Sequence record: PP047752
Length of the DNA stretch: 64,000 bases
DNA from: Escherichia phage KEP2
Reading direction: 5' to 3' (one strand)
Numbering within the stretch: the stretch's first letter is position 1; every line of letters begins with the position of its first letter. The position numbers and the translations under genes are program-made. Below, piece by piece: positions 1-64,000 of the stretch. The notes under the pieces were generated by a model. It did not search any database, was not told where the DNA came from, and saw nothing but the letters and a program-made list of their open reading frames with translations.

Positions 1-3109
<3,109 letters not shown>

Positions 3110-3110
<1 letters not shown>

Positions 3111-4579
3111 TGGCAGGATTAACTACAACAGGATTACAAACTCTAAGATATCAGGAAATTTTTGATAATATCAAATCAAGACTTCTTAGAGATATTTCAC
3201 CCAACCTTGACGTTTCTGAAGATAGCCAATTAGGACTCTTCCTAGCTTCAATTGCAAGGTCTTTAGCAGATACTCATGAGATTCTATCAGAAATCTACGA
3301 TGGGGGTACAATTGATAAGGCTGAAGGCTTTAACCTTGATGATATCACAGCTTTAAATGCGGTATACAGATATGTTGCTCAGGCAACAAGAGGCCAAGTT
3401 GAGTTTACTGGAACGACTGGTGCTACCATTCCTTCAACAACAAGATTAAGAAGTACTGCCGGAAACATCTTTTACCCAGTTAATAATATTACCCTTACTC
3501 CATCATATTGTGTTGAAGCTATTCTTGAAGTTAACTCTTTACGAACTGATGCAGATTATGTTATTATTATTGATAACGTCATTTTCTCATATAAACCAAC
3601 CTCATCAGACACAATCACCACGCTTCTAACAAAATTATCAGAAGCTATTAATGGTGGTATTGTAGCAAAAGCAGAAGTCATTAATGATGGAGCCGCACTA
3701 AGAGTCTATAAAGACGAGGGCGATATCATTGCAAGAACAAACCCTATGGTTGTCACTGCAACAACGTTTCTGACCTTTACAAAAATTACAACTATTTCAG
3801 ATGTAGTAGCTGAAGAGGTTGGTGCTACCCCTGCTTTGGCTGGTACGCTTATTGAGATTGAGACAACTGTTGATGGTCTTGACAGTATTTATAACAGGTA
3901 TGACTTAACAACTGGTAGAAACGAAGAAACTGACACAGAACTTAGACAGAGATATTTAGAGTCCTTAGCAGTTACTGGTGTAGGGACTTTAGATGCAATT
4001 GTAGCTGCTGTTAAAAGAGTTCAAGGTGTCTCAGATGCTTCAGGTGTTGAGAATGATACTGAAGAGACAAGCTCAGAAGGTCTTCCACCAAAATCTTTTA
4101 AGATTGTTGTAGTTGGTGGTCAAAATGATAATGTTGCTCAAGCAATCTGGGATACAAAACCTGCTGGTATTAGGGCTTATGGCTCAATTTTTGGTACAGC
4201 CCATGATTTAGGTGGTTTGGCACATAATATTTATTTTAGCAGACCAACACCAAAATACGCATTTGTTAAAGTCTCTTACTCTTTATATGATGAAGAAAAC
4301 TTGACAATCCCTGAAGAGGATATCAGAGACAGCATTGTACAAGGTATTAATGCCTACGGAAGAACTCTTAAGGTTGGTAATGATGTTATTCCTAATAGAA
4401 TCTATGGGTATATCTATGACGTAATTAAAGGTATTGAGATTAATGAGGTTAAAGTAGCCTTATCAAACAGCCAATCAGTTCCACCTAGTGATGGGCAGTA
4501 TACTACAGCAAGAATTACTGTTGACGGTGACCAATATACTGTTTGGGAAAGCAGCCAGTATACTATCACTAAGGAGTAA
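3110..4579 (+). CDS. putative baseplate J-like protein
   Basis: 489 aa in conserved baseplate gene order before tail fibres. Confidence 0.4.
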
Positions 4580-4581
4580 TA

Positions 4582-5436
4582 ATGTTTGAGAAGATTGATA
4601 GTGTTTATTACAAAACACTTGATGAAAGGACTGTAACACAGTTTAAAGATAAATTTATCTATACAAGTATCTTGAAAGCAATCACTGATGAATTACAAAC
4701 TCTAGAGGATGTTTGCTGGCAGATGCACACGGAGAGAAATATCAGAACGTCAGTAGGCCAACAACTTGATAATATTGGCTCACTGATTAAAGTTCCTAGA
4801 CCTTTAGGTGCAGATGATGAAACATATAGGGCTATGCTTTATATTCAAATCTTCCTAAGACGCTCTGACACTACTCCAACATTCTTGCAAAAAGCAATTA
4901 TGACACTATATGGTGCAACTTTCTCTCAGATTTTTGAGCATATTACTCCTAAGACTGGTGGCATTGTTATCCGTATCAACACTAGAAAAAGCGTTCTAGA
5001 TGCTGCATATACACTGTCAAAGATTTCTGCAACAACTACTGGTTCCGCTGTTATCTTAAGAGATGTTACTTTAAATGGAACCGCTTGGACACCTGTAGAG
5101 GTTGCTGATTCATCACTTGCTATTGTTGATGATAAAGAGAACTGGTTTGTAACTGATGCTAACAGAGGTCTTGTCACGAATAACACTGGTGGCTCTCTGG
5201 AGTCCAACTTAGTAGGTAGTCTTGCAGATGCTGGTGTTATTGATGGTTACTTTAGGGTTGACAGAACAGCAAACTCACAGAGTGATGATTATATGACTGT
5301 AGATAGGTCCAATAATAGTGGCTATTTCATCGTTGGTAAAGAAGCTATTGCAGGTGGTGCATACGGAGTCATGGCTGAGGTTGCACAAATTGTCAAAGGC
5401 AGAAAAGATAAATCACAACAAGAAGGAAATTCCTAA
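4582..5436 (+). CDS. putative baseplate/tail-fibre-associated protein
   Basis: Position between J-like gene and tail fibre genes. Confidence 0.3.
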
Positions 5437-5738
5437 TGGCAGTTTTAAATTGGTCTACAAATGAGGTGGACACTGACGGTAATCAGTTAAAAGTCTTACC
5501 ACCAACAGAAGTCCAAGAGACAGGTCTTTTAAAGGGTGAACCTATGGGTAGGCAATGGTTCAACTATATTATCAACTACCTACTGAATAAAGTAAACGGT
5601 ACTGTTGGTGAAGTTCGCTCATATGCAACTCAGCAACCAGATTTAGTAGCCAATGGCTGGAAACTGATTAAGTCTGAGACAGGTACTGCAACAACAAGTA
5701 CAAAGAACCTTTACACATATGAATATGTAGGAGCTTAA
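5436..5738 (+). CDS. hypothetical protein
   Basis: 100-aa ORF coupled to flanking structural genes. Confidence 0.3.
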
Positions 5739-5740
5739 TA

Positions 5741-6916
5741 ATGGCAGTCGGTGAAATTCAAATTAGTGCCTTGCCACAAGCGGCCTTACCAGTTGATTTA
5801 AGTGATATCTTCCATCTTAAGCAAGGTGTTGAGGATAAAAGATGTACGCTTGAACAGTTGTTAGCACCTCACGCATCTTTGAGGAATAATCCTCATGGTG
5901 TAACCAAATCGCAAGTGGGTCTTGATAATGTTATTAACTCTCTTCAATTAGTTGCAGCTAATAACTTGTCAGACATTGTGAATGTTGCTGAGGCAAGAGC
6001 AAATCTACAAATTATGTCGTCAGAGGAAGTGAATAACTTAATTCAACAACATATTGACGACAAAAGTAACCCACACAATACGACGAAAGCACAGGTCGGT
6101 TTAAGTAATGTTCAGAACTGGACAACATCTAATCTGTACAATGAAGATGCTGATAAGTATGCTACCGCGAGAGCAGTGAATAATTTATACAAAGCTATCC
6201 AAGCATCATATCCAGTAGGGACTATTCATCTATCTGTTAATTCTGCTAACCCAGCCACTTACTTGCTTTGTGGAGGTACTTGGGAGTTAGTTTCTAGAGG
6301 TAGAGCACTAGTTGGTTATGATACAAATTCTAGACCTGTTGGTTCAACGTTTGGTTCTCAGACTGTAGTATTAACAAATAACAATTTACCAGCACATACT
6401 CACTCTATCTATCTAACAGGTGGTGGTCATACACACTCTGCAAGTGTATCTATCTCTAGTTTTGATTATGGTTCAAAGAGTACATCAACTTTTGACTATG
6501 GTACGAAGGCAACTAACAGTGCTGGTGCTCACACTCACACGTTTAGCGGCACGACAAGTAATGATGGTAACCATAACCATAGAGTACCACTGAGGGGTAA
6601 TGATAGAAGTGGGTCAAATGCTATTACTGCATCTGCTTATGCTGGGATTGATAATAATATGTATACTGATTTAGCAGGTGCTCACACCCATAGCTTCTCA
6701 GGCACAACTGCATCATCTGGTGCTCATAGTCATACTGTTGCAATTGGTGCTCATAGCCACACTGTTAATATTGGTTCACACAGTCATACGGGTACTGTTA
6801 CTGTCTCTAACTCTGAACATACACACTCAGGAACATCCGGTTCTGTTGGTGGTGGTCAAGCTTTCAGTGTTGAGCAGCCATCTTTTGTCGTATATGTATG
6901 GCAGAGAACAGCTTAA
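5741..6916 (+). CDS. tail fibre protein with N-terminal tail-fibre repeats and C-terminal HxH repeats
   Basis: Two copies of NPH..TK.QVGL.NV motif (phage tail-fibre repeat); C-terminal run of AHTHS/GAHSHT/HxH motifs typical of metal-binding fibre tips. Confidence 0.7.
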   Translation: MAVGEIQISALPQAALPVDLSDIFHLKQGVEDKRCTLEQLLAPHASLRNNPHGVTKSQVGLDNVINSLQLVAANNLSDIVNVAEARANLQIMSSEEVNNLIQQHIDDKSNPHNTTKAQVGLSNVQNWTTSNLYNEDADKYATARAVNNLYKAIQASYPVGTIHLSVNSANPATYLLCGGTWELVSRGRALVGYDTNSRPVGSTFGSQTVVLTNNNLPAHTHSIYLTGGGHTHSASVSISSFDYGSKSTSTFDYGTKATNSAGAHTHTFSGTTSNDGNHNHRVPLRGNDRSGSNAITASAYAGIDNNMYTDLAGAHTHSFSGTTASSGAHSHTVAIGAHSHTVNIGSHSHTGTVTVSNSEHTHSGTSGSVGGGQAFSVEQPSFVVYVWQRTA

Positions 6917-6926
6917 TTTCTTTACA

Positions 6927-6946
6927 GGGGCTTTGTAGCCCCTTTT
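6927..6946 (+). terminator. stem-loop GGGGCTttgtAGCCCC followed by TTTT, preceded by TTTACA
   Basis: Perfect 6-bp GC stem plus T-run between tail fibre genes; same GGGGCTT...AAGCCCC hairpin family as the downstream cassettes. Confidence 0.5.
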
Positions 6947-6962
6947 AAGAGGAAAATTTATA

Positions 6963-9512
6963 ATGGCAGATTACAAGTTGAGTCAATTAAACTCAATCGA
7001 CACAATTCGTTCAGAAGACCTATTGCACATCAGAGTTAAGAAAAGACCTGAAATGTTGGGTGACGAAGACCGTAGAATGACCTATCAAGACTTCTTAGCT
7101 TCCTTCAAACTAGAAAGGTTTGTTCAGATTGCTGGGAGCACTATGACGGGGGATTTAGGTATTGTCAAGTTACTTTACGGTGGAAAGGCTGTATTTGACC
7201 CTACAGACTCTTCTGAGATTACTATTGGGGATATTTTAAAGACTTTTAAAATTAACTCAAATGGTCTTAAACTCACTATCGCAGATGCTTCAAGGTCAGC
7301 AACTGTTTATCATACTTTGAATAAACCAAGTCCTAATGAACTTGGCATGAGAACTAATGAAGAGAATGATGCAAGATATGCAAGGCTTGCTGTTACAAAC
7401 ACATTCTCTGGGACTCAGAACATTCAAGGTGATGCTAACTTACTTCGTCTTAGAAACCAGAATGCAAATAATGCGCAATATATTGAGGGTGTGAACTTAG
7501 ATGGTTCAGCTAGATGGTGGGTTGGTATTGGTAGTAATGGCTCTGATGAAGTAAAACTGTACAATAACAAATACAACTCAGCTTTGGCTATTGCAAGCAA
7601 TATCTCTGTTAATAAGTCTTTAGCAATCACTGGACAAGTTCAACCTTCAGATTTCTCTAACTTAGACGCTAGATACTTTACTCAGACAGTCGCTAATCAG
7701 AGATTTGCACAGTTAGCTGGCAATAACACCTTTACAGGTGCTAACACATTTAGGACTATGAGTGTTATTTCAAATGCTGCTGCCATCACACTGCAATGTG
7801 CATCAGCAAACGAATCCCTGTATCTACTTGCAAAAGATTATGAAGGTGGAAACTTATGGTATCTTGGTAAAGGTAGTTCAGGTGCTGGTGTAACTATCTA
7901 CAACTATACCACTAACACCTCTTTGGTCTTAGATGCTGCTGGAGTATCAGCAAATAAAAATGTCAGAATCACTGGTCAAGTTCAACCTTCAGATTGGGCT
8001 AACATTGACTCTAGATATATTCCGGCAGCAACATTAAGTACAATTGCAAGAACTAATGCAAGGAATACTTTTAATGGTGTACAGACAGTTGTTACGGATA
8101 ATGAAGGTCTGATTGTTAAAAACTCTACTCAGAATAGACCATTATATATTCGTGGTGTGGACACTACTAATGTATCAAGATGGTGGATTGGTGTTGGTGG
8201 TGCTGATACGAATGATGTTACCCTAAATAACAGTTATTCTGGAACCCAATTGGTTCTCGGGAATACAACATCATACATTAACAAAACATTGACTATTGCT
8301 GGACAAGTTCAACCTTCAGATTTTTCTAACTTAGATGCTAGATACTTTACGCAAAGTGCTAGTGATAGCAGATACCTAAGAATCAGAAGCACTAGCTTCA
8401 ATGTGGGAAACACTGAGAAGTGGGCTAAAATTGCCACTGTTGTGATGCCACAATCAGCATCCACTGCTGTTATTGAGGTATTTGGTGGGTCAGGTTTTAA
8501 TATTAATACACCACAACAAGCAGGTAAATGTGAAATTGTTCTGCGAACTTCAAATAACAATCCAAAGGGCTTAAATGTTGTTGCTTGGAGAACATCAGAT
8601 AACACCATTGTCAGGGATATTGGTTATGTGAATACTTCTGGAGACACCTATGATATTTACTATCTTGCTGGTACGTATCAAAACAGCACAACGACAAGGG
8701 TTCAGTCTTCTAGTAATGCAAGTGTACAGTTGTTTGAAGTCCCACAGACATTTGATGATGCTCCACAAGGTATTGTGAAGGGTACAATTGCAAAATACTA
8801 CACAAGTTTGCAAAAACCAACCCCTTCAGATATTGGTGCATACACTAAAGCAGAGACTGACCAGAAGATTGCAGAAGCAATTAGTGACTCTACAGACCTG
8901 AATAAAATCTATCCAGTGGGTATTGTGACATGGTTTAACAGTAATGTTAACCCTAATACAGCACTTCCTGGTCTAACTTGGACGTACCTGAATAATGGTG
9001 TTGGTAGAACTATTAGAATTGCAGCAGCAAATGGTTCAGATGTTGCTACAACTGGTGGTTCAGATTCTGTAACGCTATCTGTTGGTAACTTACCTTCACA
9101 CACGCATAGTTTCTCTGCTACTACTTCATCATTTGATTATGGTACTAAGACGACAAATACGACTGGCAACCATGCTCACGATAGAGGTAACATGGAAATT
9201 TCTGGTGTGGTTGGTTGGTTCAGAAGTGATAACAGTGCATTCTACACTGCGAGCGGTGCGTTTCAGATGGGTAGTTCTCAGGCTTCACATGGCTTCACAG
9301 GCTCTAACTTCACTTACGGTGCTGCTGTTGATTTCCACGCGTCAAGAACTTGGACAGGTGTAACCAACACAACTGGTAACCACGCGCACAGCGTTGGTAT
9401 TGGTGCTCACAGCCACACAGTTAGCGGTAACACAGGTGGCACTGGTTCTGGTTCAGCATTTAGTGTTACTAACCAGTTCTACAAGTTAATGGCTTGGGTG
9501 AGAACTGCTTAA
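6963..9512 (+). CDS. large tail fibre protein with internal repeats
   Basis: 849 aa; motif ITGQVQPSD(F/W)(S/A)N(L/I)D(A/S)RY repeated three times at ~110-aa spacing; C-terminal HTHS/HAHS/HSHT repeats and C-terminal tail similar to the 5741..6916 product. Confidence 0.7.
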   Translation: MADYKLSQLNSIDTIRSEDLLHIRVKKRPEMLGDEDRRMTYQDFLASFKLERFVQIAGSTMTGDLGIVKLLYGGKAVFDPTDSSEITIGDILKTFKINSNGLKLTIADASRSATVYHTLNKPSPNELGMRTNEENDARYARLAVTNTFSGTQNIQGDANLLRLRNQNANNAQYIEGVNLDGSARWWVGIGSNGSDEVKLYNNKYNSALAIASNISVNKSLAITGQVQPSDFSNLDARYFTQTVANQRFAQLAGNNTFTGANTFRTMSVISNAAAITLQCASANESLYLLAKDYEGGNLWYLGKGSSGAGVTIYNYTTNTSLVLDAAGVSANKNVRITGQVQPSDWANIDSRYIPAATLSTIARTNARNTFNGVQTVVTDNEGLIVKNSTQNRPLYIRGVDTTNVSRWWIGVGGADTNDVTLNNSYSGTQLVLGNTTSYINKTLTIAGQVQPSDFSNLDARYFTQSASDSRYLRIRSTSFNVGNTEKWAKIATVVMPQSASTAVIEVFGGSGFNINTPQQAGKCEIVLRTSNNNPKGLNVVAWRTSDNTIVRDIGYVNTSGDTYDIYYLAGTYQNSTTTRVQSSSNASVQLFEVPQTFDDAPQGIVKGTIAKYYTSLQKPTPSDIGAYTKAETDQKIAEAISDSTDLNKIYPVGIVTWFNSNVNPNTALPGLTWTYLNNGVGRTIRIAAANGSDVATTGGSDSVTLSVGNLPSHTHSFSATTSSFDYGTKTTNTTGNHAHDRGNMEISGVVGWFRSDNSAFYTASGAFQMGSSQASHGFTGSNFTYGAAVDFHASRTWTGVTNTTGNHAHSVGIGAHSHTVSGNTGGTGSGSAFSVTNQFYKLMAWVRTA

Positions 9513-9591
9513 TCACTTGTTGACTGATTGTTAAGATGGTGTTAATATTCTTTATGGGTATTCTCACCATCTTGGCTGATGAGGTGATTAA

Positions 9592-9789
9592 ATGCCTACA
9601 ATCCTAGCAATTCTTCTAAAAAATCTAGGTAGCTTCTTCTGGAAACTCATTTTATCCCTTCTAAGTGAATACATGATTGAGAAAGTGTTCTTTAAGCTTG
9701 CAAGATACCTTGCGAGTAAGACAGACACACCTATTGATGATGAGTTCGTAGATAACTTAGAAAAAGCTTTTAAGGGGGAGAATAAATGA
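9592..9789 (+). CDS. small membrane protein
   Basis: 65 aa with hydrophobic N-terminus; directly after tail fibres. Confidence 0.3.
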   Translation: MPTILAILLKNLGSFFWKLILSLLSEYMIEKVFFKLARYLASKTDTPIDDEFVDNLEKAFKGENK

Positions 9790-10157
9790 AGTGGCTAGAG
9801 GAAGCTTTTAAAAATAATATTGGTGCAATTGTAGTTGGTATTTTTAGTGTTATTGGGATGTATACCACCATGCAAGTTTCGGATGGTAAGCAAGAAGTGT
9901 CTGTCACAACAAAGTTACAGCAGCTAGATAATTATATCAAATCTAATTACTCAGCTATTCGTGATTTACAGTCTGACATGAGACTGATTCAGCTAGGGAT
10001 GGAGAACCAGAAAGTTCAGTTAGAGAATGTTAAGGGTGAGAACGCAAAACTTACTAAAACTCTGGATAAATTCTCTGACAGTGTGAACAATCTGGCTCAA
10101 TCAGTATCAGCCTTGCAAGCTATTACTGAAAAGAACACAAAGAATACTGAAAAATAA
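9786..10157 (+). CDS. membrane-anchored coiled-coil protein
   Basis: N-terminal TM helix (IGAIVVGIFSVIGMY) then heptad-rich region. Confidence 0.3.
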   Translation: MKWLEEAFKNNIGAIVVGIFSVIGMYTTMQVSDGKQEVSVTTKLQQLDNYIKSNYSAIRDLQSDMRLIQLGMENQKVQLENVKGENAKLTKTLDKFSDSVNNLAQSVSALQAITEKNTKNTEK

Positions 10158-10162
10158 AATTT

Positions 10163-10195
10163 AAGGCTCCTTTTTACGGGAGCCTTTTTTGTTTT
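10163..10195. terminator. bidirectional intrinsic terminator between convergent genes
   Basis: GGCTCC-tttttac-GGGAGCC with T-run on + strand and A-run upstream; lies between + operon end and - strand thyA end. Confidence 0.55.
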
Positions 10196-11093
10196 ACTTG
10201 CCTACTGACAGAGGTGCTTCAATCTTACCTGCATGTTGGTAGTTATTAATCCCACCAATAAAATCACTTGCTGTAAGATGTTTTAAGTCACTTAAAGTGT
10301 TAAGTGGGATACCAATCTCAAAAGTTGGTGCATGGAACTCTTCATTGTTCATCAGTTCATAAACCTGCTTCATATGGTTCTGATAAATCTGAGTATCCCC
10401 AAAGACACCTATCAAGTACCGTGGAGCGTATCCAGTCATCTTGCAAAGAACTTCCAGAATAAAACCATAAGAGGCAATATTAAACGGAAGTCCTAAAAAG
10501 GTGTCTACAGAACGCTGATACCATTGTAAGTCAACTTCACCCTCATTAGTGATATAAATCTGAAACAGAACATGACAAGGTGCTAAAGCCATTGAGTTTG
10601 CTGCAATATCTGCTGCATTCCAAGCATTAACCAGCATGTAACGGTCTGTGATATCACCCTTCATCTTTGTTACTAATGTCTCTAGTTGGTCTACAACACA
10701 ACCATTATGACCTTCAAAGTTTCTCCACTGAACCCCATAGATTCTCCCACCTGCATCATCTAACCAATCTTGTTCAGAAGAATAATTAGAGCTTAACCAA
10801 CGTTTAAAATCATCTGACCAGATTGTCCAACGTTCTCCGTCATTTTCACCCCAAGTACGGTAACGAAGTTCACCAAGCTTATTCTCTCCATTCAGGAACC
10901 ATAAAGCTTCCCCAATAACTTGCCGTGTAAACACCTGTTTAGATGTTAAAAGTGGGAAACCAGTTCGCATATCAAAACGAAACTGAGGTGGAGCAAATGC
11001 AGAGATAACATCTCCAGTTCGTGTAGTACGCAGTTCACCAACTGATAAAACATGGTTCAGAATATTTTTGTAACTTGTATCTGCTTGTGACAT
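10194..11093 (-). CDS. thyA: thymidylate synthase
   Basis: Active-site region LAPCHVLFQ matches ThyA PCH motif; ~300 aa. Confidence 0.85.
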   Translation of the reverse strand: MSQADTSYKNILNHVLSVGELRTTRTGDVISAFAPPQFRFDMRTGFPLLTSKQVFTRQVIGEALWFLNGENKLGELRYRTWGENDGERWTIWSDDFKRWLSSNYSSEQDWLDDAGGRIYGVQWRNFEGHNGCVVDQLETLVTKMKGDITDRYMLVNAWNAADIAANSMALAPCHVLFQIYITNEGEVDLQWYQRSVDTFLGLPFNIASYGFILEVLCKMTGYAPRYLIGVFGDTQIYQNHMKQVYELMNNEEFHAPTFEIGIPLNTLSDLKHLTASDFIGGINNYQHAGKIEAPLSVGK

Positions 11094-11094
11094 A

Positions 11095-11640
11095 TCAAAA
11101 GTGCCCTTTTACTTGTGGTGTATAGATATCAAAAGTTGCTTTTCCATCTGCTGATGGTCTTGACTGAATCTTAGCGAAAATTTTACGGTCATGCAACTTG
11201 TCAAAGAAGTTCTCAAAAGGTAGATACACAGTTGCCTCTTCAGTCACTTCATGGAAAACTGTATGAAACACTACATCAGCATACGGTAAAGCACTGACAA
11301 GAATACCTGCACCACCAATTACGAAAACATCTTCTTCAATATTACTATCAAGATACTTTAAAAATGCTCCAAAAGAGTCTTGATGAGCTTTAGCAAACAT
11401 AACATCATCTTTACTAAAATCTATACCGTAATAAGGCACGGAGTTTGTTAAGATAAGGTTTTCACGTTCAGGTAAAGGGTTACTTCCCAGAGTCTTGAAA
11501 GTCTCATTACCCATTACTACTAAGTTGTCTTTAGTGAGTCTCTTAAACTCTTGCATATCCTCTTTATGTCGAGGCCACGGCATACCAGTTGGAGTACCAA
11601 ACTCCCCATTTTCACCACTTGCAAAGATTAATTTAATCAT
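11095..11640 (-). CDS. folA: dihydrofolate reductase
   Basis: N-terminus MIKLIFA..G.PW....D...FK..T....VVMG..T matches DHFR signature; adjacent to thyA as in T4 frd-td. Confidence 0.8.
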   Translation of the reverse strand: MIKLIFASGENGEFGTPTGMPWPRHKEDMQEFKRLTKDNLVVMGNETFKTLGSNPLPERENLILTNSVPYYGIDFSKDDVMFAKAHQDSFGAFLKYLDSNIEEDVFVIGGAGILVSALPYADVVFHTVFHEVTEEATVYLPFENFFDKLHDRKIFAKIQSRPSADGKATFDIYTPQVKGHF

Positions 11641-11897
11641 TTTGTAAATCCTTTCTTAATGAACCAGTTGATAACATTCTTCACAGCTTTATTGCTATGG
11701 TAGATTAAGTGTGGTGCAGGTTGGTATGAACCATAGGCCCAGAATGATAGATGCTCACCACAACCAACACATGTAGTACTTTCTTCAGCTATATGACCAT
11801 TAACAATCACATGAACTTCACCTTGTAAGTCTGTACACCCACAATGTGGACAACGTATAGGTGTTCCATCAGACTCATAGCAGTGTTCAATTTTCAT
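11637..11897 (-). CDS. small zinc-finger protein
   Basis: CPHCGC ... CVGCG cysteine pairs. Confidence 0.3.
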   Translation of the reverse strand: MKIEHCYESDGTPIRCPHCGCTDLQGEVHVIVNGHIAEESTTCVGCGEHLSFWAYGSYQPAPHLIYHSNKAVKNVINWFIKKGFTK

Positions 11898-12413
11898 TTA
11901 TTTAACCTCAAAAACTGGTTCAAGAACCAATATAAAGTCTACACAGTCATCTTCTTCATCCAGAATACCATCAAAGTTCTTAGGAACGAAGTCGAAGAGG
12001 CTCATCACAAAGCAGTCAGAAGTAACCCTGATAGTTCCTCCCATATTCTCTACAGTCAACACTGTACGGCTTTCTTTTACCTCTCTCAGAAGATTACTCA
12101 CAAAGTCATCTAAGAAGTACTTCATCAGTGACTTAAAACCTTTAGGGTAATCTGTACCAGAGTATGTTTCAATCTGAGGTACAAGCTTAACATTTATACT
12201 AGTCTTTGTTAAGAATGTGTTAGAGAACATACTATCAGGTAACTTACAAACAATCTTTCCAGTACCTTCATGTTCAATCTCAACAAAACCAGCTTCATCG
12301 CCACATGTGACTATTTTAAAAGATGCTTCATTCTCATGCTGTGAAGCCATAAACTTTTTAAGCATTTCCTTAAGGAAATCTGCATGAGCATCTTGTAAGT
12401 AGATATCAATCAT
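11898..12413 (-). CDS. hypothetical protein
   Basis: 171-aa ORF, packed in - strand operon. Confidence 0.3.
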   Translation of the reverse strand: MIDIYLQDAHADFLKEMLKKFMASQHENEASFKIVTCGDEAGFVEIEHEGTGKIVCKLPDSMFSNTFLTKTSINVKLVPQIETYSGTDYPKGFKSLMKYFLDDFVSNLLREVKESRTVLTVENMGGTIRVTSDCFVMSLFDFVPKNFDGILDEEDDCVDFILVLEPVFEVK

Positions 12414-12426
12414 AGTTAATCACCTA

Positions 12427-12786
12427 TTATGGGAACAGACACTTGATGTCATCGTTTTTAAAAACAAAACTTGTGTAGTTGTGACCGTCAACATCCAGCC
12501 AAACAGCCTGAACATCTACACCATCAAGATTTTGGTAAAGCTCTTTGATAAAGTGGTCTTTCACAATCTGGCTACTGGTTGTTTCCAGCTTAATGTTTGA
12601 GATTGCTGAACCTACAGCCATATAACCCATGACACGTTTCTTCTCAGTATGCTTAATCTTACCATCTTTGTAAGCCATAATGAGATTGGAAAGAATCTTC
12701 ACACCATAATACTTTTCAAGGTGAGTCGGTACACCATAAAAGCCTAATGCGAAGTTTTCAGAGTGGATAATATTTTCACGTTTCAT
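12427..12786 (-). CDS. hypothetical protein
   Basis: 119-aa ORF. Confidence 0.3.
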   Translation of the reverse strand: MKRENIIHSENFALGFYGVPTHLEKYYGVKILSNLIMAYKDGKIKHTEKKRVMGYMAVGSAISNIKLETTSSQIVKDHFIKELYQNLDGVDVQAVWLDVDGHNYTSFVFKNDDIKCLFP

Positions 12787-12787
12787 A

Positions 12788-13117
12788 TTAATCTGCCAAC
12801 CTTAAATTAAAATTAACACCAAATTTTTCACATACTTCCAACATATACTCAAGGGAGACATTACCAGTGAGGTGGATTATGTTGGATACACGAGCCTGAG
12901 AGATACCACAAATTTTAGCAACTTGCTCTTGAGAAAGACCTCTGGATTTAATCTCTCTCTTAAAACGATGTGCAACAAAATCTCTCATTTCGTCTACATC
13001 CATTGGACAAATATAACTCTCCATTTCAGCCTCTCTGTCAGCCTCCCAATCATCTTGTGGAGCATAAGGGTCAAAAACCTCATTCATCTTTCTTCTTCCG
13101 TTTGCGTGAAGTATCAA
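12788..13117 (-). CDS. putative HTH DNA-binding protein
   Basis: RGLSQEQVAKICGISQARVSNIIH resembles helix-turn-helix. Confidence 0.4.
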   Translation of the reverse strand: MILHANGRRKMNEVFDPYAPQDDWEADREAEMESYICPMDVDEMRDFVAHRFKREIKSRGLSQEQVAKICGISQARVSNIIHLTGNVSLEYMLEVCEKFGVNFNLRLAD

Positions 13118-13293
13118 TCAATGAATCTATGTTTGTAGCCCTAACCTTTTCACGTTCATCGTTAAGATAATCATCAAGAGCCTTTTCAATCTGTGAATCA
13201 TCTTGACAGATAACTGTAAAGACTGTAAAGCCGTCTGTATCATCAATTATCTTACCATAACCGCTTCTGGGATGTAACTTTTTAAGAGCCATA

Positions 13294-13677
13294 TCAAATA
13301 CCTGTGCAGCTTCTGTTTTCTAAGAAATACTCAACACCATACATAGCTTTTTGCATCAAGTCTTCTTTAAACTGAATACGATGATTGAGCATAGCCTGTA
13401 CATCAATATCATCAGGGTGCTTCTCTTTAATATTTGCAGATTGTAGGAAATACTCTGCAAGAACACGATACTGATAGTCAGTTACCTTATCAGTCATCTC
13501 TGTTAAAGACTCTTCAGAGATTGGTTTAAGTAGTTCACCATTAGCTAGAGCAACACCTTTTACAATCTGGCAAGTGTCTTCTGGAACACCTGATAAGTCC
13601 ACATTGGGAAGTTCTGTTGCATTAACTGGTAAATTCATTGCCATAACCATTGCAGCAGCTAATAAAATCTTTTTCAT
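13294..13677 (-). CDS. secreted/periplasmic protein with signal peptide
   Basis: MKKILLAAAMVMAMNLPVNA signal-peptide-like N-terminus. Confidence 0.35.
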   Translation of the reverse strand: MKKILLAAAMVMAMNLPVNATELPNVDLSGVPEDTCQIVKGVALANGELLKPISEESLTEMTDKVTDYQYRVLAEYFLQSANIKEKHPDDIDVQAMLNHRIQFKEDLMQKAMYGVEYFLENRSCTGI

Positions 13678-13721
13678 AATGACCTCAAAGTTATATTAAA
13701 TTTTGTATTACATTGAGTATA

Positions 13722-13767
13722 AAAATAAGCTATAACACCTGACTTGTCAACAGATTTTATAGCTTAT
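13722..13767 (-). promoter_or_regulatory. candidate sigma70-like promoter (minus strand) bracketed by 11-bp perfect inverted repeat
   Basis: Reverse complement gives TTGACA-17nt-TATTTT; ATAAGCTATAA (13725-13735) and TTATAGCTTAT (13757-13767) flank the -35. Confidence 0.35.
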
Positions 13768-14109
13768 TTGGCAGATTTTTTATAAGGCTACTGCCATCCT
13801 TCCATACCAGACTACACCATGCCAGACCAGACTTCACATCACCTTACCGTGCAATACATTACTTAAAAACCCTCTTAAAAGACTCTTAAGTGATGCTGGT
13901 GAGTACCCGTTGGTCTATACTGCTCAGTATACTCACCAAATTTTCTATGTCAACAACTTTTATATAAAAGTACTGATAGCTATATGTGTTACAAAACAGA
14001 AGATTGTGAACAAGACACCCATTGCAAAGGATGTGTTCAAAAGCTTACTTGTGATGTAAGACAACACAAAGATAACTAATGCAAATAGTATGATTATGCT
14101 TAGCATAGT

Positions 14110-15210
14110 TTACTCATAATCCCTAATAACGAGGCCAACAGGGAACTGTAAAGAACCCTTACGAGTCATCTTCTGGAACTGAACAGTTAAAGGTTTCCCG
14201 ATAAACTCTTCAGGATGTTCAGCAAGATACTGTTTCTTCTCGTGTGTAGTTTTCCATGAAACATCTACAAAGACGTTAGGAAGAGTCTCTACAACAAACT
14301 TGCCATGACCACGTTTGTCAGTTTTTACACCAGTCACTTTAAACTCTTCCGTGTGCATCTTCTTGTGCTTAATCAAGAAGTATGAACGGTGACAACACTC
14401 ATAGAAGGAGTCTTCAGAGATTGAACGGTACATTGCACCTTCAAACTTAGCTTCAACCCACTTATCATGAGCTTCATCAAACTCCTCCCAAGAGTTCACA
14501 CGGATAGTCTGTACAGGAACCACTCTACAGGTATCACCAAGCTCAATAATGGGTGAGTTATCAATAACTTCACGACGCTCAGGCCAAGTTTTTGAATTGT
14601 CACAGATATCATACCAGTAGAATTTAAGAAGGTGACGTTCTGGGTTGTCAGTATTCTTAATCATAGACACAATATCTTCTAAGTCCCAACCGTGAGCATA
14701 AATCTCACCATCAAAGTCTTCGACTTGTGGATGCAATTTAAGCAACAAAAGCAAATCTGGGATTAGCTCTGCTGGTACGTTGTAAACAGTATTCTCACGA
14801 GAATAAGCCGTGAAACTAACTAAATCAGCATCTCTTGAAATTCTACAACGGACACCATCAAGTTTCGGTTGAGCATCAGCAGGGAACTTCAGATACTTTG
14901 CATGACTAACCTTTGCAGCATCATGAGCAAGCTGCACACCTACCTTTTCAGTATTCTGTGCAGACTCTTTTGTATAAGCATAACCTTTGCGGTCAACTTG
15001 CTTTTTGTACTTAGCAGTAACTTCAAAGAGAGCTTGCTGTTCAGCATTACGCTCATTCTTTTTACCGATGTTTTTAGGTTCTGCTGTATACTCTTCAAAC
15101 ATCATCTTGCCATTTTCTTTACCGTAGGTTGTAATGACTTTGTCACCTACAGCAACGCATGACCAGACGTTAAAAGAACCATCTTTATTCTGTTTGTATA
15201 GTATTGTCAT
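14110..15210 (-). CDS. ATP-dependent DNA ligase
   Basis: Motif I KLDGVR (adenylation lysine); start re-called to MTILYKQ to avoid overlap. Confidence 0.75.
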   Translation of the reverse strand: MTILYKQNKDGSFNVWSCVAVGDKVITTYGKENGKMMFEEYTAEPKNIGKKNERNAEQQALFEVTAKYKKQVDRKGYAYTKESAQNTEKVGVQLAHDAAKVSHAKYLKFPADAQPKLDGVRCRISRDADLVSFTAYSRENTVYNVPAELIPDLLLLLKLHPQVEDFDGEIYAHGWDLEDIVSMIKNTDNPERHLLKFYWYDICDNSKTWPERREVIDNSPIIELGDTCRVVPVQTIRVNSWEEFDEAHDKWVEAKFEGAMYRSISEDSFYECCHRSYFLIKHKKMHTEEFKVTGVKTDKRGHGKFVVETLPNVFVDVSWKTTHEKKQYLAEHPEEFIGKPLTVQFQKMTRKGSLQFPVGLVIRDYE

Positions 15211-15211
15211 T

Positions 15212-15403
15212 TTATTCCTCTGAGTGATACCAAGTATTGCAAGCATTACATGCGTAAAGCTCTAAGTCATTTTTATCTGGTTTATGAAAACAGTTTGCTC
15301 CGCAGTGGCAACGAAATGGCTTTCCACCAACTGTAAGGATGAAGGATTGAACCTTTCCATCAGGAGTTCGTACAGCATTTTTATGTTTATCTTCTTTGTT
15401 CAT
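15212..15403 (-). CDS. small zinc-ribbon protein (paralog A)
   Basis: FRCHCGANCFHKPD...CNACN; paralog of 15728..15931. Confidence 0.4.
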   Translation of the reverse strand: MNKEDKHKNAVRTPDGKVQSFILTVGGKPFRCHCGANCFHKPDKNDLELYACNACNTWYHSEE

Positions 15404-15476
15404 TTTATCTCTTGCCTCACAAGCTATGCAACCTTTTGAGTAGAAGTAGTGCCAAGCACAACCATCAAAGCTCTCT

Positions 15477-15731
15477 TTAGTGATTAATTGAATTTACTAA
15501 TTCCATGTGTTTTTCGTAGAAACATAAACATTTTTTATCTTGCTCATTTATGTAGCTCTCATAAAATTCTGGTGATTCTGGTCTTTCACCAAATGAAATA
15601 ACCTTTAGGTAGTACTTCCCATATGTGGAGCTATCTAACCAAGAGTCAAATAGTAATTTCTTAGTATTAGTCTTTGGAGGGATTACCAAACTTTTCTCAT
15701 ACAATTCCTTCATTTCTTGGGTTATCTTCAT
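15477..15731 (-). CDS. hypothetical protein
   Basis: 84-aa ORF between the two zinc-ribbon paralogs. Confidence 0.3.
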   Translation of the reverse strand: MKITQEMKELYEKSLVIPPKTNTKKLLFDSWLDSSTYGKYYLKVISFGERPESPEFYESYINEQDKKCLCFYEKHMELVNSINH

Positions 15732-15931
15732 TGCATATCCTTAATCTTACCTAAGAACCTTACCCCACAGTTATTACACTCGTATGTGTCTAACTTTGTG
15801 TTATCAGGTTTGTGAAAACAGTTTGACCCACAACGACACCGGAATAGTTTACCATCAACACGAAGAATGAACGTCTCAAGCTCACCCTCTTCTGTAAGAA
15901 CTGCGTTTTTCAATTTATCTCCTACAGTCAT
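15728..15931 (-). CDS. small zinc-ribbon protein (paralog B)
   Basis: FRCRCGSNCFHKPD...CNNCG; clear similarity to 15212..15403 product. Confidence 0.4.
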   Translation of the reverse strand: MTVGDKLKNAVLTEEGELETFILRVDGKLFRCRCGSNCFHKPDNTKLDTYECNNCGVRFLGKIKDMQ

Positions 15932-16134
15932 TTTCTTTTACCACCAATCTCTACGTCGATAACTTGAACATCACCAGCAATATCAAACTTATGAATGATG
16001 CTTTCCACAGTATAAGTCCAACCCTCGATTCGAACCAACTCACCCTCTCGTGGGACGATTGGGTTACGTTGAGCTACGGTTGTAGTGGAGTGAACAACAT
16101 CATAACAGTAGATATAGTTTACTAGGACTTCCAT
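15928..16134 (-). CDS. hypothetical protein (start uncertain)
   Basis: ORF track gives 15928..16233; trimmed to internal Met to avoid overlap with lipoprotein gene. Confidence 0.25.
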   Translation of the reverse strand: MEVLVNYIYCYDVVHSTTTVAQRNPIVPREGELVRIEGWTYTVESIIHKFDIAGDVQVIDVEIGGKRK

Positions 16135-16144
16135 CGTGAAAACC

Positions 16145-16381
16145 TCACTCAATAACCGTAGTATGTGATTGACCATTTTTGCCATAACTATAAGATGTTG
16201 TTGTTTGAGAGTTTGGACACCTGACAACAACAATATCTCTGCTTATTGCATCCCCATTTAACTTATAGACTTTGCAATCTTGCATCTCTGGTGGGAGACT
16301 ATAAGAAGCATTTTTGTCCTCGTAAGAGGGATTACAGCCAGATAGAAAGATAACACCAAGCACAATTACTGCTTTCCACAT
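16145..16381 (-). CDS. small lipoprotein
   Basis: Signal peptide with lipobox-like FLSGC; 78 aa. Confidence 0.4.
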   Translation of the reverse strand: MWKAVIVLGVIFLSGCNPSYEDKNASYSLPPEMQDCKVYKLNGDAISRDIVVVRCPNSQTTTSYSYGKNGQSHTTVIE

Positions 16382-16568
16382 AATACTCCTCCTATTTACT
16401 GTTCACGATGTTCTACTTCTCTGTACGTTCGTCGATAGTATATAATAAGCTGTGCTAATTCGTTGCTTTTAACATCGGAGCGTAACAGTTGCCAATCAAA
16501 GCCTTTACCTACCCTACCATATAAACTAAACAACTTCACTTTGCGTTTCATTTTGGTATCCCCAATAC

Positions 16569-16796
16569 TCAGAGGTCAATACTAATACGTTCACCTTTAA
16601 GGACTCCTGTACGGTCCCTTGCAATCTTACCGTCAACAATAAGGATATGTGCAGACCTTAAAGATTCACTATTAAAACCTTTTAAGAACTTGCTAGGCAT
16701 CACTACAATACACATCTCCTGAATCAACTCTGGAGTATAGCAGTTGTCGTGAAGTTGCTGAATAACGTCTGCAAGTGTCATTTTTGATGTCTCCAA
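16569..16796 (-). CDS. small protein, paralog family member A
   Basis: C-terminal DGKIARDRTGVLKGERISI matches GGKIAKDKTGYLKGERVDI of 16984..17193. Confidence 0.35.
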   Translation of the reverse strand: METSKMTLADVIQQLHDNCYTPELIQEMCIVVMPSKFLKGFNSESLRSAHILIVDGKIARDRTGVLKGERISIDL

Positions 16797-16987
16797 TACT
16801 CAATGTCAATAAGTTCTTGTGCAATGCTTTTCAGATTACCTTTCAAGAAAACCTTCTCAGAACCTGAAAGAGATGAATTGTCAATTAACCTGCTCATTCT
16901 CTCAAACAACTTCTGCTTACGGTTCTTGATAGTCTCATTTGAAGCACCTTTCATCATCGCTGCATGGGTTCTTCCACGGTGACTCAT
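16778..16987 (-). CDS. hypothetical basic protein
   Basis: 69-aa ORF between paralogs. Confidence 0.3.
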   Translation of the reverse strand: MSHRGRTHAAMMKGASNETIKNRKQKLFERMSRLIDNSSLSGSEKVFLKGNLKSIAQELIDIEYWRHQK

Positions 16988-17193
16988 AGCAAATTCTCGA
17001 TGTCTACACGTTCACCTTTTAAGTACCCTGTCTTGTCTTTTGCGATTTTCCCTCCAGCAATAAAGATATCTGCTATACGCAGAGCTTCAGGGTTTACTCT
17101 ATAACCACTGCAAATAACAATAAGCATGTCTTCAATCTCTTTTTGAGAATAACCTGCACATTGCAACTGAACTTCAATCTCTGAAAGCGTCAT
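16984..17193 (-). CDS. small protein, paralog family member B
   Basis: See 16569..16796. Confidence 0.35.
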   Translation of the reverse strand: MTLSEIEVQLQCAGYSQKEIEDMLIVICSGYRVNPEALRIADIFIAGGKIAKDKTGYLKGERVDIENLL

Positions 17194-17254
17194 GTGACCT
17201 CCTATACAAGATACAGTATAAGGTACTCTTCCATGAGCACCTTGTCAATACTAA

Positions 17255-19954
17255 TTAGTGTACTTCAAGCCAGCTTTTACCAACCTTACCAGTACCTGTT
17301 ACAAGTGTTTCTTTCTTAAGACCTAAGTTCTTAGAAGCTTGTCCATAATACCAGTCAGTAACTGCTTTCACTTCTGCCGTCATACTTTCTGGACATTCCC
17401 AGCTTGTTTCATCGTGATATGCGCAGAGCAAACGAGCACCAATAGCTGGTTTACGACCATTTAACTTCATCAAACCTTCGTCAATCATACGACGACAAGC
17501 AAGGTTAATTGCCTCATTTTGAATCTGAGCCTCTGAACCCATCAAAAGATAGTTCAACAGTTTGTGTGGAGATTTACACCACAACCAAGCTCCAGCAACC
17601 TTTACAAATCCCCCTTTAGAGATTGCAGCGGTCTTACCAAAAACCTCTTCAAGTGCCTTTTTAGTCGCTTTGTAGTCAGCTTCCAAGTCATCTAGCAACT
17701 TCTTAATTTTAGGCAAACGAATAAAGTAAGTCTGTTTAGTCAGTGCACCTTCCTGAGTAGTTGCAGCTTTAATTGTCTTAGCAAACTTCTCATCACCTGC
17801 ACCGAACAGCAGTGCATAGATACCATTCTTAGCTTTTTTACGACCCTTACTAATCTCATGGAGAAGATTCTCATCCTGAGTGGCTCGACAAGTCAAGATA
17901 TCCTGCTCATCATTCAAGCTAAAGTAAATACTGTTCAGTGTGTGTGCATCAGTCCCTGAATAGACAACGTACAGGTCATTCTCAGAGTCATAGCGGAGGT
18001 ACTTATCAATCTCTGGGTTGAGGTACTCATCAAAGTGTTTGCAGTAATAGCGTCCATCTTCTTGACGAATAAACTCAATCTCTTCTTTACCTTGCGTTAC
18101 CGCTTTGGTGAAGTCTTTGTCACCCATAAAGTTACAAAGGAGAACTAGCTGGGCTGAGTTCATGTCTACAGAGACAACATTAGTACCTTCTTCACAAATC
18201 CACACTGCCCTCATTGGTTCCCCATAGACAGCAGCACCAGACGGTACGTTTACAATACCATATTGTGTCATACGTCCAGTTGAAGTACCAAATACCATTG
18301 CACCAGCACTAAGGCGACCATCTGGACGAATCTGGTTTAGCCAACCTTTTTCATCATCCTTTGAGTTCTCAATAGTTCTGCGTCTGTGCATCAAAGTATA
18401 GTACTTAGCAATCTTCTGTCCAAGCTCACCTTCAATCGTATCATAAGATGATTCAGTAAGTTTTGGTGAAGTACGGATTAAGCAAGGCTCAAGCAAATCT
18501 GTGTACTTCTTCACAGACCAGTTATGCTCGATGTACTGTACACCTTCATGTTCAACATAACTCAAACCACACCGCTCAACCATTTCCTGCCACTTAGGAT
18601 GCTTTGTAATCATCTTTTTATTGTCTTTGAAACGACAAACTTTGACAGGGCGACCGTCTGAATCTTTCTTGTAGTTCCAGTCATCTGGAATCCAACCAAC
18701 TGATTTCAAGTAGTCTTTAACAACTGCTACCTGAGTCATACGAGAAACTTCAAACTCAATTGGTGTATATGGTGCATCAATCAATCCTGTGTAGCGACTT
18801 GACTCAAGCTCAAAGTGGTTAACAACATGACTGTTATAGTACTTCACAGTTTTAACTGTTTTTACTGGCTTCCAGTCTTTGCATTTCTTACCAATCTTTG
18901 CATTCAACTCATTGCAAATTGCACGAGCATCCTTCATTGCTACAAAACCTTCCTTGTACTCTTCACCAGTTACAGAGTTGGTTGGTGTATAGCAATTTCT
19001 CTTTTCAATGTTAAAAATCTTTGTAGTTGGCTTACCAAATGGCTTGATTTCATATGTCTGCATCTCACCGTTACGTACCTGCTGACGATACTTTGTCTTA
19101 GGGTACTTGGTAATTCTCTTCAGTCCATCTGCGTGACCAAATGCTTCAACATACTCATTCCAAGCTTTTGCAAACTCTTCTCCAGTGACTTTACCTTTGG
19201 TCTTGATAGTTGGTGGAAGGTGTGGTTCAACTTCTGAAGCAAGCTCATTAGTCAGCTTGTCAAGTTCCTTTACATGGAACTCCATAAGCTCTTTATCAGC
19301 TTTCCAACCATTGATAGCCTGTTGACTCATCCAGAAAGATGTTTCTTTAGCTCGCATGTAGGTTTCATAAGTATCTATGCCACACTTCTTCAGCTTGAGA
19401 TATTCATTATCCAGTGCGCGTTTAGTTTTGGCGTTAATACGGATATCTTCCACAACACGAGTGAAGATTTCTGCATTCCACACACCCCAATGTTCAATCT
19501 CTGGTTTACGTACACCAACACGAGCACCCCATGCTGCCAAGCCATGAGCACCTTTATAACCTTTTGGAGTTGGTCTATCCATCCACTGAACACGAGACTG
19601 GATAAGAGAATCCTGAAAGAAATTACTCCACGGCTTACACTTTGGATTATCAAAGTTCCACAAATCAGGTGCAATGTGATTGAAAACCCACCAGTCATAC
19701 CCCAGACCATTATGGATGCAGAGTCGTTTTGCCTTTAACGCAAACTCAATGCCTTCACGTAAGCCACCCTTAATGTACTTGGTATACTTGTGACCGAGGA
19801 TAGGTTCATCTGTAAAGACCCATACAGGCGGCTCTTCATCGTCAGATTTATAGTCTGCGAAAGCCATTACGTGCACTTTAGTGAACTCAAGGAGTAAACC
19901 ATCAGTTTCTGTATCACCAACTAAATGTAAGTTTTTAAAATCTACGTTTTCCAT
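17255..19954 (-). CDS. DNA polymerase, family A (T7-like) with 3'-5' exonuclease domain
   Basis: N-terminal LVGDTETDGL exo motif; ~900 aa; start re-called to MENVDF with GAGGGAG SD. Confidence 0.85.
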   Translation of the reverse strand: MENVDFKNLHLVGDTETDGLLLEFTKVHVMAFADYKSDDEEPPVWVFTDEPILGHKYTKYIKGGLREGIEFALKAKRLCIHNGLGYDWWVFNHIAPDLWNFDNPKCKPWSNFFQDSLIQSRVQWMDRPTPKGYKGAHGLAAWGARVGVRKPEIEHWGVWNAEIFTRVVEDIRINAKTKRALDNEYLKLKKCGIDTYETYMRAKETSFWMSQQAINGWKADKELMEFHVKELDKLTNELASEVEPHLPPTIKTKGKVTGEEFAKAWNEYVEAFGHADGLKRITKYPKTKYRQQVRNGEMQTYEIKPFGKPTTKIFNIEKRNCYTPTNSVTGEEYKEGFVAMKDARAICNELNAKIGKKCKDWKPVKTVKTVKYYNSHVVNHFELESSRYTGLIDAPYTPIEFEVSRMTQVAVVKDYLKSVGWIPDDWNYKKDSDGRPVKVCRFKDNKKMITKHPKWQEMVERCGLSYVEHEGVQYIEHNWSVKKYTDLLEPCLIRTSPKLTESSYDTIEGELGQKIAKYYTLMHRRRTIENSKDDEKGWLNQIRPDGRLSAGAMVFGTSTGRMTQYGIVNVPSGAAVYGEPMRAVWICEEGTNVVSVDMNSAQLVLLCNFMGDKDFTKAVTQGKEEIEFIRQEDGRYYCKHFDEYLNPEIDKYLRYDSENDLYVVYSGTDAHTLNSIYFSLNDEQDILTCRATQDENLLHEISKGRKKAKNGIYALLFGAGDEKFAKTIKAATTQEGALTKQTYFIRLPKIKKLLDDLEADYKATKKALEEVFGKTAAISKGGFVKVAGAWLWCKSPHKLLNYLLMGSEAQIQNEAINLACRRMIDEGLMKLNGRKPAIGARLLCAYHDETSWECPESMTAEVKAVTDWYYGQASKNLGLKKETLVTGTGKVGKSWLEVH

Positions 19955-20011
19955 TTTTACTCCCTCTAAAATCATTAACCTCATACATTACTGCAAAAAA
20001 TTATAAAAAGC

Positions 20012-20050
20012 AAGTTGACAATGTGCTTGACAAGGTGTTAATCTTTGCGA
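20012..20050 (+). promoter_or_regulatory. divergent promoter region with tandem TTGACA elements
   Basis: TTGACAatgtgcTTGACAaggtg in 227-bp AT-rich intergenic region between - strand polymerase and + strand operon; -10 not confidently placed. Confidence 0.3.
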
Positions 20051-20211
20051 AGTGGGTTTTTACTTAAAAGGTTACTTAACAGTTTAACTATACAGATACT
20101 TTAAAACTCTTAAAAGATTATTTAATAGCTTTTAAAAAGCTTTAAAGTATAACGTATAGAATACGTTAAGATAAAAGATTAAAACTTAATAGTTACTTAA
20201 AAGAGGCTTAC

Positions 20212-20634
20212 ATGCAGAAAATGTTTGTTCACCCAGACATAGCTGACTTTGTTAGAGCTTTGCAGAAGTTGGAAGAACTTGACATTGCTGCTCAACGGGA
20301 ATATGCTCACCATCACAGGAGAATGGTTGATATACAACATGAAATAGAGTTGTCCGAAGACTATGAAGACGACTTAAAATGCTCTGTGTTTGAGCATATG
20401 AAAGATGTTGCTACAGCGAGACGTAAAGCTAAAGACACAGTTGCTTTACTAGATTCTCTTAAAAAGAGGTTGCAAAGTGGTACAGACCTGTGTAATCTAG
20501 CGTCACTGATTAACGATGTTGAAACTTCTTGGGATAGGCATTACTATCCACGTTCTGAAAAGACACTTGACTTTTCTTCATCTGAAAACTTAAAATGTTC
20601 TAGAAAGAAACTTAACCAACTGAGAGAGAAATAA
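20212..20634 (+). CDS. hypothetical protein
   Basis: 140-aa ORF, first gene of + strand block. Confidence 0.35.
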   Translation: MQKMFVHPDIADFVRALQKLEELDIAAQREYAHHHRRMVDIQHEIELSEDYEDDLKCSVFEHMKDVATARRKAKDTVALLDSLKKRLQSGTDLCNLASLINDVETSWDRHYYPRSEKTLDFSSSENLKCSRKKLNQLREK

Positions 20635-20635
20635 T

Positions 20636-21448
20636 ATGAATACTACTGTAGACCAGATGCTTGAAGAAAAAGGTATTGACGAAGCATTCTTAATCAATGC
20701 CGTAGAAAGCATGGCTATGATTCTTCGTGGAAACAACTACACAGAACAGTTTATGCCTGCAAGCTATAACTTGCCTAAAGACAAGTCTGATAACGGTGCT
20801 TTTGCAGAACAGGTTAATATGATGCTGTGTGATAAAACACTTGCTTTAGCATCTATCGTTGTAGGTGTTGATGCTCTTGCAGAGTTCATTTTCTATGAGA
20901 TGCAGAAAAATGACTATATTGCCATGACCTCTGAAGAAAAAGACTCGCTACTGCTCTTAGGTCATGATGAGCTAGTTGACCTGTTAATTTCGTCAACAAG
21001 TGCTGTTATGGCTGCTCTTGAGAAGCGAATGGAAGAGAAGCTGTCACGATATGAAAAACTTGATTGGGGTGTAGAAGAGTTAAACCCACGAATCAAAGAG
21101 ATTATCCAGCAAACTAAAGACTCTTTAGCAGAAGCTGTGAAAGATGATTCTGTAGCTGATGTAGAACCACTACAGGTTAAGGTTGCTCTGATGATTCCTG
21201 CTATCTCTACAATGATGAATATCGTTGCACTAATCCAACTTTCTCAGATGTTGGGTGTAACCATTGAGTTCGTTGAGGAGATGACTGGTGGTGTCAGTAT
21301 GCAAGCAATCAATGATGTTTTGGTAAACATTGGCGCTTCAATCATTGAAGAAAAACTGCGCATTAACTTTGGTGACGATTTTGTGAAGCAAGTCTCAGCT
21401 ATGGCTGAAAAAGAGCAATCACAGATTACTAGTGACCAACTGCACTAA
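20636..21448 (+). CDS. hypothetical acidic helical protein
   Basis: 270 aa, D/E-rich. Confidence 0.35.
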   Translation: MNTTVDQMLEEKGIDEAFLINAVESMAMILRGNNYTEQFMPASYNLPKDKSDNGAFAEQVNMMLCDKTLALASIVVGVDALAEFIFYEMQKNDYIAMTSEEKDSLLLLGHDELVDLLISSTSAVMAALEKRMEEKLSRYEKLDWGVEELNPRIKEIIQQTKDSLAEAVKDDSVADVEPLQVKVALMIPAISTMMNIVALIQLSQMLGVTIEFVEEMTGGVSMQAINDVLVNIGASIIEEKLRINFGDDFVKQVSAMAEKEQSQITSDQLH

Positions 21449-21466
21449 GTCTTTATAAATCTTACA

Positions 21467-21490
21467 AGCCTCCTTAGTTGGGGGCTTTTT
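21467..21490 (+). terminator. intrinsic terminator
   Basis: AAGCCTCC-ttagtt-GGGGGCTT followed by TTTTT. Confidence 0.5.
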
Positions 21491-21509
21491 AGTAATTAAG
21501 GGAGATAAA

Positions 21510-22253
21510 ATGAGTAATATTATTGCATTTACTGGAAAGGCACGTTCTGGAAAAGACACCTCATGTTCTATTGTTAAGAATATTTTAGAAGATGAGTATG
21601 GCTACAATGTTGCAGTAATGGCATATGCAGACAACCTTAAGCTATCTGCATCAAAGATATTTGACCTGACTTGGAATGACCTGTACGGTGAAACTAAAGA
21701 GACTCCACAGGTCTTTGATTTATCATACTCTGAACTTATGACTAAAGTTACGGAAGCTATGGAGTTCACCTTCAGAGATGAACGTTACCATATGGACTTT
21801 AAGCTTATGTCAGAGTTAACCGGACGACTAATCATGGAACTTAAGAAGGTTGCTAAACCGACTCTATTGACACGTCTGGGATTTAGCAAAAAGTATAAAT
21901 TCTCATCAAGACAAATTCAACAGATTTGGGGCACTGAAGTAATCCGTAAAGTCATGGGTGACAAGTTCTGGTCTAAAGACCTTGAAAAAAGGATGGTAAA
22001 CTTCTTTGACGTTTGCTCACTTAGGAATCAAGAAGGTGTTGTTTTAATCAGTGACTTAAGGTTTGACTCTGAAGCTGAGTGGCTGAGTAGATTTGCACAC
22101 CAAACTATTGAAGTAAAAAGAGACAATGTGGACAAGGTTTCATCACATGTTTCAGAAAATGGAATTTCTACCAAATATGCGCGTGACATTATCCATAATA
22201 ATGGTACTCTTGAAGACCTTGAAAGCAAGCTAAGAGCTATCCTGAAAATTTAA
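21510..22253 (+). CDS. deoxynucleoside monophosphate kinase-like P-loop protein
   Basis: N-terminus IIAFTGKARSGKDT resembles T4 gp1 dNMP kinase P-loop (GxxRSGKDT). Confidence 0.55.
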   Translation: MSNIIAFTGKARSGKDTSCSIVKNILEDEYGYNVAVMAYADNLKLSASKIFDLTWNDLYGETKETPQVFDLSYSELMTKVTEAMEFTFRDERYHMDFKLMSELTGRLIMELKKVAKPTLLTRLGFSKKYKFSSRQIQQIWGTEVIRKVMGDKFWSKDLEKRMVNFFDVCSLRNQEGVVLISDLRFDSEAEWLSRFAHQTIEVKRDNVDKVSSHVSENGISTKYARDIIHNNGTLEDLESKLRAILKI

Positions 22254-22261
22254 AAGAGAGA

Positions 22262-22462
22262 ATGAAGATGAGAGTAAAAGATAATTTTAAAGTTATTGAC
22301 CATCGTTTAGTGGAACTCTCATCTCTTTCCGATGAGGTAATGATTGAACGTCTTAAGAGAGTTGAATCACGAAGGAAAGAGATTGCAGATGAAATTCATG
22401 AACTGGACAAGATTGAAAACGGATTGAAGGCAGAACTACAACGAAGAGGTGCTAATGTCTAA
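22262..22462 (+). CDS. hypothetical small protein
   Basis: 66-aa coiled-coil-like ORF. Confidence 0.3.
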   Translation: MKMRVKDNFKVIDHRLVELSSLSDEVMIERLKRVESRRKEIADEIHELDKIENGLKAELQRRGANV

Positions 22463-24440
22463 AGGTCGTAAATTGAAAGAGGCTGGTCAGTTTATTGGTC
22501 ATTGTGCATGTCCACGTTGTGGTTCATCAGATGCTGGTTCAATCTACCATCATGACGATGATTCTTATTCGATGACTTGCTTTAGCTGTAACAAAGGTTT
22601 CCCAGAGTGGGATTTTGATAAAGGACAAATCGTGAGCACTTATTCTACTGGTTCAGATAATAAAAGCCGTACTTTCCGTGGAATGGATTTAGACGATGTA
22701 AAAGAAAACCTAGAAGCAATGGACTTGAAAGACAGGAAGATTCCTGCAAAAGTCCTTGAACGTTTAGGTATCAAGGTTGATATTGATAGCGACGGTGAAA
22801 TTGATGCACATTTCTATCCAACTTACAAACGTAATGAAGATGGCAAGCTAGAACATGTTGGCTATCGTGTTCGTCACCGTTACCCAGAAGACCATCCAAA
22901 AGAACACCTACGTGGTAAACTAAAAGACTTTTCAGGTGGTGTTGGGGACATTAAAGGTGAACTGGCAATGTTCGGTTCATGGATTGCTCCAGAAGGTGGT
23001 AACCGTCTATTCATTTGGGAAGGTGAGATGGAATGTGCCACAGCAATCTACATGACTTCTCTGGCGATTAAAGATAAGTCTCGTCGTAAGAATTACTGTC
23101 ACGTATCTGTTCCATCAGGTGCAAACATTAAGTCTATCAAAGACAACTATCAGTACATTACATCATTTGATGAGATTTACTTGTGCTTTGATAACGATGA
23201 AGCAGGTGCTAAAGCTACCAAAGAGGCTGCTGGCATCCTACCTATTGAGAAGGTTCGTTTATTCCAGTATCCAGAAGGTGTAAAAGACCTTAACGAATGG
23301 TGGACAAAGTTCTATAAAGAGAAAGACACAGTTCTGGAAGGATTTAAACAGCGTATCTACAACGCACCTCGTTACTGTCCTGCTGGTATCAAGAACTTCG
23401 CAGATGGTTTTGAGGCAATGAAGAATCGTGGTCAGATTCCTTTGATTCCTTTCCCAGAATCTTTCGGTGATTTGAACAGGTTGACTTATGGTGGTTATGG
23501 TTTAGGTGAGATTACAACTCTGGCAGCACCATCTTCAGTAGGTAAATCAGCGTACACCCGTGAAATGATTTACACTGCTTGGAAGGAAACCGATTATAAT
23601 ATTGGTGTAATTCCTGTAGAAGATACCTATGAAGAGTTGATGGAGATGCTCTGTGCAATTCATCTAAGCAAGCAGATTTCTGAGATTCCTTATGACGAAC
23701 GTGATTGGGATGAATTGAAGGAAGCACACGCAGAACTATCTAAAGGCCGTCGTATCCATATCGTTGACCATCAAGGGGCAATTGACCAAGATAACCTACT
23801 GGAATTTGTTGACTATCTTGTTAACAGCTTAGATTGCAAGATTATCATTCTTGACCCTATCACGTTAGCTCTGTCACGTTCAGATACGGATGAAGAGGAA
23901 GTTTTGTCTGAGCTATTGCGTCGTTGCAAACGCTACCAGTATGCACAGGTAAACGTATGTCACGTTCGTAAGAGTGCAGGTGGTCAAAAAGCTAACTCTG
24001 AAGGTGGAGATATCTCTGAAGAGGATATTAAGGGTTCTGGTGCATACTTCCAGATTTCCATGAACAACATTCTGTTAATGCGTAACAAGGTTGACCCAGA
24101 CCCAGTTAAGAAAAACTTGACAAAAATCAAGTTAACTAAGTGTCGTCGTCATGGTAAGTCAACAGGTATTGCTGGTCATACTTGGTACAATCCAGATACA
24201 GGACGTCTTATCAAAGCTTCTGGATGTGGTGTTGACATTGATGGTGCAGCAGAAAATATTCGTCAACAGTTTGGTATTGGTGAAGCTGAGGACCATTACG
24301 ATGACTCTTTACCTCATTATGAGGATGAAGTGTTTGACCGTGAGACTGGTGAAGTCTATACTGAAGAACAGCGTCAAAGTTCAACAATTCCACCTGTATT
24401 AAGCGAGGATGCCGATGACTGCCCGTTCGAAACTGAGTGA
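22449..24440 (+). CDS. DNA primase/helicase (T7 gp4-like)
   Basis: N-terminal Cys4 zinc finger (CACPRCG...CFSCN), central TOPRIM-like region, C-terminal Walker A SVGKS. Confidence 0.8.
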   Translation: MLMSKGRKLKEAGQFIGHCACPRCGSSDAGSIYHHDDDSYSMTCFSCNKGFPEWDFDKGQIVSTYSTGSDNKSRTFRGMDLDDVKENLEAMDLKDRKIPAKVLERLGIKVDIDSDGEIDAHFYPTYKRNEDGKLEHVGYRVRHRYPEDHPKEHLRGKLKDFSGGVGDIKGELAMFGSWIAPEGGNRLFIWEGEMECATAIYMTSLAIKDKSRRKNYCHVSVPSGANIKSIKDNYQYITSFDEIYLCFDNDEAGAKATKEAAGILPIEKVRLFQYPEGVKDLNEWWTKFYKEKDTVLEGFKQRIYNAPRYCPAGIKNFADGFEAMKNRGQIPLIPFPESFGDLNRLTYGGYGLGEITTLAAPSSVGKSAYTREMIYTAWKETDYNIGVIPVEDTYEELMEMLCAIHLSKQISEIPYDERDWDELKEAHAELSKGRRIHIVDHQGAIDQDNLLEFVDYLVNSLDCKIIILDPITLALSRSDTDEEEVLSELLRRCKRYQYAQVNVCHVRKSAGGQKANSEGGDISEEDIKGSGAYFQISMNNILLMRNKVDPDPVKKNLTKIKLTKCRRHGKSTGIAGHTWYNPDTGRLIKASGCGVDIDGAAENIRQQFGIGEAEDHYDDSLPHYEDEVFDRETGEVYTEEQRQSSTIPPVLSEDADDCPFETE

Positions 24441-24692
24441 TAGTTATAAAAGAGAGGGGTTTATACCCTTCTTTGAAGAAAAAAGTTTAAATGAATTTCA
24501 GGAAGAGTGTTTGACAAAGATTGATAGGTTCTATAGAATGCTCTACATGAAATGTGATGGAGGTGTTGAGGTAGAAGAAAAGTTCCATCACAGTATAATC
24601 ACAGTCACCATTACTATACCTGAGCATAATATTGGCTGGCTCTTTGTAATAAAAGAAAATGTGTTTGAATATCAAGTATATCGGAGAATATC

Positions 24693-24842
24693 ATGAAACA
24701 CTCTAAAGCATTTGAAAAAGTTTTTGGGGATTCCTTAAAAGCCACTGCTGGCAAACCAGCAAAATACTATGAAGAGAAGCGTGTAAGAACTGGAAAAACT
24801 GCACGTAAAGCAGCTTCTAAAGATAAGCACAACTTCCAGTAA
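24693..24842 (+). CDS. small basic protein (49 aa), not in ORF track
   Basis: ATG with GGAGA SD 6 nt upstream; in-frame stop at 24840-24842. Confidence 0.3.
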   Translation: MKHSKAFEKVFGDSLKATAGKPAKYYEEKRVRTGKTARKAASKDKHNFQ

Positions 24843-24849
24843 TTAATGT

Positions 24850-24878
24850 TTGACAATAGAGTATCAACAAATTAGAAT
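24850..24878 (+). promoter_or_regulatory. sigma70-like promoter TTGACA-17-TAGAAT
   Basis: TTGACA at 24850-24855, 17-nt spacer, TAGAAT at 24873-24878; upstream of SSB gene. Confidence 0.5.
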
Positions 24879-24914
24879 TGGTACTCTTCATAAATTGAGA
24901 TAGAGGTTTAAATA

Positions 24915-25772
24915 ATGTCTAAAGTTGTTAAAATGAAAGCTCCGGTAGAGAAGTACAATGGTACTGAACGTCAAACTCTGCGTTACCTTCTGAAAGATGT
25001 TTGGTTTTATTACCTGAACACTTCACCACGTCCGGGAAAAGGTAAATCCATTGATAAGAAATTCCCAGGAAAAGACTGCAACTATAGTGTTTCAATTCTG
25101 GCAGAAGATGGTAACAAGCTGTTTAAAGAGTTCACTAAGTCTAAGAAAAACCCAGAAGGTTGGGATAAAGTTACTACTGAAGCTGTTGATGCAGATGACT
25201 TCGAAGAGAAGTTTGGTTGCAAACCACCTTTTGAAGCAGACACTTACTATATCTTGAAAGTAAGTCGTGCAGCAGCTTATAAAGATGGTGCTGTGTGGAC
25301 AGCTAAACAGTCATTCCCTGTAATGCTGATTGAAGAAGTAAATGGTAAGCGTGTAGCTGTTAAACAGCCGATGAAGAAAATCAAAGCTCAAGCATCTGAT
25401 AAGCATGAAGATGACAAGAACTATGATGTAATTCATCCAGATATTGCAGTTGGTAACGGTTCTTTTGGTAGTGTGATTCTTTCTACTCACTTCTACACCT
25501 TTGAGAACAATGTTCTGACAAAACCTATTCAGGAACAGTTTATCATTGATACTCTTGTACCTTACACTGGTGGTAACGGTGCTAATGGCGAACCTGAACT
25601 GGATGAAGACGAACTGGCTATGCTTGGTCTTGATGGTGTTGAAGATAACGGTGAAATCACTGAAGAAGATGCAAAAGACCACAAACCTTCGAATGATTCT
25701 GATGATGGTGACGATGAAGACTTGCCAGACCCAGATGACGAAGAAGATGAAGACTTCGATACAGAAGACTAA
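24915..25772 (+). CDS. single-stranded DNA-binding protein (T7 gp2.5-like)
   Basis: Highly acidic C-terminal tail DDGDDEDLPDPDDEEDEDFDTED; located in replication module. Confidence 0.5.
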   Translation: MSKVVKMKAPVEKYNGTERQTLRYLLKDVWFYYLNTSPRPGKGKSIDKKFPGKDCNYSVSILAEDGNKLFKEFTKSKKNPEGWDKVTTEAVDADDFEEKFGCKPPFEADTYYILKVSRAAAYKDGAVWTAKQSFPVMLIEEVNGKRVAVKQPMKKIKAQASDKHEDDKNYDVIHPDIAVGNGSFGSVILSTHFYTFENNVLTKPIQEQFIIDTLVPYTGGNGANGEPELDEDELAMLGLDGVEDNGEITEEDAKDHKPSNDSDDGDDEDLPDPDDEEDEDFDTED

Positions 25773-25833
25773 TCTCTAAAAGTTACTTTAAAGCCCTGTA
25801 CTTAGTATGGGGCTTTTCATATGGAGAGTCACA

Positions 25834-26874
25834 ATGGAGAAGTATACGCTAACAAAACTTCCCGATTCAGTTACACATGTCTTTATTGACTCTGATAGTA
25901 TTGCCTATAAAGGTGCTTGTGTAGTTGAGAAAGCAAAATATAAATATGTCAATAAACTCACAGCAGAAGAATCTGAACCATTTGATAATGCAAAAGATGC
26001 TGCAAGATGGTTAGCAGACCAGAGAATCCTTGTAGAAGAGCTTGGCCTAGCATTTGATGAAGATGAATGGGAAAGACAGACTTGGAAAGAAACTAAGAGT
26101 GAAAAAGAAGCTATAATGGCGACTCAGCAGGTTCTTCAGGAATGGCTTAAGGTTGTTGGTAAAGAAAGAACTTGGGTAGGTTACTTAACAGAGAAGGGTG
26201 TACATAAACATAAAGACATTAAAGGTCTTGAGCACCAATATCAAGGTAACCGTAAAGAGGCTATCACACCAACACACTTAGTTGCTTGTCGTGAATATCT
26301 TTTATCCAGACCAGAGTTCAAGCTCTTAAAGGGAGGCTTCGAAGCCGATTCCATCGTAATTGCTAAAGCTGAAAAGATGGGTAAGAAGGCTGCTCTTATG
26401 AGTATTGACAAAGACCTTCGACAAGCTGAAGGGACTTATTGTATTGATATGACTTATGAAAAGTCACCACTAATTTTTATTGCTGATAATAATGTTGGTG
26501 ATATCTGGGATTGTCCTATCAAATCAAAACCAAAAGCTGCAAAAACAGTTGGTGTAGGTTTTAAATTCTTGTGTTATCAGGCTGTTGCTGGAGATAATGC
26601 AGATAACTACTTCGGCCTCAAAGGTGCTGGCAAAGTAGCTGTGATGAAGGCTTTAGATGGTAAAGAGACCTATAAAGAGTGCCTTGATGCTATCTATGAA
26701 CTCTATGCTAAAAAAGAGTCTTATACCTATGTATCGTGGGATGGACAGACTGTTACCAAAACACCATTAGAGTTAATGGAACAGCATTTCTGGATAGCAT
26801 ATCAAGAGAGAAATCCAAAAGATAATTTCTCTTTTAAGAAATATAATTGGGAGCCGTGTATGAATGAAGATTAA
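25834..26874 (+). CDS. 5'-3' exonuclease / flap endonuclease (T7 gp6-like)
   Basis: Acidic clusters FIDSDSIAY, GFEADSIV, SIDKDLRQ and GDNADNYFGLKG resemble T7 gp6-type metal-binding motifs; start re-called to MEKYTL. Confidence 0.5.
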   Translation: MEKYTLTKLPDSVTHVFIDSDSIAYKGACVVEKAKYKYVNKLTAEESEPFDNAKDAARWLADQRILVEELGLAFDEDEWERQTWKETKSEKEAIMATQQVLQEWLKVVGKERTWVGYLTEKGVHKHKDIKGLEHQYQGNRKEAITPTHLVACREYLLSRPEFKLLKGGFEADSIVIAKAEKMGKKAALMSIDKDLRQAEGTYCIDMTYEKSPLIFIADNNVGDIWDCPIKSKPKAAKTVGVGFKFLCYQAVAGDNADNYFGLKGAGKVAVMKALDGKETYKECLDAIYELYAKKESYTYVSWDGQTVTKTPLELMEQHFWIAYQERNPKDNFSFKKYNWEPCMNED

Positions 26875-27361
26875 AGGATTTGGCAATTGTCCTACCTATG
26901 GTCATTGGGTATCTTTATGTGGGGAAGTTGACCCCACTAAACATTTTGGTTTTGTCTATTTAGTACACTGTAAGAAGACCGGACAATATTATATTGGAAA
27001 GAAACAGCTTAATAGTGTGACCAAAAGAAAAGTTGCTGGCAAGACTCGGAAGAAGGTAGTCACTAAGGAGAGTGATTGGATGACTTATGAGACTTCTTCT
27101 GAGTATATTAAAAAAGATATTGAGAGCTTTGGAAAAGAATTTTTTGACTTTTACATTATCCAAACCTACTACACGAAAGGTGGTCTAGTTTATGGTGAAG
27201 CAAACCTCCAACATAAATTCGATGTAATGACAAAAAGGATTGACTCTAAGCTCAGACTCTTCTACAATGCCAATATTGCAGCAATTAAGTTTATCACTAA
27301 AGAAACTTATGAAGATGCTGAAAAAAGAATCCATAAGGTAATGAAAGCAAATTGTGCTTGA
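26864..27361 (+). CDS. putative GIY-YIG domain protein (homing endonuclease-like)
   Basis: FVYLVHCKKTGQYYIGK matches GIY-x(9-11)-YIG spacing. Confidence 0.4.
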   Translation: MKIKGFGNCPTYGHWVSLCGEVDPTKHFGFVYLVHCKKTGQYYIGKKQLNSVTKRKVAGKTRKKVVTKESDWMTYETSSEYIKKDIESFGKEFFDFYIIQTYYTKGGLVYGEANLQHKFDVMTKRIDSKLRLFYNANIAAIKFITKETYEDAEKRIHKVMKANCA

Positions 27362-27382
27362 TAACTATTGAGAGAGAATAAA

Positions 27383-27613
27383 ATGTTTAACAAAAGTAAA
27401 GCTGTGAGTCATGTAGCAAAGGTTGACAGCAAGACTGAAGAACTTGAGCGCATTCTTGCAAATGCCAGAGAGTCAATAATTAAAGAAGTTGAAGCCGTTG
27501 AATCTCAAATGCAGCACCTAATGCTTAAACGTCAAGAGTTACGTGAGCATCTGGAATATATTGAAACACGAGAGCTAAAAGTTAACAGATTTTTAAGGAG
27601 TCCGAATGTTTAA
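27383..27613 (+). CDS. hypothetical coiled-coil protein
   Basis: ORF-track start is TTG; ATG at 27383. Confidence 0.3.
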   Translation: MFNKSKAVSHVAKVDSKTEELERILANARESIIKEVEAVESQMQHLMLKRQELREHLEYIETRELKVNRFLRSPNV

Positions 27614-28361
27614 CTCAAGAGAATCAGTAAAAAACTGGAATCTTCGTTGCGGAAACACCCAAAAGCAACCTTACAGTGATGAGTATTGGGAATCTTTGAA
27701 ATCCCAGTCTCTGTGTATGCTTGAAGAAGCGAAAGAGCTTGTAAAAGCAATTGAAGAGAAAGACCCCATTGAGACATTGGATGCTCAGGCAGATTTGCAA
27801 TATGTTCTTGATGGTCTAATTTATCTGTCACAACATGACCACAATGGTGCTATGGAAGCTGTTTGCCATAATAATGACCTGAAGTACACAGATGACTATG
27901 AAGAAGCTTTAAAACGTCTTGCAGATATTGAGAAGCGTACTAGTCAAGAGTGTATTATCAGAATGTCAGTGGTTGATGGTAAAGAGTGGTATGCGATTGT
28001 CCGTGCAGCAGATGGGAAGATTATGAAGCAATCAAATCTCCCTAAAGTACAGCTTGGTGAATACATTGTAGAGCTTGAAAGCCAAGAACTTTTTGTGGTA
28101 GTATCTGAGACATGCGTTATCTGCAAAGGTATTGTAGGTAGCTTAAAGGATTTGGGTGTAGATGGTTTTGTAGAAGTTAATCCAATTACCTCTAAAGCAG
28201 ATAAAGATTTCTGTAAAGAGAATGGACTATGGATTGCAGATATTGTCTACTACGATGGTGAGCAGTTCCATGTAACCTCATACCCGAAACTGAATTATGA
28301 TGCTAATAACCTGAAGTGCTGGTTAAAAGGGGTTGGTTATAATGGATTCACAGAACATTAA
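27606..28361 (+). CDS. hypothetical protein, possible MazG-like NTP pyrophosphatase domain
   Basis: LEEAKELVKAIEE...DAQADLQYVLDGLIYL resembles the EExxE...D..ELGD helix pair of MazG-type enzymes; weak. Confidence 0.3.
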   Translation: MFNSRESVKNWNLRCGNTQKQPYSDEYWESLKSQSLCMLEEAKELVKAIEEKDPIETLDAQADLQYVLDGLIYLSQHDHNGAMEAVCHNNDLKYTDDYEEALKRLADIEKRTSQECIIRMSVVDGKEWYAIVRAADGKIMKQSNLPKVQLGEYIVELESQELFVVVSETCVICKGIVGSLKDLGVDGFVEVNPITSKADKDFCKENGLWIADIVYYDGEQFHVTSYPKLNYDANNLKCWLKGVGYNGFTEH

Positions 28362-28665
28362 TAAAGAAGGTGTGGCTCAGAAGAGCCACTTCTCAAACTA
28401 CAATATTTCTATGACGGTGTTTATGTATGACCCGTTACTTGAGAAGTATGGTGAGACTCCAGATACACTTCTGGATAATGAACAAGTTTTAAAAGCAGTC
28501 CTGTACAAATATGGGATTGATATTGAGAAAGAGTATTCCTTTGAAATCTGCCAACACAGAAATACTTTTGGTAAAGTTGTGATGGCTCCACTCTTCATGG
28601 GTGTAGAAAGAACTGACTATGGTTGGTTATATCTAAAAAGAAACTTGGAGAAATACCGTGTCTAA
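28342..28665 (+). CDS. hypothetical protein
   Basis: ORF-track start TTG; first ATG at 28342. Confidence 0.3.
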   Translation: MDSQNINKEGVAQKSHFSNYNISMTVFMYDPLLEKYGETPDTLLDNEQVLKAVLYKYGIDIEKEYSFEICQHRNTFGKVVMAPLFMGVERTDYGWLYLKRNLEKYRV

Positions 28666-28999
28666 AGCAAAAAAGTTATCTTATGATGACATTATCTCAG
28701 GTGCTAAGTTAGGTGTTGACAGTATCGGACAAGACGTTAAGCACGGAGACACAGTTATGTACTGTGATGACCGAAGAGGGAGAAGTGCAATCTTGTTTGG
28801 AAGAATTGTTTGCAAGATGCGAGGTAATTACGTTGTTGCAGACATGGATGTGAACGTTACACAAAAACTTGAAACACTTATGGATGATAATACATCATCA
28901 TCATGGTTCTTCCTGAATTGTATGCACACTTCTTCAGTCACAAAAGTAAGTGATAAGTTTTACGATATGTGGCAGAATGAGCAAATTTTCAAGATTTAA
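28658..28999 (+). CDS. hypothetical protein
   Basis: GTG start with GGAG SD; 113 aa. Confidence 0.3.
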   Translation: MSKAKKLSYDDIISGAKLGVDSIGQDVKHGDTVMYCDDRRGRSAILFGRIVCKMRGNYVVADMDVNVTQKLETLMDDNTSSSWFFLNCMHTSSVTKVSDKFYDMWQNEQIFKI

Positions 29000-29005
29000 A
29001 CTAGG

Positions 29006-29028
29006 GAGCCTCTTCGGAGGCTCTTTTC
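29006..29028 (+). terminator. intrinsic terminator
   Basis: GAGCCTC-ttcg-GAGGCTC followed by TTTTC. Confidence 0.55.
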
Positions 29029-29045
29029 ATCTGTAGGATTCAAAA

Positions 29046-31280
29046 ATGATTAAGACAATTAAAAAATCAAACGGTACAGTAGTAAACTTTGACCCAGAAA
29101 GACTGAATAAGTGGGCATCATGGGCAGATAAGCGTGGTATTATCTGGTCAGAAGTCACTATGGAAGCCATGAAACGTGTCTATGAAGGTTGCACTACAAA
29201 AGAGATGCACCAAGCCATGATTGATGTTTGTGTTGATAAACAAACTCAAGAGTACTCAGATATGGCTGGACGGCTACTTCTAGGGATTATCTACAAAGAA
29301 GCCTTTGGAGGCTTTACTAAGGTTCCTACGCTGGTTACCTTCGTTAAAAATATGGAGAGAGCAGGACTTTGGGAGAAGATGGACTATTCTCAGGAAGAGC
29401 TTGAATACCTGCAAGGGTACATTGTGCACTCAAAAGATATCTCTTACGGTTATGCAGTCCTGAAACAGTTCAGAGATAAGTATGGTATCCGTGATATTAA
29501 AACGGGAAAACTTTTTGAGTCACCGCAGTTTATGTTTATGGGTATGGCTATGAAAGCCTTCGAGAAGCAACCAAAGCACCGTAGACTGCAAGATGTTATC
29601 AAGCTGTACACTTACCTATCTGACCTGAAGATTAATGCTCCTACACCTTATCTGAATGGTTTAAGAGCTACTAAATCAGGTTACGCGTCATGCTGTTTGA
29701 TTAAGGCAAATGATACTGCTGAATCACTTGGTATTGCTGCAAAGGTTGCTTATGATATGACTACAAAGCAAGCTGGTATTGGGATGCTGATGGAGACTCG
29801 TACTATTGGTGATGGTATCCGTCAAAATACTATTGAGCACATGGGTAAACTACCTTATTACAAGCTTGTACGTTCATCTGTAGAGGCAAACAAACAAAAG
29901 AGCCGTGGTGGTTCAGCTAACAACTTCTACACCGCTCTAGACCCGCAGATTGAAGATTTACTGCGTTTGAAGCACCCTACAACGGTTCCTTCGAAACGTA
30001 TTAACGAGATGGACTACTCATTTGGTACAAATGATTATTTCTGGCAGTGTGTTCAATATGATACAGACTGGTTGCTATTCTCTTACAAGGATGCACCAAA
30101 ACTCTATGACATGTTCTACACAGCATCTGCTGATGAGTTTGCTATGGCAGTTGGTCACGCAGTACATTCAGGTGTTAAGCACAGACGGGTGAAGGCTCGT
30201 GAAATTGCTAAACTGTTTATCCAGCAGCGTTATGCAACAGGCCGTGTGTACCCATTCTTCACGAATAATGCAAACACACATACACCATTTAAAGAGCCTT
30301 TGAAGATGTCAAATCTTTGTATGGAAATTGTGTTGCCAGTGTACGGCTTTGAGAAAGAGACAGACCTTTACAGAGATGATGCTGTGAAAGAGGATGGTGA
30401 GGTAGCTCTTTGCTTCCTAGCTAGTTTGGTTGCAGGGAGAATTTCAGAAGATGAATACGCTGACGTTGCTTATTATGCTCTTGCAATGGTTGACTCCGTT
30501 ATTGACCTTATGGATTATCCGTATCCGTCGATGCGTAACCATGTTCAGAAGCGTCGTTCTGTTGGTATTGGCCTTACAAATGTGGCTCATTACCTTGCAA
30601 AAAATTACGTGAACTACTCTTCAAGAGCAGGTAAGACGAAGCTTCATGAGCTTGCTGAAATGCACTCTTACTACTTGCACGAAGCTTCTTTAAGACTTGC
30701 TAAAGAACGTGGTGTGCCTGAGTATATGCAGTTCACTAAGTATCCTGAAGGTTGGGTTCCTCCGAAGACAGCTAACAGGAAGATTGATGAGAAGCATGAT
30801 GCAAAACTTCGTTATGATTGGGATGACTTAGCACAACGTATTAAAGAAAATGGTGGAATCCGTAACTCTGTATTAGAAGCTTACATGCCTAATGAGAGTT
30901 CTTCACTGGCAACTAATACGACAAACGGATTGTATCCAATTCGTGACTTTATTTTAACTAAAAAGTCTGCAACTGGTAACGTACTGTTTATTGTTCCAGA
31001 CTACGAAGAGTTGAAGTATGTCTATGAAATTGCTTGGGATATTGACACCTTTGACCTGATTGATTGCTATGCAATTGTTCAAAAGTTCACTGGTCAAGCT
31101 ATCTCTTCAGATTTCTATGTTGACTACGCAAAAGCTAAGAAGGTATCATTGGCTCAAGCTTTGAAGTACATGATTTATGCAAACTCAGTAGGTATGAAAA
31201 CCATGTACTACCTTAACAGTCGCATCGGTGTAGGTAAATCTGCACTGCAAGATGCTTATTGCGAGGGTTGTGGTGTTTAG
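29046..31280 (+). CDS. nrdA: ribonucleoside-diphosphate reductase large subunit
   Basis: 744 aa, class I RNR alpha; followed by NrdB. Confidence 0.8.
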   Translation: MIKTIKKSNGTVVNFDPERLNKWASWADKRGIIWSEVTMEAMKRVYEGCTTKEMHQAMIDVCVDKQTQEYSDMAGRLLLGIIYKEAFGGFTKVPTLVTFVKNMERAGLWEKMDYSQEELEYLQGYIVHSKDISYGYAVLKQFRDKYGIRDIKTGKLFESPQFMFMGMAMKAFEKQPKHRRLQDVIKLYTYLSDLKINAPTPYLNGLRATKSGYASCCLIKANDTAESLGIAAKVAYDMTTKQAGIGMLMETRTIGDGIRQNTIEHMGKLPYYKLVRSSVEANKQKSRGGSANNFYTALDPQIEDLLRLKHPTTVPSKRINEMDYSFGTNDYFWQCVQYDTDWLLFSYKDAPKLYDMFYTASADEFAMAVGHAVHSGVKHRRVKAREIAKLFIQQRYATGRVYPFFTNNANTHTPFKEPLKMSNLCMEIVLPVYGFEKETDLYRDDAVKEDGEVALCFLASLVAGRISEDEYADVAYYALAMVDSVIDLMDYPYPSMRNHVQKRRSVGIGLTNVAHYLAKNYVNYSSRAGKTKLHELAEMHSYYLHEASLRLAKERGVPEYMQFTKYPEGWVPPKTANRKIDEKHDAKLRYDWDDLAQRIKENGGIRNSVLEAYMPNESSSLATNTTNGLYPIRDFILTKKSATGNVLFIVPDYEELKYVYEIAWDIDTFDLIDCYAIVQKFTGQAISSDFYVDYAKAKKVSLAQALKYMIYANSVGMKTMYYLNSRIGVGKSALQDAYCEGCGV

Positions 31281-31335
31281 TTTTAATAACTATGAGGGTC
31301 GTAAAAGACCCTCTAAAATTAACTTTGGAGAAACT

Positions 31336-31593
31336 ATGAAAGACCTAATAGAAAAACATGAGAGGCCAATATACTTATTCTACAAACCCCGCAAAACATT
31401 ATACTACGTGAGCAGCACAGGCATCATGATAAAGCAGAATGATGACTTATGGGTCACTGGAGCCTCTTACATCTCTACAGCAGATGGTAAAATCTACGCA
31501 AGACCTTATGAGATGTTCAATGAAGAAAATTGGGAAGTTTTAGACAGAAAACAAGCCTTAGAGATGATAAAGAAAGGAGAAATCACGCTATGA
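31336..31593 (+). CDS. small hypothetical protein inserted between nrdA and nrdB
   Basis: GGAGAAACT-ATG; preceded by hairpin GAGGGTCgtaaaaGACCCTC. Confidence 0.3.
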   Translation: MKDLIEKHERPIYLFYKPRKTLYYVSSTGIMIKQNDDLWVTGASYISTADGKIYARPYEMFNEENWEVLDRKQALEMIKKGEITL

Positions 31594-32663
31594 TTAACCA
31601 ACACCCAATCTTTTTAGGTGGTGAGAGAAAAACATTCGACTCACTTAATAAGCACTACCCAAAAATCTTTGAGCTATATAAACAACAAAAAGCACAAGAC
31701 TGGTCAGAAGATGAGTTCCCTTTTGAACAATCACGCCTTGATTTTGAGAGTGTACCAGCATCAATGTCAGGTGTAATGCTTGAGATTCTTAAGTGGCAGT
31801 GGGAAGCAGATACCCAAGTTGCTAAGAGCTTAGCGTTTGCCTTTGCGCCATTCATCTCTGATGACATTTATGCAACTGCAATTATGAAGCAGTCTGAGAT
31901 TGAAAACCTACATGCTCTTACTTACTCGGAGATTGTAAGACAATGTATTAAAAATCCTGAAACAATCTTAGATGAGATTAACCAGAACATTGCTGTACAA
32001 GACCGATTAAAAACTGTGAATCGTGTTCTTGAAGAATTACTAGATGAAGGTATAAACTATCGTCTGAGTTATGTCCGTGACTCACTTCTGGACAAAGACC
32101 CTTTACACTTCCATAAAGTGATTCTAAAAGGTCTATTTGCAGTGACTGCACTTGAAGGTATTTCTTTTATGGCATCCTTTGCATGTACTTTTGCACTTGA
32201 TGCTCAAGATAAATTTCAAGGTATTGCTCAAGCTGTCCAGAAAATTATGCTTGACGAAATCCTTCACACTAAAATTGATATTGAAGTTTTAAAAGAAACT
32301 TTAAGAGATGATGAGTGGCAAAAAGCTTTCCAACAAATTCTTCCAGAGATTAAAGTAATCTTAGATGAAGTAGTTGAAAGTGAAGAGAAATGGTCGTATT
32401 ATATCTTCTCCGAAGGACGTGCTGTAGTTGGGTTAAATACAAAGCTTCTTCATGAGTGGGTTTACTACAATGCTGCCCCACTGTATGATATGTTTGGCAT
32501 TCCCAGAGATTTTGTAGCTCCTAAAGAACCACCTTTGAAGTATATGATTAAGAAGATGGAAATTGATAAAGAGCAGAATGCTAATCAGGAGCAACAGAAC
32601 GGTGCGTACTTATTGAATACTGTTGTAGATGATTTGAATAGTGGATTTTTAGAGGTTCCTTAA
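31590..32663 (+). CDS. nrdB: ribonucleoside-diphosphate reductase small subunit
   Basis: ~357 aa helical protein directly after nrdA; start re-called to MINQHP with AAAGGAGA SD. Confidence 0.75.
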   Translation: MINQHPIFLGGERKTFDSLNKHYPKIFELYKQQKAQDWSEDEFPFEQSRLDFESVPASMSGVMLEILKWQWEADTQVAKSLAFAFAPFISDDIYATAIMKQSEIENLHALTYSEIVRQCIKNPETILDEINQNIAVQDRLKTVNRVLEELLDEGINYRLSYVRDSLLDKDPLHFHKVILKGLFAVTALEGISFMASFACTFALDAQDKFQGIAQAVQKIMLDEILHTKIDIEVLKETLRDDEWQKAFQQILPEIKVILDEVVESEEKWSYYIFSEGRAVVGLNTKLLHEWVYYNAAPLYDMFGIPRDFVAPKEPPLKYMIKKMEIDKEQNANQEQQNGAYLLNTVVDDLNSGFLEVP

Positions 32664-32905
32664 TGACTTATGTAATTTACTCCAAAACTGGATGCCCTCA
32701 GTGTGAGACTGCAAAGAATTTTGCGAAAGCTCGTGGTATTGACCATGTTGTGAGAATGTTAGGGCAGGATTATGAACTGTCAGACCTGATGGATATTGCA
32801 CAGATGCCAGTTCGTCAGATGCCATTCATCATGAAAACTGACGGTCAAAACCTAAAACCTGTTGGAACGCTACAGAACTTCATGGCAGAGGTGAATAATG
32901 CTTAA
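32663..32905 (+). CDS. glutaredoxin/thioredoxin-like redoxin
   Basis: N-terminal YSKTGCPQCETAK CxxC motif; coupled to nrdB stop. Confidence 0.55.
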   Translation: MTYVIYSKTGCPQCETAKNFAKARGIDHVVRMLGQDYELSDLMDIAQMPVRQMPFIMKTDGQNLKPVGTLQNFMAEVNNA

Positions 32906-33104
32906 ACGCCTTTGGGAAGGTTTGGTTGTTGATGCACCAGCTATTGTGATTGGTATGCTTGTTGTTAACCTATTTACTGATTTTGAACAAGGTTCATTGT
33001 TTGGAGCCATGTTACTATGGGTTATCTTTGAAATATTAGAAATACAGTTATGTATCACTGAAAAACTAAGAGAACTCTTTTCGAAGTTTTCTAAAAAGAT
33101 TTAA
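32898..33104 (+). CDS. small membrane protein
   Basis: Hydrophobic 68-aa ORF. Confidence 0.3.
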   Translation: MLKRLWEGLVVDAPAIVIGMLVVNLFTDFEQGSLFGAMLLWVIFEILEIQLCITEKLRELFSKFSKKI

Positions 33105-33111
33105 AATGAAA

Positions 33112-33135
33112 GGGTCTCTTCGGAGACCTTTTTAG
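33112..33135 (+). terminator. intrinsic terminator
   Basis: GGTCTC-ttcg-GAGACC followed by TTTTT. Confidence 0.55.
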
Positions 33136-33152
33136 CATGTAAAGGGGCAATA

Positions 33153-35297
33153 ATGAACAAAGTACAAATTATTAAAAAGAATGGCTCACTTGAAGAACCG
33201 GATATCAAAAAAGTTTTAGCAGCAGTAACTAAGTCAGCTAACAGAGTTGGGTATAAAGAACTTCCACCAGATGTTACCCAAGCTCTTGAGTCAGCATTTA
33301 TGAGGATTCTAGTAAAGTCCACTAAGCAGAATAACTTACTTATCTCGGTAAATGATATCCACAGTATCGTTGAAGGTGCTTTGGCAGAAGTCAATCACGA
33401 GATTTATGAGTCTTACTCAACATACAGAAATTACCGTAAAGAGGTTGCTCAAAATTGGGATGAGCTTTACCAAAAGACCAGAGACACACTCTTCTTAGGT
33501 GACCGTGAAAATGCTAACTTTGACAGTAGTTTAATTTCTACAAAAGGTTCAATTATTCGTGGTTATCTGACTAAAGAAATCTTTAAACAGTACCATTTAA
33601 CACCAGAGGAACTTGAATCCATTGAAAAAGGGTTTATCTATATCCACGATTTAAGAGACCTGATTTTTTGTGGTATTAACTGTTGCTTGTTTGACATTGG
33701 TAAAGTACTGGAAGGTGGCTTTGAAATGTCTGGCATCGAATACTGTGAACCAAAGTCTGTACTGTCAGCCTTACAAGTTATCGGTGATGTAGTTCTTTCA
33801 GCAACTGCACAGCAATTTGGTGGATTTACTTTAGCAGAGATTGACAAGGTGCTTGTACCGTATGCTAAGAAGTCTCTACGCTATCATGCTGAGAAAGCAG
33901 CATCTTACGGTATTCCTAAAGAACATTACCATAACTATGTCATGGAGCAGCTACAGATTGAATTAACTCAAGGCTTCCAGTCACTAGAGATGAAACTAAA
34001 TACTGTACCTTGCAGCCGTGGTGATTTTGCATTCACAACTTTAACATTTGGTTTACTTGACTCAGATATGTCTAATGAAGACAACCGGCTACAATACATG
34101 ATTGCAAACACCATTCTTGATGTTCGCATGAATGGACAAGGTAAGAGTAAGAAGCCTGTTGTATTCCCTAAACTGGTTTATATTCATGACCAGAAGAGAC
34201 ACGATGAGAATATCTGTCAAGGCCAACTGTACAGTAAAGCTATTGAGTGTTGCTCTAAAGCAATGTATCCAGATTTCTTAAGCGTATCTGGTCATGGTGC
34301 TGTAGCAGAGGCTTTTGAGCGTTCTGGCAAGGTAATTTCACCGATGGGTTGCAGAGCTTTCTTATCCCCATATCTTAACGAGAATGGAGAAGAGTTCTAC
34401 GTTGGACGTGCTAACATTGGTGCTGTATCTTTGAACTTGCCAATGATTTACCAGTATTCTAAAGAGAATGGTTTAGATTTCTGGAAAGAGCTTGATAAGT
34501 ACCTAGAGATGATTCGCAGCTTCCACAAGAAACGCTACGAAATGATTGCTAATATGCCAGCAAGTTCTAACCCTCTTGCATTCACACAAGGTGGTCTGTA
34601 CAAAGGGACTAAGAAACCTACTGACAAGGTTGGTTGGGATATCGTGAAGTCCTTCACAGCTTCTTTTGGGGTTACTGCGCTTGATGAGCTGTCTGTTCTT
34701 GCTGAAGGTAAACGACTCCATGAAGTTGGAAGCTACAGTTTTGCATACGATGTTCTGGCATACATTAACATGAAAACTGAAGAGTTTAAGAATGAAGATG
34801 GCTTCTTATATGCTGTCTATGGTACTCCAGCAGAATCACTTTGCGGAACTCAGCTAAAACAGTTCAGAGATATGTTTGGCGTTATCAAAGGTGTTTCTGA
34901 TAAGGAATACTTTACAAACAGTTTCCATATGAATGTTGCAGCAGACATCTCACCATTTGAGAAGCAGGACTTAGAAGAGCCATTCTTCCATATCTGTAGA
35001 GGTGGTAGAATCCAGTATGTCAGAGTAGCTAACCCAGAAAACTTACCAGCACTTAAAAGTTGTATTACCAGAGGGATGTTGAAGGGTTTTTATCAGGGAC
35101 TTAACTTTGACTTAGCAATCTGTGAGCATTGCGGTAACAGACCAAAGGCTGATGTTGAAGAATGTGAGGTTTGCCATTCACATGATATCTCTGTGATTAA
35201 CAGGGTGTGTGGTTATCTTGGATGGACTAAGATTAAAGGTGAATCCCGAATGAACGATGCAAAAATCGCTGAGATTCGTGACAGGATTTCTATGTAA
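33153..35297 (+). CDS. nrdD: anaerobic ribonucleoside-triphosphate reductase
   Basis: C-terminal glycyl-radical motif RVCGYLG and CEHCG...CEVCHS zinc ribbon; 714 aa. Confidence 0.8.
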   Translation: MNKVQIIKKNGSLEEPDIKKVLAAVTKSANRVGYKELPPDVTQALESAFMRILVKSTKQNNLLISVNDIHSIVEGALAEVNHEIYESYSTYRNYRKEVAQNWDELYQKTRDTLFLGDRENANFDSSLISTKGSIIRGYLTKEIFKQYHLTPEELESIEKGFIYIHDLRDLIFCGINCCLFDIGKVLEGGFEMSGIEYCEPKSVLSALQVIGDVVLSATAQQFGGFTLAEIDKVLVPYAKKSLRYHAEKAASYGIPKEHYHNYVMEQLQIELTQGFQSLEMKLNTVPCSRGDFAFTTLTFGLLDSDMSNEDNRLQYMIANTILDVRMNGQGKSKKPVVFPKLVYIHDQKRHDENICQGQLYSKAIECCSKAMYPDFLSVSGHGAVAEAFERSGKVISPMGCRAFLSPYLNENGEEFYVGRANIGAVSLNLPMIYQYSKENGLDFWKELDKYLEMIRSFHKKRYEMIANMPASSNPLAFTQGGLYKGTKKPTDKVGWDIVKSFTASFGVTALDELSVLAEGKRLHEVGSYSFAYDVLAYINMKTEEFKNEDGFLYAVYGTPAESLCGTQLKQFRDMFGVIKGVSDKEYFTNSFHMNVAADISPFEKQDLEEPFFHICRGGRIQYVRVANPENLPALKSCITRGMLKGFYQGLNFDLAICEHCGNRPKADVEECEVCHSHDISVINRVCGYLGWTKIKGESRMNDAKIAEIRDRISM

Positions 35298-35359
35298 AAC
35301 TTGACAAGGTGGTGTGGGTCTTGATAGGCTTACATCACCTTTTTATTTGGAGTTGCATC

Positions 35360-35695
35360 ATGGACTTGTGGCTTTATGTAGCAGTTTGTGGGATTGTATG
35401 TCTGATAATCTTATTTATTCTTGGAATAATGAGATTTAGAGACATCATACAGTCAGATTTTTTGCCTGAGTTTGCCATGATAGTTGGGGTTATTACACTT
35501 TGTGTCTTGGCGGTGTTCTATTCATACAAAACTGTGATATGGATGGAGGCAAACAATTGTGTAAAAACTCATCAACATCGTGAAGTTACTTATTTTGTGA
35601 GTGTACTTAGTGGGAACACCACTATACTTGTCCCACAAACTTCTGTAGAGTATCTTTACACATGTGATAATGGTAAAACTATATGGTGGAATTAA
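35360..35695 (+). CDS. membrane protein
   Basis: Two predicted TM helices; ORF-track start is GTG, ATG at 35360. Confidence 0.3.
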   Translation: MDLWLYVAVCGIVCLIILFILGIMRFRDIIQSDFLPEFAMIVGVITLCVLAVFYSYKTVIWMEANNCVKTHQHREVTYFVSVLSGNTTILVPQTSVEYLYTCDNGKTIWWN

Positions 35696-35898
35696 CAATG
35701 ACAACACTCTTAAGGGTATTAGCACCCATACTACACATAGCAATCTTCTTCTTTGGAGTTAGTGTTATGGTATGGGGTTTTTCAGACCCACAATGGAGTT
35801 TCGCATATCATGGTCAGATGGATTTATGGTCATGCTTCAAACCATTTTTAGGGTTAGCTATAGCATTTAGTGCATTACCAACTAAGGTGAAATTATGA
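35683..35898 (+). CDS. small membrane protein
   Basis: Hydrophobic 71-aa ORF. Confidence 0.3.
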   Translation: MVELTMTTLLRVLAPILHIAIFFFGVSVMVWGFSDPQWSFAYHGQMDLWSCFKPFLGLAIAFSALPTKVKL

Positions 35899-36290
35899 TT
35901 AAGTTGAGCAAAAAACAGTTAGAGTGGATTAAAGATTACGCCTCAGAGTGTGGCTCTTGCGAAAAGAATCACGTAAGATACTCAACATTCCATACAACCT
36001 TCACATTGTATGTTGGCGACAACGTTCTAAGTGATTCCGTAGAAGATGGTGTAGCGTTGCCTAATGAATTGCTTGACAAATTAGCTGTAGTCACTGGAAC
36101 TTGGTCTGAAGAAGACGGTCATGAATTATCTGACGATGTTGTCTTCTACAGTCTTGAAAATATTATGAATCCAGAGTACATTATGCTAATGACTTGTGCA
36201 CAAGACTGTGTACCATTACAAAACTTCATTAAAGAGCACTGTGAAGAGTTTATTACTAAACAGGTTCCTTGTGAGGTGGTGTTTGAATGA
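35895..36290 (+). CDS. hypothetical protein
   Basis: 131-aa ORF. Confidence 0.3.
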   Translation: MIKLSKKQLEWIKDYASECGSCEKNHVRYSTFHTTFTLYVGDNVLSDSVEDGVALPNELLDKLAVVTGTWSEEDGHELSDDVVFYSLENIMNPEYIMLMTCAQDCVPLQNFIKEHCEEFITKQVPCEVVFE

Positions 36291-36586
36291 GTAAAACAAT
36301 TCGAAGAAAAGGTTTAAAGAACGTTCATGGACTCTATGAGTGGAGAAATGAGGTACGTAACAGAGAAAATGCTTCAGATGTCTACTTCCATTCTGATATG
36401 ATGTCCAGAAAAGGTGGCTATTATGACTTTACAAGTCAGCCTTGTAGAGAGATTAAGAAGGCTACTAAACGTCTTACAAGAACACAAATAAGGCAGCTTT
36501 CTAAGACATCCTTCTTAGATGAAGACTTTGACATTGATAGCAAGTCTCCAAAGAAAGCCGCTAATAGCACTTATATGTATTGGTGA
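36287..36586 (+). CDS. hypothetical protein
   Basis: 99-aa ORF. Confidence 0.3.
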   Translation: MSKTIRRKGLKNVHGLYEWRNEVRNRENASDVYFHSDMMSRKGGYYDFTSQPCREIKKATKRLTRTQIRQLSKTSFLDEDFDIDSKSPKKAANSTYMYW

Positions 36587-36595
36587 GGTAACTAG

Positions 36596-37081
36596 ATGAA
36601 TTACATGGAGATTCGACCATTTGACACAGCTAATGGTGAAGGGGTTCGTGTAAGCCTCTTCGTAGCTGGCTGTAAACATCACTGTGAAGGCTGCTTTAAC
36701 AGGGAGTCTTGGAAGTTTAATGCTGGTAAAGAGTTTACTTATGCAAACCTCTACGGCATCATTAAGTTAATGGATGATAATGCTATCAGTGGGCTGTCAA
36801 TACTTGGTGGGGAGCCTCTGGATGACAGAAACATTCAAGAGGTCACTAACATATGCAAGCGTATTAAAACTGTTTATCCAGAAAAGTCTATATGGCTTTG
36901 GACAGGTTTTCAACTGCACGAAAAAATCCACCTAGATGTGATGAAATATGTTGACGTGGTGATTGATGGTAAGTATGATTCATCTAAACCAACAGTTAAA
37001 CCATATCGTGGTTCTGATAACCAAAACCTCTGGAGAAAAGAGTATGGGTGGCAAGGCGATTGTCAATGGCGAGCAGAATGA
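36596..37081 (+). CDS. nrdG: anaerobic RNR activating enzyme (radical SAM)
   Basis: CKHHCEGC = CxxxCxxC radical-SAM cluster motif near N-terminus; ~160 aa. Confidence 0.7.
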   Translation: MNYMEIRPFDTANGEGVRVSLFVAGCKHHCEGCFNRESWKFNAGKEFTYANLYGIIKLMDDNAISGLSILGGEPLDDRNIQEVTNICKRIKTVYPEKSIWLWTGFQLHEKIHLDVMKYVDVVIDGKYDSSKPTVKPYRGSDNQNLWRKEYGWQGDCQWRAE

Positions 37082-37319
37082 TTATTCTGGTAAGTGGACT
37101 TATGACATCAACAAGTTAGATGCCTGGATTATTTATACAAGAGAAAAATTTGGTGCACATTCATTATGTGCTCTTGCAACGATTGTAAAGAATGTCACCT
37201 TTGTCATACATGAGTCAGATAAATTTGGAGACTTCTACAGGATTCAAAACATCAGAGAAGGTGTAACTCCAATAGGAATCACTGAAGAAGAACTTCATAA
37301 GTTTTGTATTAAACTTTAA
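37044..37319 (+). CDS. hypothetical protein overlapping nrdG 3' end
   Basis: Internal ATG with GGAGAAAAG SD. Confidence 0.25.
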   Translation: MGGKAIVNGEQNDYSGKWTYDINKLDAWIIYTREKFGAHSLCALATIVKNVTFVIHESDKFGDFYRIQNIREGVTPIGITEEELHKFCIKL

Positions 37320-37334
37320 TGAGAGAGACTAAAA

Positions 37335-37601
37335 ATGGGAATTTTAGGTAATATGAAGGCTGGCTTCTTGAAGGCACTGGCAAAAGCAGCAGCAATCATT
37401 TCTATGACTGGAAAGCAGGTTGGTGTAGATGCTTCAGCAGTTGCACAAGTTCTTGCAAGCCAAATTGAACAGCAGCCTTACATCTACGTAGGACGTGGAA
37501 AAGGTGGTAAAAAACAAGCACATCGACCAACTGGTGCAGCAGCAATTAAACGTGCAGCTAAGAAATCTCGTAACCGTAAACGTAACAAGAAGGCTAAATA
37601 A
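37335..37601 (+). CDS. small protein with highly basic C-terminus
   Basis: C-terminal KRAAKKSRNRKRNKKAK. Confidence 0.3.
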   Translation: MGILGNMKAGFLKALAKAAAIISMTGKQVGVDASAVAQVLASQIEQQPYIYVGRGKGGKKQAHRPTGAAAIKRAAKKSRNRKRNKKAK

Positions 37602-37603
37602 TC

Positions 37604-37924
37604 ATGAGCAAAGTTTATAACACTCGTAAATTACAGATTTTCGTACTGTGCCAGTTTATGGCTAAAGAGTATAACTACTACTATTGTGGTACAGGGTTCA
37701 TTAGTGATAATGACGGTTCATATCTACCATTCAAAGAGGCTGTAAAACTCTTCAATGAAGAGAAAAGCTCTAAGAAAGATATTGAAAAGGTTAAGCTAAC
37801 CTACAGCAAGAAAGATAAGAAGATTATCTGCCTAGATAACTTTGTAAAAGTTACTGGAGAAGCAAAAGAGTTTATGGATGAGAGTGAGATTTCATTCACA
37901 AGCATCTTGAAAGTAGCTCAGTAA
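37604..37924 (+). CDS. hypothetical protein
   Basis: 106-aa ORF. Confidence 0.3.
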   Translation: MSKVYNTRKLQIFVLCQFMAKEYNYYYCGTGFISDNDGSYLPFKEAVKLFNEEKSSKKDIEKVKLTYSKKDKKIICLDNFVKVTGEAKEFMDESEISFTSILKVAQ

Positions 37925-37934
37925 ACAGATACTA

Positions 37935-37966
37935 TAAGGGGACTGTAAAGGTTCCCTTTTTATTTT
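37935..37966 (+). terminator. intrinsic terminator
   Basis: AAGGGGAC-tgtaaag-GTTCCCTT followed by TTTATTTT. Confidence 0.5.
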
Positions 37967-37975
37967 GGAGATAAA

Positions 37976-38491
37976 ATGTATCTGTCAAACCTGAAACGTT
38001 CGGCTGCAATGTCAGTTCTAAGACTCAGCTTTGAGGAACGTCAAGAGTTCATTGACTCCCACCAATACGACCCTTCTAACTCAAATCACATGATTCTCTG
38101 GAATCGTGAGAGTACTCGTGAAAGAGCACTATTCCGCTATTATCCACACTACACTATAGATAACCTGTATGAATGTTTTGTTGTGAAGAACACCATTACA
38201 GTTCTCAATAAACTTTGCAGATACACAGGTAGTCAATCCTTCACATTAGGTCACCACAAGCCTGTTACAAAAGGTGGTGAACATCACTGCGCAAACTGGT
38301 TTATCCAAACTAAAGCTGATAACCAGAAGCAAGGAGATAGCCTTCTAAGCACTCCTAAGATGACCTATGAAGAGCAAGAGAGATATATCAAAAATAATAT
38401 GCCAGATGTGCTTGACAACAACTATACAGATTTGGCAATATCTCTCCTGTTGAAGTTTGAGACAGTTTATAGGGCAACTTACAATGGCTAA
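37976..38491 (+). CDS. HNH endonuclease-like protein
   Basis: LGHHKPVTKGGEHHCANW...N resembles HNH core (HH...GG...N). Confidence 0.5.
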   Translation: MYLSNLKRSAAMSVLRLSFEERQEFIDSHQYDPSNSNHMILWNRESTRERALFRYYPHYTIDNLYECFVVKNTITVLNKLCRYTGSQSFTLGHHKPVTKGGEHHCANWFIQTKADNQKQGDSLLSTPKMTYEEQERYIKNNMPDVLDNNYTDLAISLLLKFETVYRATYNG

Positions 38492-38762
38492 AGAGAAGTG
38501 GGAGATTCTACCATTAGTGAGTGAAGGTGGTAACGGCTGTGAGATGTACATGATACGTGGTCATGTCCCAGAACCAATTGCACTTGAGATGGTAAACAAT
38601 TTTACAGATGGCTCTTACAAAGATTTAGGAGAGCCAACTATAAAGCATCAATGGGTCAAACCTGTACCAGACAGCACAGGTAACTGTAGTGTACTTTATC
38701 ACGTTGTAGACCCTGCAAAATGCAAATCTGCAATGGCAGTAACAAACATAACCTTTGATTGA
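38457..38762 (+). CDS. hypothetical protein
   Basis: 101-aa ORF. Confidence 0.3.
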   Translation: MRQFIGQLTMAKEKWEILPLVSEGGNGCEMYMIRGHVPEPIALEMVNNFTDGSYKDLGEPTIKHQWVKPVPDSTGNCSVLYHVVDPAKCKSAMAVTNITFD

Positions 38763-38775
38763 GAGAGAGAAAACT

Positions 38776-39657
38776 ATGAAAACTGTTATTGAAGTCGTTG
38801 TCACCGCACAAGAGAAATTCTTCCACACAGAAAAATTTAATATCATCCAATTCCCATCTGGAGAAATTGGTGGAAACTTCTCTGAAGATTTTGTTAAGTT
38901 TACTGAGCGTAATGCTGGTAAGATTGACAATGTTATACTTACTGTGCAGGGATATGATAAAGATACACTGTTTGCATTAGCTTTGGCTAAGGATGCCATT
39001 GACAGCCTTGTTCCATATAAATCAGCGATGAAAACCGTTGTTTTCGGGTTCTTACCGAATGCTCGATATGACCGCCATATGTTCAAAGGCGATTCAGCAG
39101 CACTAAAAGCTTTTGCCAACCTCGTTAATGCAATGGGCTTTGATGCAGTATGTGCTCTTGACCCTCACAGTAATGTTGCAGAAAACTTATTTAAGTGCTT
39201 CCAAAGCATGAAGCAAAAAGATGTGGCAGTACACTTTGCAAGTGACCCACGCATTGATTTCTTGGTAGCCCCAGATGCAGGTGCAGCTAAGAAGACTGAA
39301 GAGACTGCTAAAGAGGTGGATAAACCATACATCACAATGTCTAAAGTACGTAACCTTAAGACTGGTGAAATTACTGGTATGCGAATCCTTGATGATGTTG
39401 ATTTGACCGATAAAACTGTCATGATTCTCGATGATATCTGTGATGGTGGTCGAACCTTCATAGAAGCAGCTAAACATCTTCGTGAAGCAGGTGCAAAACG
39501 TGTGGAACTCTATGTAACTCATGGCATTTTCTCTAAAGGTGTTGAAAACTTACTTGACAATGGTATTGACCATATCTACACTACAAACTCTTTAGGGGAA
39601 GCTAAAGACCGTGGCTTAACACATTATGCCCAAGTTACTGTAATTACCATTGATTGA
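38776..39657 (+). CDS. ribose-phosphate pyrophosphokinase (Prs) family protein; possibly ADPR-pyrophosphate synthetase
   Basis: Prs motifs: FPSGE, LPNARYDR, PRPP-binding loop MILDDICDGGRT, VTHGIFS; ORF-track start TTG re-called to ATG 38776. Confidence 0.75.
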   Translation: MKTVIEVVVTAQEKFFHTEKFNIIQFPSGEIGGNFSEDFVKFTERNAGKIDNVILTVQGYDKDTLFALALAKDAIDSLVPYKSAMKTVVFGFLPNARYDRHMFKGDSAALKAFANLVNAMGFDAVCALDPHSNVAENLFKCFQSMKQKDVAVHFASDPRIDFLVAPDAGAAKKTEETAKEVDKPYITMSKVRNLKTGEITGMRILDDVDLTDKTVMILDDICDGGRTFIEAAKHLREAGAKRVELYVTHGIFSKGVENLLDNGIDHIYTTNSLGEAKDRGLTHYAQVTVITID

Positions 39658-39666
39658 AACTTTATA

Positions 39667-39688
39667 GGGGGCTTCAAAGCCCCATTTT
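39667..39688 (+). promoter_or_regulatory. GGGGGCTTcaaAGCCCC stem-loop between Prs-like and NadV-like genes
   Basis: Same hairpin family as small-gene cassettes; interrupted T-run (ATTTTG), so attenuator or processing site rather than strong terminator. Confidence 0.35.
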
Positions 39689-39704
39689 GAGAGAGATTAA
39701 AAAG

Positions 39705-41486
39705 ATGACTAAATCACTTTATGCAGTACCAGCAGGTTTAAACGCGGATGCTTACAAATCTGGCCATATTTATCAGTATCCTAGTGCAACAGAGTACCTA
39801 ATGTTCAACCTGACACCACGTAGTGATAAATGGTTTAACAGCCCTTTAGCAATTGACGGTGTAGTTGCTTTTGGTATTCAACGTTTTGTTAAAGATTACC
39901 TGATAGACCACTGGAACGCCACCTTCTTCGAACGTGACAAAAAAGAAGCAATTGATGAAATCTTAGAAGTCATGAACGGCGTTCTGGGTAAAGATGCTAT
40001 TGGTCGAGAACATTGGGAAGCACTCCACGACTTAGGTTATCTACCAGTTGAAGTCTACGCTGTAGAAGAAGGTACAGTTGTCCCTATGCGTGTGCCAATG
40101 ATTGTCTTCCAGAACACTGTTTCAGGTTTCCATTGGGTAGCGGGGTATCTGGAAGATGCTTTCTCTGCTGAGATTTGGAAGGCTTGTACCATTGCAACTA
40201 TTGCATTGCACTACAAACGTATCTGTAAGAAGTGGGCTGACCTTACTTGTGACAACGACTTGCATTTACCTTATCAGTGCCATGACTTTGCTATGCGTGG
40301 TATGTCTGGCTTTACTGATGACGCATTTAACGCTGTAGGTCACTTAACCAGCTTTAAAGGAACTGACAGCTTCCCTGCTGTGTATACAGCTAAACGCATC
40401 TATGGACAGTCCTACCCAATCTCTGATATTGGTAGTTCTGTGCCAGCCACTGAACACTCTGTAATGTGTGCAAACATTGCTTGGGAAGGTGGTAATGAGT
40501 TAATTGAAGATGAAAGACGTTTTAAAGGTGAGTTACAAACCTTCCGTCGTTTCTTAACAGAAACTTACCCAACTGGTATTGCAAGTGTTGTTTCAGACAC
40601 TTATAACTTCTGGAGAACTGTATCAGTCATATTACCAGAACTCCGTAAAGAGATTATGGAACGTAATGGCAAACTAGTAATTCGTCCTGACTCTGGAGAC
40701 CCTGTACATATTGTCACAGGCTATAAAGCAATCCACTTAGAGTGTGCTAAAAAGGCTTATTACGAACACCTAAGCAAGCTGGAAGCCAGCGACACAATGT
40801 TGAATGCTGTTCTGAACATGAAGCTTGAAAACATCAATTATGGTATTGCTGGATGGCTATTGTCAGAAGGCTACGAAATAGTTGTTGACAGAGAAGACTT
40901 TGAAGTTGCTGATACAGTGCTGTTGAAAAATGCTTATATGGTTGGTTCTGCAAACGTTGTAACACGTCCTGTAGCGGAGATTGATGGAGCTATCAAGACA
41001 CTGTATAACATCTTTGGAGGAACTATCAACGCTAAAGGTTTTAAAGTACTGGATGAGCATATCGGACTTATTTATGGTGACTCTATCACGTTGGAACGTG
41101 CAAACGAAATACTGAAGCGTTTGTATGAAATGGGTTTTGCAAGCTCTAACGTAGTGTTTGGTGTAGGTTCTTATACTTACCAGTACATGACTCGTGACAC
41201 CTTTGCATTTGCTGTCAAAGCAACTCTTGCAAGCATTGGTGGTAAAGAGATTATGCTTGCAAAAGACCCTAAAACAGATAGCGGTGTTAAGAAGTCTGCT
41301 TTTGGTGGTGTAGCGCCCATGTGGGATGGTGATAAGCTGAAAGCTGTAGATGGCTATGGATTCCAGAGCTTTGCAGATGTGCTTGAACATCCAGCTTGTG
41401 CTTTACGTTTAGTCTTTAGTGACTCTGAGCAGTTCGGTTACACAACTCTTGGCGATATTCGAAATAATATTGACAAGCAGCTTTAA
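39705..41486 (+). CDS. nadV: nicotinamide phosphoribosyltransferase (NadV/NAMPT) family protein
   Basis: N-terminal ...NADAYKSGH... and overall size/pattern of NAMPT family; ATG with AGAGAGATTAAAAAG leader. Confidence 0.7.
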   Translation: MTKSLYAVPAGLNADAYKSGHIYQYPSATEYLMFNLTPRSDKWFNSPLAIDGVVAFGIQRFVKDYLIDHWNATFFERDKKEAIDEILEVMNGVLGKDAIGREHWEALHDLGYLPVEVYAVEEGTVVPMRVPMIVFQNTVSGFHWVAGYLEDAFSAEIWKACTIATIALHYKRICKKWADLTCDNDLHLPYQCHDFAMRGMSGFTDDAFNAVGHLTSFKGTDSFPAVYTAKRIYGQSYPISDIGSSVPATEHSVMCANIAWEGGNELIEDERRFKGELQTFRRFLTETYPTGIASVVSDTYNFWRTVSVILPELRKEIMERNGKLVIRPDSGDPVHIVTGYKAIHLECAKKAYYEHLSKLEASDTMLNAVLNMKLENINYGIAGWLLSEGYEIVVDREDFEVADTVLLKNAYMVGSANVVTRPVAEIDGAIKTLYNIFGGTINAKGFKVLDEHIGLIYGDSITLERANEILKRLYEMGFASSNVVFGVGSYTYQYMTRDTFAFAVKATLASIGGKEIMLAKDPKTDSGVKKSAFGGVAPMWDGDKLKAVDGYGFQSFADVLEHPACALRLVFSDSEQFGYTTLGDIRNNIDKQL

Positions 41487-41500
41487 AAGTATATGATAAG

Positions 41501-41525
41501 AGGCTCCTACGGGAGCCTTTTTAAT
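41501..41525 (+). terminator. intrinsic terminator
   Basis: AGGCTCC-tacg-GGAGCCT followed by TTTTTAATTT. Confidence 0.55.
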
Positions 41526-41539
41526 TTCTGGAGAAGATT

Positions 41540-41875
41540 ATGAAAATCAAAGAAATGAACATCAACATTGTCTTAGAAGAACGCTGGGAGAACATCAAGA
41601 AGCCTGAAAATGGTCATAAGTTCCTCAACAAAATCTTAGTAGCAGCTAAAGAAGAGCTGACTGGCAAGGTTGCAGCAGCAATCACAATAAAGGTGTGTGT
41701 AAAGGGTCTTCCAGACAATCACCAATTTGCACTTGACGAGTTTAAAGAAAGCTTCTACAATCCAAACAAACAGATGCTTGAAAGTAACTTTGCAGTGTCT
41801 ACAAGTATCGTCCATGACAGAAGCTTTATCCTTTACAAGAATATGAGAGGTGAGTCATGCAAGCATATTGGATAG
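41540..41875 (+). CDS. hypothetical protein
   Basis: 111-aa ORF. Confidence 0.3.
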   Translation: MKIKEMNINIVLEERWENIKKPENGHKFLNKILVAAKEELTGKVAAAITIKVCVKGLPDNHQFALDEFKESFYNPNKQMLESNFAVSTSIVHDRSFILYKNMRGESCKHIG

Positions 41876-42033
41876 AAATTTTACTGTCACTTGGTAGTGT
41901 AGCAGTGCTTGTTTACCTTCTTTGTAAGTACTTTGCAGAGAACAAAAAATGTGAATACTGCAACGGAGAGGGGTACATAAGGGCAGGTTGTTGCCCTATG
42001 TGTGGTGGTTCTGGTAAAATGTTTAATAAGTGA
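41857..42033 (+). CDS. small membrane-anchored protein with DnaJ-type zinc-finger repeats (58 aa)
   Basis: N-terminal hydrophobic helix then CEYCNGEG and CPMCGGSG (CxxCxGxG x2); below ORF-track size cut-off. Confidence 0.35.
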   Translation: MQAYWIEILLSLGSVAVLVYLLCKYFAENKKCEYCNGEGYIRAGCCPMCGGSGKMFNK

Positions 42034-42061
42034 TTTAAAAGAAAACTAAGAGGAAAGTATT

Positions 42062-44428
42062 ATGCGCATGGTAAACGACCACGCAGAAGTGATTAAGAGT
42101 TCAACTTCTTTAGAGACGTCTCAAGCACAGATTACAATGACGCCTGAAATGTTCAGTCTTTTGAGTTCTGGTGTATACACCTTTAAAGAAAGGGCAGTGA
42201 TTCGTGAACTGTCATGTAACGCAGTAGATGCTCAGAAAGAAGCTGGAAAAGAGAATATCCCGTTCCATGTGCATTTGCCTACTCGTTTTGAGCCTTACTT
42301 TGAAGTTCGTGATTTTGGAACTGGATTGACTCATGATAAAGTTATGAGTTTGTACCTAAACTATGGAGCTTCTACGAAGAATGACTCTAATGACTACATT
42401 GGTGCAATGGGTATCGGCTCAAAATCACCATTTGCAATTGCTCAGTCATTCACAGTGTCTAGCTATGTTGACGGTGTTGTTAATAAGTACTCTGTTTATC
42501 TTGAGAATGGTATCCCTCAAGTAACTAAACTGACCACTAACCCAACAAAAGAACCTAATGGTTTAGCTGTACGTGTAGCAGTTGCTGACCACCGTATCTC
42601 AAAGTTCTTTGAAGAAGCTGGTCATGTATACTCATACTTTGCTGTAAAACCAGAAAGTAATATCGAGTATGATGATGTATTAGCAGATATGAATGTCATT
42701 GCCCGTGAAGAAGGTGTTTATGATGCCATGATTCATAAGCAAAGCTGGCGTTCTAGTGGTAACAGGACAGAGTTTAACGTGGTAATGGGTAACATTGCCT
42801 ATCCAGTGAATATGGAAGCATTACTTGGTGATGATTTCTTCAAAGTATTGCCAGAATTTTTCCGTAGGAGCGTAGACCTTGTAAACATATACATGCCTAT
42901 TGGTTCAGTTGCTATCGCAGCTTCTCGTGAAGCATTGCAGATGAATGACACGACAAAAAATGTTATCATCGAGGCTACTAAAAAGATAACTGAAGCAATT
43001 ACAAAGGATGTTATCAAGAAAGTTAACAGTCAACCTACACTCATGGATGCTGCACAGGCTTATGCTGAGTTACGTTTGAACTCACGAGAGATGTTTAATG
43101 CTGTGTGTCCAAAGCTAGAGTGGGGAGGCGTTAAGCTTGATTCTCTGGAAGAAGAATTACTAAACATTCGTCGTGGAATTATCTACGCAGAAGACGGCTC
43201 AGTCATCTATGAACGTGACGGCAAAGGTAATATTAAGGTTGATAGGAACGGAAACAACATCCCTAAAGTAGATTATCTTTATAATCCAGTTGCTTATGTT
43301 AAGTTCAACTCTTTAGAGAGTAAGATTCGTGCAACATCGCTTTCCTACACTCAAGAGGCAAGTATGTTCAATATCTTTGGCGCAATGCGTAAAAGCCAAA
43401 TTGAACAGTTTTTGTTTGTTATAAATGACCGTCGCAATAAAAACGGCACTGAGAAGACTGTAGGACGCAACCAGATTCTACGTGGTGCATGTCGAGACTA
43501 TGCCAGCGAGTCAAGTCTGTTTCACAGATACAATGGTATTGTCTTTGTATTCTCTACTGAGAAAGAGCTAGATGATTTAATCAATCTGCACAAACTTGAT
43601 AAAAGCTTGTTAAAGATTGTGAAGATGTCTGATAAGGAACATCATTATCAGCGTAAAGAAGCTGTAAGAGGTGTTGTAAAACTCTGGAAAGCTGTTCCAG
43701 CAGAAGGTGTAGCTTCATACAAAGAGGTGTCAGAAGACTTAGATACGATTGAAGAGCCTCAGCTTTATATTAAGGCAGTAGGTGACACAGTTGATGGCGA
43801 ATGTTTTTGCTCATCTCCAGAAGATGTAGCTAAGTCAGTTGCCAATGTCATTGAAAAGACAGTCTATGTTTTCCGAAAAGCAAATTGGAAAAAGATACCA
43901 GAAGACTGGATTGAAGTAGATGAGAAGCTCTTGAACGACAGCTTAACTGATGTTCACTGGATTAATCATAACAGGTATATGACACGTATCTATATGAATG
44001 GTGTCCTTGACCTTACAAGCAGTTGGATTATTGCCAGAAACTTTACGTTCAATAACAGGAAGATTTCTCGTGGTTATTGTTATTCACGAGATACAAACAA
44101 AACTATCTTCTTAGAAGGTAATGAAGATACTGTTGAGGCAATGTTTGGTAAAATCCAATACGTTGCTGCACCGTTTGCATACACTTACACTATTAGCGTG
44201 TTGCAAGATTTGAAAAGGTGTCTTGACAATGATACAAAGCTTTACAAGAAAATTAAGAAAGCTGGTGACCGTATGGTCATTAAGGTGACAAACTATCTTT
44301 CAAAAAGAAAACAAGAAAACTTCTTGCTTTCTCATTTAGATTGGAATAAAGTGTCACCCATCGAAGTGAGTAAGTTCTTAGGCTTTGATGTGAAGTGTGT
44401 TCCAGAAGGGACTACAATTTACGATTAA
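42062..44428 (+). CDS. rIIA: rIIA-like protein with GHKL (Bergerat-fold) ATPase domain
   Basis: N-box ELSCNAVDA, G1 box VRDFGTGLT, G2 box GAMGIGSKS; 788 aa, followed by rIIB-sized gene. Confidence 0.55.
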   Translation: MRMVNDHAEVIKSSTSLETSQAQITMTPEMFSLLSSGVYTFKERAVIRELSCNAVDAQKEAGKENIPFHVHLPTRFEPYFEVRDFGTGLTHDKVMSLYLNYGASTKNDSNDYIGAMGIGSKSPFAIAQSFTVSSYVDGVVNKYSVYLENGIPQVTKLTTNPTKEPNGLAVRVAVADHRISKFFEEAGHVYSYFAVKPESNIEYDDVLADMNVIAREEGVYDAMIHKQSWRSSGNRTEFNVVMGNIAYPVNMEALLGDDFFKVLPEFFRRSVDLVNIYMPIGSVAIAASREALQMNDTTKNVIIEATKKITEAITKDVIKKVNSQPTLMDAAQAYAELRLNSREMFNAVCPKLEWGGVKLDSLEEELLNIRRGIIYAEDGSVIYERDGKGNIKVDRNGNNIPKVDYLYNPVAYVKFNSLESKIRATSLSYTQEASMFNIFGAMRKSQIEQFLFVINDRRNKNGTEKTVGRNQILRGACRDYASESSLFHRYNGIVFVFSTEKELDDLINLHKLDKSLLKIVKMSDKEHHYQRKEAVRGVVKLWKAVPAEGVASYKEVSEDLDTIEEPQLYIKAVGDTVDGECFCSSPEDVAKSVANVIEKTVYVFRKANWKKIPEDWIEVDEKLLNDSLTDVHWINHNRYMTRIYMNGVLDLTSSWIIARNFTFNNRKISRGYCYSRDTNKTIFLEGNEDTVEAMFGKIQYVAAPFAYTYTISVLQDLKRCLDNDTKLYKKIKKAGDRMVIKVTNYLSKRKQENFLLSHLDWNKVSPIEVSKFLGFDVKCVPEGTTIYD

Positions 44429-44433
44429 AGTGT

Positions 44434-44463
44434 TTGACAAGGGGCTTCAAAGCCCCTTAGAAT
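44434..44463 (+). promoter_or_regulatory. promoter with palindromic spacer: TTGACA-aGGGGCTTcaaAGCCCCt-TAGAAT
   Basis: -35 TTGACA 44434-44439, 18-nt spacer forming hairpin, TAGAAT 44458-44463; same architecture as small-gene cassettes. Confidence 0.45.
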
Positions 44464-44507
44464 AGCCTTACAAAATGATTTATTAACTAACAAGAGAGAG
44501 TAATAAG

Positions 44508-45617
44508 ATGACTACTAAAACTAAAGCACAGATTGACGCAGAAATTTACAAACTGGTTAAAGAAGGTAAGCTGACTAAAACAGCTATTGCACAGAAGTTC
44601 AATACTTCAACCCGTTCAGTTGGTCGTGCTGTAGAGCGTCATGAAGCAACCTTAAAAGGTAAGAAAAAGGCAACTTCTAAGCCAGCTAAGAAGACTCTAA
44701 AGCAAGTTGCTAAGTCAGTTAAAAAGAAAGCTGGAAAACCAGTTGAAAAGGTTGTTAAAGACACTGTACAGAAAGTTCCAGTAAATAAACTGCATGAAGC
44801 TATGCAGAAAGATGACAAGATTGAGTACATGATTACTGGTGACTCTGTAATTATGACTTACGGTTCAGAATCTGAAATTGTTGAGTCTACTCATCCGAAC
44901 TATCAAGAGATTGTAGTTCATGTTGTGAAAGGTGAGTTCAAGAAAGCTTTCGAACTGATGAACATTCGTAAATCTATCGAAAACTTCACTCAGGGTGCTA
45001 TCACAATCAAAGGTGACAAGCTATTCTACGGTGCTGTTGAGATGCGTTCTACTCTGGTTGACCGTATCCTTCACATGATGAAGACTGGTGATAAAGGTTT
45101 TGAACGACTTGTAATGTTCTTCGAAAAACTGATGGAAAACCCATCTAAAGATTCTGTAGAACAACTTTGGGGATTCGTATCTCACCTTGATGTTGAAATT
45201 GATGAAGAGGGTTACATCATTGGTTGGAAGAAAGTCTCTACTCGTGAAGGCAAGCTGGTTGACTCTCACACCTACAAAGTACCTAATGATTTGGGTAACA
45301 TTGTAGAGATGCCACGTTGGATGGTTGATAACAACCGTAACGTGACTTGCTCTCAGGGTCTTCATGTTGGTGCTTGGGATTATGTTCGTTGCTTCTCAGG
45401 TGATACAATCCTGAAGGTTCGTGTCCATCCACGAGATGTTGTATCTGTTCCGACTGATTACAACGATATGAAGATGCGTTCATCCCGTTATGAAGTTGCA
45501 GCAATCGTTGATAATCAACGTAAAGTGCTGGAAGCATGGGATGGTAAGACTGAAGCTTTGCATGTCATCGTTGGCACTGCTGGAGAACTCATCTCCCAAC
45601 GTAAACGTGAAATCTAA
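44508..45617 (+). CDS. rIIB: rIIB-like protein
   Basis: Assigned mainly by position after rIIA-like gene and size (369 aa). Confidence 0.4.
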   Translation: MTTKTKAQIDAEIYKLVKEGKLTKTAIAQKFNTSTRSVGRAVERHEATLKGKKKATSKPAKKTLKQVAKSVKKKAGKPVEKVVKDTVQKVPVNKLHEAMQKDDKIEYMITGDSVIMTYGSESEIVESTHPNYQEIVVHVVKGEFKKAFELMNIRKSIENFTQGAITIKGDKLFYGAVEMRSTLVDRILHMMKTGDKGFERLVMFFEKLMENPSKDSVEQLWGFVSHLDVEIDEEGYIIGWKKVSTREGKLVDSHTYKVPNDLGNIVEMPRWMVDNNRNVTCSQGLHVGAWDYVRCFSGDTILKVRVHPRDVVSVPTDYNDMKMRSSRYEVAAIVDNQRKVLEAWDGKTEALHVIVGTAGELISQRKREI

Positions 45618-45632
45618 TAAGTAATTTCTTAA

Positions 45633-45660
45633 AAGGCTGCTTCGGCGGCCTTTTTTATTT
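45633..45660 (+). terminator. intrinsic terminator
   Basis: AGGCTGC-ttcg-GCGGCCT followed by TTTTTTATTT. Confidence 0.5.
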
Positions 45661-45717
45661 GTATTTTGTGCAGAGTGCTGTATAATTGTTGTCACGATAA
45701 ACTAAACAGGAGAACCA

Positions 45718-46266
45718 ATGAAGAAGTTGATTCTAGGTTTGTGCTTAATGTTTACAGCACACTTATCTTATGCAGTTGACTGCCCAGAGCTATCAATTAG
45801 CCAAAAAGTAAACATGCTAAAAGCTTACCAGTATGGTGAGAATAATATGGGTAAAGGTTGGGGTATCACTCTAGCTGCTATAGCCTTACAAGAGTCAGAG
45901 TTAGGTCTGAAGGTAGAGAATAAAAAGACCCATGACTATGGTATTTTCCAGAATCACTTGAAGACTGTTGTAAAGCGTAACAAAATCAGTCCTAATGTGG
46001 CTAAAAAGAAACTCTTAAAAGATTTTGACTATGCTGCAAAGGAAACACACAAAGAGCTTGAGTTTTGGGCGAAGGTACATGGTCAACCAAAGTCAAAGAA
46101 GACTTTACAAAAAGTTTTAGCATCATATAATGCTGGGTATTCGTACAAAATACCTAAAGCTAAGAAATACTCTCAAGATGTCTATAACAATATGAAAGTT
46201 ATTGCTCAATGTGAATTTGCAACAAACATTTCTAAGGTAAATCATGAAAAAATTAAGAAAGTCTGA
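45718..46266 (+). CDS. secreted protein, possible lytic transglycosylase-like
   Basis: Signal peptide MKKLILGLCLMFTAHLSYA; ALQESELG ... DYGIFQ resembles SLT catalytic ES...GLMQ pattern; weak. Confidence 0.35.
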   Translation: MKKLILGLCLMFTAHLSYAVDCPELSISQKVNMLKAYQYGENNMGKGWGITLAAIALQESELGLKVENKKTHDYGIFQNHLKTVVKRNKISPNVAKKKLLKDFDYAAKETHKELEFWAKVHGQPKSKKTLQKVLASYNAGYSYKIPKAKKYSQDVYNNMKVIAQCEFATNISKVNHEKIKKV

Positions 46267-46939
46267 TGAAGTACTGTGTCATGCTTACGACTTGCATCCT
46301 CATGAGTTAGGTCTTGATTCCTGTGTATGGACTCCAGAACAGTGCAGGGATTTTGAAGATACTGCAAGAGAAGTTGTATGTTCACTTGAAGAGTTCCACA
46401 CATCAGAACCAATTGTGAACGTTGTGGACAAAGAGACTGTACAATCTATAGGTGTAAGACGTGACAGCTTAGTCATAGTCAATAAAGACCTTGTAGAAAA
46501 AGGTAACCTTATCTTAGCAGACATTGATGGTGTTCTTACAAATTTTAATCACGAAGATTACTCCACAGAGTTGACTGATGGGTCATTTTCGCAGTACACT
46601 AATCTTCTTGACTCTGTAAGAGCAAAACCAACGTATGTTTTTAGTATTATTGATGCAATTGCTAATCATGCTGCCATTGGACTCTTGACAGCAAGAGGTG
46701 AATCTCAGAGAATACCTACTGAGATGTTTTTAAGGCATAACATAGAGCATGACTACATGCTTTTTATGCGTGGTTTTGGAACTAACTCTATAAGTGCAGA
46801 AAGTTTGAAAGTCAGGATGATTCAGTCTTGCATTCTGCCTTACTTTAATATAGTATGTTTTATAGAAGATACAGAGAAGAATGTTCAGAAGGTAAACCGA
46901 ATCCTTCCACACATTAAAACCATGTTAGTTAAACATTGA
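46244..46939 (+). CDS. hypothetical protein, possible HAD-like hydrolase
   Basis: ILADIDGVL resembles HAD motif I (DxDGxL) but lies ~90 aa from N-terminus. Confidence 0.3.
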   Translation: MKKLRKSDEVLCHAYDLHPHELGLDSCVWTPEQCRDFEDTAREVVCSLEEFHTSEPIVNVVDKETVQSIGVRRDSLVIVNKDLVEKGNLILADIDGVLTNFNHEDYSTELTDGSFSQYTNLLDSVRAKPTYVFSIIDAIANHAAIGLLTARGESQRIPTEMFLRHNIEHDYMLFMRGFGTNSISAESLKVRMIQSCILPYFNIVCFIEDTEKNVQKVNRILPHIKTMLVKH

Positions 46940-46950
46940 GAGAAAAACTT

Positions 46951-47415
46951 ATGAACAATATCATTACGGTAGCACTGGACGATACGACAAACAAATCTGT
47001 AGTAGTTCGTAAAATGATTCAAGGTAACTTTGAAGGTAAAATTTTTCGTGCTGTTAATGTAAAAGCTGATGGCAGTATTCGTGAATATCGTGCATTGTTG
47101 AATGTTAAAAAGCACGTAAAAGGTGCTGGTTCAACGACTGCACACAAAGAAAACCTGATGACTATTTATGATATGGGTAAGGCTTCAGAGTTAGGTGCTG
47201 AAGGTATCGTTAAAGAAGGTGCTCCGTATCGCTCTTTCAATCTGGAAACTACTCTTATGCTTTCCTTTACAAGTGGTTCTAAAACAATCACTTACCTCTT
47301 TACTGATGCTGCAACGGTATCTGCTATCAAGGATAGCACTGTCAAAGCTGGCGTAGTTGCTGCTGCAAAAGCTTCTTCGATGGCTGCAAATATCCTTGCT
47401 AAAGTCCTCGGTTAA
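46951..47415 (+). CDS. hypothetical protein
   Basis: ORF-track start TTG; ATG at 46951. Confidence 0.3.
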   Translation: MNNIITVALDDTTNKSVVVRKMIQGNFEGKIFRAVNVKADGSIREYRALLNVKKHVKGAGSTTAHKENLMTIYDMGKASELGAEGIVKEGAPYRSFNLETTLMLSFTSGSKTITYLFTDAATVSAIKDSTVKAGVVAAAKASSMAANILAKVLG

Positions 47416-47426
47416 GGTTAAGATAC

Positions 47427-47450
47427 AGGCTCCTTCGGGAGCCTTTTTCA
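47427..47450 (+). terminator. intrinsic terminator
   Basis: AGGCTCC-ttcg-GGAGCCT followed by TTTTT. Confidence 0.55.
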
Positions 47451-47467
47451 TTTCAGGAGATTGTTAA

Positions 47468-47815
47468 ATGACATTTAAAGAGTTCTGTCAAGCCACTTTC
47501 ATAATTGTTTTCTTAGTTGGAGCAGGTGTCTGGGGAGGATACTCTTACAGAGACTATCAAGTTGCTGAAGCTGAGTTAAATAATGAGAAACTAATAAGTG
47601 TTGCTAAAGATGCTTATCAGGAAGGTTTAGCCACACTCAGCGCCAATTACAAAAATGATTTGAAAGATGTGCTTGCTAAGAATAAGCATACAAAAGAGGT
47701 ACTAACGTATGAAAAGACTAAGCCAGAGTTTTATAATGTTTGTGTTACTGATAATTATGTCAGGGTGTTCAACGAACAAAGTGAACAGTACATTCAAAAA
47801 CTCCCAAGTAAGTGA
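47468..47815 (+). CDS. putative i-spanin (Rz-like)
   Basis: N-terminal TM helix FIIVFLVGAGVWGG then periplasmic helical domain; contains overlapping lipoprotein ORF. Confidence 0.4.
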   Translation: MTFKEFCQATFIIVFLVGAGVWGGYSYRDYQVAEAELNNEKLISVAKDAYQEGLATLSANYKNDLKDVLAKNKHTKEVLTYEKTKPEFYNVCVTDNYVRVFNEQSEQYIQKLPSK

Positions 47816-47978
47816 GAGTGACAAGTACACTCAAGAAGAGTCAAGATTCACTGTCAAAGGTAATACTGGAAGTGATGTGGCAGCAGCCCTTGAATTTTAT
47901 CGTGATGGTTTTTACCAGTGCACAATCAAAGCTAATAACCTTATTGATATGATTTTATTAGGAAACAAACAGCAATGA
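47709..47978 (+). CDS. putative o-spanin (Rz1-like lipoprotein), overlapped architecture
   Basis: Starts inside preceding gene in another frame; signal peptide with lipobox-like IIMSGC. Confidence 0.4.
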   Translation: MKRLSQSFIMFVLLIIMSGCSTNKVNSTFKNSQVSESDKYTQEESRFTVKGNTGSDVAAALEFYRDGFYQCTIKANNLIDMILLGNKQQ

Positions 47979-48244
47979 CAGAGAATGAAGATACTTTTTA
48001 CGTAGAAGGGTACTTATTGTTACCACGACCAAAAGAAACTTATATGCGGATTGATTTCTCACCTACCATTATGGATAATGTGATGTGTCATATTTTTATG
48101 CAAGGTATAACAGCACAGCTTAAGCATGTTGGTAAAGAGTGCAAAATAAAGGTTGACACTCATCCAGAAATCAAAGAGAATCACTACACATGGTTCTTAC
48201 CAGACTCTAAAGAAATCTTAGCAGTTCTTAAAACGAGGAAATGA
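47975..48244 (+). CDS. hypothetical protein
   Basis: 89-aa ORF. Confidence 0.3.
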   Translation: MTENEDTFYVEGYLLLPRPKETYMRIDFSPTIMDNVMCHIFMQGITAQLKHVGKECKIKVDTHPEIKENHYTWFLPDSKEILAVLKTRK

Positions 48245-48552
48245 TTATGCAATTCCAGCCAACAAATCGTGGATTTTCTTATGCAGAATTTAAAGATGCT
48301 AAAGGGGAAATTTGTACTTTACAAGAAAGTTCATCATATGAACCATGTATCTGGTTAGGTGCTAAAGAGGTCTCTGTTCAGTACCTAGATGGTGGCTGGA
48401 AAACACTTGATATCCCAGCATTAGTAGGCAAAGATTTTGTAGGTAACCAAAGAATGAAACTCAATCAAGAACAGGTAAAAGAACTGTTGCCGTACCTTCA
48501 ATACTTTGCTGAAAATGGTGAATTACCAACAGAGGAACTTACAAATGGGTGA
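48241..48552 (+). CDS. hypothetical protein
   Basis: 103-aa ORF. Confidence 0.3.
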   Translation: MIMQFQPTNRGFSYAEFKDAKGEICTLQESSSYEPCIWLGAKEVSVQYLDGGWKTLDIPALVGKDFVGNQRMKLNQEQVKELLPYLQYFAENGELPTEELTNG

Positions 48553-48949
48553 CTGTGCAGATGATGCAGACCGTTGGGCTGAACTTCAAGACTTAAGAGC
48601 AGAGTTTAGAGACCTCTTAGTGAGGTCTTCTAAAACAAATGTAGAGTACACACAAAAGGATTTTCCAAAGGTTCCTTTGTATGTTATACACCAAAATAAT
48701 CTAATGAACTCTGGATTAAGTTTGCAACAAAGGATGGAAATTTGCCTAGCAAGGTATTACATTAATGTTGACGCCAAAGTTGGTGAAATGATTAAGTGTC
48801 CGTGCTGTAATCTTGAATTTAAGAAGAAGACATACCAACAAAAGTTTTGTGGAGTTAAAAAGAGAGGTCGCTCTAACTGTAAAGACTTCTTCTTTAATTT
48901 CACTGACTTAAAAAGAAATAACAGAGCTAAGTTCTTTATTGTGGGGTGA
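48545..48949 (+). CDS. hypothetical protein with C-terminal zinc-finger-like cysteines
   Basis: CPCCN...C; ATGGGTGA start/stop overlap with upstream gene; ORF-track start is TTG. Confidence 0.3.
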   Translation: MGDCADDADRWAELQDLRAEFRDLLVRSSKTNVEYTQKDFPKVPLYVIHQNNLMNSGLSLQQRMEICLARYYINVDAKVGEMIKCPCCNLEFKKKTYQQKFCGVKKRGRSNCKDFFFNFTDLKRNNRAKFFIVG

Positions 48950-48951
48950 TT

Positions 48952-49275
48952 ATGGAAGTGAACGGTAAAACCATTGTAGCTGTCATCCAAGATAGTGAAA
49001 AAGATATTGGTGTAGCACAAGTCACATATGGTAACGGCAAGTTCCTATATGGTGTTGTGGCAATGGTAGGGACAAGGGGTGATACAAAAACTTTCAAAGA
49101 TTGTGTTGACCTTCTTGAAGAATCCATCCACAATCATTGGTGTCTGATATGGATGACTGACAACGAAGTGGTAGAACGCTTCAAAAAGATTGGTATCAAC
49201 ATTGATAGTATTGAGCATGTTGATTTGTATGAGCTAACTGAGAAGGTAAACTATGAAAGCTCTAGAGGTAGTTGA
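48952..49275 (+). CDS. hypothetical protein
   Basis: ATG at 48952 (track start GTG 48946). Confidence 0.3.
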   Translation: MEVNGKTIVAVIQDSEKDIGVAQVTYGNGKFLYGVVAMVGTRGDTKTFKDCVDLLEESIHNHWCLIWMTDNEVVERFKKIGINIDSIEHVDLYELTEKVNYESSRGS

Positions 49276-49480
49276 CAAAGACACTGAAGAAGTCATATCT
49301 GCATGTGTTTTCATAAGCGATGACACAGTGATACCGTTTTACAACCTTGATGGCTTTAGTTTTACAGGGATAACTCCAGAAGAATACTTTGAAGACCTCA
49401 CCTTTGCCAGAATCTCTATAGATACATTCTATAAATGTTTCTATGATGAAGGTAAAGAGTTACGAGAAACTGAACTATAA
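49253..49480 (+). CDS. hypothetical protein
   Basis: 75-aa ORF. Confidence 0.3.
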   Translation: MKALEVVDKDTEEVISACVFISDDTVIPFYNLDGFSFTGITPEEYFEDLTFARISIDTFYKCFYDEGKELRETEL

Positions 49481-49491
49481 GGCGTATATTT

Positions 49492-49692
49492 ATGGCTGAC
49501 TTCTGCAAAGATTGTGCTATCGAAATGTTCGGACGTGATACAGGAGACTTAAAAGGTCTCATCACTGAAGATGACTTTAAAGCTGGCTATGCAATGCCAG
49601 TAATCTGTGAAGGTTGTGGATGTATCTGGGTAGACCACGAAGGACAACGTGTAAAACCTTCAGAAGATAAAGAATCTTGGGAGAGATGCTAA
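49492..49692 (+). CDS. small cysteine-rich protein
   Basis: CKDC...CEGCGC. Confidence 0.3.
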   Translation: MADFCKDCAIEMFGRDTGDLKGLITEDDFKAGYAMPVICEGCGCIWVDHEGQRVKPSEDKESWERC

Positions 49693-50478
49693 ATGGGTAT
49701 TGTAAAAATCATCAATGGGGATATCTTCTCCGCATTTGATAAAGGTAAGTTTGATATCATTGGTCACGGTTGCAACTGTATGAACTTAATGGGTGCAGGT
49801 ATCGCTGATAAGATTTCTAAACTTTACCCAAAAGCATATGAGACCGATACAGAAGTTTATCTGTATGCAGGTGGTATAGGCCACAAACCCTGTGAAAATT
49901 TACTAGGCAATTTCTCTGTAGCACGTTTAGAACAAGGCCGTATAGCTAACCTTTACACTCAGCTTAAGACTGGTAAAGATGCCCGATATAGTGCTTTAGA
50001 GTCATCTTTGAAACAGCTTAACAGATACTGTGAAGTCAATCAGTTGAAGAAAGTTGGGTTACCTATGATTGGTGCAGGTATCGGTGGACTAGACTCTCAA
50101 GCCGTCACAGTCATCATTAATCAGGTGATGAAGAGTGTAGATGTGTATCTGTATGTCTATGAAGGAGAGATGTACCACAAGTTACGCTCAGGTTGGAAGA
50201 ACTACTGTGAACCAGAATACTTTGCAGGTGTAGTAGTATTCACTAATGATGCAGTTACCCTCTTCAGACGAAGAAAAGGCAAGATACATCAAAGTAACCC
50301 TCCGGTTGAAAAGATGTCTCTAAGTAACGCTCTAGTTACCCACCTGTCGAAGAGCAATCACAGAATTGCAGTAACATTTGGCAGTGATGCAGATACATAT
50401 ATCTATGCAAGAACTGATGAGGATGTTGAGGAAATTTTCTCTTCACCGGAAGTAACCTTCTTAGACGCAAAGAACTAA
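49693..50478 (+). CDS. macro-domain-like protein (ADP-ribose binding/processing)
   Basis: NGDIF...DIIGHGCNCMNLMGAGIADKI ... VGLPMIGAGIGGLD parallels macro-domain GDIT...IVNAAN..GGGV ... FP.IS.G.YG pattern. Confidence 0.5.
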   Translation: MGIVKIINGDIFSAFDKGKFDIIGHGCNCMNLMGAGIADKISKLYPKAYETDTEVYLYAGGIGHKPCENLLGNFSVARLEQGRIANLYTQLKTGKDARYSALESSLKQLNRYCEVNQLKKVGLPMIGAGIGGLDSQAVTVIINQVMKSVDVYLYVYEGEMYHKLRSGWKNYCEPEYFAGVVVFTNDAVTLFRRRKGKIHQSNPPVEKMSLSNALVTHLSKSNHRIAVTFGSDADTYIYARTDEDVEEIFSSPEVTFLDAKN

Positions 50479-50551
50479 GAAACTCTGTAGAATATTCACA
50501 ATAGGTTAAGCCTTTCTTATCTGGTAAATTTTTCAGGTAAGGAGGGCTTTT

Positions 50552-50745
50552 TCATTTCAGGATTGTGCAGGTAGAGTTCTGGACAGAAATCTGTAGAGAA
50601 AATTTTGAACTCCAAAGAGAAAATTCATTTTCAAACTGTGCAGGTAATCTCCAAAGAGCTTTTTCATTTTCAAAACGTGCAGACCCCGCTCAGGTCGGGC
50701 AAGAAAAATCATTTTAGAATTGTGCAGGTAGGTGGGTGCAGGTGG
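50552..50745. repeat. four iteron-like repeats CATTT(T)CAnrAnTGTGCAGGTA
   Basis: Copies at ~50552, 50626, 50664 (degenerate) and 50710, plus GGTGGGTGCAGGTGGGG tail; non-coding. Confidence 0.5.
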
Positions 50746-50907
50746 GGATGTCGCCATTTCTCACAAGGCTACCACATCTGAAAAGAAAAGTCAACAGAAA
50801 AATTTGTAGCGGATTGAAAAATAATTCTTGATTGTAGTTCTGTTTTGTGGTAGTCGCGTGCGCCCGTTTCATTACAGCTTTTTGCAAAAATATTTTTAAA
50901 ATTCCTA

Positions 50908-50936
50908 TTGACTCTCTGACTATGGTTATTTAGTAT
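50908..50936 (+). promoter_or_regulatory. sigma70-like promoter TTGACT-17-TAGTAT
   Basis: Upstream of first gene of small-ORF array. Confidence 0.45.
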
Positions 50937-50986
50937 TTGCATCAGACAGGCAAACAAGCCTACTTCCTAAATTGGAGATTTAAAAA

Positions 50987-51193
50987 ATGATTTACAGCCG
51001 TGAATTGATGGTTACAACCAACGTTAATACAAAGGTAAAACGTTTTTACATGCAAGTGTGCGGCGCATGGCGTAGAATATCAGAAGCTGATTATTGCAAC
51101 TATGTAGAAACGGCAATCAATTCTAATTGCTACCTTACGAAGAATACAAAGCGACATATAAAACAGACAGCGGTTTACTATTACGATATATAA
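50987..51193 (+). CDS. small early-type protein (array gene 1)
   Basis: 68 aa; leader AAATTGGAGATTTAAAAAATG similar to cassette leader. Confidence 0.4.
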   Translation: MIYSRELMVTTNVNTKVKRFYMQVCGAWRRISEADYCNYVETAINSNCYLTKNTKRHIKQTAVYYYDI

Positions 51194-51200
51194 AAAGTAC

Positions 51201-51283
51201 TTTACAGGGGGCTTAAAAGCTGGTATCTTAAGCCCCAGATAAAGAGCTTTACTAAATTAACCCTTAAACTAGGAGATTCAAAA
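51201..51283 (+). promoter_or_regulatory. canonical promoter/stem-loop/leader cassette (copy a)
   Basis: TTTACA-17nt-TATCTT with spacer and -10 inside GGGGCTTAA...TTAAGCCCC hairpin, then AGATAAAGAGCTTTAC...CCTTAAACTAGGAGATTCAAAAATG. Confidence 0.55.
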
Positions 51284-51664
51284 ATGGCTTATCGTGCACC
51301 TAAATTCATCAACAAAGACAACTTTCGCAACGCACTGGAGAAGTCACTTGATGAAAATTTTAAAGGTAACATTATCGTTGTTCACGCATTCAATTTTAAG
51401 TATGATGTAAACGGGAATAGAATCAACCATTACACAGCAACCATGTTAGATGGTACGCTATCAAGTGAAAAAGCTGTACTGAATGCACTTGCAGGACGTG
51501 GTAAAAACCTGATAAGATGCGATAAGAGACGTTATCAGGGTGGCGCATATGGTTATGATGATGCTGTTTATCATCTTGAAAATATGGGCTATTCAGTGGA
51601 AAAAGCTGGAGCGTCTCAAATAATCGGCAGTGACGGCTATGTGACAATTTTCAAAATTAACTAA
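51284..51664 (+). CDS. small early-type protein (array gene 2)
   Basis: 126 aa, cassette-driven. Confidence 0.45.
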   Translation: MAYRAPKFINKDNFRNALEKSLDENFKGNIIVVHAFNFKYDVNGNRINHYTATMLDGTLSSEKAVLNALAGRGKNLIRCDKRRYQGGAYGYDDAVYHLENMGYSVEKAGASQIIGSDGYVTIFKIN

Positions 51665-51672
51665 TAAAGTAC

Positions 51673-51752
51673 TTTACAGGGGGCTTATAGTTCGATAAAG
51701 TAAGCCCCAGATAAAGAGCTTTACCACTAAATCCTAAATTGGAGATTCAAAA
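51673..51752 (+). promoter_or_regulatory. canonical cassette (copy b)
   Basis: TTTACA-GGGGGCTTATagttcgaTAAAGTAAGCCCC-AGATAAAGAGCTTTACC...AAATTGGAGATTCAAAAATG. Confidence 0.55.
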
Positions 51753-52043
51753 ATGGCTATTATTAAAAACGTTGTAATTCCTGCAAAAACTCGTGATGAC
51801 GCTCGCATCATGGCGAAAAAGTTAGGCGGGAAAGTGGTTGACAACGGAAAACAAACTGCTGTAAGGTGGAACGTGAAGGCGGATAAACAAATGAATTTAA
51901 AAAATTCACCAATAAACTTTTTTACATGTGTAAACACTATCGGGAAAACGAATGTATACACTAAAAAGGCATATATCAGACGCATCGCCATGACGTCACC
52001 TATTCGCACAATGAGAAGTCATGCAAAGATGAAAATTAAGTAA
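51753..52043 (+). CDS. small early-type protein (array gene 3)
   Basis: 96 aa, basic. Confidence 0.45.
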   Translation: MAIIKNVVIPAKTRDDARIMAKKLGGKVVDNGKQTAVRWNVKADKQMNLKNSPINFFTCVNTIGKTNVYTKKAYIRRIAMTSPIRTMRSHAKMKIK

Positions 52044-52051
52044 TAGAGTAC

Positions 52052-52133
52052 TTTACAGGGGGCTTAAAAGCTGATATCTTAAGCCCCAGATAAAGAGCTT
52101 TACCACTCAATCCTTAAACTAGGAGATTCAAAA
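52052..52133 (+). promoter_or_regulatory. canonical cassette (copy c)
   Basis: Near-identical to copy a (TTTACA...TATCTTAAGCCCC...CTAGGAGATTCAAAAATG). Confidence 0.55.
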
Positions 52134-52646
52134 ATGAAAACTGTAGACGCTACCTTTGAAGTTGTAAAAGAAAAATTTTCCATCATTTACGAAGCTGTCA
52201 ATTGCTACGAAGCAAGCCATAATCTTGATAATTGGAAGTTTACAGATGACCATCAAGGCGGTGTGACTATTAAAAACCCCAACTGTCAGCGTAATGGATT
52301 TAAATATGCAATTCCTTTACATTACAGCCTTAAACAGCTTTCAATTGACTATGCAAAACAAGGCCGGGAAAATCCATCGAAAGAGGCTTACATCAGCTTA
52401 CAGAAAGAACTAGAAAGAGATTTAGAGGCTTCAGAATATAACATCGCCGCGAAAGTTGTAGATGCAAACGGTAGCACGGTTTTAGAGAGTTTTTATATTG
52501 GTTATGCTTTCGATTGGTGCTACAGTGACGGCGATGATTTAGATGACAGACTAAAAGAGGAAGTGAACAACGCAGACGCAGAATCTGAAGTATTAGAACG
52601 CTTGGAAGCATTAAAAGATTCAGTGATGAATATCTTTAAGAACTAA
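52134..52646 (+). CDS. small early-type protein (array gene 4)
   Basis: 170 aa, acidic C-terminus. Confidence 0.45.
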   Translation: MKTVDATFEVVKEKFSIIYEAVNCYEASHNLDNWKFTDDHQGGVTIKNPNCQRNGFKYAIPLHYSLKQLSIDYAKQGRENPSKEAYISLQKELERDLEASEYNIAAKVVDANGSTVLESFYIGYAFDWCYSDGDDLDDRLKEEVNNADAESEVLERLEALKDSVMNIFKN

Positions 52647-52655
52647 ATAGACCTC

Positions 52656-52737
52656 TTTACACGGGGCTAACAAGCTGATATGATAGCCCCAGATAAAGAG
52701 ATTTATCAAATTAACCCTTAAACTAGGAGATTCTAAA
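52656..52737 (+). promoter_or_regulatory. canonical cassette (copy d)
   Basis: TTTACA-cGGGGCTaacaagctgaTATGATAGCCCC; -10 TATGAT; leader ...CTAGGAGATTCTAAAATG. Confidence 0.55.
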
Positions 52738-53034
52738 ATGAAATTATCAAATAAAGTTAGGGAAAACCTTAGCAAATTACTCAATAAAATTGATTTTATC
52801 GAGACATCAAGAAATAGTCATGATGTTATGGAATGGTTACACGGCAAAATAAAAGGCCGTCGTGTAGTGATTTGCTTATGGAACAGTTGCAGGGAGTATA
52901 AAAAACCTGTATTGCAAGTTAATATATACGATAATACTTTTAAAAGTCCTGTTAAATCTAAAAGTGATTTATTAGAATCTTATGAGATAACTGTAAATGG
53001 CAAGGTATCACGTAAAGAGGTAACACCATGTTAA
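52738..53034 (+). CDS. small early-type protein (array gene 5)
   Basis: 98 aa. Confidence 0.4.
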   Translation: MKLSNKVRENLSKLLNKIDFIETSRNSHDVMEWLHGKIKGRRVVICLWNSCREYKKPVLQVNIYDNTFKSPVKSKSDLLESYEITVNGKVSRKEVTPC

Positions 53035-53360
53035 TGATGGGTATCACTGCAATCATTGCCATTATAGCACTTTATAAGGCTTACAGCGCATATAATTTGG
53101 CAAGTAAGGCAATCACGCAGCAGGTCAATAATAACCTTGTAATGAGCTTTCTGGAGCGTTTAAGCGATGAACAAATAAAACGGTTAGAAATGAGCTTCAG
53201 ATTTCAATCAAAAACTTATCAAATCAGCGACATTTTCAAAGATGATTTTCAGCTTGTCGATGATTATAACTCTCTGATAAATGCTTTAAATATCAGTGAT
53301 TTAAAAGATTATCATGCTGTAATAGTTCAAGAATTGAGCAAACGAAAAAATTCCTCTTGA
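53028..53360 (+). CDS. small membrane protein (array gene 6)
   Basis: N-terminal TM helix MGITAIIAIIALY; ATG overlaps upstream stop. Confidence 0.4.
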   Translation: MLMMGITAIIAIIALYKAYSAYNLASKAITQQVNNNLVMSFLERLSDEQIKRLEMSFRFQSKTYQISDIFKDDFQLVDDYNSLINALNISDLKDYHAVIVQELSKRKNSS

Positions 53361-53370
53361 TTTTGGTTTT

Positions 53371-53448
53371 TAAAACAAGTAAATTACTAATCAACGGGAG
53401 GTAATAACCTCCCCACTAAGTAAAGTCCTTAAACTAGGAGATTCAAAA
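53371..53448 (+). promoter_or_regulatory. variant cassette (copy e)
   Basis: AAAACAAGTAAATTACTAATCAACGGGAGGtaataaCCTCCCCACTAAGTAAAGTCCTTAAACTAGGAGATTCAAAAATG; different hairpin, same 3' leader. Confidence 0.45.
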
Positions 53449-53721
53449 ATGTATACTACTAACAACGGTCGCACTTTGAACGTAACCCTGCGCCACTATG
53501 TGAACGGTGTAATGCACTTCGAGGATTTACAAGCCGAACAACATATCTTGGATTGGCAAGTAGCAGGACTCCAAAAAACTGCTACAGGATACGGGAAAAA
53601 GATTCCAACTAGTTGGAAAGTATACTACGAAGGGCGTTTGCGCAGAATTTATCAAGATGTATACAGTAATAGCGCATCAAGTTACATCATAGTAAAAGGT
53701 AAAAAGCTGCATTTAGTATAA
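53449..53721 (+). CDS. small early-type protein (array gene 7)
   Basis: 90 aa. Confidence 0.4.
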   Translation: MYTTNNGRTLNVTLRHYVNGVMHFEDLQAEQHILDWQVAGLQKTATGYGKKIPTSWKVYYEGRLRRIYQDVYSNSASSYIIVKGKKLHLV

Positions 53722-53726
53722 AGTAC

Positions 53727-53806
53727 TTTACAAGGGGCTTATAGTTCGATAAAGTAAGCCCCAGATAAAGAGCTTTATCACTCAATCCTAAATTGGAGAT
53801 TCTAAA
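53727..53806 (+). promoter_or_regulatory. canonical cassette (copy f)
   Basis: TTTACAaGGGGCTTATagttcgaTAAAGTAAGCCCC-AGATAAAGAGCTTTATC...GGAGATTCTAAAATG. Confidence 0.55.
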
Positions 53807-54211
53807 ATGGCTATTAATAACCGTGAGTTATCAATCTTAAAAGCACGTTTGACCGTTAACCGGATTAATGTTATTACATCATCAGCACCGGATGAGACAT
53901 TGCACAACATTATCGGGAAGATTCAAAGTGTTATCTTAGACGTTGAAAACGTAAAAAACTCATTGGCTGACGTTGCAGCAGGTATCACGCTAGACGGCGC
54001 ACAATATGAAATGGCTGACATGTTAGGCAAATCTAAGGTAATGAATAAAGAGCTTGATTTAAAAATGTTTCGTTTTGCTGTTAAAGTGTGGCTATCTGTC
54101 GAGTATGACGCAAATTTTGCAATCGCTGACTTTTTCGCAACATGGTTGCAACGTAATTTAACAAATCATGATTTTCGTGATATCTGCGATATAATTTACG
54201 CAGAACTCTAA
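53807..54211 (+). CDS. small early-type protein (array gene 8)
   Basis: 134 aa. Confidence 0.4.
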   Translation: MAINNRELSILKARLTVNRINVITSSAPDETLHNIIGKIQSVILDVENVKNSLADVAAGITLDGAQYEMADMLGKSKVMNKELDLKMFRFAVKVWLSVEYDANFAIADFFATWLQRNLTNHDFRDICDIIYAEL

Positions 54212-54218
54212 AAAACTG

Positions 54219-54312
54219 TTGACACGGATTTTTAGATAGATTAAATTACGCATTAACGGGGAGGGAATGAACTTCCCCACTAAATAAAGTCCTTAAACTA
54301 GGAGATTCTAGA
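54219..54312 (+). promoter_or_regulatory. variant cassette (copy g) with explicit TTGACA-17-TAAATT promoter
   Basis: TTGACA 54219-54224, TAAATT 54242-54247, then GGGGAGGGaatgaaCTTCCCC hairpin and CCTTAAACTAGGAGATTCTAGAATG leader. Confidence 0.5.
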
Positions 54313-54510
54313 ATGGCTATCATTAACGGCTTAAACATTGAAACTACTCACATCAAAGATATCAAAGTTGGCGATATAGTCCTTTTTCACGGCGTAGAAA
54401 AAACTGTTACTGCAAAGGATATTAAAGAGGATTCTTTCATGGGTAGGACTCTCTTCGGTGATTCTTATTGCTTAGGTTATCTTGCAGTTTTAAAAGTTGT
54501 CAAACATTAA
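54313..54510 (+). CDS. small early-type protein (array gene 9)
   Basis: 65 aa. Confidence 0.4.
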   Translation: MAIINGLNIETTHIKDIKVGDIVLFHGVEKTVTAKDIKEDSFMGRTLFGDSYCLGYLAVLKVVKH

Positions 54511-54523
54511 CTAATAAAGTACT

Positions 54524-54603
54524 TTACAAGGGGCTTATAGTTCGATAAAGTAAGCCCCAGATAAAGAGCTTTACCACTAAATCCTAAACTGGAGATTCAA
54601 AAA
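54524..54603 (+). promoter_or_regulatory. canonical cassette (copy h)
   Basis: Same as copy f/b family. Confidence 0.55.
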
Positions 54604-55167
54604 ATGAAATGCTATCACGGTACTACCCTCAAAAACTTTGTAAACCTGCTGAATGGTGGCGACAAGCCGGAAGGTATCTGGAACTGCTCCTACATGGACG
54701 ATTGTTTCTATGTTTACCCAATGAATAAGATTATCAAAACGGAATGTCTGGAAGATGAGGAAGATTCTTACATCCGTGAACGCTGCATTCAAAACGCTTT
54801 AGAATCGGGGCTTATCACGGCAGCTTTCCAAATGGAAACGCAGGAAATAATTGTCATTGAAATGGATATCCCAGAGGAAGAACTTGAGGACGATTATTCT
54901 TGCGACAACATGAGCGATATCGCCAGCTTTACCGGACACTTTGATAAGGATTGGATTATCGGCCTTCACTCGACGAAATTTAGTGCGATGTATGCGCCTT
55001 TCTTTGTACCGGATGCAACTAATCGCAATTTAGGCTATGTTGACGATGATTTGTTAACTATGGCGAAAATTGTACAGAATAGCGGTGATTCTTCTGTGTA
55101 TTGTGACCTACTGGATAAAATCACGGCAAACATCACAGAGCGCAATTTAAAAGACTTTTTAGGTTAA
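54604..55167 (+). CDS. acidic early-type protein (array gene 10)
   Basis: 187 aa, strongly D/E-rich. Confidence 0.45.
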   Translation: MKCYHGTTLKNFVNLLNGGDKPEGIWNCSYMDDCFYVYPMNKIIKTECLEDEEDSYIRERCIQNALESGLITAAFQMETQEIIVIEMDIPEEELEDDYSCDNMSDIASFTGHFDKDWIIGLHSTKFSAMYAPFFVPDATNRNLGYVDDDLLTMAKIVQNSGDSSVYCDLLDKITANITERNLKDFLG

Positions 55168-55194
55168 TCAGTACAAAGACACCAACTTCCAACT

Positions 55195-55230
55195 TAAGGC
55201 CCGTACAGGGCCATTTAGAGGGCTTCAATC
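55195..55230 (+). promoter_or_regulatory. divergent cassette (copy i): GGCCCgtacaGGGCC hairpin + TAGAGGG SD
   Basis: No canonical leader; hairpin directly upstream of gene. Confidence 0.3.
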
Positions 55231-55464
55231 ATGCTTACAACCATTTACCTCATCCTTTCCATTTGTAATGGTCATTCATGCGATTTTAAAGGGCTTGAGG
55301 AGTTTACAGGGAGTAAAGAAAATGTTATTCATGCCTGTCAGATAGCAAGGCAAGACTATCCCGCCAGTGATGATATACAATGTTACTTTAAGACAGAAGA
55401 TGAAGACGGCGTCTATTTTGACAGTGTCGATGGTCAATATGAAATTATCATTGAAAAAGACTAG
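55231..55464 (+). CDS. small early-type protein (array gene 11)
   Basis: 77 aa. Confidence 0.4.
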   Translation: MLTTIYLILSICNGHSCDFKGLEEFTGSKENVIHACQIARQDYPASDDIQCYFKTEDEDGVYFDSVDGQYEIIIEKD

Positions 55465-55477
55465 ACAAGCCTGATAA

Positions 55478-55551
55478 AAGTCTGTAAATTGTCAATCAAC
55501 GGGAGGGATGACCTCCTACTAAACAAAATCCTTAAACTAGGAGATTCGAAA
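55478..55551 (+). promoter_or_regulatory. variant cassette (copy j)
   Basis: CTGTAAATTGTCAATCAACGGGAGGGatgaCCTCCtACTAAACAAAATCCTTAAACTAGGAGATTCGAAA. Confidence 0.45.
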
Positions 55552-55893
55552 ATGGCTTATGTAACCGTAATTACCAATAAAGAAGATTCATCTTGGTCAA
55601 CTCAAGTAAGTGACAAGATGTCACCTATGCAGTGCCTAAAATACTTTGAGCAATGGAACAAAGGTGAGGAAACAAGCCCCTTTCAAGTAATGCAGATTAT
55701 CCATACAGACAACGAAGGGAATAAAACTGTTTTGAATAGTGAGTACTATGCAACCAGATTCGAAACGAGAAGTAAAGCAATGAAGCTCTTACGTGAATCC
55801 GGTTATTCTCATATTGCCGCGCTAATCTGGGATGACCTCCTAAAAAGTCAGCGTATCAGTTATGTAAAACCTGAAAAAATATTCATCAGTTAA
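55552..55893 (+). CDS. small early-type protein (array gene 12)
   Basis: ATG directly after cassette leader; ORF-track upstream extension (55489) runs through the cassette and is rejected. Confidence 0.45.
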   Translation: MAYVTVITNKEDSSWSTQVSDKMSPMQCLKYFEQWNKGEETSPFQVMQIIHTDNEGNKTVLNSEYYATRFETRSKAMKLLRESGYSHIAALIWDDLLKSQRISYVKPEKIFIS

Positions 55894-55931
55894 TCAACAA
55901 CTTACAAAAAACTTTTAAAAAAGTGTTGACA

Positions 55932-56113
55932 ATGCCCCTTGACATTGGTAACTTTGTTCGAGGGGGTTTATCTAAAAGGGATTAACTTAAAAGATTCTTT
56001 ATAGATAAACTTAAAAAATTGCTTGCAATCAGATATCAAAACAAGTAAATTACTAATCAACGGGAGGGATAACCTCCCCACTAAGTAAAGTCCTTAAACT
56101 AGGAGATTCAAAA
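55932..56113 (+). promoter_or_regulatory. extended variant cassette (copy k) with tandem TTGACA boxes
   Basis: GTTGACAATGCCCCTTGACA (same arrangement as 20012-20031) then AAAACAAGTAAATTACTAATCAACGGGAGGGataaCCTCCCC...CTAGGAGATTCAAAAATG. Confidence 0.45.
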
Positions 56114-56644
56114 ATGAACAAATTTCAAGCTATCAATTACATCCGCTCAAATAGTGTTATGTCAAAGCCTGTTAAAGACACCTATGAATTTCGTTGCAAT
56201 GGTGTACACTTTGCAACCATCACCAAATCAGAAAACGGGGCTTATTACGTTCATCGCCGTAATGTTGCAACCGTTGTAGTCTCTCACTTTATGCAAGCTG
56301 TCGCGGAACTTCTCCCGATGTTTTTAGGGCTTTACTTAGATGAGTGTAAGCACATTCATAACCATGTTAAAAGCCTTTTAAACGGTTATAAAATGGCTTA
56401 TGAGCGTTCTATCAAGTCCTTAAACAAGTTTTACAACGCACCTGAAAACACCGTATCAATGGCATACGCTGTAAAGGGTGAGGCGGTGAGTCTCTTCGAA
56501 GTGGAAGAAATCGAGCTTTATGACCATCGCCCCAATGGTTACGCTAAAACTCTCGGTGAAGGTTTAACGTTCAATATCAAGAACTTAGAAAAAACTTTAA
56601 AAGATATTGAAAAAGATATTGACGAGACAATCAAAAGTCTGTAA
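56114..56644 (+). CDS. early-type protein (array gene 13)
   Basis: 176 aa. Confidence 0.45.
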   Translation: MNKFQAINYIRSNSVMSKPVKDTYEFRCNGVHFATITKSENGAYYVHRRNVATVVVSHFMQAVAELLPMFLGLYLDECKHIHNHVKSLLNGYKMAYERSIKSLNKFYNAPENTVSMAYAVKGEAVSLFEVEEIELYDHRPNGYAKTLGEGLTFNIKNLEKTLKDIEKDIDETIKSL

Positions 56645-56649
56645 ATTGT

Positions 56650-56712
56650 CAATCAACGGGGAGGGAATGACCTTCCCCACTAAATAAAGTCCTTAAACTA
56701 GGAGATTCTAAA
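56650..56712 (+). promoter_or_regulatory. variant cassette (copy l)
   Basis: TTGTCAATCAACGGGGAGGGaatgaCCTTCCCCACTAAATAAAGTCCTTAAACTAGGAGATTCTAAAATG. Confidence 0.45.
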
Positions 56713-56961
56713 ATGGCAACTATCCGCGCAATTGTAAATTCTTATGGCTGCTACACTCTGGACGTTAAATTTGATATAGGTGGGACCGATGAGTGTTTCG
56801 AACTGGTGAAAACAGTCATTAAACAAGTTATCCCAGACTATAACCCTACTGATGACTTCTGGAAAGATGCAGTAAAAGAGGCGTTGAACGATGAATATCA
56901 TTACCATTATTGGGGTGATTTGATTGTCTCCCTGTACTACAATAAACAAGGTTGCAACTAA
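56713..56961 (+). CDS. small early-type protein (array gene 14)
   Basis: 82 aa. Confidence 0.4.
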   Translation: MATIRAIVNSYGCYTLDVKFDIGGTDECFELVKTVIKQVIPDYNPTDDFWKDAVKEALNDEYHYHYWGDLIVSLYYNKQGCN

Positions 56962-56998
56962 TCGGCGCAACGGGGCAAATAGCCCCAGATACCTTTAT

Positions 56999-57021
56999 AG
57001 CCCCTTAAATGGGGCTTTTTT
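56999..57021 (+). terminator. intrinsic terminator ending the small-gene array
   Basis: AGCCCC-ttaaat-GGGGCT followed by TTTTT; preceded by degenerate cassette-like hairpin GGGGCaaatAGCCCCAGATACC. Confidence 0.55.
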
Positions 57022-57374
57022 ACGTCTTATCAAATCCTATACAATCCTTTTCCTTTCCTTTCCAGAGTCTTACTAGACCTTAAAAGCAATAACTCTATAG
57101 CTTACTCTATAACCTTTTATCAAATCAACTTAAATATAAGCCCATAACCCGAAAGGGAAGGGCAACCGTTTAAACGCTCTATAAAGCTCTATAACAGCCT
57201 TATCAACCTAACTTAAGGGATTGCATTAACTCACCCTTAAAAGCCCTTTATAAAGCTTCCTAGAGCCTTAAAAGAATCTTATAAGGGTGTAAGCTTTATT
57301 ATCTCGTTAGTATCTTGTGAACTACTAAAAAGGGGCTTGTTAGTTACTAAAAAGTATGTTATAGGGGCTATAAA

Positions 57375-57516
57375 GTTACGTAAAAGTAGCTTAAAAGTTA
57401 CGTAAAAGTAGCTTAAAAGTTACGTAAAAGTAGCTTAAAAGTTACGTAAAAGTAGCTTAAAAGTTACGTAAAAGTAGCTTAAAAGTTACGTAAAAGTAGC
57501 TTAAAAGTTACGTAAA
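57375..57516. repeat. 22-bp direct tandem repeat GTTACGTAAAAGTAGCTTAAAA x6 plus partial
   Basis: Six perfect units 57375-57506 and a 10-bp partial; each unit has palindromes TTACGTAA and AGCT. Confidence 0.9.
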
Positions 57517-57573
57517 TGCTAGCCCCCTTAACATTTTCTTAACAATCCCTACATAGTTATGCTTTTAAGGCAC

Positions 57574-58110
57574 TTGTTAGCAACTTGTTAAATCTCTGTT
57601 AAAACCATGTAAAAGCCTTGTAAGAGTCTTTGGCATAGCCTTTAAAGCCCCTGAAAAGCCTTATAAAGAGGTGTCTACATAGTTGGGGTGCAATTACTAG
57701 GGAGAGACTAAAAAGAGCTTATAAGGAGTTATAAAGAGCTTTTAAAAGGGCTATTTAAAAGGTCACTAAGAGGGAAAGGGAACGATAAGAAAAGAGATAG
57801 TGACCATGTTAATAGCTTGTTAAAAAGGTTAAACACTTGTTAGGAACTTGTTAATTATCTTAACAAAATAACTCTTTAAAATTAACTTGTTAGCTCTTGT
57901 TAGTCATCTGTTAAGCCTCTGTAAAGACTATGTATCAACTGTTAAGAAACTGTTACCCTCTTGTTAAAACTGTTAAGAATCTGTTAAGACCTTTGAAGAG
58001 ATGTTAAGAAGATGTATCAACTGTTAAGAGATTGTTAATGATATTTTAAAATTCTGCAAAGGGGATGTTACAGGGATGTTAAGGGCTACCAAGCAGATAT
58101 ACATCTTCTA
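57574..58110. repeat. dense cluster of short direct motifs (C/T)TGTTAA(G/A), more than 20 copies
   Basis: e.g. ACTTGTTAGCAACTTGTTAAATCTCTGTTAAAACC; ATGTATCAACTGTTAAGA occurs twice (~57925 and ~58008); non-coding. Confidence 0.7.
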
Positions 58111-58538
58111 CAGATATTTTTGAGTTCCTTCAAAGACCCTAAAAAATGACTTGACAACTCTATTTTATAAAAATTTTAAAATTCTGAATAATTACCTATA
58201 CAGTCTTTTAAAAATACAGGCATAAACAGGCTTATAAGATACCTTGTTAGTACCGTGTTAGACCTTGTGAGATAAGGTCTTTAAAGATATTCCTGTTAAG
58301 TTTGTTAAAACAGTCTATATAGAGGCTTAGTAATACCTAGTGAACACCTATAGAGGGTAACATAGCTGACATAGAGATTAAGAGGTGTATAGGGGCTTCT
58401 AAGAGGGTGTAGAGGAATGGTTAAGGTGATTGTATAGGTTGTTAAGAAGGCTTGTTAGAGGGCTATTTAGAAGGGCTATACAGAGGGACTATTAAGACCA
58501 CTAGATAGATACTAAGATACTATATAGTACTATATAAC

Positions 58539-58556
58539 TATATATATATATATATA
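58539..58556. repeat. (TA)9 dinucleotide repeat within AT-rich TACTATATA-type sequence
   Basis: TATATATATATATATATA; candidate DNA-unwinding element. Confidence 0.7.
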
Positions 58557-58658
58557 GAGAGTAAGCTTAAGAAGGTTGTTAAGAAGGATAGATATTTTAT
58601 TCACATATGATGGTGACCCAGAGGTTGGGACAACCGATGAAATTTTATAAAAAAATTA

Positions 58659-58691
58659 AAAAGCCCCCAATTAAGGAGGCTCTTAAGATAT
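58659..58691 (-). terminator. intrinsic terminator for the - strand block
   Basis: On - strand: AGCCUCC-uuaauu-GGGGGCU followed by UUUUUAAUUUUUUU. Confidence 0.5.
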
Positions 58692-58692
58692 T

Positions 58693-59286
58693 TTAAATCA
58701 GTGTTTCCAGAACTGTCTTCAGTGATGACTTGGTTGTCTGATAAAAATGAGTAAATCCATTGTTGTTATCGAATACCTGCATCATGATATCATCTCCCTT
58801 GATTGGGTACACTCGGATATCATAGTGGAACCCATTAAATACAGCAGAACCATTACAGAATGAACTGAAATCATCCACTGAGATATACTCCTCATGCCCT
58901 GTGATTTTTATACAGATACCCTTACTCGGTCTCTTAGGGTTAATATCTTCCATCACAGACATATTCTGTCCACCAAGAGATACCATAGTGACCACTTTAC
59001 GATTTTTCTGTCTAAAGTACATCTTAACTTTCTGTAAAGTGTCTTCATAGAACGGATAAGACCTTTCTACAAAGATTCCTTCAAGTGGCTCTTTACCATT
59101 TTCAACTTCTCTGTTATGCCGTACTGCAAAGATAATTTGTTGGAACCAGTCAAGATTTTCTTCGGATAGTGCTTCTCGAATATCATTCCAGTCAAGGACT
59201 AGGTAGTTGCCTTCAACTTCTTTTAAGTTATCTTTTTCCATATCTATCACACCATTATCGTAAAACTTGGTAATCTGGTACTGCAA
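58693..59286 (-). CDS. hypothetical protein
   Basis: 197-aa ORF, last gene of - strand block. Confidence 0.35.
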   Translation of the reverse strand: MQYQITKFYDNGVIDMEKDNLKEVEGNYLVLDWNDIREALSEENLDWFQQIIFAVRHNREVENGKEPLEGIFVERSYPFYEDTLQKVKMYFRQKNRKVVTMVSLGGQNMSVMEDINPKRPSKGICIKITGHEEYISVDDFSSFCNGSAVFNGFHYDIRVYPIKGDDIMMQVFDNNNGFTHFYQTTKSSLKTVLETLI

Positions 59287-59722
59287 ACTTGTTGTTGTTG
59301 TTGTTCTTAATGAGGTCTTCTTCTGTTACTAAGAATGTAAGCCCACATAAGTGTGTGTAGTGGCTATCATACTCAAATATTTTAAGTAAGTATTTATCAT
59401 CATGGTAAACAAATTCTACTACACCTTTTGCAACAATCTTTCCAGTCTTGAAGTCTTTAAGGCGGTATACATTACCAACTTTAGGAACTGTTTTCATCTC
59501 AGGTTCTTTTAGTTTCTCACCAACTTCTACATCACCTAGTAAGTGAGAACCTTCAAAAGCTACATGTTGCATATAAGCCTCTGAGCATTCCCAGATAAAA
59601 CAATGTACAAGAACCTTAGCTGCATGTCTTGAGCAATTCAACTTATCACAAATCTCTTTGTACATTTCGTCTTTAGTTGAGTTGTCAAGCATTGCTTTTT
59701 GGACTACTTCTTTAATTTTCAT
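59255..59722 (-). CDS. hypothetical protein
   Basis: 155-aa ORF. Confidence 0.3.
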   Translation of the reverse strand: MKIKEVVQKAMLDNSTKDEMYKEICDKLNCSRHAAKVLVHCFIWECSEAYMQHVAFEGSHLLGDVEVGEKLKEPEMKTVPKVGNVYRLKDFKTGKIVAKGVVEFVYHDDKYLLKIFEYDSHYTHLCGLTFLVTEEDLIKNNNNNKFAVPDYQVLR

Positions 59723-60140
59723 AAGCTCTCCGAATAACCCTATTAAGCATCTCTAAAGTCAGCTTTCCAGATTCTAAATGTGGCATAACGAGCTTTAAAG
59801 CTTCTTCAACATCATGCACAACATCTATTATACCTTCTTCATAGGCTTCTACAAGGATATCTTTTACGTTTTGTTGGTTAACTTTTTGCGGTATCACTAG
59901 ACGCATATCAAACTCATTTGCTTGAGGATGACTCTTACCACGCCAGAAACCGTCCTTATCAAAGCTTATAAAGTTATCCTCATTAAAATCAATACCACAG
60001 ACCTCAAATTTGTCTAGTACTATGCAGTTGAGAGGGTAAGCATTACTCGCATCATTCATTCCAAGAAATTTAACAGTAGATATATATCTCTGTGTCTTTG
60101 CATCTACAATGTCAAGCTCTTTACCTATAAGCTCTTTCAT
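59712..60140 (-). CDS. hypothetical protein
   Basis: 142-aa ORF. Confidence 0.3.
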   Translation of the reverse strand: MKELIGKELDIVDAKTQRYISTVKFLGMNDASNAYPLNCIVLDKFEVCGIDFNEDNFISFDKDGFWRGKSHPQANEFDMRLVIPQKVNQQNVKDILVEAYEEGIIDVVHDVEEALKLVMPHLESGKLTLEMLNRVIRRAYEN

Positions 60141-60193
60141 TTCGCTACCTTCTAAGTTCCTACAAAGGGGCTATCAAGTAACCCCTCAAGTTA

Positions 60194-60418
60194 CTACTCA
60201 GACTTTTCAGTCTTCTTATCGGATTTCTTACTAGTCTTCTTCTCAGCTTTCTGCTCAGGTTCCTTCTCAGAAGTTTCCTTGATAACCATATCAAGAAGCT
60301 CTGATAGGTCACTCTTCAGCAGAGTAACAGGCTGCTCATTGTAGAAGTTTTTGTCAAGATAAACTTTGAACTCTTCAATAGAAGGAAATCCAAAAATTGG
60401 TACAGGTGTCTTAATCAT
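60194..60418 (-). CDS. small protein with lysine-rich C-terminus
   Basis: C-terminal KAEKKTSKKSDKKTEKSE. Confidence 0.3.
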   Translation of the reverse strand: MIKTPVPIFGFPSIEEFKVYLDKNFYNEQPVTLLKSDLSELLDMVIKETSEKEPEQKAEKKTSKKSDKKTEKSE

Positions 60419-60494
60419 TACTTAGTTTCTCCATAGGCATCTTTTAAGATTGCCTTGTTAATCATTTCAGCGATTGCAAAACGAACACATACAG

Positions 60495-61028
60495 CTATAA
60501 TTGTAGGTTGCATTCTTTACTTACCTCTTCAAGTTTAACCTCAGAGTCCTTAAGTCGTTTCTTATGAACTCTGAATCTCATTAGTGCAATGATGATACCA
60601 ACTAAAGGAACAGCATACAAGTACCAAACTTCATATACCTTTGCAGTAATCTGCGTAATGGTCAAGTCTTGAGCTATGTAACTGATTGCTGATACTGCCA
60701 GTAATGTTGCTAAGAAAAATGCCAGTAACATTACTGTACTTAAACAACCTCTGGCATGGTGTTCATGCTTAATGCACTTATTCTTTTCGTCAACAACCCT
60801 ATTGTAGTCGTTTGTAAAGTCTCTGTAGAAAGCTTTCAAGTATTCTTGACTGTAGCCTTCAAAGCAACCTGTACCGTACCAATAATCACCACCAAAATGT
60901 GCTATGATACCAGTATCTCCGTTTGGTTTAGTTACTCTCAAAGATGTGTGATGACGAGTATCTTGATAGTCTATTTTGTATCTTTCTTCGTAAATCATTT
61001 TCCAATCCCTCTCAATCGTTTGTTCCAC
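60495..61028 (-). CDS. membrane protein
   Basis: Two C-terminal hydrophobic helices (LSTVMLLAFFLATLLAV; VPLVGIIIALM). Confidence 0.35.
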   Translation of the reverse strand: MEQTIERDWKMIYEERYKIDYQDTRHHTSLRVTKPNGDTGIIAHFGGDYWYGTGCFEGYSQEYLKAFYRDFTNDYNRVVDEKNKCIKHEHHARGCLSTVMLLAFFLATLLAVSAISYIAQDLTITQITAKVYEVWYLYAVPLVGIIIALMRFRVHKKRLKDSEVKLEEVSKECNLQL

Positions 61029-61213
61029 TCAAGGTCAACAAGTCTTTGTAGGACTTTCCCTCTAGGTGTTACACCTTTTAAATCTGCATCATAACAATGG
61101 TAAAAGTCACCTTCAGCGTGTTTACCATAGCATTTTCTGATGTTCTGACTCCTACGATACTGCTCTAATAGGGATAGTCTGTAGTAATCTTCAACTGTAG
61201 TTAGTTTTTTCAT
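60995..61213 (-). CDS. hypothetical protein
   Basis: 72-aa ORF. Confidence 0.3.
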   Translation of the reverse strand: MKKLTTVEDYYRLSLLEQYRRSQNIRKCYGKHAEGDFYHCYDADLKGVTPRGKVLQRLVDLEWNKRLRGIGK

Positions 61214-61241
61214 TCTTTCACCACGTATCTTCTCAAGAAAC

Positions 61242-61300
61242 TAAAAAGGGAACTACCTCTCGATAGCTCCCATCATAGTTAATACTGTATATTCGGTCAA
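61242..61300 (-). promoter_or_regulatory. - strand promoter TTGACC-17-TATGAT immediately followed by stem-loop
   Basis: Reverse complement: TTGACC (61295-61300), TATGAT (61272-61277), then GGGAGCUAucgagagguAGUUCCC + U-run (61242-61270). Confidence 0.45.
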
Positions 61301-61878
61301 GAGTATTTTTTAGGCAGTAATGCACTGCGCTTGTTGCTCTCTTCACTCAATAGTGCGATAAATTCATCGCCTTTCCCTTTCCACGGACTGAATGTAGGGA
61401 TGTGCTCTCTGATAGCCTCAATCACTGTTTTCAGGGCATTGTTCTTTAACCACCAATCAGATACTGCTGAAGCTACAATGTAGTAAGCACCATCATCTGT
61501 GAAGATTGGCTCAGAGATACATGGTGAAATCATAGTAGTAATGATAGAACCATTATTCATGTAGTATGTTCTTTTTTCAACCTTGTCAAGCAGTTTATGA
61601 AGGTCTGCAAAGAGACTTACCACCTCTTTATGGTCAATATCTTTTTCAAGATTTGCCCTGTATTTCAATAGTGCAGCATCAACCTCTTTATCATTGAATT
61701 TGAAGTATTGAACTTCTTCATTCACACATACACTAATGTTGTTGGTGTTTATCGTCAATTTGCACAGTTTGACTGGAGAGTTGATGTTGGTCTGGAAAAG
61801 TGCTACACAGCCTTCTACATTCCCGAAATGTTTAACTAATGTAACTTCTGGTTGAATGTGCTCATGCTCTTCTGACAT
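61297..61878 (-). CDS. hypothetical protein
   Basis: 193-aa ORF. Confidence 0.3.
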   Translation of the reverse strand: MSEEHEHIQPEVTLVKHFGNVEGCVALFQTNINSPVKLCKLTINTNNISVCVNEEVQYFKFNDKEVDAALLKYRANLEKDIDHKEVVSLFADLHKLLDKVEKRTYYMNNGSIITTMISPCISEPIFTDDGAYYIVASAVSDWWLKNNALKTVIEAIREHIPTFSPWKGKGDEFIALLSEESNKRSALLPKKYS

Positions 61879-62222
61879 TATAGTTTCCTCATTAAATACT
61901 TTTTAAGTTGTGTGTTAGGTTTCTCAAAAACTTCTATAGAAGATATCTTGACAGATTCACCACGCATACCAGTATGTTTGAAGATATAATACTCCAACAT
62001 ACCTATGTATTTTGCTGGTAAGTCGTACTTGACGTACACTGTTACAGAATCTTCAAATTCAACAACCTTTGTACCATCTTTGTAGTTAAACTCTTTAGGA
62101 TGGTTGTAATTGTCGATGTCGTACATTAAAAAGAGTCTTTTCCGTTGCATGTCAAGCTTATTGGTTAAAGACTCTTTGATATCTGAGAAGTTTTTATAGA
62201 CTATGACATGGAGCTTACTCAT
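61878..62222 (-). CDS. hypothetical protein
   Basis: 114-aa ORF. Confidence 0.3.
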   Translation of the reverse strand: MSKLHVIVYKNFSDIKESLTNKLDMQRKRLFLMYDIDNYNHPKEFNYKDGTKVVEFEDSVTVYVKYDLPAKYIGMLEYYIFKHTGMRGESVKISSIEVFEKPNTQLKKYLMRKL

Positions 62223-62508
62223 CGTTAAACTCTCTGACGAAGAAATAGTTGACTTTGTTATTACCTACCATAAGGTCAAAGCAGGTGTTCTCAAAAGGTT
62301 TGTTGTAGGCATCATATGAAGTGTACGTATCAGCTACTTGTTTAGTATTGAGCTTTTTACTTGATGGATTTAAGAGGCCACCATACAGTTTCTTGATAGC
62401 CTCTTCTACAACAGACCAGATGATTTCGTCAGTAATTTCTTCGTACAGGTCAAGTTCACGCTCTAGTGAGAAGTCACAAATAGGGAAAATAACCTGTACT
62501 TTACTCAT
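62215..62508 (-). CDS. hypothetical protein
   Basis: 97-aa ORF. Confidence 0.3.
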   Translation of the reverse strand: MSKVQVIFPICDFSLERELDLYEEITDEIIWSVVEEAIKKLYGGLLNPSSKKLNTKQVADTYTSYDAYNKPFENTCFDLMVGNNKVNYFFVREFNDE

Positions 62509-62903
62509 TAACGAATGACCTGTGTTACCTGAATAGCTTCAGTTACTGACAAATCACCAACCGTCTCTTCTTTGACGAAGGTGAAGGTCAGTTCAATAGG
62601 CTCCTGCTCTTCTTGCTCAACCGGAATACCGTTAAGCTCATCAAAGATTGATTGAGTAGTCCAGTCTTCTCCACCATCTGGGTAGTGGATGGCATAAAGT
62701 GGAAACTCTAAATTATACCAAGCAAAAACAGGACAACCATCTGCATCATCTCGACATCTGTGGAGATATGTGTTTGTACCTCCAAAATGCAAATGGAGAT
62801 TACCATTCTTCTCAAAGAGAAGAGCATCTTTCAGGTCTAGTTCCTCATTTTCGCTGTAACGGCTGACATCAACTTTAACGTGGATATGACTGTTATTATT
62901 CAT
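62508..62903 (-). CDS. hypothetical protein
   Basis: 131-aa ORF. Confidence 0.3.
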   Translation of the reverse strand: MNNNSHIHVKVDVSRYSENEELDLKDALLFEKNGNLHLHFGGTNTYLHRCRDDADGCPVFAWYNLEFPLYAIHYPDGGEDWTTQSIFDELNGIPVEQEEQEPIELTFTFVKEETVGDLSVTEAIQVTQVIR

Positions 62904-63294
62904 AAAAACCTCTCTCTGCTTGTTCGATTTTTTCTCTTAAAATTTCGCAATGTTGTAAATGGTAGTTAGCTTCTTGTTCATGTGTTGCTAACTGCCTTTC
63001 CAGAACAGTTTTATAGTAACCTGCAAGTTGCTCTTTTGTCAATGGGTGCTCTGAAATAATATCAAGCCCACTTTCACCAAGAGGGTTGAATTGTCCATGT
63101 TCATTGACATTATAAGTCTCAAACTTGAACAGGCCATTGTTCACAGACTCAATAGGTGACAGTTCAACAAGTTCTACAGTAAACCGTGTATACACCTTGT
63201 CACCTCTTGAAACCACATTGTTTCCGACAATGCGTACAAGCGAACCATTACGGGTGTACTTAAAAGTCCCAAAGTCACTAGCCCAAAGTTTCAT
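62896..63294 (-). CDS. hypothetical protein
   Basis: 132-aa ORF. Confidence 0.3.
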   Translation of the reverse strand: MKLWASDFGTFKYTRNGSLVRIVGNNVVSRGDKVYTRFTVELVELSPIESVNNGLFKFETYNVNEHGQFNPLGESGLDIISEHPLTKEQLAGYYKTVLERQLATHEQEANYHLQHCEILREKIEQAERGFYE

Positions 63295-63309
63295 AGTTTT
63301 CTCCTTAGA

Positions 63310-63336
63310 AAATAAAAAAGGCTCCCGAAGGAGCCT
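63310..63336 (-). terminator. intrinsic terminator after endolysin gene
   Basis: On - strand: GGCUCC-uucg-GGAGCC followed by UUUUUUAUUUU. Confidence 0.55.
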
Positions 63337-63345
63337 ATGAAGATA

Positions 63346-63810
63346 TTACTTTGGGTATACACTGTCAAGATAAATGTCAGCTTCCATTCTACGTCTGTTT
63401 TTCAGACCGTTTGAAGTGACCTTCTTGCCTTTGACTGTAACCTTGTTCCACCACTGCATAGCTTCTGCACAACCTACCTTATTACCAGCATTATGGCGCT
63501 TGATAAATGTAGAATCCTGCATAGCTGTGATACCGATGTTGTATGTTTCACTTACAAGTGCATCGAACTCATTCTGAGAAGTTGGAGCCTTGATAGCTTT
63601 ATTCACCGCTGCAACGAACTTTTCAACATCTGCGAGAAGATACTGTTCAGCTTGCTCAGCAGTAATTTTCATACCCATCTTAACAGGTTTTCCGTCAATA
63701 CGGATTGTACCATACCCGATTGTTGGGATTCCGGCAGAGTCTTCGTAAGCCTCTAACTTCAGACCTTCAAAGAACTTAATAGCTTCTAAACCTTTTCTTG
63801 AGAGTTGCAT
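63346..63810 (-). CDS. endolysin, GH24 lysozyme (T4 e-like muramidase)
   Basis: N-terminal EGLKLEAYEDSAGIPTIGYG matches catalytic Glu/Asp region of T4-type lysozymes. Confidence 0.8.
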   Translation of the reverse strand: MQLSRKGLEAIKFFEGLKLEAYEDSAGIPTIGYGTIRIDGKPVKMGMKITAEQAEQYLLADVEKFVAAVNKAIKAPTSQNEFDALVSETYNIGITAMQDSTFIKRHNAGNKVGCAEAMQWWNKVTVKGKKVTSNGLKNRRRMEADIYLDSVYPK

Positions 63811-64000
63811 TATGCCTCCCCTGTTGGGTTAACTGTAACTGTTGCTGCATTAGAAGTAACAGAACCCCCAGCACCAGTAACTACACAAGTGTAGCTTCCT
63901 GCATCAGCAGCAGTTGCACCTTCTTTGGTGTAAGTTGCAGCAGTTGCGTCTGGGATGACTTCCTCACCTTTCTTCCACTGATAACCTGTTGCACCAGTTG
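63810..64000 (-). CDS. partial gene (C-terminal end) encoding Ig-like domain protein
   Basis: Open frame to window edge; translation ...DAGSYTCVVTGAGGSVTSNAATVTVNPTGEA* resembles bacterial Ig-like fold; stop overlaps endolysin start by 1 nt. Confidence 0.4.
   Translation of the reverse strand, partial: TGATGYQWKKGEEVIPDATAATYTKEGATAADAGSYTCVVTGAGGSVTSNAATVTVNPTGEA

What the first reader, a model, noticed from the sequence alone, without database searches (positions are those of the whole stretch)
57023..58658. 1.6-kb non-coding, repeat-dense region between convergent transcription units: candidate origin or packaging/terminus region
No credible ORF lies between the terminator ending the + strand array (56999-57021) and the - strand terminator (58659-58691). 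The region instead holds short CCTTT repeats, six and a half 22-bp tandem iterons, more than 20 TGTTAAG-type motifs, an AT-rich block with (TA)9, and TTGACA-like boxes. Iterons plus an AT-rich unwinding element is the classic signature of a replication origin; alternatively this is the terminase recognition site or lies next to the physical genome ends.
Basis: partly seen in the sequence, partly recalled or inferred. Interest (0 to 1): 0.7.

Follow-up and report, generated by a model that had tools for sequence, protein, structure and literature searches.

The report
Phage genome ends (terminal repeat) region
This gene-free, repeat-rich stretch is where the linear DNA of a Felix O1-type phage begins and ends (a ~570-bp terminal repeat plus its conserved flanks), which was already mapped experimentally in close relatives, and nothing here shows it to be a replication origin.

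Summary
The window is a Felix O1-like myovirus (Felixounavirus) genome. The described features are real. There is a 1.6-kb ORF-free gap between convergent terminators. It holds a perfect 22-bp x6.6 tandem array and 26 same-strand TGTTAR motifs (about 2.7 expected), and the whole region has a strong 11-bp periodicity.

The gap contains the physical genome ends. The 608-bp direct terminal repeat (DTR) of the relative UAB_Phi87, mapped by Bal31 digestion and run-off sequencing, aligns to window 57527-58092. Several independent GenBank genomes start at the equivalent of 57522 and carry exact end duplications that stop at 58090. The boundary sequences are nearly invariant across Felixounavirus and Mooglevirus. 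The right boundary is the only DNA homology to an Erwinia relative in this neighbourhood.

The "iterons" are a strain-specific expansion: the 12 relatives aligned have only a few diverged units. DnaA boxes are not enriched, and PHROGs names no function, initiator included, for nine flanking genes.

Best reading: this is the concatemer junction and terminase cutting region of a short-DTR phage. The phased TGTTAAG arrays are probably a protein-binding platform for packaging; that step is inferred. An additional origin function is not excluded. The feature is already known in kind and location, so interest is modest.

The parts
56999..57021 (+). Intrinsic terminator that closes the + strand gene array.
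   Evidence: stem of 6 pairs (5 G-C) followed by a T-run.
57023..57371 (.). Left flank. In the virion this is unique sequence at the right end of the genome, just before the right DTR copy. It is conserved non-coding DNA that is C/T-rich on the + strand. It carries CTTAAAAG / CTTATAAG / CTTTATAAAG elements at 10-11-bp spacing and TTTCC x3 at 57049-57063.
   Evidence: Column conservation is 0.79-0.97 across 13 phages. Lag 10/11 autocorrelation z is 3.2/3.4. CTT-N2-AAG positions are listed. GC skew is -0.17.
57372..57516 (+). Perfect 22-bp x6.6 tandem array (AAAGTTACGTAAAAGTAGCTTA; each unit is two diverged 11-mers, each with an A4 tract, and contains the palindrome TTACGTAA). It is a strain-specific copy-number expansion of a conserved element that ends 5 bp before the left DTR boundary.
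   Evidence: TRF. In the alignment, the 12 relatives lack 55-121 bp here and keep only a few diverged units. The last 15 bp (AAGTTACGTAAATGC) are nearly invariant.
57522..58090 (+). Homologue of the direct terminal repeat, about 569 bp (boundaries +/- 2-8 nt depending on the mapping method). In virion DNA this segment is expected at both ends. In concatemers one copy joins two unit genomes.
   Evidence: The exact 581-bp end duplication of PP892526.1 maps to 57522-58090. The DTR annotated in UAB_69 maps to 57520-58092. The HP1 repeat_region 1-570 maps up to 58090. The UAB_Phi87 DTR sequence from Fig. S1 aligns to 57527-58092. 254 records match this segment at 281 places.
57520..57557 (-). Left boundary block TAGCCCCCTTAACATTTTCTTAACAATCCCTACATAG. 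It holds two reverse-oriented motif copies (CTTAACA is the reverse complement of TGTTAAG); relatives have three. It partly mirrors the right boundary.
   Evidence: Nearly invariant in 13 phages. Inverted-repeat pair I7 joins 57525-57550 and 58060-58085, 73% complementary. The window has an 11-bp deletion here relative to its relatives.
57573..58085 (+). Forward-oriented YTGTTAR motif arrays inside the DTR: three copies at 57573-57602 and a dense block at 57805-58085. Spacings are mostly 9-11, 20 or 22 bp.
   Evidence: 19 + strand PWM hits in the DTR. Lag-11 autocorrelation z = 10.4.
58060..58106 (+). Right boundary block GGGGATGTTACAGGGATGTTAAGGGCTACC|AAGCAGATATACATC.
   Evidence: Nearly invariant in 13 phages. 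It lies within 57977-58103, the only blastn match to Erwinia phage phiEa104 between window positions 55001 and 61500.
58100..58249 (.). AT-rich block immediately outside the right DTR boundary. It contains the single exact TTGACA.
   Evidence: Minimum GC 0.188 in 80-bp windows; 58120-58215 has GC 0.229. Conservation is 0.91-0.95.
58243..58658 (+). Right flank. In the virion this is unique sequence at the left end, after the left DTR copy. It has further forward TGTTAR motifs (pairs starting at 58245/58256, 58294/58303 and 58440/58453, and a single one at 58577), 13-bp G-rich repeats (TTAGAGGGCTAT) at 58455-58497, and a variable (TA)n run at 58521-58556.
   Evidence: GC skew is +0.28 to +0.39. 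Conservation is 0.84-0.97, falling to 0.69 at the TA run.
58659..58691 (-). Intrinsic terminator that closes the - strand gene array.
   Evidence: stem of 10 pairs followed by a T-run.

Best explanation
The region is the genome-terminus (concatemer-junction) region of a Felix O1-like phage that packages DNA with short, exact direct terminal repeats.

Window 57522-58090 is the DTR. In replicating concatemers one DTR copy joins neighbouring unit genomes. The terminase cuts at or near the two nearly invariant boundary sequences. The repeat is then duplicated by DNA synthesis, as in the T7-type model. Every virion DNA therefore starts with TA|GCCCCCTTAACA... and ends with ...GTTAAGGGCTACC(AA).

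The terminators on both sides keep the two convergent transcription units out of this DNA.

The dense, same-orientation, helically phased TGTTAAG arrays, with reversed copies exactly at the left boundary, are most likely the binding platform for the small terminase or another packaging or end-binding protein. The 22-bp array is a recent copy-number expansion of an element just outside the left boundary, not a set of conserved iterons.

Shown: homology to mapped termini, the boundary positions, conservation, phasing and motif enrichment. Inferred: that this particular phage has the same ends, the cutting and duplication mechanism, and which protein binds the motifs.
For: 1. The window is a Felixounavirus. 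256 phage records match, the best at 94% identity, and the gene content fits.

2. For UAB_Phi87, Bal31 digestion and run-off sequencing of virion DNA gave a 608-bp DTR. Its printed sequence aligns to window 57527-58092.

3. PP892526.1, from a paper reporting PhageTerm DTRs, has an exact 581-bp duplication at both record ends that equals window 57522-58090. The 618-bp 'DTR' feature of UAB_69 equals 57520-58092. The Mooglevirus HP1 repeat_region 1-570 ends at the equivalent of 58090.

4. In an evenly spaced sample of 60 matching records, 8 are opened within about 40 nt of the left boundary and 1 at the right boundary. 254 records hold the DTR at 281 places, and five of the 60 rows shown for that search have two places in the record, four of them with the match shown lying at a record end.

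5. The non-coding region is at least as conserved as neighbouring genes. Column conservation is 0.85-0.97, against 0.62-0.80 at the gene edges. It aligns contiguously at 78% with Mooglevirus, whereas the adjacent genes align only in fragments.

6. The boundaries are nearly invariant.

7. Indels are quantised at 11, 22, 55, 77, 99 and 121 bp, and lag-11 autocorrelation gives z = 10.4.

8. The motif and the architecture persist in Erwinia phage phiEa104, where background sequence identity is lost. All 12 TGTTAAG in a 6.1-kb locus lie in its syntenic non-coding gap, all on the + strand.
Against: No sequencing reads or virion DNA of this particular phage are available, so its ends are inferred by homology.

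The boundary nucleotide differs by 2-8 nt between mapping methods: AACATTTT versus GCCCCC versus TAGCCCCC on the left, and ...CTACC versus ...CTACCAA on the right.

No protein has been shown to bind the motifs, and the terminase genes lie outside the window.

Single-strand folding shows no hairpins at the boundaries (z = +0.35 and +1.38), so a T7-like hairpin-primed step has no support here.

The second motif family (CTTAAAAG) also occurs in other intergenic regions of the genome, so it is not specific to the terminus.
Confidence: 0.85

Rival explanations
1. Iteron-type replication origin. A phage or host initiator binds the 22-bp repeats and/or the TGTTAAG arrays and opens the adjacent AT-rich block. 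This could act instead of, or in addition to, the terminus function.
For: Repeats plus an AT-rich block (58100-58249, minimum GC 0.19) resemble origin architecture. The region is transcriptionally insulated and under purifying selection. By analogy, T7 has secondary origins near its ends; this rests on my own knowledge and was not checked here.
Against: The 22-bp array is not conserved in copy number; relatives have only a few diverged units. It lies about 580 bp from the AT-rich block. DnaA boxes are not enriched: 1 with at most one mismatch against 0.6 expected, and 3 with at most two mismatches against 7.1 expected. PHROGs assigns no function to any of the nine flanking genes scanned. The GC-skew switch here coincides with the change of transcription direction, so it is uninformative. 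An even more AT-rich divergent intergenic region with the same motif vocabulary lies next to the DNA polymerase and primase-helicase genes at 19985-20211 and is at least as good a candidate.
Confidence: 0.12
2. The motif arrays form a binding or bending platform for a host nucleoid protein or an end-protecting protein that acts on injected DNA, for example a shield against RecBCD or an ejection or injection control element. They would not be terminase recognition sites.
For: Phased A-tracts and an 11-bp periodicity favour curved DNA, which many nucleoid proteins prefer. The arrays sit at both physical ends. The PhageMaP paper suggests that the related phage Bas63 lacks a RecBCD inhibitor.
Against: There is no direct evidence. 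Motif orientation is strongly one-sided and flips exactly at a cut site, which fits a polar packaging machine better than non-specific nucleoid binding.
Confidence: 0.1
3. Functionless spacer: slippage-prone simple-sequence DNA that accumulated between two convergent operons.
For: Indels are whole 11-bp units, and the 22-bp array is a perfect, recent expansion.
Against: Conservation is higher than at the adjacent gene edges across two genera. The boundaries are nearly invariant. The motif is kept in Erwinia phages. Termini mapped experimentally lie inside it.
Confidence: 0.02

Closest known systems
Direct terminal repeats of Felix O1-like phages: UAB_Phi87 (608 bp, Bardina et al. 2016, PMC4837284), UAB_69 (618 bp, OL656108), Pr103Blw (581 bp, PMC8303462) and vB_EcoM_I14.1 (PP892526.1)
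   Same: This is orthologous sequence in the same syntenic gap between the same convergent gene arrays, with the same boundary sequences.
   Different: The window's DTR is slightly shorter (about 569 bp) because whole 11-bp units are missing. It also carries a 6.6-copy expansion of the 22-bp element just outside the left boundary, which the relatives lack. The papers read here, checked by term searches, do not describe the phased motif architecture.
T7/T3 concatemer junction: terminal repeat flanked by short-repeat arrays, with pac and cleavage signals
   Same: It has a short exact DTR, one copy per concatemer junction that is duplicated during packaging (general model cited in PMC10438801). 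The DTR is flanked by arrays of short repeats. I recall T7's CCTAAAG-type SRL/SRR arrays from memory; this was not checked here.
   Different: There is no sequence relationship, and this is a myovirus rather than a podovirus. The DTR is 3-4 times longer than T7's 160 bp (figure from memory). Genes converge on the junction, whereas in T7 they run through one end. No hairpin potential was found at the boundaries.
Multi-site terminase recognition regions: lambda cosB R sites, P1 pac hexamer repeats, SPP1 pacL/pacR
   Same: Repeated short motifs flank a cleavage site, and their phasing and predicted bending suggest DNA wrapping on an oligomeric small terminase. This is an analogy from my own knowledge.
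   Different: Those systems produce cohesive or headful-permuted ends, not exact DTRs. There are far more motif copies here (about 26), spread over about 1 kb. Binding is untested.
Iteron-type replication origins (lambda ori, P1 oriR, pSC101)
   Same: Direct repeats and an AT-rich stretch lie in non-coding DNA.
   Different: Iteron number is not conserved. The repeats and the AT-rich block are not adjacent. No adjacent gene has a recognisable function, initiator included (nine scanned). DnaA boxes are not enriched.

Membership tests
Short exact DTR genome terminus of Ounavirinae (Felix O1-like phages) | Sequence homologous to a DTR mapped experimentally on virion DNA | tested here: met
   The UAB_Phi87 Fig. 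S1 sequence aligns to window 57527-58092 at 82% identity. The text extraction holds 590 of the 608 nt. The mapping method is described.
Short exact DTR genome terminus of Ounavirinae (Felix O1-like phages) | Same boundaries in independent genomes that carry exact duplications at both record ends | tested here: met
   PP892526.1 positions 1-581 equal its last 581 nt and map to window 57522-58090. UAB_69 and HP1 annotations agree within 2 nt. Further records start at the same point.
Short exact DTR genome terminus of Ounavirinae (Felix O1-like phages) | Boundary sequences conserved across the group | tested here: met
   The 13-phage alignment shows both boundaries nearly invariant. The right boundary is the only DNA homology to phiEa104 in the stretch compared.
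Short exact DTR genome terminus of Ounavirinae (Felix O1-like phages) | Two-fold read coverage and read-start pile-ups, or Bal31-sensitive end fragments, in this phage's own virion DNA | not testable with these tools
   No reads or DNA are available for the window's phage. Only relatives have such data.
Short exact DTR genome terminus of Ounavirinae (Felix O1-like phages) | Large terminase belongs to the DTR-type clade | not tested
   terL was not identified in the window; in UAB_Phi87 it lies beside the tRNA cluster, and the window has no tRNA genes. Bardina et al. report that Felix O1-like TerL proteins form their own DTR cluster.
Iteron-type replication origin | Conserved array of several iterons | tested here: not met
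   The 6.6 identical copies occur only in the window. The 12 relatives have only a few diverged units.
Iteron-type replication origin | AT-rich unwinding element adjacent to the iterons | tested here: inconclusive
   An AT-rich block exists at 58100-58249, but it lies about 580 bp from the 22-bp array. It is adjacent to TGTTAR motifs.
Iteron-type replication origin | Initiator gene next to or overlapping the origin | tested here: inconclusive
   Nine flanking genes match only PHROG families of unknown function. Absence of annotation is not absence of an initiator.
Iteron-type replication origin | Host initiator (DnaA) boxes | tested here: not met
   With at most one mismatch there is 1 box against 0.6 expected. 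With at most two mismatches there are 3 against 7.1 expected.
Iteron-type replication origin | Replication initiates here (marker frequency, plasmid assay) | not testable with these tools
   This needs an experiment.
cos site or headful pac site | Cohesive ends, or circularly permuted ends with an under-represented pac fragment | not testable with these tools
   For the relative UAB_Phi87, heating did not change the restriction pattern, and Bal31 removed two defined fragments. That indicates defined, non-cohesive ends.
T7-type concatemer junction | Hairpin-forming sequence at a DTR boundary for primed duplication | tested here: not met
   DNA folding of both boundaries gives z = +0.35 and +1.38 against shuffles.

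The most novel reading that the evidence does not exclude
The ~1.6-kb insulated gap is a dedicated 'terminus organiser', conserved across the Ounavirinae genera examined here (Felixounavirus, Mooglevirus, Suspvirus, Kolesnikvirus). About 26 unidirectional, helically phased TGTTAAG sites flip orientation exactly at the left cut site. A second family of phased CTT-N2-AAG sites accompanies them. Length change is tolerated only in whole 11-bp turns. Together these would wrap an oligomeric packaging or end-binding protein into a large nucleoprotein complex that sets both cuts about 570 bp apart. The same vocabulary in the AT-rich divergent region at 20.0-20.2 kb might link packaging to replication or early-promoter control through one protein. 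Architecture of this kind has not been described for DTR myoviruses in the papers I could search.
Probability: 0.3. Interest if true: 0.55.

Novelty: already known. Interest (0 to 1): 0.3.

Why it matters
The practical value is for annotation. This phage's genome should be opened at about window 57522, and its DTR (57522-58090) should be annotated. Most of the roughly 250 related GenBank records leave this region unannotated or call spurious small ORFs in it.

The biological value is limited but real. The sequences that direct terminase cutting in short-DTR myoviruses are poorly defined. The nearly invariant boundaries and the phased TGTTAAG arrays give concrete targets for mutagenesis. They would also help in designing packaging signals for engineered Felix O1-type phages and for transducing particles used in Salmonella and E. 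coli diagnostics.

Tried and rejected
1. Non-coding RNA. An Rfam scan at a permissive E-value gave only two sub-threshold chance hits. The whole window has no tRNA or tmRNA.

2. Promoter cluster. Sigma-70-like sites are at the chance level.

3. Termini in the tRNA region. The UAB_Phi87 record JN225449.1 has a 542-bp duplication at its ends, which does not map to the window, and this briefly suggested the ends lay elsewhere. I rejected it because the published DTR sequence lies internally in that record, at 15151-15749, and is homologous to this region. The record-end duplication is therefore most likely an assembly overlap. The arithmetic fits: 87603 - 542 + 608 = 87669, the size given in the paper.

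4. Hairpins or cruciforms at the DTR boundaries or in the 22-bp array. None is better than shuffles.

5. DnaA boxes. Not enriched.

6. Left flank as a mirror image of the TGTTAAG array. A PWM scan shows it is not (3 + and 3 - weak hits). It uses a different motif family.

7. CTTAAAAG as a terminus-specific signal. Rejected, because 11 of its 24 other occurrences in the window are in other intergenic regions.

8. Literature on an origin, transcripts or essentiality of this region in Felix O1-like phages. Nothing was found. The Bas63 PhageMaP library targeted genes only.

Full report
**What the window is**

The window is most of the genome of a Felix O1-like myovirus (genus Felixounavirus). The 1.9 kb around the finding matches 256 phage records, almost all Felixounavirus or Mooglevirus. 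The best match is Escherichia phage SME50 at 94% identity. Gene content agrees: baseplate and tail-fibre genes, DNA ligase, DNA polymerase, primase-helicase, NrdA, NrdD, NAMPT, rIIA and rIIB, followed by many small genes of unknown function.

**The observation**

- Between 57023 and 58658 there is no ORF of 50 aa or more.
- The region is bracketed by an intrinsic terminator on the + strand (56999-57021) and one on the - strand (58659-58691).
- The + strand genes end at 56961 and the - strand genes end at 58693, so two transcription units converge here.
- Tandem Repeats Finder reports a 22-bp unit in 6.6 copies with 100% matches at 57372-57516. It also reports TTTCC x3 at 57049-57063, a (TA)n run at 58521-58556, and several imperfect arrays of period 10-13.
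- TGTTAR occurs 26 times on the + strand and 3 times on the - strand inside the region, against about 2.7 expected from the rest of the window. The consensus is a-a-C-T-TGTTA-A/G-g-a-a.
- A second family, CTT-N2-AAG (CTTAAAAG, CTTATAAG, CTTTAAAG), occurs 19 times against 2.4 expected.
- The whole region is periodic at 10-12 bp. Lag-11 autocorrelation gives z = 10.4 in the central part, against 1-2 in coding controls.
- The 'TTGACA-like boxes' are the one item not above chance: 11 promoter-like sites against 10.8 +/- 3.5 in shuffles.

**The decisive evidence comes from relatives**

Bardina et al. (PMC4837284) treated virion DNA of the Felix O1-like phage UAB_Phi87 with Bal31. They saw two defined restriction fragments disappear, saw no heat-dissociable cos ends, and sequenced off the ends to define a 608-bp direct terminal repeat. 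Their Figure S1 prints the repeat. It aligns to window 57527-58092.

Independent records agree:
- PP892526.1 comes from a paper reporting PhageTerm DTRs. It has an exact 581-bp duplication at both record ends, and this maps to window 57522-58090.
- The UAB_69 record annotates a 618-bp 'DTR' that maps to 57520-58092.
- The Mooglevirus HP1 record opens with a 570-bp repeat_region whose end maps to 58090.
- Another Felixounavirus, Pr103Blw, has a 581-bp DTR by PhageTerm.

In an evenly spaced sample of 60 of the 261 matching records, 8 are opened within about 40 nt of the left boundary and one at the right boundary. Chance would give about 0.03.

The DTR alone matches 254 records at 281 places. 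Five of the 60 rows shown for that search have two places in the record; for four of them the match shown lies at a record end.

I was briefly misled by the UAB_Phi87 GenBank record. It has a 542-bp duplication at its ends in the tRNA region. The real DTR is internal in that record (15151-15749), so the end duplication is most likely an assembly overlap.

**Anatomy in window coordinates**

In the virion, the DNA is expected to start at about 57522 (TA|GCCCCCTTAACATTTTCTTAACAA...). It would run rightwards through the - strand genes, around the genome and back through the + strand genes. It would then pass the left flank (57023-57371) and the 22-bp array (57372-57516), and end with a second copy of 57522-58090 (...GGGATGTTAAGGGCTACC).

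The left boundary carries two reversed motif copies (CTTAACA); relatives carry three. From 57573 onwards nearly all copies point forward, with the densest block at 57805-58085 running up to the right boundary. The two boundary blocks are partial mirror images: TAGCCCCCTTAACAT... on the left and ...ATGTTAAGGGCTA on the right (I7). Because the motif is so common, this pairing is not unique.

Just outside the right boundary lies an AT-rich block (58100-58249, minimum GC 0.19). After it come more forward motifs (three closely spaced pairs and a single copy), 13-bp G-rich repeats and the TA run.

**Conservation**

I aligned 13 phages: the window, ten Felixounavirus genomes including Felix O1, wV8, VpaE1 and UAB_69, and two Mooglevirus genomes, Moogle and KMM4. 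The non-coding region scores 0.85-0.97 column conservation. The adjacent gene edges score 0.62-0.80.

Both DTR boundaries are nearly invariant.

Indels are strongly quantised. Among gaps longer than 2 bp, the commonest lengths are 11, 12, 22 and 23, and the larger ones are 55, 77, 99 and 121. Length therefore changes by whole helical turns.

The 22-bp array is the exception to conservation. The relatives have only a few diverged units where the window has 6.6 identical ones. This makes it a recent, strain-specific copy-number expansion. Only its last unit, which abuts the boundary (AAGTTACGTAAATGC), is conserved.

**The Erwinia relative**

In Erwinia phage phiEa104 (genus Kolesnikvirus) the syntenic gap between the same convergent arrays is also about 1.4 kb and non-coding. 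Across the 6.5 kb of the window compared, the only blastn match to it is window 57977-58103, the right DTR boundary. All 12 TGTTAAG in that 6.1-kb locus lie in its gap, and all are on the + strand. The motif and the layout have therefore outlived the background sequence, which argues for function.

**Mechanism**

Shown:
- The region holds the orthologue of mapped genome ends.
- It is insulated from transcription.
- It is under purifying selection.
- It is built from phased, polar motif arrays whose polarity flips at one cut site.

Inferred:
- As in other short-DTR phages, concatemers carry one DTR per junction. The terminase cuts at both boundaries and the repeat is duplicated by synthesis (general model as cited in PMC10438801).
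- The phased TGTTAAG arrays are the binding platform of the small terminase or another packaging or end-binding protein. DNA would wrap around an oligomer, which would explain why only whole-turn indels survive.

I found no hairpin potential at the boundaries, so a T7-style hairpin-primed step is not indicated.

**The origin reading**

The features that suggested an origin do not behave like one.
- The 'iterons' are not conserved.
- They lie about 580 bp from the AT-rich block.
- DnaA boxes are not enriched.
- PHROGs assigns no function to any of the nine flanking genes scanned.
- The GC-skew turn coincides with the change in transcription direction.

An even more AT-rich divergent intergenic region lies at 19985-20211. 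It sits between the DNA polymerase gene and the operon that contains the primase-helicase gene. It carries tandem TTGACA boxes and the same CTTAAAAG/GTTAC vocabulary. It is at least as plausible an origin. Neither site can be tested here, so an extra origin role for the terminus region stays open at low probability.

**Comparison and novelty**

This is the same thing as the published DTRs of UAB_Phi87 and UAB_69 and the PhageTerm DTRs of other felixounaviruses, so it is already known in kind and in location. It works like the T7/T3 concatemer junction: a short exact DTR flanked by short-repeat arrays. It shares no sequence with T7, sits in a myovirus, is longer, and has genes converging on it.

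Two things may be new descriptively. I did not find either in the papers available to me.
- The fine structure: polar, phased TGTTAAG arrays that flip at the left cut site, 11-bp-quantised evolution, and conservation down to Erwinia phages.
- The strain-specific expansion of the 22-bp unit.

**Verdict**

Interest is modest, at 0.3.

Noticed in passing
window 51191-56718: Repeated intergenic cassettes lie upstream of at least 8 small + strand genes. Each has a G+C-rich hairpin (e.g. CTTTACAGGGGGCTTAAAAGCTG..TAAGCCCC, or CGGGAGGGA..CCTCCCC) followed by a conserved leader CCTTAAACTAGGAGATTC(A/T)AAAATG. They probably correspond to the 57-bp direct repeats noted in the Felix O1 paper.
   Followed up: partly
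window 19985-20211: This is the AT-richest spot of the window (minimum GC 0.175). It is a divergent intergenic region between the DNA polymerase gene (- strand) and the + strand operon that contains the primase-helicase gene. It has tandem TTGACAA boxes 12 bp apart, three CTTAAAAG, and CTTAAAAGGTTAC words that resemble the 22-bp unit. It is an alternative origin or early-promoter candidate.
   Followed up: partly
window 9516-9566: Right after the tail-fibre gene stop there are three TGTT(G/A)A-type units at 11-bp spacing (CTTGTTGACTGATTGTTAAGATGGTGTTAATATTC). They also read as a good sigma-70-like promoter (TTGACT, 17-nt spacer, TAATAT). A second same-strand pair 11 bp apart lies at 12207/12218, inside a gene.
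   Followed up: partly
alignment insertions at window 57333 and 58109 (L006, L016, L017, L020; L013, L015, L016, L019): A polymorphic hairpin-like insert of about 25 bp is present in some relatives at two different sites just outside the DTR. At 57333 it reads CTATGAGATAGGAATCTATCGAATCC (about 190 bp left of the left boundary). At 58109 it reads ATGAGGTAGATTCTACCGAATCAACT (about 18 bp right of the right boundary). The window has neither. It might be a tiny mobile or duplicated element.
   Followed up: no
JN225449.1 (L004, L005): The UAB_Phi87 GenBank record has an exact 542-bp duplication at its two ends, inside the tRNA region. This is not the published DTR, which lies internally at 15151-15749. 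The duplication is probably an assembly overlap left in the record.
   Followed up: yes
GU169904.1, 135900-136464: The 147-kb record named 'Staphylococcus phage SA1' holds an 87.6% match to this Felix O1-type DTR. This suggests a chimeric or contaminated assembly.
   Followed up: no
PP892526.1 (L007, L008): The record's taxonomy line says Demerecviridae; Tequintavirus. Its sequence is collinear with this Felixounavirus region at about 92% identity, so the label is probably swapped.
   Followed up: no
L012 2110-3538 (Erwinia phage phiEa104): The syntenic non-coding gap in this Kolesnikvirus has the same three-part layout. Its left flank, however, uses a different repeated word, CTTCTAA(A/G), about 15 copies, where the window has CTTAAAAG/CTTATAAAG. 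By homology of the boundary blocks its DTR would be about 430 bp.
   Followed up: partly

What the first reader, a model, noticed from the sequence alone, without database searches (positions are those of the whole stretch)
57375..57516. Perfect 22-bp tandem repeat (x6.5) with palindromic TTACGTAA core
Six identical head-to-tail copies of GTTACGTAAAAGTAGCTTAAAA plus a partial copy. Perfect conservation implies recent expansion or strong selection. Each unit carries the 8-bp palindrome TTACGTAA and AGCT, consistent with a dimeric DNA-binding protein site (iteron, centromere-like or terminase binding). It is not CRISPR-like: there are no unique spacers.
Basis: seen in the sequence. Interest (0 to 1): 0.55.

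Follow-up and report, generated by a model that had tools for sequence, protein, structure and literature searches.

The report
Expanded repeat beside phage genome end
The perfect 22-bp tandem repeat is real, and it is a freshly expanded version of a highly variable 11-bp-unit minisatellite that lies 3-13 bases from where Felix O1-like phages cut their DNA to make the left genome end, so it is probably an accessory part of the still undefined packaging signal and not an origin, centromere or CRISPR array.

Summary
Window 57372-57516 holds 6.6 perfect copies of a 22-bp unit (TRF score 290; 0.01 matches expected by chance).

The window is a Felix O1-like phage (Felixounavirus). The array lies in a 1.7-kb ORF-free region between convergent gene blocks, each closed by a terminator. 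By homology with four records that share the same left end, with an annotated DTR (UAB_69), and with the experimentally sequenced 608-bp DTR of UAB_Phi87, the window's direct terminal repeat is about 57522-58090. The array therefore ends 3-13 bp before the left terminal cut.

Each 22-mer is two 11-bp modules. About 50 related loci carry 3-20 such modules here. Felix O1 has 5 and FO1a has 18, although their upstream flanks are identical. The last module and the cut site are conserved. A 15-nt inverted repeat brackets the array, and its right arm contains the cut.

The 8-bp palindrome is not conserved; ACGTAAA is.

Best reading: a recent slippage expansion of a minisatellite at the concatemer junction, analogous to T7's repeat arrays next to its terminal repeat. 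It is probably a curved or redundant binding scaffold for the packaging machinery, with copy number close to neutral. No binding has been shown. Interest is moderate.

The parts
56999..57024 (+). Intrinsic terminator that closes the rightward gene block. It marks the left edge of the untranscribed junction region.
   Evidence: stem 56999-57016 followed by a T run. The same element is annotated as a terminator in AYO145A.
57356..57370 (.). Left arm of the inverted repeat that brackets the array (ATGTTATAGGGGCTA). It is part of the conserved upstream element GTATGTTATAGGGGC.
   Evidence: pair I14, 13 of 15 complementary to 57520-57534. Conserved in 28 distinct relatives. It forms the closing stem of the centroid single-strand DNA fold.
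57364..57374 (+). First 11-bp module (GGGGCTATAAA), not expanded, shared with relatives.
   Evidence: register tables.
57372..57516 (+). The reported array: six perfect 22-bp units (57375-57506) plus a partial unit. That equals 13 of the 14 modules of 11 bp, with an A4 tract every 11 bp.
   Evidence: It is predicted to be the most curved 150-bp stretch of the window.
57507..57521 (+). Terminus-proximal module GTTACGTAAAT plus the 4-nt linker GCTA. This is the conserved part of the array next to the cut.
   Evidence: Kept in 22 of 23 related IMG/VR contigs found with an anchor that does not include it. Variants are GTAACGTAAAA+GTTA (Mooglevirus) and GTATCGTAAAT.
57520..57534 (.). Right arm of the bracketing inverted repeat (TAGCCCCCTTAACAT). 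It contains the inferred left terminal cut: 57521|57522 in four records, 57519|57520 in UAB_69, and 57529|57530 by the UAB_Phi87 run-off sequence.
57522..58090 (.). Direct terminal repeat (DTR), 569 bp by homology. The right boundary could be 58092 by the UAB_Phi87 and UAB_69 mapping.
   Evidence: Identical terminal duplications of 570, 694 and 592 bp with the same boundary sequences in HP1, NBSal004 and ECP2307. H12's record starts at the same left end; its paper reports PhageTerm DTRs. The experimental 608-bp DTR of UAB_Phi87 equals the 614 bp between these boundaries minus 8 plus 2.
57528..57591 (.). Dyad just inside the DTR: TTAACA-N5-TTAACA (57528-57545) facing TTGTTA-N5-TTGTTA (57574-57591). 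It is a candidate duplex protein-recognition site.
   Evidence: pair I13, 18 nt, 78% complementary. Mostly at least 90% conserved across 33 distinct sequences. It does not fold as single-stranded DNA (z = 0.27).
57575..58082 (+). Same-orientation TGTTAR / CTTGTTA motifs, often 11 bp apart, that fill the DTR.
   Evidence: 26 on the + strand versus 3 on the - strand in the non-coding region. (CTTGTTA occurs 11 times here versus 3 in the other 62 kb; lag-11 identity 0.47).
58091..58658 (.). Non-coding stretch between the DTR and the first leftward gene. It holds further short repeats and a TA-rich run (58505-58556).
58659..58684 (-). Intrinsic terminator that closes the leftward gene block. It marks the right edge of the junction region.
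   Evidence: Annotated as a terminator in AYO145A.

Best explanation
The array is a recently expanded allele of a hypervariable minisatellite built from 11-bp modules. The minisatellite occupies the spacer between the two arms of an inverted repeat at the left boundary of the phage's ~570-bp direct terminal repeat, that is, at the concatemer junction where terminase makes the left-end cut. In virion DNA it occurs once, just inside the right-hand DTR copy.

Shown: the position relative to the termini (by homology with mapped relatives), the modular 11-bp structure, the unstable copy number, the conservation of the last module and of the cut site, and the bracketing inverted repeat.

Inferred: the conserved elements (ACGTAAAT-GCTA|GCCCCCTTAACA, the inverted-repeat arms, and the TGTTAA arrays inside the DTR) form the packaging and cleavage signal. 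The upstream modules act as phased A-tract curved DNA and/or redundant low-specificity sites that help the packaging machinery assemble. Their number (3-20) is close to neutral and drifts through replication slippage or unequal recombination in concatemers. The six perfect 22-mers are one such very recent event.
For: Termini: four records from different submitters begin at GCCCCCTTAACA, and the three that carry both copies have identical duplications of 570, 694 and 592 bp ending at GGGCTACC. UAB_69 has an annotated DTR here. The UAB_Phi87 DTR, mapped with Bal31 and sequenced, matches to within 8 and 2 nt and reproduces the published 608 bp exactly. Metagenomic ~88-kb contigs break at or near this site.

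Minisatellite behaviour: about 50 loci carry 3-20 modules. The 11-bp register between GTATGTTATA and the cut is kept in 28 of 33 distinct sequences. Different 22- and 33-bp units were expanded independently in different phages. Felix O1 and FO1a are 100% identical over 344 nt upstream but have 5 and 18 modules.

Conservation: the terminal module is kept in 22 of 23 contigs found with an unbiased anchor, and the first ~100 bp of the DTR are mostly at least 90% conserved.

The inverted repeat brackets the array and contains the cut. The region lies beyond both flanking terminators, with no Rfam match and promoter-like sites at background level. Curvature is the highest in the 64 kb. T7, a model DTR phage, also has short-repeat arrays directly flanking its 160-bp terminal repeat.
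Against: No protein binding or packaging phenotype has been shown for any Felixounavirus junction element. The termini of this particular phage are inferred by homology, not from its reads. A 3-20 module range, even between near-identical phages, suggests the extra copies are dispensable, so a purely neutral array is hard to exclude. Felix O1 was reported to lack a recognisable small terminase (PMC3185647), and the terminase genes lie outside this window, so no candidate binder could be examined. Most barcode insertions at the T7 genome ends, which include the analogous arrays, were non-essential (preprint 10.1101/2024.10.10.617714). The 11-bp register is also what unit-wise slippage alone would produce. 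The curvature calculation used wedge angles recalled from memory.
Confidence: 0.6

Rival explanations
1. The array is a purely neutral minisatellite. The repeat-rich non-coding junction simply tolerates slippage products, and neither the modules nor their number do anything. Only the cut site and sequences inside the DTR matter.
For: Copy number ranges from 3 to 20 and changes between near-identical phages. DTR length also varies in 11-bp steps, which shows slippage throughout the region. Insertions at the T7 genome ends, where the analogous arrays lie, were mostly tolerated.
Against: No relative has fewer than 3 modules. The module consensus (G-N4-T-W-AAA) and the terminal module persist across two genera. 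The array is always framed by the same inverted repeat.
Confidence: 0.25
2. The bracketing inverted repeat and the array form a hairpin or cruciform that is used in DTR duplication or concatemer processing, with fold-back priming or a structure-specific nick at the cut in the right arm.
For: The arms 57356-57370 and 57520-57534 pair in the centroid single-strand DNA fold, and the cut lies inside the right arm. Hairpin intermediates have been proposed for T7 concatemer processing (my recollection, not checked here).
Against: The fold is only modestly better than shuffles (z = -2.3; 4 of 200 shuffles do as well). The stem is short (13 of 15) with a loop of 40-220 nt. The left arm is degenerate in the Mooglevirus Sf19.
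Confidence: 0.07
3. The repeats are iterons of a replication origin, or a partition (centromere-like) site.
For: They are direct repeats of 22 bp in an AT-rich non-coding region (GC 0.33 versus 0.39). A TA-rich run lies 1 kb away.
Against: None of the 10 flanking ORFs has a Rep, Par or any other Pfam domain, and all PHROG matches are of unknown function. This is a virulent phage with a linear DTR genome. Copy number is extremely unstable. The position is locked to the terminal cut. GC skew only tracks gene orientation.
Confidence: 0.05
4. The copy number, though not the existence, of the array is an assembly artefact. A 145-nt perfect repeat at a coverage discontinuity (the DTR edge) could have been mis-resolved.
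For: The exact two-unit sequence is found in no other assembly. Assemblies do misbehave at this junction; for example, humlepung's record starts with a 63-nt inverted duplication.
Against: Independent genomes carry arrays of equal or greater length at the same place (Si3 and PMBT20 14 modules, FO1a 18, FG1m 20). Assemblers usually collapse perfect repeats and do not inflate them.
Confidence: 0.08

Closest known systems
T7 short-repeat arrays flanking the 160-bp terminal repeat (called SRL and SRR in the T7 literature, names recalled from memory)
   Same: T7 is also a DTR phage. Arrays of short same-orientation repeats lie directly outside the terminal repeat in the non-coding concatemer junction. 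This was verified here: the T7 repeat is 160 bp, a 13-bp-period CCTAAAG array follows the left copy at 175-340, and looser copies precede the right copy.
   Different: The phage family and the motif are unrelated. The period is 13 bp, not 11 bp. T7's tight array is on the other side of the repeat. It is not known to vary in copy number. No bracketing inverted repeat containing the cut was seen. The function of the T7 arrays is also unresolved.
Small-terminase recognition repeats at pac/cos sites (lambda cosB R sites; SPP1 pacL/pacR with bent DNA), from established knowledge and not tested here
   Same: Phased short repeats and intrinsically curved DNA lie within tens of bp of the terminase cut. 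This is the mechanism proposed here for the junction.
   Different: No small terminase has been identified in Felix O1-like phages. The genome ends are exact DTRs, not cohesive ends or headful cuts. No binding data exist.
Bacterial VNTR / minisatellite loci generated by slipped-strand mispairing
   Same: Copy number changes in whole units, differs between near-identical genomes, and young copies are identical to each other.
   Different: This one is anchored to a functional DNA-processing site and framed by conserved elements.
Plasmid and phage iterons
   Same: About 22-bp direct repeats, head to tail.
   Different: There is no adjacent initiator gene, the number is unstable, and the location is at the terminus.

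Membership tests
Repeat arrays flanking the terminal repeat at a DTR-phage concatemer junction (T7 type) | The phage packages a genome with short exact direct terminal repeats. | tested here: met
   By homology. Identical 570-694-bp terminal duplications occur in HP1, NBSal004 and ECP2307. UAB_Phi87 has an experimentally mapped 608-bp DTR. This phage's own reads were not tested.
Repeat arrays flanking the terminal repeat at a DTR-phage concatemer junction (T7 type) | An array of short same-orientation repeats lies immediately outside the terminal-repeat boundary, in non-coding DNA. | tested here: met
   The array ends at 57516 and the DTR starts at 57520-57530. There is no ORF of 40 aa or more between 57076 and 58693, and terminators lie on both sides. 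The T7 arrangement was verified.
Repeat arrays flanking the terminal repeat at a DTR-phage concatemer junction (T7 type) | Contribution to concatemer processing or packaging. | not testable with these tools
   Needs genetics or a transduction assay.
Terminase (TerS-type) recognition site | Repeated motifs within tens of bp of the terminase cut. | tested here: met
   The terminal module lies 5 bp from the cut. TTAACA/TGTTAA arrays lie 6-80 bp inside it.
Terminase (TerS-type) recognition site | A cognate small terminase or recognition protein that binds the motif. | not testable with these tools
   The terminase genes are outside the window. Felix O1 was reported to have only a TerL homolog.
Iterons of a replication origin | An adjacent initiator (Rep) gene and/or DnaA boxes with a DNA-unwinding element. 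| tested here: not met
   The 10 flanking ORFs have no Pfam domain and only PHROGs of unknown function. DnaA boxes were not searched for specifically.
Iterons of a replication origin | A stable, conserved set of repeats among close relatives. | tested here: not met
   3-20 modules. Felix O1 has 5 and FO1a has 18.
Partition centromere (parS/parC-like) | Linked parA/parB-type genes. | tested here: not met
   No such domains in the flanking ORFs. Only the flanks were scanned.
CRISPR array | Repeats separated by unique spacers of similar length. | tested here: not met
   The copies are head to tail with no spacers.
Palindromic operator for a dimeric DNA-binding protein | The dyad symmetry of the core is conserved in orthologous sites. 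| tested here: not met
   TTACGTAA becomes TAACGTAA or TATCGTAA in Sf19, Michonne, L044 and in many units of Si3, FO1a and FG1m.

The most novel reading that the evidence does not exclude
The inverted-repeat arms, the curved 11-bp-module spacer and the DTR-proximal TGTTAA dyad together form the so far undefined packaging signal of Felix O1-like phages, which lack a recognisable small terminase. In this reading the junction DNA is wrapped or looped so that the left-end cut is placed in the right arm, and module number tunes packaging efficiency or timing, so the locus acts as an evolvable 'rheostat' and not as junk.
Probability: 0.15. Interest if true: 0.6.

Novelty: new member of a known kind. 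Interest (0 to 1): 0.35.

Why it matters
Felix O1-like phages are widely used for Salmonella and E. coli typing, biocontrol and therapy, yet their packaging signal is not defined, and Felix O1 was reported to lack a recognisable small terminase. Locating a conserved cut site framed by an inverted repeat, with a hypervariable phased array beside it, gives a concrete and testable candidate for that signal.

There are also practical consequences. The locus is a ready-made strain-typing marker (3-20 modules). It explains why assemblies break or are mis-resolved here. It gives annotators a way to place genome ends at the true termini in the ~250 related records, most of which are opened arbitrarily. 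The finding is still an ordinary kind of feature for a DTR phage, and no function has been demonstrated.

Tried and rejected
- Four of the eight literature searches gave nothing usable. Searches were too broad, one search matched PacBio instead of pacB, and (Felixounavirus plus tandem repeat) found no paper. A ninth query was rejected because one term had fewer than three characters.
- The deposited UAB_Phi87 record does not start at its physical end. The ends had to be taken from the paper's supplement.
- Several record starts close to the region (EF202P1, P54, S19cd, D1-2, JH2, RPN213) are arbitrary openings at gene boundaries or in the non-coding DNA, not termini.
- Rfam found only two sub-threshold chance matches.
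- Promoter-like sites are at background level: 8 found against 8.0 expected.
- GC skew only mirrors gene orientation, so it says nothing about an origin.
- PHROGs and Pfam gave no function for any of the 10 flanking ORFs.
- The DTR-internal dyad does not fold as single-stranded DNA.
- The 11-nt perfect inverted repeat around the right DTR boundary (58007-58017 / 58099-58109) is not kept in ECP2307 or HP1 by eye, so it was not built into the model.
- A strict helical-phase (DNA looping) argument was rejected. 11.0-bp modules drift out of phase with a 10.5-bp helix over the observed size range, and unit-wise slippage alone explains the register.
- My first IMG/VR pattern included GTTACGTAAA and so biased the conservation estimate. 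I repeated the scan with an anchor that lies only inside the DTR.

Full report
**1. Observation**

Window 57375-57506 is six exact head-to-tail copies of GTTACGTAAAAGTAGCTTAAAA, followed by GTTACGTAAA at 57507-57516. Tandem Repeats Finder gives 57372-57516, period 22, 6.6 copies, 100% matches, score 290. The next best array in the window scores 81. Shuffles predict 0.01 matches to the unit even with three mismatches allowed; six are found. TTACGTAA occurs seven times, all within the array. The 22-mer is itself two related 11-mers, GTTACGTAAAA and GTAGCTTAAAA, with a lag-11 identity of 0.73.

**2. Context**

The window is a Felix O1-like myovirus (Felixounavirus). The 1.8 kb around the array matches 256 phage records, the best at 94% (SME50).

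The array lies in a 1.73-kb stretch (56962-58692) between a rightward and a leftward gene block. This stretch has no ORF of 40 aa or more apart from one 50-aa ORF that ends at 57076. Intrinsic terminators close each block, at 56999-57016 on the + strand and 58684-58659 on the - strand (the same elements are annotated in AYO145A). Rfam gives nothing, and sigma-70-like sites are at the shuffle level. The ten flanking ORFs have no Pfam domain and only PHROGs of unknown function.

The whole stretch is AT-rich (GC 0.33 versus 0.39) and periodic at 11 bp. Lag-11 identity is 0.42 overall and 0.47 in the part identified below as the DTR, against 0.26-0.29 in two coding control stretches.

**3. The array abuts the physical end of the genome**

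In a spread listing of the matches, several records begin or end inside this region.

- vB_EcoM_H12, whose paper reports PhageTerm direct terminal repeats (PMC11737134), ends ...GTTACGTAAATGCTA and begins GCCCCCTTAACATT.
- HP1 (Mooglevirus) has annotated 570-bp repeat_regions at both ends. They are identical, start at GCCCCCTTAACATT and end at ...TAAGGGCTACC.
- NBSal004 and ECP2307 carry identical 694-bp and 592-bp duplications with the same two boundary sequences.
- UAB_69 has a feature annotated 'DTR' running from TAGCCCCC... to ...GGGCTACCAA.
- UAB_Phi87's ends were mapped with Bal31 and sequenced by run-off (PMC4837284). Supplementary Figure S1 gives AACATTTTCTTAACAA...GGGCTACCAA. In the UAB_Phi87 sequence (L024, 100% identical to JN225449) my two boundaries are 614 bp apart, and 614 - 8 + 2 = 608, the published length.

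Transferred to the window, the DTR is 57522-58090 (569 bp). The left end is uncertain over 57520-57530 and the right end over 58090-58092. The array's last base (57516) is therefore 3-13 bp from the left terminal cut. In virion DNA the array occurs once, just internal to the right-hand DTR copy. In the concatemer it lies immediately upstream of the single DTR. These termini are inferred by homology; this phage's reads were not available.

**4. It is a hypervariable minisatellite of 11-bp modules**

I laid out the sequence between the conserved element GTATGTTATA and the cut in 11-bp register. I did this for loci from the phage collection, IMG/VR and the metagenome contigs. The module counts are:

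| Locus | Modules |
|---|---|
| L062 | 3 |
| SME50, Sf19 and several others | 4 |
| Felix O1, ECP2307, AYO145A | 5 |
| H12 | 6 |
| L065 | 8 |
| L032 | 9 |
| Si3, PMBT20, this window | 14 |
| FO1a | 18 |
| FG1m | 20 |

Different units were amplified in different lineages. In Salmonella phages the units are GGGGCTTAAAA-GTTACGTAAAA (22 bp) and GGGGCTTAAAA-GTTACTTCAAA-GTAACGTAAAA (33 bp). Here the unit is GTTACGTAAAA-GTAGCTTAAAA.

Felix O1 and FO1a, which belong to the same species, are 100% identical over the 344 nt upstream of the array yet carry 5 and 18 modules. The exact two-unit sequence of this window occurs in no IMG/VR or metagenome contig. The register (length = 3 mod 11) holds in 28 of 33 distinct sequences. 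DTR length itself is quantised in about 11-bp steps across 44 loci: 569/570, 579-582, 590-592, 601-603, 612-614 and so on. The perfect identity of the six copies therefore reflects a very recent slippage or unequal-exchange event, not selection on each copy.

**5. What is conserved**

- The last module plus linker (GTTACGTAAAT GCTA|) is kept in 22 of 23 related IMG/VR contigs retrieved with an anchor that lies wholly inside the DTR. The exception has GTATCGTAAAT.
- Mooglevirus phages Sf19 and Michonne have GTAACGTAAAA GTTA|GCCCCCTTTACA. The conserved core is therefore the asymmetric ACGTAAA, not the 8-bp palindrome.
- The first ~100 bp of the DTR are mostly at least 90% conserved, more than the sequence upstream of the array.
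- A 15-nt inverted repeat, ATGTTATAGGGGCTA (57356-57370) and TAGCCCCCTTAACAT (57520-57534), 13 of 15 complementary, brackets the array exactly. The cut lies inside its right arm.
- Inside the DTR, TTAACA-N5-TTAACA (57528-57545) faces TTGTTA-N5-TTGTTA (57574-57591). TGTTAR motifs then fill the DTR almost entirely in one orientation (26 versus 3), often 11 bp apart.
- As single-stranded DNA, the bracketing repeat forms the closing stem of the centroid fold, but only modestly better than shuffles (z = -2.3). The internal dyad does not fold (z = 0.27).

**6. Physical property**

Each module carries an A4 tract, so the expanded array has 13 A-tracts at 11-bp spacing. A dinucleotide wedge model ranks the array windows as the most curved 150-bp stretches of the 64 kb. 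Their end-to-end/contour ratio is 0.64, the median is 0.96, and the best window elsewhere is 0.75. The wedge angles were recalled from memory, so the ranking is more trustworthy than the absolute values.

**7. Mechanism**

*Shown:* position, modularity, instability, the conserved terminal module and cut site, and the inverted-repeat frame.

*Inferred:* the conserved elements form the cleavage and packaging signal at the concatemer junction. The upstream modules supply curved DNA and/or redundant weak sites that aid assembly of the packaging machinery. Their number is nearly neutral.

T7 provides a checked precedent for the layout. Its terminal repeat is 160 bp, a 13-bp-period CCTAAAG array follows the left copy, and looser copies precede the right copy. 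[quoted passage not shown] That argues for an accessory role at most.

The rivals are:
- a purely neutral array, which is hard to exclude;
- hairpin-based DTR duplication using the inverted repeat, for which the thermodynamic support is weak;
- iterons or a centromere, which lack partner genes, have unstable number and are locked to the terminus;
- a miscounted copy number from assembly, although equally long arrays in independent genomes show that such lengths exist.

**8. Comparison and novelty**

The Felix O1 genome paper lists direct repeats of at least 24 bp but not this locus, and it infers only 'short terminal repeats' (PMC3185647). The UAB_Phi87 paper gives the DTR sequence, and none of the passages I retrieved from it discuss the flanking array. 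A full-text search for Felixounavirus together with 'tandem repeat' found nothing.

The feature belongs to a known kind, namely short-repeat arrays at DTR junctions and slippage-prone minisatellites. It appears to be undescribed for this genus. It adds a specific candidate packaging signal for a phage group in which no small terminase is recognised.

**9. Verdict**

Noticed in passing
window 57522-58090, and the DTRs of 44 related loci: DTR length is quantised in about 11-bp steps (569/570, 579-582, 590-592, 601-603, 612-614, 623, 633...). The terminal repeat itself therefore gains and loses 11-bp modules; for example, there are 2 or 3 copies of TTAACAnTTTC right at the left end.
   Followed up: partly
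window 57354-57521 versus L016 (Si3) and L047 (PMBT20): Three arrays built from different unit types (22-mers here; 33-mers and mixed units in Si3 and PMBT20) have exactly the same total length, 14 modules or 168 nt from GTATGTTATA to the cut. This may be coincidence or a preferred length. Si3 and PMBT20 may share ancestry.
   Followed up: no
window 58007-58017 and 58099-58109: A perfect 11-nt inverted repeat (AGAAGATGTAT / ATACATCTTCT) straddles the right DTR boundary at 58090. By eye, the left arm is not kept in ECP2307 and the right arm is not kept in HP1.
   Followed up: partly
window 58455-58556: A 13-bp repeat (TTAGAGGGCTAT, 3.4 copies) is followed by a TA-rich run (ATATATACT-like, 5.8 copies) in the non-coding stretch between the DTR and the first leftward gene. 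It might be an unwinding element or only low-complexity DNA.
   Followed up: no
L006 (MN850564.1 humlepung) 1-63: The record starts with a 63-nt stretch that is the reverse complement of sequence just downstream. This looks like an assembly artefact at the DTR edge, and it shows that assemblies are unreliable at this junction.
   Followed up: partly
GU169904.1 'Staphylococcus phage SA1' 135296-137086: A 147-kb record labelled as a Staphylococcus phage contains this Felix O1-like junction region at about 88% identity over its full length. That suggests a chimeric or contaminated record.
   Followed up: no
window 57522 onward and 58693-64000: Both gene blocks next to the termini are transcribed towards the genome ends (convergent on the junction). 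This differs from T7, where the early genes at the left end are transcribed inward. The consequences for DNA entry and early expression are unknown.
   Followed up: no
window 6707-6775: 27-bp imperfect tandem repeats lie inside a large ORF (5741-6916). They probably correspond to the repeats that the Felix O1 paper reports within its tail-fibre genes 76 and 77.
   Followed up: no

What the first reader, a model, noticed from the sequence alone, without database searches (positions are those of the whole stretch)
57574..58110. Clustered TGTTAAG/CTTGTTA motifs (over 20 copies) in non-coding DNA
Short motifs such as CTTGTTA, CTGTTAAGA and ATGTTAAGA recur every 10-25 bp across about 500 bp, and the 18-mer ATGTATCAACTGTTAAGA occurs twice. 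Such density is unlikely by chance even in AT-rich DNA and suggests an array of binding sites for one protein, possibly a host nucleoid protein or a phage initiator or terminase small subunit, or a bent-DNA element.
Basis: seen in the sequence. Interest (0 to 1): 0.5.

Follow-up and report, generated by a model that had tools for sequence, protein, structure and literature searches.

The report
Motif-packed terminal repeat of Felix-O1-like phage
The motif cluster is real and coincides with the roughly 570-bp repeat that sits at both ends of this Felix-O1-like phage's linear DNA; the repeat is built from about 20 evenly phased TGTTA protein-binding elements whose sequence and spacing match the binding code of the host oxygen-response regulator ArcA, a link I found in no paper I could search.

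Summary
TGTTA occurs 20 times on the + strand in 57574-58110, against 1.3±1.1 in shuffles and at most 4 in any other 537-bp stretch of the window.

The window is a Felixounavirus genome. The cluster fills the direct terminal repeat (DTR), window 57522-58090. I mapped this from four related records that carry the same 579-591-bp sequence at both ends, and from published PhageTerm results of 581 and 613 bp.

The elements sit in blocks of 2-5 at 11-bp spacing, and the blocks are offset so that the whole array stays in phase at 10.4 bp. The pentamer core is 98% conserved, against 90% for the rest of the repeat.

The same motif, spacing and polarity fill the 444-bp DTR of Erwinia phages (Kolesnikvirus), which cannot otherwise be aligned to this one. 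Both physical ends carry a TGTTA-N6-TGTTAA box 6-9 bp from the terminus.

Core and spacing equal the ArcA-P code. A matrix built from 115 ChIP-defined ArcA boxes finds 12 boxes of at least 12 bits, and the best scores 22.7 bits, above every training site. The spacers, however, are not ArcA-like.

Best reading: a binding array that organises the genome ends for cutting, duplication and possibly protection. The binder is unresolved between host ArcA-P and a phage protein. The TGTTA array is not predicted to be intrinsically bent.

The parts
56999..57016 (+). Terminator-like hairpin that closes the + strand gene block and forms the left edge of the ORF-free gap.
   Evidence: Consensus scan; the last + strand ORF ends at 56961.
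57372..57516 (+). Perfect 22-bp x 6.6 tandem array (AAAGTTACGTAAAAGTAGCTTA, two 11-bp half-units). It ends 5 bp before the left boundary of the terminal repeat. It is predicted to be strongly curved and is an expansion private to this phage.
   Evidence: Tandem Repeats Finder gives 100% matches. Relatives have 0-2 copies. Predicted curvature is 16.6 degrees per turn across the array, above the window's 95th percentile.
57522..58090 (+). Direct terminal repeat (DTR), 569 bp. In the virion it is present once at each end of the DNA; in this assembly it appears as a single internal copy.
   Evidence: In phages D4, ZX4221, CRP22 and GE_vB_7A the first 579-591 bp equal the last 579-591 bp of the record (99.5-100% identity), and they map to GCCCCCTTAACA...GTTAAGGGCTACC in the window. 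Other records start or stop at these positions. PhageTerm reports DTRs of 581 bp (PMC8303462) and 613 bp (PMC6454146).
57528..57545 (-). Left-end box TTGTTAAGAAAATGTTAA, two TGTTA elements pointing toward the left terminus, 6 bp from the physical end.
   Evidence: It scores 22.7 bits on the ArcA-box matrix, above all 115 training sites, whose maximum is 21.5. A box of 21.9-24.7 bits sits at position 7 or 18 of the DTR in each of the 18 Felixounavirus and Mooglevirus relatives; the best minus-strand box of the Kolesnikvirus Ep030 (20.7 bits) lies at position 111. The columns are invariant in the alignment.
57575..57623 (+). Cluster A: five elements in exact 11-bp register (TGTTA at 57575, 57586 and 57597; TGTAA at 57608 and 57619).
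   Evidence: ArcA-matrix boxes of 15.8, 17.9 and 13.3 bits.
57630..57800 (.). Central part of the DTR, with no TGTTA. It holds CTTTAAAG/CTTATAAAG-type words, the left arm of a 30-nt inverted repeat (57739-57768; the right arm, 57798-57827, runs into cluster B) and a predicted curvature peak at 57710.
   Evidence: (repeat I3).
57807..58081 (+). Cluster B: 17 TGTTA elements, all on the + strand, in blocks of 2-3 at 11 bp. The blocks are offset by 9, 10, 20, 31, 33 or 39 bp. It includes the duplicated 18-mer at 57930 and 58012.
   Evidence: Eleven of the fourteen plus-strand boxes of at least 10 bits lie here.
58065..58082 (+). Right-end box ATGTTACAGGGATGTTAA, pointing toward the right terminus and ending 8 bp from it. 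Together with GGGC it mirrors the left end as an imperfect terminal inverted repeat.
   Evidence: 13.8 bits. Inverted repeat I14, 57525-57550 against 58060-58085, is 73% complementary. End-to-end comparison.
58091..58105 (+). Junction block AAGCAGATATACATC, immediately outside the right cut site. It is the only stretch that also aligns with Erwinia phages.
   Evidence: Invariant in 18 aligned relatives. Present as AAGCAGATATACA next to the DTR end in Ep030 and M7.
58140..58195 (.). Predicted curvature peak (24.8 degrees per turn, fourth highest in the window) and an AT-rich near-palindrome, just inside the left unique end.
   Evidence: repeat I20.
58245..58581 (+). Seven further + strand TGTTA elements outside the DTR: pairs at 58245/58256, 58294/58303 and 58440/58453, and a single copy at 58577.
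   Evidence: The same seven or so copies recur in relatives.
58659..58684 (-). Terminator-like hairpin that closes the - strand gene block and forms the right edge of the gap.
   Evidence: the - strand ORF ends at 58693.

Best explanation
The cluster is the short direct terminal repeat (DTR, window 57522-58090) of a Felix-O1-like phage. The repeat is built as a cis-acting array of protein-binding sites.

Shown:
- The array holds about 20 TGTTA(A/G) elements, or 26 if tolerated variants are counted.
- They sit head-to-tail in blocks of 2-5 at 11-bp spacing.
- The blocks are offset so that all elements face one side of the helix.
- The two or three leftmost elements are inverted, so each physical end of the DNA reads 5'-TGTTA-N6-TGTTAA-GGG-3' a few bases from the terminus.

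Inferred mechanism:
1. A winged-helix protein of the OmpR/PhoB kind binds cooperatively along the repeat in replicated concatemers and folds it into a compact particle.
2. This presents the two mirror-image boundary boxes to the terminase nuclease.
3. The nuclease nicks opposite strands at the two boundaries. Strand-displacement synthesis then duplicates the repeat, as in T7, so that each packaged genome carries a full copy.
4. After ejection into a new host, the same boxes at both ends could cap or pair the ends.

The binder is not identified. Host ArcA-P is the leading single candidate at about 35%, because core and spacing equal its code. A phage-encoded recognition protein is about as likely.
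For: Identity as the DTR:
- Four related records have identical heads and tails that map to 57522-58090.
- Further records begin or end at the same positions.
- Published PhageTerm DTRs are 581 bp and 613 bp.
- The Erwinia phage M7 record has a 444-bp DTR at the homologous place.

Binding-site array:
- The enrichment is about 15-fold.
- Core columns are 98.4% conserved and 86% invariant, against 89.8% and 50% for the rest of the DTR; none of 568 shifts reaches this.
- 19-23 copies are kept in each of the 17 related loci examined.
- Phase coherence is R=0.77 at 10.4 bp in the window and 0.70-0.82 in relatives, although their DTRs range from 570 to 658 bp and differ in roughly 11-bp steps.
- The same motif, spacing and polarity fill the Kolesnikvirus DTR, which is otherwise unalignable.

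Mirror-image ends: (repeat I14).

ArcA code:
- The published element is ATGTTAAAAA with core TGTTA, 11-bp (or 22-bp) centre-to-centre spacing and 2-5 elements per site; 12-bp spacing is not bound.
- A matrix built from 115 ChIP-seq boxes finds 12 boxes of at least 12 bits in the DTR, against 0.28 in shuffles. Density is 14-36 per kb in every relative's DTR against 0-0.6 per kb elsewhere.
- A 12-bp gap never occurs among 353 gaps.

The gap is closed off by terminators on both sides and shows no promoter excess and no Rfam match.
Against: - No reads or virion DNA of this particular phage were available, so its ends are placed by homology only.
- No binding experiment exists, and the wrapping and nicking steps are inference by analogy with T7 and lambda.
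- No terminase small subunit is annotated in the genus. TerL lies about 16 kb from the repeat, so the usual gene-next-to-site arrangement is missing.
- Against ArcA specifically: positions outside the cores are no better than random on the ArcA matrix (mean -1.4 against -2.6, p=0.13), and C precedes the core in 7 of 20 sites, which ArcA disfavours.
- From my own knowledge, these phages plate well aerobically, when ArcA-P is scarce.
- The test of long-range phasing against a null that jitters only the long gaps is modest (131 of 5000).
Confidence: 0.6

Rival explanations
1. A host ArcA-P array whose purpose is regulatory rather than structural. Multi-copy phage DNA would titrate ArcA-P and so lift the anaerobic repression of respiratory and TCA genes. 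Alternatively, ArcA-P occupancy would let the phage sense the redox state of the cell and gate end processing.
For: The core and the 11-bp spacing equal the ArcA code, and the box scores lie in or above the range of chromosomal sites. The motif is kept in phages of E. coli, Salmonella, Citrobacter and Erwinia, hosts which, from my own knowledge, share ArcA. The genome carries anaerobic nucleotide reductase and NAD-salvage genes, which suggests life in low-oxygen habitats. tblastn finds no ArcA-like protein in the phage.
Against: A sponge would not need to coincide base-for-base with the terminal repeat, nor to have mirror-image boxes at the two cut sites. The spacers are not ArcA-optimised. 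No paper in the searchable library links ArcA to these phages.
Confidence: 0.12
2. Recognition sites only for a phage-encoded protein, either a terminase small-subunit analogue or another end-binding protein. The likeness to ArcA sites would then be coincidental.
For: The array is bounded by the cut sites. Its spacers carry a phage-specific flavour, (C/T)TGTTAAGA, that the ArcA matrix does not reward. All five core bases are equally conserved, whereas the first T carries much less information in the ArcA matrix (0.67 bits against 1.6 for G and the next T). Outside the window, the genome has a 123-aa DUF5681 protein at the head of the late block, which is an untested lead.
Against: No candidate has been identified. 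The genes flanking the repeat have no known domains. The conserved 176-aa neighbour models as a small beta-sheet plus a long helical hairpin, not as a DNA-binding fold, and has no fold match with E at or below 0.001. An exact match of both pentamer and spacing to one of roughly 14 host regulators of this class is unlikely by chance, on my own rough estimate of a few per cent.
Confidence: 0.3
3. An iteron-type replication origin located in the terminal repeat.
For: The repeats are direct, helically phased and in one orientation, and AT-rich stretches lie nearby at 58040-58060 and 58160-58195.
Against: The elements are 5-bp cores at 11 bp, not 17-22-bp iterons. There is no cluster of DnaA boxes; one relaxed box lies at 58597. 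No initiator-like gene lies next to the array. The array ends exactly at the cut sites. The GC-skew turn here coincides with the change in gene orientation between the two convergent blocks.
Confidence: 0.07
4. A by-product of slippage and unequal recombination in non-coding terminal DNA, or a purely structural bent-DNA element, with no sequence-specific binder.
For: The lengths of the repeat differ between relatives in roughly 11-bp steps, and a perfect 22-bp array has recently expanded next to it, so slippage is active here.
Against: The core is conserved far above the spacers. The same pentamer is kept across genera. The TGTTA-rich half is not predicted to be curved.
Confidence: 0.04

Closest known systems
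Phage T7 terminal repetition with its flanking short-repeat arrays (SRL/SRR; Dunn and Studier 1983, cited from my own knowledge; sequence checked here)
   Same: Both are short, non-permuted direct terminal repeats of a virulent coliphage, with many copies of one short word, all in one orientation, inside and next to the repeat. T7 has 11 CTAAAG (14 counting ATAAAG) in its first 360 bp, none on the other strand. From my own knowledge, the role of these words in T7 is still not settled.
   Different: There is no sequence or gene homology. The T7 words are spaced in multiples of 13 bp and lie mostly outside the 160-bp repeat. Here the words are 11-bp spaced, helically phased, and lie mainly inside a 569-bp repeat, with a few further copies beyond its right boundary. 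T7 uses its own RNA polymerase pause site at the junction; no phage RNA polymerase is annotated in the relative examined here.
ArcA-P multi-repeat operator sites of E. coli (Park et al. 2013, PMC3798270; Park and Kiley 2014, PMC4173790)
   Same: The core is TGTTA, the elements are head-to-tail direct repeats at 11-bp (or 22-bp) centre-to-centre spacing, and variants such as TGTAA are tolerated. Blocks hold 2-5 elements. Matrix scores run from 12 to 22.7 bits, against a mean of 15.7 for chromosomal sites.
   Different: Chromosomal sites have at most 5 elements and sit over promoters. Here about 8 such blocks are strung together over 569 bp, in a stretch with no excess of promoter-like sites, at the ends of the genome. 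The spacers are not A/T-rich as in ArcA sites. Binding has not been tested.
Terminase recognition regions that use repeated sites and a host architectural protein: lambda cosB (R sites plus an IHF site), P1 pac (hexamer arrays plus IHF/HU) and SPP1 pacL/pacR (all from my own knowledge)
   Same: Repeated, phased short sites lie next to the cleavage position. These systems set a precedent for a host DNA-bending protein helping to assemble the packaging complex.
   Different: Those phages make cohesive ends or package by the headful, rather than making exact terminal repeats. Their sites number 3-7, not 20. No IHF consensus is present here.
ArcA as an accessory protein at the psi site for Xer recombination (pSC101), and at F-like plasmid tra promoters (own knowledge; PMC7303359 appeared in search and was not read)
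   Same: These show that mobile elements already borrow ArcA as an architectural DNA-binding factor.
   Different: They have one or a few sites, on plasmids, and are not at genome termini.
Iteron origins of plasmids and phages
   Same: Direct repeats in helical phase.
   Different: The unit size, the missing initiator gene and the missing DnaA boxes all differ.

Membership tests
Short direct terminal repeat of a linear, non-permuted phage genome | The same sequence is present at both ends of the virion DNA. | tested here: met
   Met by homology. Four Felixounavirus records have identical 579-591-bp heads and tails that map to window 57522-58090. The Erwinia phage M7 record has a 444-bp repeat at the homologous place. 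This was not tested on this phage's own DNA.
Short direct terminal repeat of a linear, non-permuted phage genome | The termini are fixed and sequence-specific. | tested here: met
   Records from independent laboratories start or stop at the same bases. The boundary sequences are invariant in 18 relatives. PhageTerm reports DTR packaging (PMC8303462, PMC6454146, PMC11737134).
ArcA-P binding site (multi-repeat ArcA box) | TGTTA core elements arranged as direct repeats. | tested here: met
   20 copies on one strand, with the core 98% conserved.
ArcA-P binding site (multi-repeat ArcA box) | 11-bp (or 22-bp) centre-to-centre spacing; 12 bp is not tolerated. | tested here: met
   Of 353 gaps in 18 loci, 183 are 11 bp and none is 12 bp. 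The rule is taken from PMC3798270.
ArcA-P binding site (multi-repeat ArcA box) | A score within the range of ChIP-defined boxes on a matrix built from those boxes. | tested here: met
   Twelve boxes score at least 12 bits and six at least 15 bits; the best scores 22.7 bits, against a training mean of 15.7 and maximum of 21.5.
ArcA-P binding site (multi-repeat ArcA box) | A/T-rich spacer and flank preferences of the ArcA box. | tested here: not met
   The flank-only score averages -1.4, against -2.6 for random 18-mers (p=0.13). C precedes the core in 7 of 20 sites.
ArcA-P binding site (multi-repeat ArcA box) | Protection or occupancy by phosphorylated ArcA. | not testable with these tools
   This needs footprinting, gel shift or ChIP.
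Terminase small-subunit recognition region (pac or cosB type) | Repeated sites at or next to the cleavage position. | tested here: met
   The boxes lie 6-9 bp from both cut sites and the array spans the distance between them.
Terminase small-subunit recognition region (pac or cosB type) | A recognisable small-subunit gene, usually next to the large-subunit gene or next to the site. | tested here: not met
   None is annotated. The 66-aa ORF upstream of TerL has no known domain, and the genes flanking the repeat are of unknown function.
Iteron-type replication origin | Iterons together with an AT-rich unwinding element, DnaA boxes and an adjacent initiator gene. | tested here: not met
   There is one relaxed DnaA box in the gap, which is no enrichment, and no initiator-like gene.
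Intrinsically bent DNA (phased A-tracts) | High predicted curvature. | tested here: not met
   The TGTTA-rich half gives 6.1 degrees per turn against a window mean of 7.5. Only the 22-bp array (16.6) and the spots at 57710 and 58140 are high. The implementation is my own and the wedge parameters were recalled from memory.
T7-type short-repeat arrays at genome ends | Homology to the T7 repeats or to the T7 packaging genes. | tested here: not met
   The word, the spacing and the placement all differ. The likeness is one of architecture only.

The most novel reading that the evidence does not exclude
Felix-O1-like phages (Ounavirinae) recruit the host redox response regulator ArcA-P in bulk, with 20 or more protomers on each terminal repeat and the strongest site 6 bp from the DNA end. 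The host factor would help define, duplicate, pair or shield the genome ends. Phage maturation or early survival would then be coupled to the oxygen and redox state of the gut bacterium.
Probability: 0.3. Interest if true: 0.8.

Novelty: new variant of a known kind. Interest (0 to 1): 0.6.

Why it matters
How phages with short exact terminal repeats recognise and duplicate their ends is understood in outline only for T7 and T3. Even there, the purpose of the repeated words at the ends has stayed unclear for decades.

This locus gives a much more regular case: about 20 phased elements, mirror-image boxes at both cut sites, and a motif kept across genera. It also offers a named, purchasable candidate binder, so the question becomes directly testable with gel shifts, arcA deletion hosts and recoded repeats.

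If ArcA is the binder, this would be, as far as I know, a new kind of dependence of a virulent phage on a host two-component regulator. That would bear on how Salmonella and E. coli biocontrol and typing phages of this group behave in anaerobic habitats.

The result also has a practical use for annotation. The boundary strings GCCCCCTTAACA and GTTAAGGGCTACC|AAGCAGATATACA locate the true ends in the many database records of this genus that are opened arbitrarily.

Tried and rejected
- Rfam scan of 56600-59000 at a permissive threshold: two weak chance-level hits only.
- Sigma-70 promoter scan: 8 sites against 8.0 expected, so no excess.
- IHF consensus WATCAANNNNTTR: no site in the gap. The duplicated 18-mer misses the consensus by one base.
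- DnaA boxes: one relaxed match at 58597 and no enrichment.
- Intrinsic curvature as the explanation for the TGTTA array: not supported by my wedge model.
- Genes flanking the repeat as candidate binders: 10 ORFs have no Pfam domain and fall only in PHROG families of unknown function.
- The syntenic 176-aa neighbour, which is 30% identical in Erwinia phages: I modelled it (pLDDT 76) and compared it with the PDB. It has no match with E at or below 0.001 and no DNA-binding fold.
- Reaching more distant relatives through that protein: an alignment-based scan of viral contigs returned only Felixounavirus, Mooglevirus and Kolesnikvirus loci.
- Literature: no paper links ArcA to Felix O1 or to phage terminal repeats. 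The Felix O1 genome paper infers short terminal repeats but does not describe this array. The paper describing Erwinia phage M7 is not held. DUF5681 has no functional description in the library.
Full report
**1.

The stretch 57574-58110 contains TGTTA 20 times on the + strand and once on the - strand. Most copies read (C/T)TGTTA(A/G). The 18-mer ATGTATCAACTGTTAAGA occurs at 57930 and 58012.

Dinucleotide-preserving shuffles of the interval give 1.30±1.11 copies, with a maximum of 6 in 2000 shuffles. No other 537-bp stretch of the 64-kb window has more than 4 copies on the + strand or 5 on the - strand. The paired form TGTTA-N6-TGTTA occurs 14 times against 0.38 expected, and 12 of the 14 lie in this gap. 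An unbiased hexamer scan ranks TGTTAA, CTTGTT, GTTAAG and TTGTTA at 24-40 times expectation, almost all on one strand.

The cluster lies in a 1.7-kb ORF-free gap (56962-58692) between two convergent gene blocks, each closed by a terminator-like hairpin.

**2. What the region is**

The window belongs to a Felixounavirus, a Felix-O1-like myophage. 256 phage records match 56900-58800 at 80-94% identity.

Several records that were deposited with their physical ends begin about 50 bp before my query and match it at both ends of the record. I fetched heads and tails of four of them:

| Phage | Head equals tail over | Identity |
|---|---|---|
| vB_EcoM_D4 | 581 bp | 100% |
| ZX4221 | 591 bp | 100% |
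| CRP22 | 579 bp | 100% |
| GE_vB_7A | 581 bp | 99.5% |

All four map to the same window positions, from GCCCCCTTAACA... at 57522 to ...GTTAAGGGCTACC at 58090. Other records stop or start at exactly these bases.

Published PhageTerm analyses report direct terminal repeats of 581 bp (Pr103Blw, PMC8303462) and 613 bp (Ro111lw, PMC6454146) for phages of this genus. The Felix O1 genome paper had already inferred short terminal repeats.

The finding is therefore the genome's direct terminal repeat (DTR), 57522-58090, 569 bp. In this assembly it is present as the single copy that would lie between unit genomes in a concatemer. For this particular phage the placement rests on homology, not on its own reads.

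**3. Anatomy of the repeat**

- **Blocks.** Allowing the variants TGTAA and NGTTA, the + strand carries 26 elements in blocks at exactly 11 bp. There are five at 57575-57619, then blocks of two or three between 57807 and 58081. The blocks are separated by 9, 10, 20, 33 or 39 bp.
- **Phasing.** Because of these offsets, the positions are coherent not at 11 bp (R=0.26) but at 10.4 bp (R=0.77), the helical repeat of DNA. All elements therefore face one side of the helix across 500 bp, including across a 190-bp central segment that has none. None of 5000 uniform placements reaches this value. A stricter null that jitters only the long gaps reaches it in 131 of 5000 trials.
- **Phasing in relatives.** The same coherence (R 0.70-0.82 at 10.2-10.5 bp) holds in 17 related loci whose repeats measure 570-658 bp. 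These lengths differ in steps of about 11 bp.
- **Mirror-image ends.** The two or three leftmost elements are inverted (57528-57545, - strand). Each physical end therefore reads 5'-TGTTA-N6-TGTTAA-GGG toward the terminus, 6 bp from the left end and 8 bp from the right. The ends form an imperfect terminal inverted repeat (repeat I14).
- **Junction.** Immediately outside the right cut lies the invariant block AAGCAGATATACATC.

**4. Evidence that the elements are functional**

In an alignment of 18 distinct relatives, the TGTTA/TAACA columns are 98.4% conserved and 86% invariant. The other 454 columns of the repeat are 89.8% conserved and 50% invariant. None of 568 circular shifts of the mask reaches the observed value, and conservation drops sharply one base on either side of the pentamer. 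Each relative keeps 19-23 + strand copies.

The strongest evidence comes from another genus. Erwinia phages of Kolesnikvirus align with the window only over about 120 bp at the right boundary. Even so, the M7 record carries a 444-bp repeat at both ends, which maps to Ep030 locus positions 2663-3106. That stretch holds 15 TGTTA on the + strand with 11-, 20- and 22-bp gaps, plus 7 inverted copies in its left part. Synteny is kept as well: the 176-aa gene two genes upstream of the repeat is 30% identical between the genera.

**5. What the code resembles**

TGTTA direct repeats at 11-bp centre-to-centre spacing are the published recognition code of phosphorylated ArcA, an OmpR/PhoB-family response regulator. 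The published properties are:

- The element is ATGTTAAAAA with core TGTTA.
- Sites hold two to five elements at 11 or 22 bp.
- An element at 12 bp is not bound.
- TGTAA is tolerated.

These come from PMC3798270 and PMC4173790.

I built an 18-bp information matrix from the 115 ChIP-seq ArcA boxes readable in Table S3 of that paper. The training mean is 15.7 bits and the maximum 21.5 bits.

- The DTR holds 12 boxes of at least 12 bits and 6 of at least 15 bits, against 0.28 boxes of at least 12 bits in shuffles.
- The left-end box TTGTTAAGAAAATGTTAA scores 22.7 bits, above every training site.
- Every relative, Kolesnikvirus included, has 14-36 such boxes per kb of repeat, against 0-0.6 per kb elsewhere. 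In all 18 Felixounavirus and Mooglevirus relatives a box of 21.9-24.7 bits sits at position 7 or 18 from the left end. In Ep030 the best minus-strand box, at 20.7 bits, lies deeper in the repeat, at position 111. In one locus the left-end box is ATGTTAAAAAAATGTTAA.
- Among 353 neighbour gaps in 18 loci, 12 bp never occurs.

The likeness has limits. The positions outside the two cores score no better than random 18-mers (-1.4 against -2.6, p=0.13). C precedes the core in 7 of 20 sites, which ArcA disfavours. The resemblance is therefore core plus spacing plus a trailing A, not the whole box.

I found no paper that connects ArcA with Felix O1 or with phage terminal repeats, and tblastn finds no ArcA-like protein encoded by the phage.

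**6. Other readings tested**

- **Intrinsic bending.** With my own wedge-model implementation (parameters recalled from memory, checked on phased A-tracts), the TGTTA-rich half is below the window average: 6.1 against 7.5 degrees per turn. The 22-bp tandem array that abuts the left boundary is uniformly high at 16.6. There are peaks at 57710 and, just beyond the right boundary, at 58140 (24.8, fourth highest in the window). Curved DNA may therefore flank the cut sites, but the array itself is not a bent-DNA element.
- **Origin of replication.** There is no cluster of DnaA boxes and no initiator-like gene. The GC-skew turn coincides with the change in gene orientation.
- **RNA gene or promoter array.** There is no Rfam match and no promoter excess.
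- **IHF.** No consensus site is present.
- **Phage-encoded binder next to the site.** All ten flanking ORFs lack known domains. The conserved 176-aa neighbour models (pLDDT 76) as a small sheet plus a long helical hairpin, with no informative PDB match.
- **Terminase genes.** TerL lies about 16 kb away and no small subunit is annotated. A 123-aa DUF5681 protein outside this window is an untested lead.

**7. Most likely mechanism**

Shown: the identity of the region as the DTR (by homology); the phased, polar, conserved array; and the mirror-image boxes at both cut sites.

Inferred:

1. A winged-helix protein that reads the ArcA code binds head-to-tail in dimers on the 11-bp blocks.
2. Because all blocks share one helical face, the bound repeat can fold into a compact particle. 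This brings the two boundaries, 569 bp apart, together for the terminase nuclease.
3. Nicks on opposite strands at the two mirror-image boundary sites, followed by strand-displacement synthesis, would give both neighbouring genomes a full repeat, as proposed for T7.
4. After ejection, boxes a few bases from each end could cap or pair the ends.

I put the DTR identity at about 0.95, a sequence-specific binding array at about 0.85, a role in end processing at about 0.6, and host ArcA-P as the binder at about 0.35. A phage protein is about equally likely as the binder.

**8. Comparison with what is known**

The nearest known architecture is the T7 terminal repetition with its flanking short-repeat arrays. 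I checked the T7 left end: it has 11 CTAAAG (14 counting ATAAAG), all on one strand, in the first 360 bp, spaced in multiples of 13 bp. The kind of feature is the same; the word, spacing, placement and genes are different.

Lambda cosB with IHF, P1 pac and SPP1 pac are precedents for repeated sites and host bending proteins in packaging. ArcA at the Xer psi site is a precedent for ArcA as an architectural factor. These four points come from my own knowledge.

As ArcA sites, the elements meet the tests of core, spacing and score, fail the spacer test, and binding is untested. I therefore do not file them as ArcA sites, only as sites that read like them.

**9. Verdict**

That this genus has a short DTR is already known. 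The internal construction of the repeat, its conservation across genera and the match to the ArcA code are, as far as I could search, undescribed.

I rate it a new variant of a known kind, with interest 0.6.

Noticed in passing
window 57372-57516: A perfect 22-bp x 6.6 tandem array directly abuts the left boundary of the terminal repeat. Relatives carry only 0-2 copies of the unit, so this is a recent private expansion. It is predicted to be uniformly curved, and each unit scores 12.1 bits as a weak ArcA-type box (AAGTAGCTTAAAAGTTAC).
   Followed up: partly
window 58091-58105; L032 3105-3120: The block AAGCAGATATACA, just outside the right cut site, is the only part of the gap that still aligns between Felixounavirus and the Erwinia phages. 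It is a candidate for the cleavage or recognition signal itself.
   Followed up: partly
window 58062-58075; T7 record positions 158-171 (L043): The right boundary reads GGGATGTTACAGGG. T7 has CCCTATCTGTTACAGTC straddling the end of its own 160-bp repeat, at what is, from my own knowledge, the RNA-polymerase pause site of the concatemer junction. The shared TGTTACAG may be coincidence.
   Followed up: no
DTRs of 18 loci (L011-L033) and the window: The lengths of the terminal repeat (569, 570, 579-582, 591-592, 601-603, 613-614, 633, 658 bp) fall within 1-2 bp of 569+11k. Units therefore appear to be gained and lost one helical turn at a time.
   Followed up: partly
window 9517-9545 and 12206-12223: These are the only TGTTA-N6-TGTTA pairs outside the gap. 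One is a three-element run, TTGTTGACTGATTGTTAAGATGGTGTTAA (16.7 and 15.1 bits on the ArcA matrix). I did not check what they overlap.
   Followed up: no
window 58505-58556: A (TA)n and ATATATACT microsatellite lies in the unique DNA to the right of the repeat.
   Followed up: no
window 57017-57371: The DNA to the left of the repeat is itself built from roughly 11-bp words of a second family (CCTTAAAAGC, CTCTATAAAGC, CTTATAAGG). Including the adjoining 22-bp array (57017-57521), TAAAAG occurs 15 times on the + strand against 0.41 expected. The Erwinia phage has a different second family (CTTCTAA) at the same place.
   Followed up: partly
window 56114-56644 (+): This 176-aa protein keeps its position two genes before the terminal repeat in both genera (30% identity). 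The database assigns it PF26821. It models as a small N-terminal beta-sheet plus a long helical hairpin, with residues 111-145 disordered, and has no fold match.
   Followed up: yes
outside the window: MZ501086 79867-80238 (L034 42668-43039): A 123-aa protein with Pfam DUF5681 lies at the head of the late tRNA-terminase block. It may be the missing small-terminase-like recognition protein.
   Followed up: no
window 57739-57768 / 57798-57827: A 30-nt inverted repeat (77% complementary, 29-nt loop) lies at the transition from the element-free centre of the repeat to cluster B.
   Followed up: no
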